The position numbers were made by a program, and so were the translations under genes. A stretch of DNA of 7,435 nt from Naegleria gruberi. Taxonomy: Eukaryota. Under the pieces are notes generated by a model. The model saw nothing but the letters and a program-made list of their open reading frames with translations. It had not been told where the DNA came from and did not search any database. The number at the start of each line of letters is the position of its first letter. Within the stretch, counting starts at the first letter, position 1. This document shows, in pieces, positions 1 through 7,435 of this stretch. The stretch lies in NCBI GenBank assembly GCA_000004985.1, contig GG739138.1; one strand, 5' to 3'.

Positions 1-453
1 ATGATTGCTGACATTGTCAGGGCAAAGGAAGAAGTAGAAGAGAGAAAACTTGCTGAGCAACGACAAATTGAACAAGCTCTCCAAAAGAAAAAAGAAGAAG
101 AACGAATTAAACAAGAAGAATTAAGGAAAGAACTGGCAAAAGTCAAAGTTCCAGTAACTAATAGAAAAAATCATTTTTCTAATAGAATGCAATCGAGAAA
201 GGAGCAATTTTTGAATCAATCGGAAGATAAGGAGAATTGTTCCCCTCAACAAGTTGAAACAAATCAACCAACAGTTTCGAAAAATGTTCAAAGTCTCGAT
301 GTTATGGAAACCATTTCGAATAAGGTTGTTCTAAGAGAAAGACCAAGAAGAAATACAACACCAATCATGATGAGACCACAAGCTCTATTAGATAATTCTA
401 TACCTGCATCTCCTCGTTCATTATTCCCTCGCCAAACACAACAAGTTTCATAA
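1..453 (+). CDS. Terminal part (or a complete 150-aa ORF) of a protein with a K/E/R-rich predicted coiled-coil (aa ~5-48) followed by an S/T/P/Q-rich disordered tail. The stop is TAA at 451-453. The true 5' end probably lies upstream of the window.
   Basis: ORF track frame +1 is open from the window edge to TAA 451-453. The heptad-like charged EEVEERKLAEQRQIEQALQKKKEEERIKQEELRKELAK is typical of coiled-coils. Arg is mostly AGA and the composition is protein-like. The ATG at position 1 may be a coincidence of the window cut. I could not place the product in a named family. Confidence 0.55.
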   Translation: MIADIVRAKEEVEERKLAEQRQIEQALQKKKEEERIKQEELRKELAKVKVPVTNRKNHFSNRMQSRKEQFLNQSEDKENCSPQQVETNQPTVSKNVQSLDVMETISNKVVLRERPRRNTTPIMMRPQALLDNSIPASPRSLFPRQTQQVS

Positions 454-499
454 AAAACCTCACTTTGTTAAATAGACCGTGGGAGGTGAGAAGGATTGA

Positions 500-545
500 C
501 AAATATTTTTATAAAAAATTTAGAAGTCACTCAAAAAACAAAAAT
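500..545 (+). terminator. Putative yeast-type mRNA 3'-end formation region for the 1-453 gene: a UA-rich efficiency-like element TTTTTATA followed by an A-rich positioning-like tract.
   Basis: TTTTTATA at 506-513 is followed directly by A6 (513-518) and CAAAAAACAAAAA (532-544), about 50-90 bp after the stop codon. This pattern is known from S. cerevisiae 3' UTR signals. There is no canonical metazoan AATAAA immediately downstream of the stop. Confidence 0.3.
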
Positions 546-702
546 TTGTTAAAGTCGAGCCGAAGGTTTATTGGACCAAGAGTGAGACAGTGTGTTCAAA
601 GTATCAATTACCACTTGTTCTTCTAGAAACAAGTACTTCTGGGTTCTTGTACATGAACTTTCGCTTTAATGTACCAACAATTTCAAGTAAATGGGCAGGC
701 AC

Positions 703-898
703 TTATCTAGATGATGTTTTGGCGAGGTGAATGTAGTAATGGCTGGTGAGGAAGGAAGCAAAGGGAGAACTCTCCTCATGGTGGCTTCTCAAGGTAGCAT
801 GCTGAAGGTGGGAATACCAACCAATATACCTATTTAGCAGGGTGATGATGAATTCATGATGAGTAATTGTTGTTTGTTGTTTTTTTTTGTTGAATATT
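703..898 (-). CDS. Candidate C-terminal end of a minus-strand gene that enters the gap. The stop is TAA (plus-strand TTA at 703-705), convergent with the 1-453 gene.
   Basis: The minus frame is open for 65 codons from the gap edge down to the stop at 703 (...NKKKQQTTITHHEFIITLLNRYIGWYSHLQHATLRSHHEESSPFASFLTSHYYIHLAKTSSR*). At ~35% GC an open stretch this long by chance is only a few percent likely. The segment is also GC-richer than its flanks. There is no start codon and no homology that I can recognise. Confidence 0.2.
866..898 (+). repeat. GT-rich low-complexity tract and T9 run abutting the left gap edge (attgttgtttgttgtttttttttgttgaatatt).
   Basis: Direct reading. T run at 880-888. The minus strand reads as a CA-rich stretch encoding N/K/Q/T. 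Confidence 0.7.
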
Positions 899-3800
899 NN
901 NNNNNNNNNNNNNNNNNNNNNNNNNNNNNNNNNNNNNNNNNNNNNNNNNNNNNNNNNNNNNNNNNNNNNNNNNNNNNNNNNNNNNNNNNNNNNNNNNNNN
1001 NNNNNNNNNNNNNNNNNNNNNNNNNNNNNNNNNNNNNNNNNNNNNNNNNNNNNNNNNNNNNNNNNNNNNNNNNNNNNNNNNNNNNNNNNNNNNNNNNNNN
1101 NNNNNNNNNNNNNNNNNNNNNNNNNNNNNNNNNNNNNNNNNNNNNNNNNNNNNNNNNNNNNNNNNNNNNNNNNNNNNNNNNNNNNNNNNNNNNNNNNNNN
1201 NNNNNNNNNNNNNNNNNNNNNNNNNNNNNNNNNNNNNNNNNNNNNNNNNNNNNNNNNNNNNNNNNNNNNNNNNNNNNNNNNNNNNNNNNNNNNNNNNNNN
1301 NNNNNNNNNNNNNNNNNNNNNNNNNNNNNNNNNNNNNNNNNNNNNNNNNNNNNNNNNNNNNNNNNNNNNNNNNNNNNNNNNNNNNNNNNNNNNNNNNNNN
1401 NNNNNNNNNNNNNNNNNNNNNNNNNNNNNNNNNNNNNNNNNNNNNNNNNNNNNNNNNNNNNNNNNNNNNNNNNNNNNNNNNNNNNNNNNNNNNNNNNNNN
1501 NNNNNNNNNNNNNNNNNNNNNNNNNNNNNNNNNNNNNNNNNNNNNNNNNNNNNNNNNNNNNNNNNNNNNNNNNNNNNNNNNNNNNNNNNNNNNNNNNNNN
1601 NNNNNNNNNNNNNNNNNNNNNNNNNNNNNNNNNNNNNNNNNNNNNNNNNNNNNNNNNNNNNNNNNNNNNNNNNNNNNNNNNNNNNNNNNNNNNNNNNNNN
1701 NNNNNNNNNNNNNNNNNNNNNNNNNNNNNNNNNNNNNNNNNNNNNNNNNNNNNNNNNNNNNNNNNNNNNNNNNNNNNNNNNNNNNNNNNNNNNNNNNNNN
1801 NNNNNNNNNNNNNNNNNNNNNNNNNNNNNNNNNNNNNNNNNNNNNNNNNNNNNNNNNNNNNNNNNNNNNNNNNNNNNNNNNNNNNNNNNNNNNNNNNNNN
1901 NNNNNNNNNNNNNNNNNNNNNNNNNNNNNNNNNNNNNNNNNNNNNNNNNNNNNNNNNNNNNNNNNNNNNNNNNNNNNNNNNNNNNNNNNNNNNNNNNNNN
2001 NNNNNNNNNNNNNNNNNNNNNNNNNNNNNNNNNNNNNNNNNNNNNNNNNNNNNNNNNNNNNNNNNNNNNNNNNNNNNNNNNNNNNNNNNNNNNNNNNNNN
2101 NNNNNNNNNNNNNNNNNNNNNNNNNNNNNNNNNNNNNNNNNNNNNNNNNNNNNNNNNNNNNNNNNNNNNNNNNNNNNNNNNNNNNNNNNNNNNNNNNNNN
2201 NNNNNNNNNNNNNNNNNNNNNNNNNNNNNNNNNNNNNNNNNNNNNNNNNNNNNNNNNNNNNNNNNNNNNNNNNNNNNNNNNNNNNNNNNNNNNNNNNNNN
2301 NNNNNNNNNNNNNNNNNNNNNNNNNNNNNNNNNNNNNNNNNNNNNNNNNNNNNNNNNNNNNNNNNNNNNNNNNNNNNNNNNNNNNNNNNNNNNNNNNNNN
2401 NNNNNNNNNNNNNNNNNNNNNNNNNNNNNNNNNNNNNNNNNNNNNNNNNNNNNNNNNNNNNNNNNNNNNNNNNNNNNNNNNNNNNNNNNNNNNNNNNNNN
2501 NNNNNNNNNNNNNNNNNNNNNNNNNNNNNNNNNNNNNNNNNNNNNNNNNNNNNNNNNNNNNNNNNNNNNNNNNNNNNNNNNNNNNNNNNNNNNNNNNNNN
2601 NNNNNNNNNNNNNNNNNNNNNNNNNNNNNNNNNNNNNNNNNNNNNNNNNNNNNNNNNNNNNNNNNNNNNNNNNNNNNNNNNNNNNNNNNNNNNNNNNNNN
2701 NNNNNNNNNNNNNNNNNNNNNNNNNNNNNNNNNNNNNNNNNNNNNNNNNNNNNNNNNNNNNNNNNNNNNNNNNNNNNNNNNNNNNNNNNNNNNNNNNNNN
2801 NNNNNNNNNNNNNNNNNNNNNNNNNNNNNNNNNNNNNNNNNNNNNNNNNNNNNNNNNNNNNNNNNNNNNNNNNNNNNNNNNNNNNNNNNNNNNNNNNNNN
2901 NNNNNNNNNNNNNNNNNNNNNNNNNNNNNNNNNNNNNNNNNNNNNNNNNNNNNNNNNNNNNNNNNNNNNNNNNNNNNNNNNNNNNNNNNNNNNNNNNNNN
3001 NNNNNNNNNNNNNNNNNNNNNNNNNNNNNNNNNNNNNNNNNNNNNNNNNNNNNNNNNNNNNNNNNNNNNNNNNNNNNNNNNNNNNNNNNNNNNNNNNNNN
3101 NNNNNNNNNNNNNNNNNNNNNNNNNNNNNNNNNNNNNNNNNNNNNNNNNNNNNNNNNNNNNNNNNNNNNNNNNNNNNNNNNNNNNNNNNNNNNNNNNNNN
3201 NNNNNNNNNNNNNNNNNNNNNNNNNNNNNNNNNNNNNNNNNNNNNNNNNNNNNNNNNNNNNNNNNNNNNNNNNNNNNNNNNNNNNNNNNNNNNNNNNNNN
3301 NNNNNNNNNNNNNNNNNNNNNNNNNNNNNNNNNNNNNNNNNNNNNNNNNNNNNNNNNNNNNNNNNNNNNNNNNNNNNNNNNNNNNNNNNNNNNNNNNNNN
3401 NNNNNNNNNNNNNNNNNNNNNNNNNNNNNNNNNNNNNNNNNNNNNNNNNNNNNNNNNNNNNNNNNNNNNNNNNNNNNNNNNNNNNNNNNNNNNNNNNNNN
3501 NNNNNNNNNNNNNNNNNNNNNNNNNNNNNNNNNNNNNNNNNNNNNNNNNNNNNNNNNNNNNNNNNNNNNNNNNNNNNNNNNNNNNNNNNNNNNNNNNNNN
3601 NNNNNNNNNNNNNNNNNNNNNNNNNNNNNNNNNNNNNNNNNNNNNNNNNNNNNNNNNNNNNNNNNNNNNNNNNNNNNNNNNNNNNNNNNNNNNNNNNNNN
3701 NNNNNNNNNNNNNNNNNNNNNNNNNNNNNNNNNNNNNNNNNNNNNNNNNNNNNNNNNNNNNNNNNNNNNNNNNNNNNNNNNNNNNNNNNNNNNNNNNNNN

Positions 3801-6157
3801 NNNNNNNNNNNNNNNNNNNNNNNNNNNNNNNNNNNNNNNNNNNNNNNNNNNNNNNNNNNNNNNNNNNNNNNNNNNNNNNNNNNNNNNNNNNNNNNNNNNN
3901 NNNNNNNNNNNNNNNNNNNNNNNNNNNNNNNNNNNNNNNNNNNNNNNNNNNNNNNNNNNNNNNNNNNNNNNNNNNNNNNNNNNNNNNNNNNNNNNNNNNN
4001 NNNNNNNNNNNNNNNNNNNNNNNNNNNNNNNNNNNNNNNNNNNNNNNNNNNNNNNNNNNNNNNNNNNNNNNNNNNNNNNNNNNNNNNNNNNNNNNNNNNN
4101 NNNNNNNNNNNNNNNNNNNNNNNNNNNNNNNNNNNNNNNNNNNNNNNNNNNNNNNNNNNNNNNNNNNNNNNNNNNNNNNNNNNNNNNNNNNNNNNNNNNN
4201 NNNNNNNNNNNNNNNNNNNNNNNNNNNNNNNNNNNNNNNNNNNNNNNNNNNNNNNNNNNNNNNNNNNNNNNNNNNNNNNNNNNNNNNNNNNNNNNNNNNN
4301 NNNNNNNNNNNNNNNNNNNNNNNNNNNNNNNNNNNNNNNNNNNNNNNNNNNNNNNNNNNNNNNNNNNNNNNNNNNNNNNNNNNNNNNNNNNNNNNNNNNN
4401 NNNNNNNNNNNNNNNNNNNNNNNNNNNNNNNNNNNNNNNNNNNNNNNNNNNNNNNNNNNNNNNNNNNNNNNNNNNNNNNNNNNNNNNNNNNNNNNNNNNN
4501 NNNNNNNNNNNNNNNNNNNNNNNNNNNNNNNNNNNNNNNNNNNNNNNNNNNNNNNNNNNNNNNNNNNNNNNNNNNNNNNNNNNNNNNNNNNNNNNNNNNN
4601 NNNNNNNNNNNNNNNNNNNNNNNNNNNNNNNNNNNNNNNNNNNNNNNNNNNNNNNNNNNNNNNNNNNNNNNNNNNNNNNNNNNNNNNNNNNNNNNNNNNN
4701 NNNNNNNNNNNNNNNNNNNNNNNNNNNNNNNNNNNNNNNNNNNNNNNNNNNNNNNNNNNNNNNNNNNNNNNNNNNNNNNNNNNNNNNNNNNNNNNNNNNN
4801 NNNNNNNNNNNNNNNNNNNNNNNNNNNNNNNNNNNNNNNNNNNNNNNNNNNNNNNNNNNNNNNNNNNNNNNNNNNNNNNNNNNNNNNNNNNNNNNNNNNN
4901 NNNNNNNNNNNNNNNNNNNNNNNNNNNNNNNNNNNNNNNNNNNNNNNNNNNNNNNNNNNNNNNNNNNNNNNNNNNNNNNNNNNNNNNNNNNNNNNNNNNN
5001 NNNNNNNNNNNNNNNNNNNNNNNNNNNNNNNNNNNNNNNNNNNNNNNNNNNNNNNNNNNNNNNNNNNNNNNNNNNNNNNNNNNNNNNNNNNNNNNNNNNN
5101 NNNNNNNNNNNNNNNNNNNNNNNNNNNNNNNNNNNNNNNNNNNNNNNNNNNNNNNNNNNNNNNNNNNNNNNNNNNNNNNNNNNNNNNNNNNNNNNNNNNN
5201 NNNNNNNNNNNNNNNNNNNNNNNNNNNNNNNNNNNNNNNNNNNNNNNNNNNNNNNNNNNNNNNNNNNNNNNNNNNNNNNNNNNNNNNNNNNNNNNNNNNN
5301 NNNNNNNNNNNNNNNNNNNNNNNNNNNNNNNNNNNNNNNNNNNNNNNNNNNNNNNNNNNNNNNNNNNNNNNNNNNNNNNNNNNNNNNNNNNNNNNNNNNN
5401 NNNNNNNNNNNNNNNNNNNNNNNNNNNNNNNNNNNNNNNNNNNNNNNNNNNNNNNNNNNNNNNNNNNNNNNNNNNNNNNNNNNNNNNNNNNNNNNNNNNN
5501 NNNNNNNNNNNNNNNNNNNNNNNNNNNNNNNNNNNNNNNNNNNNNNNNNNNNNNNNNNNNNNNNNNNNNNNNNNNNNNNNNNNNNNNNNNNNNNNNNNNN
5601 NNNNNNNNNNNNNNNNNNNNNNNNNNNNNNNNNNNNNNNNNNNNNNNNNNNNNNNNNNNNNNNNNNNNNNNNNNNNNNNNNNNNNNNNNNNNNNNNNNNN
5701 NNNNNNNNNNNNNNNNNNNNNNNNNNNNNNNNNNNNNNNNNNNNNNNNNNNNNNNNNNNNNNNNNNNNNNNNNNNNNNNNNNNNNNNNNNNNNNNNNNNN
5801 NNNNNNNNNNNNNNNNNNNNNNNNNNNNNNNNNNNNNNNNNNNNNNNNNNNNNNNNNNNNNNNNNNNNNNNNNNNNNNNNNNNNNNNNNNNNNNNNNNNN
5901 NNNNNNNNNNNNNNNNNNNNNNNNNNNNNNNNNNNNNNNNNNNNNNNNNNNNNNNNNNNNNNNNNNNNNNNNNNNNNNNNNNNNNNNNNNNNNNNNNNNN
6001 NNNNNNNNNNNNNNNNNNNNNNNNNNNNNNNNNNNNNNNNNNNNNNNNNNNNNNNNNNNNNNNNNNNNNNNNNNNNNNNNNNNNNNNNNNNNNNNNNNNN
6101 NNNNNNNNNNNNNNNNNNNNNNNNNNNNNNNNNNNNNNNNNNNNNNNNNNNNNNNNN
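899..6157. other. Assembly gap: 5,259 consecutive N. The non-round length suggests a size-estimated scaffold gap.
   Basis: Uninterrupted n characters from 899 to 6157. Every ORF-track entry that crosses it (X runs) is an artifact of translating N. Confidence 0.97.
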
Positions 6158-6300
6158 TCTCGCATTTGAGAGAGAACTTGGTTGTTGCTGGTGGTGGATG
6201 TTATCTTGGACGACATTATTTGTTTTTGGTAGTGTGTTGTTGTTTTGTTTTGAGAATATTCGAAAGGATAAGATAATACTGGAGTAACTGTCCTGTTCAT
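6158..6300 (-). CDS. Candidate N-terminal 47 codons of a minus-strand gene running into the gap (MNRTVTPVLSYPFEYSQNKTTTHYQKQIMSSKITSTTSNNQVLSQMR...). There is an alternative, better-context start at 6216 (MSSKITSTTSNNQ...).
   Basis: ATG is the reverse complement of CAT at 6298-6300. Codons are yeast-preferred (TCT, GTT, ACT, CCA, CAA, AAC). The opposite plus-strand frame gives Cys/Val-rich junk. The first ATG has a poor -3 context (T), whereas the ATG at 6214-6216 has A at -3 and a following TCG (ATAATGTCG). The region downstream on the plus strand (6301-7261) looks like a promoter. Confidence 0.4.
6177..6252 (+). repeat. GT-rich low-complexity tract just inside the right gap edge (ttggttgttgctggtggtggatg...gtgtgttgttgttttgttttgag).
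   Basis: Direct reading. Strong G+T skew on the plus strand, which is CA-rich on the minus strand. It mirrors the composition at the left gap edge. Confidence 0.65.
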
Positions 6301-6413
6301 AAAAGGATCTTTCCTTTCTAATGCAAATGGTAAGAACAGTATTCTCTCTCTAACAAAAAAAATATAATCACTTCATCATTGCTGATTGTCTTTACCAATT
6401 CAATACGGAAAAT

Positions 6414-6455
6414 GTTGATATTCAATGTGCATCATCTTTGGATATACATCAATAG
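6414..6455 (+). repeat. Dispersed repeat copy A: GTTGATATTCAA ... TATACATCAATAG.
   Basis: gttgatattcaa at 6414-6425 and tatacatcaatag at 6443-6455. Both halves recur in copy B at 6754-6799 with the same order and orientation. Confidence 0.6.
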
Positions 6456-6586
6456 TATTGTCGTTTTAGTAATAGTGTGCACACTATATTAATGAAATAA
6501 ATTTCCTCAGTGCTTCTTTTATACCTTACTCAACAAATAAAGACATTTAATTTGATTACAGCGATTACTGGGTTTTTTTTCAATCA

Positions 6587-6668
6587 CCCCTTAAAAATCG
6601 TAGTTGTTAAAAGTGAATGCCCTTCAAAAACAAGTTTTTCTTCTCTTTACTGTGTTTTTAGTGCCCCT
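6587..6668 (+). promoter_or_regulatory. Two CCCCT (AGGGG on the minus strand) motifs matching the yeast stress-response element core.
   Basis: CCCCT at 6587-6591 and 6664-6668. The STRE core AGGGG/CCCCT is bound by Msn2/Msn4 in S. cerevisiae (established knowledge). A 5-mer match alone is weak. Confidence 0.2.
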
Positions 6669-6670
6669 AT

Positions 6671-6677
6671 TATATAA
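6671..6677. promoter_or_regulatory. TATA-box consensus TATATAA.
   Basis: tatataa at 6671-6677 is a near-perfect match to TATA(A/T)A(A/T). It lies ~370 bp from the minus-strand ATG and ~590 bp from the plus-strand ATG. Confidence 0.25.
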
Positions 6678-6753
6678 TTTTTTAATTCTTCTGATTTTTG
6701 AAAAAACGTAAAAATTGAAGAAACAGTTTGAGCTGACACTCTCTTGGGAATCA

Positions 6754-6799
6754 GTTGATATTCCAAAGAGTATACATCAATGAAATACATCCACAATAG
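6754..6799 (+). repeat. Dispersed repeat copy B: GTTGATATTCCAA ... TATACATCAATGAAATACATCCACAATAG.
   Basis: gttgatattccaa at 6754-6766 and tatacatcaat at 6771-6781 match copy A. It also contains the first copy of TCAATGAAATACATCCA (6777-6793). Confidence 0.6.
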
Positions 6800-6881
6800 T
6801 TTAGAAACATTTCAAACTACTTTCATAAAATTAATCAGAATGTTCAATGTCAACACTATATATCCTAGTGAACACTCCATC

Positions 6882-6900
6882 TCAATGAAAGTACATCCAA
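6882..6900 (+). repeat. Second copy of the TCAATGAAA(G)TACATCCA motif.
   Basis: tcaatgaaagtacatccaa at 6882-6900 matches tcaatgaaatacatccaca at 6777-6795: 17 of 18 positions match with one 1-nt indel, ~105 bp apart in the same orientation. Confidence 0.6.
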
Positions 6901-6904
6901 TCAT

Positions 6905-6930
6905 CATGTAAATTTACCATGTAAATTTAC
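6905..6930 (+). repeat. Perfect tandem duplication of the 13-bp unit CATGTAAATTTAC. Each unit contains the 10-bp palindrome GTAAATTTAC.
   Basis: catgtaaatttac at 6905-6917 and again at 6918-6930. GTAAATTTAC is its own reverse complement. The two palindromes sit 13 bp centre to centre. Confidence 0.85.
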
Positions 6931-7032
6931 CAGATACATTTAATTACATTACTATATATCTTGTATCAATTTCACATTGTTAGAATAGAATTCAATACGA
7001 TAATAATAACGAGGGTAATATGTATCCGTGTT

Positions 7033-7050
7033 ATCCAGCCAACGCTGGAT
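7033..7050. repeat. Inverted repeat ATCCAGC-caac-GCTGGAT (7-bp arms, 4-nt spacer).
   Basis: atccagc at 7033-7039 and gctggat at 7044-7050 are reverse complements. It belongs to the GGAT/ATCC-rich cluster. Confidence 0.6.
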
Positions 7051-7066
7051 TGAAAGGATTTTGTCA

Positions 7067-7095
7067 GATGGGATCCACTATAAGTGGATCCCATC
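7067..7095. repeat. Perfect 13-bp inverted repeat GATGGGATCCACT-ata-AGTGGATCCCATC (3-nt spacer). Each arm contains GGATCC.
   Basis: Positions 7067-7079 are the exact reverse complement of 7083-7095, and the arms cannot be extended (7066 and 7096 are both A). A 13/13 match is far beyond chance for 2.2 kb of readable sequence. Confidence 0.9.
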
Positions 7096-7107
7096 AAGAC
7101 AAAGCCA

Positions 7108-7133
7108 GGATAAAATGGATAATGGATGGATAA
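7108..7133 (+). promoter_or_regulatory. Three direct GATAA motifs within 25 bp (GGATAAaaTGGATAATGGATGGATAA), a candidate GATA-factor binding cluster.
   Basis: GATAA at 7109-7113, 7118-7122 and 7129-7133, all in the same orientation and ~130-155 bp upstream of the ATG at 7262. Fungal GATA factors (Gln3/Gat1/Dal80/Gzf3 in S. cerevisiae) bind GATAA/GATAAG and need two or more sites (established knowledge). The assignment here is inference. Confidence 0.35.
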
Positions 7134-7240
7134 TTCCGATATAATCAGCTACAAATCTAATAGTTATATTAAGGAGAGATGTTACTGAGAAATTATCTAT
7201 GAGAAATACTACAATATAAGAGGATGTAACTGTTCTAAAT

Positions 7241-7248
7241 TATATAAG
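7241..7248 (+). promoter_or_regulatory. TATA-like element TATATAAG immediately upstream of the ORF start.
   Basis: tatataag at 7241-7248 lies only 14 bp before the ATG at 7262. That is too close for a budding-yeast TSS downstream of the TATA but ahead of this ATG, so either the element is not a functional TATA or translation starts at a later Met. Confidence 0.2.
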
Positions 7249-7261
7249 AATTAAGAAAAAA

Positions 7262-7435
7262 ATGTTAGAAATGGATGATTTGATGGAACTATTGCAAAGC
7301 TCAATGGCTCTTGAGGATGATGAGCTTGAGAAAATCAAGTTGGCTCTTTATGAAAACGTTATAAGATTGTCAGAGCATTTGTTGGATGAAAATGAGGAGT
7401 CTTTGGAATTGATTGGCTTGAAGAGAAGAGTTGCA
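7262..7435 (+). CDS. 5' end of a plus-strand protein-coding gene that continues past the window. N-terminal 58 aa: MLEMDDLMELLQSSMALEDDELEKIKLALYENVIRLSEHLLDENEESLELIGLKRRVA. Acidic, helical and Leu-rich.
   Basis: ATG at 7262-7264 follows an A7 run (aaaaaaaATG, favourable yeast context). There is an in-frame upstream stop TAA at 7217-7219. The frame is open to the window end. Leu codons are mostly TTG and Arg is exclusively AGA (budding-yeast-like bias). The ORF track does not list it, presumably because its length is below the track cutoff. I could not place the product in a named family. Confidence 0.6.
   Translation, partial: MLEMDDLMELLQSSMALEDDELEKIKLALYENVIRLSEHLLDENEESLELIGLKRRVA

What the first reader, a model, noticed from the sequence alone, without database searches (positions are those of the whole stretch)
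899..6157. A 5.26 kb assembly gap dominates the window and both its edges share the same GT/CA-rich low complexity
The gap covers 71% of the window, so any gene system there is invisible. Its non-round length (5,259) suggests a size estimate from scaffolding rather than a placeholder. Both flanks (866-898 and 6177-6252) are strongly GT-rich on the plus strand. This hints that the unassembled DNA continues as low-complexity repetitive sequence, which would explain why assembly failed.
Basis: seen in the sequence. Interest (0 to 1): 0.5.

Follow-up and report, generated by a model that had tools for sequence, protein, structure and literature searches.

The report
Sized scaffold gap in redundant Naegleria scaffold
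The run of N is an ordinary assembly gap joining two short contigs in a tiny Naegleria gruberi scaffold, and the same locus also sits on a 380-kb scaffold, so nothing biological is shown and little is probably lost.

Summary
There is one N-run, 899-6157 (5,259 nt, 70.7% of the window). The strongest GT-rich stretch of each contig lies 6 nt and 19 nt from the gap edges (0/2000 shuffles reach them).

The window is an entire 7,435-bp scaffold of Naegleria gruberi NEG-M, a Sanger-era draft. It consists of an 898-nt contig and a 1,278-nt contig. Both scaffold ends cut genes in mid-sequence. Both cut genes have 99-100% identical full-length twins, NAEGRDRAFT_69850 and NAEGRDRAFT_69847, on one 379,849-bp scaffold.

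The best reading is a small redundant scaffold, allelic or duplicated, made of clone-end contigs with a mate-pair-sized gap. Its interior should be readable on the large scaffold.

The GT-rich tracts are short and bounded, and look non-coding. No reading frame long enough to test that abuts the gap matches any predicted protein, and the minus-strand frames have the wrong codon composition. The 1,865-aa ORF across the gap is an artefact of N translated as X.

Nothing shows that 5 kb of low complexity follows; the interior could not be retrieved, so this stays untested. The two tracts share a 29-nt motif, which leaves a small chance of an insertion/deletion variant bounded by repeats.

Interest is low.

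The parts
1..898 (.). Left contig of the scaffold (898 nt)
   Evidence: Sequence read; N-run boundaries.
1..453 (+). 3' part of a gene, annotated as P0001 = EFC35576.1 / NAEGRDRAFT_54844 (150 aa). It is a 5'-truncated copy of the 198-aa P0002 (NAEGRDRAFT_69850); the scaffold starts on the codon for Met49.
   Evidence: It shows 1 amino-acid difference in 150 (C versus Y).
859..898 (+). Left GT-rich, TTG-like low-complexity tract containing a T9 run. It ends at the gap.
   Evidence: TRF 867-892; 0/2000 shuffles; 6 nt from the edge.
899..6157 (.). Run of 5,259 N: a scaffold gap. Its size is probably estimated from clone mates.
   Evidence: The size-estimate reading is inference.
6158..7435 (.). 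Right contig of the scaffold (1,278 nt)
6177..6252 (+). Right GT-rich tract (84% G+T). It starts 19 nt inside the contig.
   Evidence: 0/2000 shuffles.
871..898 (+). Left copy of a ~29-nt motif, TGT(G)TTGTTGTTTT..TTG..GAATATT. The right copy is at 6233-6260.
   Evidence: (86% over 29 nt), and (7/3000 composition-matched shuffles reach the score).
6233..6260 (+). Right copy of the same motif, followed by ordinary-complexity sequence.
7262..7435 (+). First 58 codons of a gene identical to the N-terminus of P0004 (EFC42172.1 / NAEGRDRAFT_69847, 218 aa). The scaffold end cuts it off.

Best explanation
The N-run is a sized gap between two short Sanger contigs (898 and 1,278 nt). Clone-mate links joined them into a 7.4-kb scaffold of the Naegleria gruberi NEG-M draft genome. 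The scaffold is a redundant copy of a locus that is also assembled inside a 379,849-bp scaffold, between or next to NAEGRDRAFT_69847 and NAEGRDRAFT_69850. It could be the second allele of a heterozygous diploid, a very recent duplicate, or leftover reads. The gap exists because only the end reads were left in this small scaffold, not necessarily because the interior cannot be assembled. The GT-rich stretches are short, non-coding, TTG-type low-complexity tracts near the inner ends of the two contigs. They may have helped end or split the contigs, through loss of read quality after the T9/TTG run or through a heterozygous length difference. They do not show that the missing 5 kb is low complexity.

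Shown here: the organism, the gap coordinates, the significance of the tracts, the twin genes on one large scaffold, and the lack of coding evidence at the edges.

Inferred: the mate-pair origin of the gap length, the allelic status, and the reason the contigs end where they do.
For:: the 150-aa product of 1..453 is 100% identical to a N. gruberi protein whose only contig is 7,435 bp long, so the window is a whole scaffold; the left gene has a 99% twin (P0002, 198 aa) and the right gene a 100% twin over 58 aa (P0004, 218 aa). Both twins lie on one 379,849-bp scaffold, with consecutive GenBank protein accessions (EFC42172/EFC42173) and JGI ids 69847/69850; both scaffold ends truncate these genes, at Met49 of 198 and after residue 58 of 218, as expected for random clone or read ends. 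(PMC9928731, Table 1): NEG-M was sequenced by Sanger, gives 40.9 Mb in 1,977 scaffolds, and Naegleria is treated as a heterozygous diploid. [quoted passage not shown]: none of the four minus-strand frames queried at the two gap edges (71, 64, 64 and 20 aa) matches any protein at E<=10 among 5.8 billion clusters, which include the N. gruberi proteome; the two open plus-strand frames at the right edge match no representative protein apart from one spurious repeat hit; the minus-strand edge frames have C3 of 28-42% and G1 of 5-14%, against C3 of 7% and G1 of 27-38% in the two real coding regions.
Against: The large scaffold's DNA could not be fetched. DNA-level identity, the true length of the interval and its content are therefore untested. 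The coincidence of the strongest GT-rich windows with both gap edges and the 29-nt shared motif are only loosely explained by read-quality or polymorphism arguments. The gap-size origin was not checked against an AGP record. Consecutive EFC numbers do not prove physical adjacency, because the JGI ids differ by 3.
Confidence: 0.72

Rival explanations
1. One reading: the missing 5.3 kb is largely GT/CA-rich low-complexity or satellite DNA that continues from both edges. Under this reading it could not be assembled in any copy of the locus.
For: The most GT-rich windows of both contigs sit at the gap edges on the same strand. The two tracts share a 29-nt motif beyond what composition alone gives.
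Against: The tracts are only about 40 and 76 nt long and are bounded. Positions 6158-6176, next to the gap, are not GT-rich. The right copy of the motif is followed by normal sequence. TRF finds only 2.6-3.9 weak copies on the left and nothing on the right. Sanger reads normally cross tracts of this size (general knowledge). A redundant mate-pair scaffold explains the gap without any repeat.
Confidence: 0.08
2. The small scaffold represents a haplotype or copy carrying a ~5-kb insertion that the large scaffold lacks, such as a transposable element or another dispersed repeat. Alternatively it reflects an insertion/deletion variant formed by recombination between the two related TTG...GAATATT tracts. 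The interior was left unassembled because it is repeated elsewhere in the genome.
For: This would explain why an otherwise near-identical locus was assembled separately. The two flanking genes carry consecutive GenBank protein accessions on the large scaffold. No annotated protein matches the reading frames tested at the edges. There are direct, imperfect 29-nt copies at 871-898 and 6233-6260.
Against: The two contigs share no LTR-like or inverted terminal repeats. The right copy of the motif lies 75 nt inside the contig rather than at the gap edge. JGI ids 69848 and 69849 fall between the two flanking genes, hinting that gene models exist in the interval on the large scaffold. The 6.8 kb between the two genes is an unremarkable size for about two genes at the assembly's average density (40.9 Mb / 16,620 genes).
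Confidence: 0.13
3. The gap lies inside one long minus-strand gene, the 1,865-aa ORF at 703..6300. On this reading the CA-rich strand encodes Q/T/N/K-rich low-complexity protein at both ends.
For: the ORF listing reports an in-frame ORF across the gap. The gap length is a multiple of 3 (5,259 = 3 x 1,753). Minus-strand frames stay open for 64-71 codons at both edges.
Against: N translates as X, so any frame stays open across the gap. A mate-pair size estimate carries no frame information. T-poor sequence lacks stop codons in any case. There is no protein match at E<=10, although the identical-allele proteome is in the database. Codon composition is unlike the neighbouring coding regions.
Confidence: 0.03
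4. The Ns are a deliberate mask, for example contaminant or vector screening, or masking by a data provider, and not an assembly gap.
For: The exact, non-round length is divisible by 3.
Against: The public record for this scaffold already has the full 7,435-nt length including the Ns (longest contig 7,435). Both flanks are N. gruberi genes that lie close together on a larger scaffold. Masks of 5 kb inside a 7-kb record are not usual practice (general knowledge).
Confidence: 0.02

Closest known systems
Sized sequence gap inside a whole-genome-shotgun scaffold (contigs ordered by clone-mate links, gap length estimated from insert size)
   Same: It is a single uninterrupted N-run of non-placeholder length between two contigs. 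The genes on those contigs are also neighbours on a larger scaffold. The total span of about 7.4 kb is about one medium plasmid insert (insert sizes are from memory of JGI Sanger practice).
   Different: Nothing differs in kind. The linkage evidence and the 'estimated' flag could not be read with these tools.
Redundant allelic scaffolds (haplotigs) in assemblies of polymorphic diploid genomes, as treated by HaploMerger (PMC3409271) and noted for Jazz/Celera assemblies (PMC1185649)
   Same: It is a tiny scaffold whose two partial genes are 99-100% identical in protein to full-length genes on one large scaffold of the same assembly. The organism is described as a heterozygous diploid (PMC9928731).
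   Different: Allelic status is not shown. A very recent segmental duplication, or unplaced error-containing reads, would look the same at this resolution. Only one amino-acid difference was observed.
Short TTG/CAA-type microsatellite-like low-complexity tracts in AT-rich protist intergenic DNA
   Same: The tracts are strand-asymmetric, with T and G making up 84-91%. The left one has a weak period-7/10 tandem signal, and neither shows coding evidence.
   Different: Two related copies sit next to the two edges of an assembly gap. That placement is more than chance and is not explained by the tracts themselves.

Membership tests
Sized WGS scaffold gap | Uninterrupted run of N between two real contigs, with a length that is not a conventional placeholder (10/20/50/100/1000...) | tested here: met
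   one run, 899..6157, 5,259 nt.
Sized WGS scaffold gap | The two contigs are true neighbours in the genome, in the stated order and orientation | tested here: inconclusive
   protein twins of both flanking genes lie on one 379,849-bp scaffold, with consecutive EFC accessions and JGI ids 69847/69850. The DNA of that scaffold could not be aligned.
Sized WGS scaffold gap | AGP/CON record gives the gap type 'scaffold', paired-end linkage and an estimated length | not testable with these tools
   No access to assembly records.
Redundant allelic scaffold (haplotig) | Near-identity along its length to a region of a larger scaffold of the same assembly | tested here: inconclusive
   Met at protein level only: 149/150 and 58/58 residues identical. 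Non-coding DNA was not comparable.
Redundant allelic scaffold (haplotig) | Half-depth read coverage, or segregation as alleles | not testable with these tools
   No reads available.
Low-complexity or satellite array filling the gap | The repeat continues up to both gap edges and shows a tandem structure | tested here: not met
   the right tract stops 19 nt before the gap. TRF finds only 2.6-3.9 weak copies on the left and none on the right. The interior itself is unseen.
Transposable-element insertion | Terminal repeats (LTR/TIR) or target-site duplication at the boundaries | tested here: inconclusive
   no LTR/TIR-like similarity between the flanks. The only match is a 29-nt, 86% low-complexity direct match, whose right copy lies 75 nt inside the contig. 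The element's ends would lie within the Ns.
Protein-coding low-complexity (poly-Q/T/N) region on the minus strand | The reading frames at the gap edges belong to a predicted or known protein and have the organism's codon bias | tested here: not met
   no hit at E<=10. C3 of 28-42% against 7% in the neighbouring coding regions, with log-odds at or below 0.

The most novel reading that the evidence does not exclude
The small scaffold records a real structural difference between the two NEG-M haplotypes, or between two recent copies. That difference would be a ~5-kb insertion/deletion bounded by the two related TTG-rich...GAATATT tracts (871-898 and 6233-6260). A mobile element or repeat-mediated recombination could have produced it.
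Probability: 0.1. Interest if true: 0.2.

Novelty: not a real feature. Interest (0 to 1): 0.05.

Why it matters
It matters mainly for quality control. Windows like this, tiny leftover scaffolds of old Sanger drafts that are mostly N, should not be mined for hidden systems. ORF callers also produce spurious giant ORFs across N-runs; here they report 1,865, 1,806 and 1,760 aa. If the minority reading were true, it would be one example of structural heterozygosity in N. gruberi NEG-M, which is of modest interest.

Tried and rejected
1. Alternative genetic codes (tables 4, 6, 10, 12, 15, 25, 27) were tried to see whether the ORF-poor flanks become coding. They give no convincing gain, and the standard code fits the two real genes.

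2. Pfam scans of every edge peptide and of P0002, P0003 and P0004 found nothing above threshold. A passing resemblance of the 739-834 plus-strand peptide to an ankyrin repeat was not supported.

3. Fetching the large scaffold failed. The look-up of encoding contigs has no record for P0001, P0002 or P0004.

4. A search for related loci in JGI metagenomes with P0004 and with a P0002/P0003/P0001 alignment gave no confirmed relative.

5. Exact edge sequences were not found in GTDB genomes (left-edge sequence) or IMG/VR (right-edge sequence).

6. A minus-strand gene reading through the gap was rejected.

7. A plus-strand gene ending in a C-terminal transmembrane segment at 6159-6284 looks hydrophobic, with a Kyte-Doolittle mean of 1.8. 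Every G/T-only codon encodes G, V, W, C, L or F, so that hydrophobicity says little. No protein matches either frame. The single hit, P0005, is an unrelated repeat protein matched over 12 residues.

8. Rfam and tRNA scans of the flanks found nothing.

9. The original genome paper (Cell 2010) and the 2011 review are not held in the library. Assembly details beyond PMC9928731's table therefore rest on memory.
Full report
**1. The observation**

The window holds a single N-run at 899..6157. It is 5,259 nt long, which is 70.7% of the 7,435 nt. It leaves an 898-nt left contig and a 1,278-nt right contig.

- Positions 866-898 are 88% G+T with no C.
- Positions 6177-6252 are 84% G+T.
- The contig means are 47% and 51%.

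None of 2000 dinucleotide-preserving shuffles of either contig reaches the observed maximum. The most GT-rich window of each contig lies 6 nt (left) and 19 nt (right) from the gap. Taken alone, those positions have p~0.008 and p~0.017.

The tracts also share a 29-nt motif at 871-898 and 6233-6260. It is 86% identical and ends in GAATATT. Only 7 of 3000 shuffles of the tracts themselves score as well.

There are two qualifications. The right tract does not touch the gap, because 6158-6176 is ordinary sequence. And only the left tract has any tandem structure (TRF score 38).

**2. What the window is**

The ORF at 1..453 is 100% identical to a Naegleria gruberi predicted protein, EFC35576.1 / NAEGRDRAFT_54844. 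Its only contig is 7,435 bp long, so the window is a complete scaffold of the NEG-M draft genome.

That protein is a 5'-truncated version of P0002 (EFC42173.1, NAEGRDRAFT_69850, 198 aa; 149/150 residues identical). The scaffold begins on the codon for Met49.

At the other end, 7262..7435 encodes the first 58 residues of P0004 (EFC42172.1, NAEGRDRAFT_69847, 218 aa). They are 100% identical, and the scaffold end cuts the gene off.

P0002 and P0004 both lie on one 379,849-bp scaffold. They carry consecutive GenBank protein accessions, and their JGI ids are three apart.

NEG-M was sequenced by Sanger and gives 40.9 Mb in 1,977 scaffolds. Naegleria is regarded as a heterozygous diploid (PMC9928731).

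**3. Interpretation**

The window consists of two contigs of about read length, spans about 7.4 kb and cuts genes at both ends. It also duplicates a locus already present in a large scaffold. These are the features of a leftover mate-pair scaffold.

Only the end reads of a few clones were kept apart from the main assembly, because of allelic differences, a very recent duplication or read errors. They were joined by a gap whose length comes from the insert-size estimate. [quoted passage not shown] It also notes that single-genome assemblers such as Jazz split contigs apart because of polymorphism.

It is from my memory, not from a tool, that JGI Sanger projects used roughly 3-kb, 6-8-kb and 40-kb clone libraries. 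A 7.4-kb span fits the middle class.

On this reading the gap does not hide a gene system. The interval can be read on the 380-kb scaffold. At the assembly's average density (40.9 Mb / 16,620 genes, about 2.5 kb per gene), the 6.8 kb between the two flanking genes could hold about two ordinary genes. JGI ids 69848 and 69849 may be those genes (inference).

**4. Are the GT-rich edges coding?**

The ORF listing reports ORFs of 1,865, 1,806 and 1,760 aa across the gap. These are artefacts, because N translates to X.

The minus strand is CA-rich and T-poor, so it lacks stop codons. It stays open for 64-71 codons at both edges. Several tests argue against coding:
- A chimeric query of four minus-strand edge frames (71, 64, 64 and 20 aa) found no protein at E<=10 among 5.8 billion clusters. 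That database includes the N. gruberi proteome (an earlier partial query was).
- These frames have C3 of 28-42% and G1 of 5-14%. The two genuine coding regions have C3 of 7% and G1 of 27-38% (the training set is small, so this is weak evidence).
- On the plus strand, the right-edge frames look like a transmembrane segment plus a short tail. However, every G/T-only codon encodes G, V, W, C, L or F, so hydrophobicity is automatic.
- A profile of both plus-strand right-edge frames, run against 1.84 billion representative proteins, found only an unrelated repeat protein matched over 12 residues.
- Pfam, Rfam and tRNA scans are empty.

The tracts are best treated as non-coding low complexity.

**5. 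Why the tracts sit at the edges**

This is the one point not fully explained. There are four candidates, all inferred:
- Read quality collapses just after the T9/TTG run. The left contig ends 9 nt after the T9.
- Heterozygous length variation in such tracts stopped these reads merging with the main consensus.
- The tracts are copies of a repeat that bounds an insertion/deletion variant.

The last is disfavoured because the tracts are short and bounded, and because the right-hand copy of the shared motif runs directly into normal sequence. It cannot be excluded without the interior sequence.

**6. What could not be done**

No related locus or exact edge sequence exists in the metagenome, GTDB or IMG/VR collections. 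The AGP or CON record and the original genome paper were unavailable.

**7. Verdict**

This is an ordinary assembly artefact in a redundant mini-scaffold. The flanking low-complexity tracts are real but unremarkable, and interest is very low. The most novel reading that survives is a haplotype-specific ~5-kb indel bounded by the two related tracts. It has roughly 10% probability and would be of modest interest.

Noticed in passing
window 7030-7140 (palindrome at 7067-7095): There is a dense cluster of 11 GGAT/ATCC tetramers in 111 nt; 0 of 5000 shuffles reach this. It includes a perfect 13+13-nt palindrome, GATGGGATCCACT-ATA-AGTGGATCCCATC, which folds as DNA at -19.2 kcal/mol with z = -9. The cluster lies about 120-230 nt upstream of the ATG at 7262 of the NAEGRDRAFT_69847-type gene. 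It is a candidate promoter or transcription-factor-site cluster.
   Followed up: partly
window 6905-6932: There is a perfect tandem duplication of a 13-mer, CATGTAAATTTAC (2.2 copies), in the ORF-free ~1-kb region between the gap and the right-hand gene.
   Followed up: no
window 1-453: The scaffold's first base is the A of an in-frame ATG (Met49 of the 198-aa P0002). The GenBank model on this scaffold (EFC35576.1, 150 aa) therefore looks complete but is a 5'-truncated duplicate. It differs from P0002 by one residue, C versus Y at position 80 of P0001 (residue 128 of P0002). A more distant paralogue, P0003, scored 55% identical in the search and 63% in the alignment, and sits on a 707,703-bp scaffold.
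   Followed up: partly
window 703-6300 (-), 856-6276 (+), 887-6169 (+): Mechanical ORF listing produces 'ORFs' of 1,865, 1,806 and 1,760 aa made almost entirely of X across the N-run. This is a trap for automated gene or system calling on gapped scaffolds.
   Followed up: yes
window 454-898 and 6285-7261: About 1.4 kb of the 2.2 kb of real sequence has no convincing ORF in any tested genetic code. This stretch was not examined further.
   Followed up: no

What the first reader, a model, noticed from the sequence alone, without database searches (positions are those of the whole stretch)
7020..7135. Perfect 13-bp palindrome inside a dense cluster of 10 GGAT/ATCC cores, ~130-240 bp upstream of the 7262 gene
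GATGGGATCCACT-ata-AGTGGATCCCATC (7067-7095) is a 13/13 inverted repeat, which is statistically extraordinary for this amount of sequence. It lies in a 115-bp island that is GC-richer than the surrounding promoter and contains 10 occurrences of the 4-mer GGAT or its complement, plus a second inverted repeat (7033-7050). The exact dyad symmetry with a 3-bp spacer fits a high-affinity site for a homodimeric DNA-binding protein (operator or UAS) or a structured nucleic acid element. I do not recognise it as a known yeast consensus.
Basis: seen in the sequence. Interest (0 to 1): 0.6.

Follow-up and report, generated by a model that had tools for sequence, protein, structure and literature searches.

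The report
Perfect palindrome in Naegleria promoter patch
A real, perfect 13+13-base palindrome sits in a patch rich in GGAT motifs about 170 bases upstream of an orphan gene of the amoeba Naegleria gruberi (not a yeast); it is probably an ordinary promoter inverted repeat made by a DNA-copying slip that may serve as a protein-binding site, but nothing available here could test that.

Summary
The arms 7067-7079 and 7083-7095 pair 13/13 with a 3-nt spacer. The 116-bp island holds 10 GGAT cores and is 40.5 % GC against 29 % around it. A second 7-bp hairpin lies at 7033-7050.

The window is an entire 7,435-bp scaffold of Naegleria gruberi, two short contigs joined by a 5,259-N gap. It duplicates a locus on a 380-kb scaffold. 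The 7262 ORF is the true N-terminus of an annotated 218-aa orphan protein, NAEGRDRAFT_69847.

The motif cluster survives removal of one arm of each inverted repeat (8 cores; 1 of 5,000 shuffles reaches that). No Rfam family, no tRNA, no TIR plus target-site duplication, and no related sequence in any reachable collection was found. No Naegleria DNA could be retrieved, so copy number and conservation are untested.

Best reading (about 0.38): a promoter-proximal cluster of TGGAT(A/C) motifs whose central dyad was made perfect by replication template switching, a candidate site for a dimeric factor. Rivals are a neutral mutational by-product (about 0.30) and a transposon relic (about 0.15). Interest is low to moderate.

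The parts
7020..7141 (.). GC-richer island (about 40 % GC) holding 10 GGAT/ATCC cores in both orientations. TGGAT occurs 7 times, GGATAA 3 times and TTATCC once.
   Evidence: 12 raw or 10 merged cores; ATCCA 7 observed against 0.38 expected; GGATAA 4 against 0.09; 8 cores remain after de-duplication, reached by 1 of 5,000 shuffles
7067..7079 (.). Left arm of the perfect inverted repeat, GATGGGATCCACT. It contains the self-palindromic hexamer GGATCC (7071-7076).
   Evidence: (I14)
7080..7082 (.). 3-nt spacer ATA, the dyad centre at 7081
7083..7095 (.). Right arm, AGTGGATCCCATC, the exact reverse complement of the left arm. It contains GGATCC (7086-7091).
7060..7065 (.). TTTGTC, outer stem extension that pairs with 7098-7103 across a 1-nt/2-nt bulge
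   Evidence: minimum-free-energy and centroid structures; chance about 0.009
7098..7103 (.). GACAAA, partner of 7060-7065
7033..7050 (.). Second small hairpin or dyad, ATCCAGC-caac-GCTGGAT (7-bp arms). Read as triplets it is TCC-N10-GGA; the main palindrome has TCC-N9-GGA.
7108..7134 (+). Direct, slippage-like run GGATAAAAT-GGATAAT-GGAT-GGATAAT, giving three GGATAA and four GGAT
   Evidence: below the Tandem Repeats Finder threshold
7023..7041 (.). Weak outer arm TATCCGTGTTATCCAGCCA, 15/19 complementary to 7123-7141. Only marginally above chance and mostly due to the opposed TTATCCA/TGGATAA motifs.
   Evidence: I4; shuffle p 0.03-0.06
7123..7141 (.). Weak outer arm TGGATGGATAATTCCGATA, partner of 7023-7041
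7262..7435 (+). First 58 codons of the downstream gene. They are identical to residues 1-58 of N. gruberi predicted protein EFC42172.1 / NAEGRDRAFT_69847 (218 aa), which has no Pfam domain and no homologue.

Best explanation
The island is a promoter-proximal patch of short TGGAT(A/C)-type motifs upstream of the orphan gene NAEGRDRAFT_69847 of Naegleria gruberi. Its centre is a 13+13 perfect inverted repeat that was most probably created or homogenised at the DNA level by replication template switching, in which one arm is copied from the other. The run at 7108-7134 was probably extended by slippage.

The most likely mode of action is as double-stranded DNA: a symmetric, multi-site platform for a sequence-specific factor that binds as a dimer. 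One plausible candidate is a member of the C6 zinc-cluster family, which is reported to dominate the Naegleria transcription-factor repertoire and generally reads paired trinucleotides. Here the pairs would be TCC-N9-GGA and TCC-N10-GGA, plus GGATAA half-sites. The factor would regulate the gene about 170 bp downstream.

Shown: the anatomy, its statistical excess, its position relative to a real annotated start codon, and the absence of RNA-family, tRNA and transposon-end signatures. Inferred: the template-switch origin, protein binding, the identity of the factor, and any effect on expression.
For: - The palindrome is perfect and beyond chance in the window, and it has a bulged 6-bp extension.
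- The motif cluster persists after one arm of each inverted repeat is removed (8 cores; 1 of 5,000 shuffles). The most enriched words are ATCCA/TGGAT, GGATA and GGATAA.
- The island is GC-richer than the spacer.
- It lies 127-242 bp upstream of an ATG confirmed as the annotated start of EFC42172.1.
- Another recent local copying event lies in the same spacer: an exact 13-bp tandem duplication at 6905-6930, beyond all 300 shuffles.
- Literature: template switching creates perfect reverse-complement repeats in a single event (PMC8794818). It expands inverted repeats in yeast promoters at high frequency, sometimes changing expression (PMC13100816). Perfect inverted repeats are over-represented in a yeast genome, with a 'trend toward perfection' (PMC2908449). 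[quoted passage not shown]
Against: - There are no binding, footprint, expression or conservation data.
- The downstream gene has no orthologue, and no Naegleria DNA could be fetched, so neither the other haplotype nor other promoters could be examined.
- Classical C6 sites use CGG triplets, and the palindrome has none.
- In the yeast study, most inverted-repeat expansions have no demonstrated effect: ERT1 was unchanged and only GRE2 changed. A perfect promoter inverted repeat alone is therefore weak evidence of function.
- Much of the core count can be produced by a few local duplications.
Confidence: 0.38

Rival explanations
1. A neutral mutational by-product. One or two template-switch events and some replication slippage in unconstrained AT-rich spacer DNA produced a perfect inverted repeat and a short GGAT-rich low-complexity patch. 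It has no selected function.
For: - A 26/26 perfect match with a 3-nt spacer is the signature of copying, not of base-by-base selection.
- The same spacer carries an exact 13-bp tandem duplication.
- The right side of the island is a slippage-like run.
- About 31 such inverted repeats are expected per genome even under a Markov null, and real genomes have more (PMC2908449).
- Yeast populations yielded 1,816 candidate template-switch inverted repeats with arms of at least 10 bp in the 1 kb upstream of about 4,268 genes, most with no known effect (PMC13100816).
Against: After the copied arms are removed, 8 GGAT cores in both orientations still remain in 116 bp (1 of 5,000 shuffles). The patch is GC-richer than its surroundings. 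It sits where regulatory sites are expected. Several independent copying events would have to be concentrated in 120 bp.
Confidence: 0.3
2. A relic of a mobile element: a small foldback or MITE-like element, or the subterminal repeat region of a larger transposon that lies in the unassembled gap.
For: - The island's composition is foreign to its surroundings.
- Weak outer arms 7023-7041 / 7123-7141 match 15/19.
- Repeated subterminal motifs are typical of transposase-binding regions (general knowledge).
- The locus is an unplaced mini-scaffold with a 5.3-kb gap.
- The spacer between two genes that are consecutive in the catalogue is 6.8 kb with no gene in it, long for this genome, which is 57.8 % coding.
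Against: - Dyad symmetry outside the core is only marginal (p 0.03-0.06) and no TIR plus target-site duplication is present.
- The strongest pairing is central, not terminal.
- There is no second copy and no similarity between the two gap flanks.
- No CTRR end follows the hairpin, which argues against a Helitron.
- No match in viral, metagenome, prokaryote-genome or plasmid collections beyond chance.
- N. gruberi repeat content is only 5.1 % (PMC9928731).
Confidence: 0.15
3. A structured RNA: a hairpin in an unannotated non-coding RNA, a small-RNA precursor, or a UTR or terminator element.
For: The fold is very stable on both strands (DNA -27.8 kcal/mol, z = -6.9; RNA minus strand -47.4 kcal/mol, z = -6.7).
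Against: - Equal folding on both strands is automatic for a palindrome.
- The stem has no G-U pairs and no strand asymmetry.
- No Rfam family reaches its threshold; the best hits are U7 at 14.8 bits against 34 and snoZ118 at 19.9 against 48.
- No tRNA was found.
- No terminator-like T-run was found.
- The stem of about 19 bp is short for a microRNA-type precursor.
Confidence: 0.05
4. A site acted on as DNA structure: a cruciform, or a target of a recombinase or resolvase, possibly linked to structural variation at this locus.
For: The 13-bp arms recall loxP and FRT (own knowledge). The locus was not merged with its allelic scaffold.
Against: The 3-bp spacer is too short for a tyrosine-recombinase crossover region of 6-8 bp (own knowledge). 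No recombinase gene is visible in the readable sequence. In yeast, perfect short-spacer inverted repeats are not in the cruciform-prone range (PMC2908449).
Confidence: 0.04
5. A cloning or assembly artefact, such as a polylinker-like fragment. GGGATCCACTA resembles a common BamHI-SpeI polylinker (own recollection).
For: The right contig is only 1,278 bp and the scaffold looks like a few end reads from a clone of about 7.4 kb. An 11-nt stretch resembles a common polylinker (memory only).
Against: There is no match to any plasmid record at E <= 1. The resemblance stops after 11 nt. The palindrome is embedded in Naegleria-like AT-rich sequence that runs directly into a verified N. gruberi gene.
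Confidence: 0.02

Closest known systems
Template-switch-generated or expanded perfect inverted repeats in yeast promoters (GRE2, ERT1; PMC13100816) and template-switch hairpins generally (PMC8794818, PMC5453318)
   Same: Perfect arms of at least 10 bp with a short spacer, within 1 kb upstream of a gene, overlapping short factor-type motifs, and lying next to other local copy events.
   Different: Here the ancestral or allelic imperfect state could not be seen, so the event itself is inferred and not demonstrated. The organism is a heterolobosean and not a yeast.
Zn2Cys6 (Gal4-type) zinc-cluster UAS elements. The dimeric factors read paired triplets at a fixed spacing. From my own knowledge, non-CGG examples are Lys14 (TCC-N3-GGA) and Neurospora QF (GGRTAA-N4-TTATCC).
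   Same: Dyad and direct arrangements of a trinucleotide (GGA/TCC) with similar spacings (TCC-N9-GGA and TCC-N10-GGA), together with GGATAA/TTATCC half-sites. The factor family is reported as dominant in Naegleria (PMC3537659).
   Different: There are no CGG/CCG pairs. There is no GGATAA-N4-TTATCC unit. The specificity of Naegleria C6 proteins is unknown. Thirteen-base perfect arms far exceed what such dimers contact.
Plant Myb-related (SHAQKYF-type) sites: MYBST1 core GGATA, I-box GATAA, and AMYBOX2 / TATCCA element (PMC12586236)
   Same: GGATA occurs 5 times and TATCCA 3 times (strand-collapsed) in 122 bp, as a homotypic cluster in a promoter.
   Different: Those factors and elements are defined in plants. 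I made no test for such factors in Naegleria. The central palindrome (GGGATCCACT) is not one of these motifs.
MITEs and foldback elements
   Same: Size of about 120 bp, inverted symmetry, and a composition unlike the flanks.
   Different: No terminal inverted repeats of convincing quality, no target-site duplication, and the pairing is strongest in the centre. Copy number is unknown.

Membership tests
MITE / foldback transposon | Terminal inverted repeats at the element ends | tested here: inconclusive
   The outer arms 7023-7041 / 7123-7141 match 15/19, but symmetry outside the core reaches only p 0.03-0.06 against shuffles.
MITE / foldback transposon | Target-site duplication flanking the inverted repeats | tested here: not met
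   A scan of all boundaries from 7000-7035 to 7125-7164 found only 2-3-nt direct repeats (CCG, AAT, TA) with 7/10 terminal matches, which is not distinguishable from chance in AT-rich DNA.
MITE / foldback transposon | Many copies at unrelated loci | not testable with these tools
   The N. gruberi assembly is not retrievable. There is no second copy in the 2,176 readable bases. There is nothing related in the viral, metagenome, prokaryote-genome or plasmid collections.
Helitron 3' end | Hairpin followed about 10-12 nt later by a CTRR terminus | tested here: not met
   No CTRR lies within about 20 nt of the hairpin on either strand (read).
Zn2Cys6 zinc-cluster UAS | Paired CGG/CCG triplets at a fixed spacing | tested here: not met
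   The palindrome has no CGG or CCG. The only CCGs, at 7026 and 7135, are 109 bp apart and in direct orientation. GGA/TCC pairs exist instead (TCC-N9-GGA, TCC-N10-GGA).
Zn2Cys6 zinc-cluster UAS | A cognate factor family is present in the organism | not tested
   Literature only: the C6 finger is stated to be the dominant specific transcription-factor family in Naegleria (PMC3537659).
Zn2Cys6 zinc-cluster UAS | Demonstrated binding or activation | not testable with these tools
   Needs EMSA, DAP-seq or a reporter assay.
GATA-factor site (WGATAR / HGATAR) | A, T or C immediately 5' of GATA | tested here: not met
   All four GATAA in the island are GGATAA, with G at position -1. The consensus is from my own knowledge.
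Myb-related GGATA / TATCCA element | Core GGATA or TATCCA present | tested here: met
   GGATA 5 times (0.20 expected) and TATCCA 3 times (0.09 expected) in 7020-7141. Motif definitions are from PMC12586236. A matching motif is not evidence that such a factor acts here.
Template-switch-derived inverted repeat | Perfect reverse-complement arms with a short spacer | tested here: met
   13/13 with a 3-nt spacer.
Template-switch-derived inverted repeat | An imperfect or shorter inverted repeat in an allele or outgroup at the same locus | not testable with these tools
   The allelic scaffold (379,849 bp) and other strains are not retrievable.
loxP/FRT-type tyrosine-recombinase site | About 13-bp inverted arms around a 6-8-bp asymmetric spacer | tested here: not met
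   The arms are 13 bp but the spacer is 3 bp. The site definition is from my own knowledge.
Known RNA families (Rfam 15) and tRNA | Covariance-model score at or above the gathering threshold, or an ARAGORN call | tested here: not met
   The best hits are far below threshold: U7 at 14.8 against 34 and snoZ118 at 19.9 against 48. There are 0 tRNA or tmRNA genes.

The most novel reading that the evidence does not exclude
The island is the first recognisable cis-element for the Naegleria-specific expansion of C6 zinc-cluster transcription factors. It would be a UAS built from GGA/TCC triplet pairs (TCC-N9/10-GGA) and GGATAA half-sites, which a template-switch event sharpened into a perfect dyad.
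Probability: 0.08. Interest if true: 0.55.

Novelty: new member of a known kind. Interest (0 to 1): 0.25.

Why it matters
Almost nothing is known about promoters or transcription-factor sites in Heterolobosea. A validated dyad element with a repeated core motif would give a first handle on gene regulation in Naegleria, and on the DNA specificity of its expanded C6 zinc-cluster family. If the palindrome turns out to be polymorphic between the two haplotypes, it would be a clean example of template switching shaping a protist promoter. As it stands, it is one unvalidated perfect inverted repeat upstream of an orphan gene, and real genomes contain many such repeats.

Tried and rejected
1. Yeast context: rejected. 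Gene A and gene C are N. gruberi predicted proteins.

2. The 1,865-aa 'gene' at 703-6300 on the minus strand, and the other long ORFs: artefacts of reading through 5,259 N.

3. Fetching the allelic or paralogous loci with the look-up of encoding contigs for P0001-P0004: none is on record.

4. Orthologous promoters: impossible. Gene C matches only itself among 1.84 billion representatives and 5.8 billion clusters.

5. Scans for the palindrome core:
- Viral contigs gave 0 hits.
- Metagenome contigs gave 9 hits, all 51-67 % GC prokaryote-like contigs with different loops and no shared flanks, so they are chance.
- Prokaryote genomes gave 0 hits.

6. Scans of viral contigs for two other island 20-mers: 0 hits, and one chance hit at a phage gene start.

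7. Vector or plasmid origin: no BLAST match at E <= 1.

8. Literature string search for the palindrome: 0 papers.

9. Rfam, tRNA and terminator scans: nothing significant.

10. LTR or TIR relationship between the two gap flanks, or between the left flank and the island: none; only TTG-type low complexity.

11. Long degenerate palindrome or MITE with a target-site duplication: marginal or absent.

12. A word-indexed search with the 58-aa gene C fragment returned nothing even though a 100 % identical protein exists. Negative results from that tool with short queries are therefore unreliable. For that reason I did not use it to look for translated copies of the island.

Full report
**What is in the window**

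The 7,435-bp window has only 2,176 readable bases, at 1-898 and 6158-7435. Positions 899-6157 are 5,259 N. The long 'ORFs' that cross the N run are artefacts.

The ORF at 1-453 is 100 % identical to a 150-aa 'predicted protein [Naegleria gruberi]' whose only contig is 7,435 bp long. The layout is two contigs of 898 and 1,278 bp around a sized gap. I infer that this reflects end reads from clones of about 7-8 kb that were never merged into the main assembly.

**The neighbouring genes**

A 99 % identical, full-length 198-aa copy of gene A (EFC42173.1, NAEGRDRAFT_69850) lies on a 379,849-bp scaffold. It differs from the window's copy at one residue, Cys against Tyr.

The ORF that starts at 7262 is real. 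An exhaustive HMMER search found one protein, EFC42172.1 / NAEGRDRAFT_69847 (218 aa), whose residues 1-58 are identical to the window's 58 codons. It lies on the same 379,849-bp scaffold. The two accessions are consecutive, so no catalogued gene lies between A and C. The window is thus a second, presumably allelic, copy of that locus.

Gene C has no Pfam domain and no homologue other than itself. It is an orphan, so no orthologous promoters exist to compare.

**Check of the observation**

All the stated features are present:
- The arms 7067-7079 and 7083-7095 match 13/13 with spacer ATA.
- The small hairpin ATCCAGC-caac-GCTGGAT is at 7033-7050.
- There are ten GGAT cores, or 12 if both strands of each GGATCC are counted.
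- GC is 40.5 % against 29.3 % for the intergenic region.

No shuffle of the right contig reaches a 13-bp perfect repeat (0 of 300). None reaches more than 6 GGAT/ATCC in 116 bp (0 of 2,000).

Three qualifications apply.
- Under an order-1 Markov model of this sequence, perfect inverted repeats of at least 13 bp with a spacer of at most 10 occur about 0.0016 times per 2,176 bp but about 31 times per 41-Mb genome. Real genomes hold more than random ones (PMC2908449). One such repeat turning up in a genome-wide scan is therefore expected.
- The stem extends, TTTGTC-a-[13]-ata-[13]-aa-GACAAA. Such an extension arises by chance in about 0.9 % of cases.
- The GGAT cores are not independent: copied arms and a slippage-like run at 7108-7134 account for many of them. 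Even so, after one arm of each inverted repeat is deleted, 8 cores remain in 116 bp, a count reached by 1 of 5,000 shuffles.

The most enriched words are ATCCA/TGGAT (7 against 0.38 expected), GGATA (5 against 0.20) and GGATAA (4 against 0.09). The patch is therefore a genuine motif island and not just a palindrome.

**What it is not**

- It matches no Rfam family. The best hits are far below the gathering scores.
- There is no tRNA and no terminator-like site.
- The strong fold z-scores are the same on both strands, as they must be for a palindrome. The stem has no G-U pairs or asymmetry that would point to selection at the RNA level.
- Dyad symmetry beyond the 19-bp bulged stem is marginal (p 0.03-0.06) and is driven by the opposed TTATCCA/TGGATAA motifs. 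No TIR plus target-site duplication is present.
- The gap flanks share no LTR- or TIR-like similarity with each other or with the island.
- No CTRR end follows the hairpin, so it is not a Helitron 3' end.
- The 3-bp spacer excludes a loxP/FRT-type site.
- All four GATAA are preceded by G, which does not fit the GATA-factor consensus (own knowledge).
- No plasmid or vector match was found.

**External searches**

The palindrome core gave no match in viral contigs or prokaryote genomes. It gave nine matches in metagenome contigs. All nine are GC-rich, have different loop sequences and share no flanks with the window, which is about the number chance predicts.

Two other island 20-mers were scanned against viral contigs. 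One gave nothing and the other gave a single chance hit in a phage coding region.

No paper contains the sequence string.

The decisive searches could not be run, because N. gruberi proteins are not indexed by position. These are the copy number in the N. gruberi assembly, the state of the allelic locus, and the sequence in other strains.

**Mechanism**

Twenty-six perfectly matched positions are more than any dimeric factor reads. That argues for a DNA-level copying origin for the dyad.

Replication template switching creates perfect reverse-complement repeats in a single event (PMC8794818). It homogenises or expands inverted repeats in yeast promoters at high frequency: 1,816 candidate events with arms of at least 10 bp in the 1 kb upstream of about 4,268 genes. 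Some of these change expression (GRE2) and some do not (ERT1) (PMC13100816). An exact 13-bp tandem duplication 150 bp away, at 6905-6930, shows that recent local copying has occurred in this spacer.

Origin does not settle function. Three features favour, without proving, a homotypic binding-site cluster:
- the residual motif excess
- the GC-richer composition
- the position, 127-242 bp upstream of a verified start codon

A literature lead is that the C6 (Gal4-type) finger is the dominant specific transcription-factor family in Naegleria (PMC3537659). From my own knowledge, such proteins usually bind as dimers to paired trinucleotides at a fixed spacing, and a few read GGA/TCC or GGATAA-type half-sites (Lys14, Neurospora QF). 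The island offers TCC-N9-GGA in the main palindrome, TCC-N10-GGA at 7033-7050, and GGATAA/TTATCC units. GGATA and TATCCA are also the cores of plant Myb-related elements (PMC12586236). These are resemblances and not tests. The classical CGG-pair criterion is not met.

**Verdict**

| Reading | Estimated probability |
|---|---|
| Promoter-proximal TGGAT(A/C) motif cluster whose centre was perfected by template switching; candidate site for a dimeric factor controlling NAEGRDRAFT_69847 | about 0.38 |
| Same origin, no function | about 0.30 |
| Transposon relic, favoured somewhat by the odd 6.8-kb gene-free, gap-containing spacer but not by the anatomy | about 0.15 |
| RNA hairpin | about 0.05 |
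| DNA-structure or recombination site | about 0.04 |
| Artefact | about 0.02 |

This is a new instance of a known kind of feature. Interest is low to moderate until the allelic and genome-wide comparisons are made.

Noticed in passing
window 899-6157: A run of 5,259 N joins an 898-bp contig and a 1,278-bp contig, and the whole window is one unplaced N. gruberi scaffold. All ORFs longer than 1,700 aa in the ORF list are artefacts of the N run. Both gap edges are G+T-rich TTG-type low complexity (867-898 and 6176-6252).
   Followed up: partly
window 1-453 and 7262-7435: The window duplicates a locus on a 379,849-bp scaffold. Gene A differs from EFC42173.1 by one residue (Cys against Tyr in ...DKEN[C/Y]SPQQ...). 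Gene C is 58/58 identical to EFC42172.1. The accessions are consecutive, but the JGI model numbers (69847, 69850) skip two, and the A-C spacer is about 6.8 kb with no catalogued gene. This may indicate dropped models, possibly repeat-related, in the gap.
   Followed up: partly
window 6905-6930: An exact tandem duplication, CATGTAAATTTAC twice (13 bp). It is longer than any tandem match in 300 shuffles and is evidence of recent slippage or duplication in the same spacer.
   Followed up: yes
window 6472-6487: A second perfect palindrome, ATAGTGTG|CACACTAT (8+8, no spacer). Shuffles of the region commonly give longest inverted-repeat arms of 7-8 bp, so this one is not significant by itself.
   Followed up: partly
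window 6397-6560 vs 6747-6999: Collinear weak direct repeats (6407 to 6747, 6443 to 6771, 6473 to 6866, 6541 to 6934; offsets 328-393 bp) suggest an old, decayed tandem duplication within the spacer.
   Followed up: no
window 7215-7220 and 7242-7249: TATA-like strings (TATAAG, TATATAAG) lie 13-47 bp upstream of the ATG at 7262. The palindrome centre itself reads CTATAAG. Also, 7076-7089 and 7212-7225 match 12/14 (CACTATAAGTGGAT / CAATATAAGAGGAT).
   Followed up: no
gene A family (P0003): A 55 %-identical paralogue of gene A lies on a third N. gruberi scaffold (707,703 bp). Whether gene C or the island was duplicated along with it could not be checked.
   Followed up: no
tool behaviour, vs 31: The word-indexed protein search returned 'no candidate' for the 58-aa gene C fragment, although a protein with a 100 % identical N-terminus is in the collection. 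Negative results from that tool for short queries are unreliable.
   Followed up: yes
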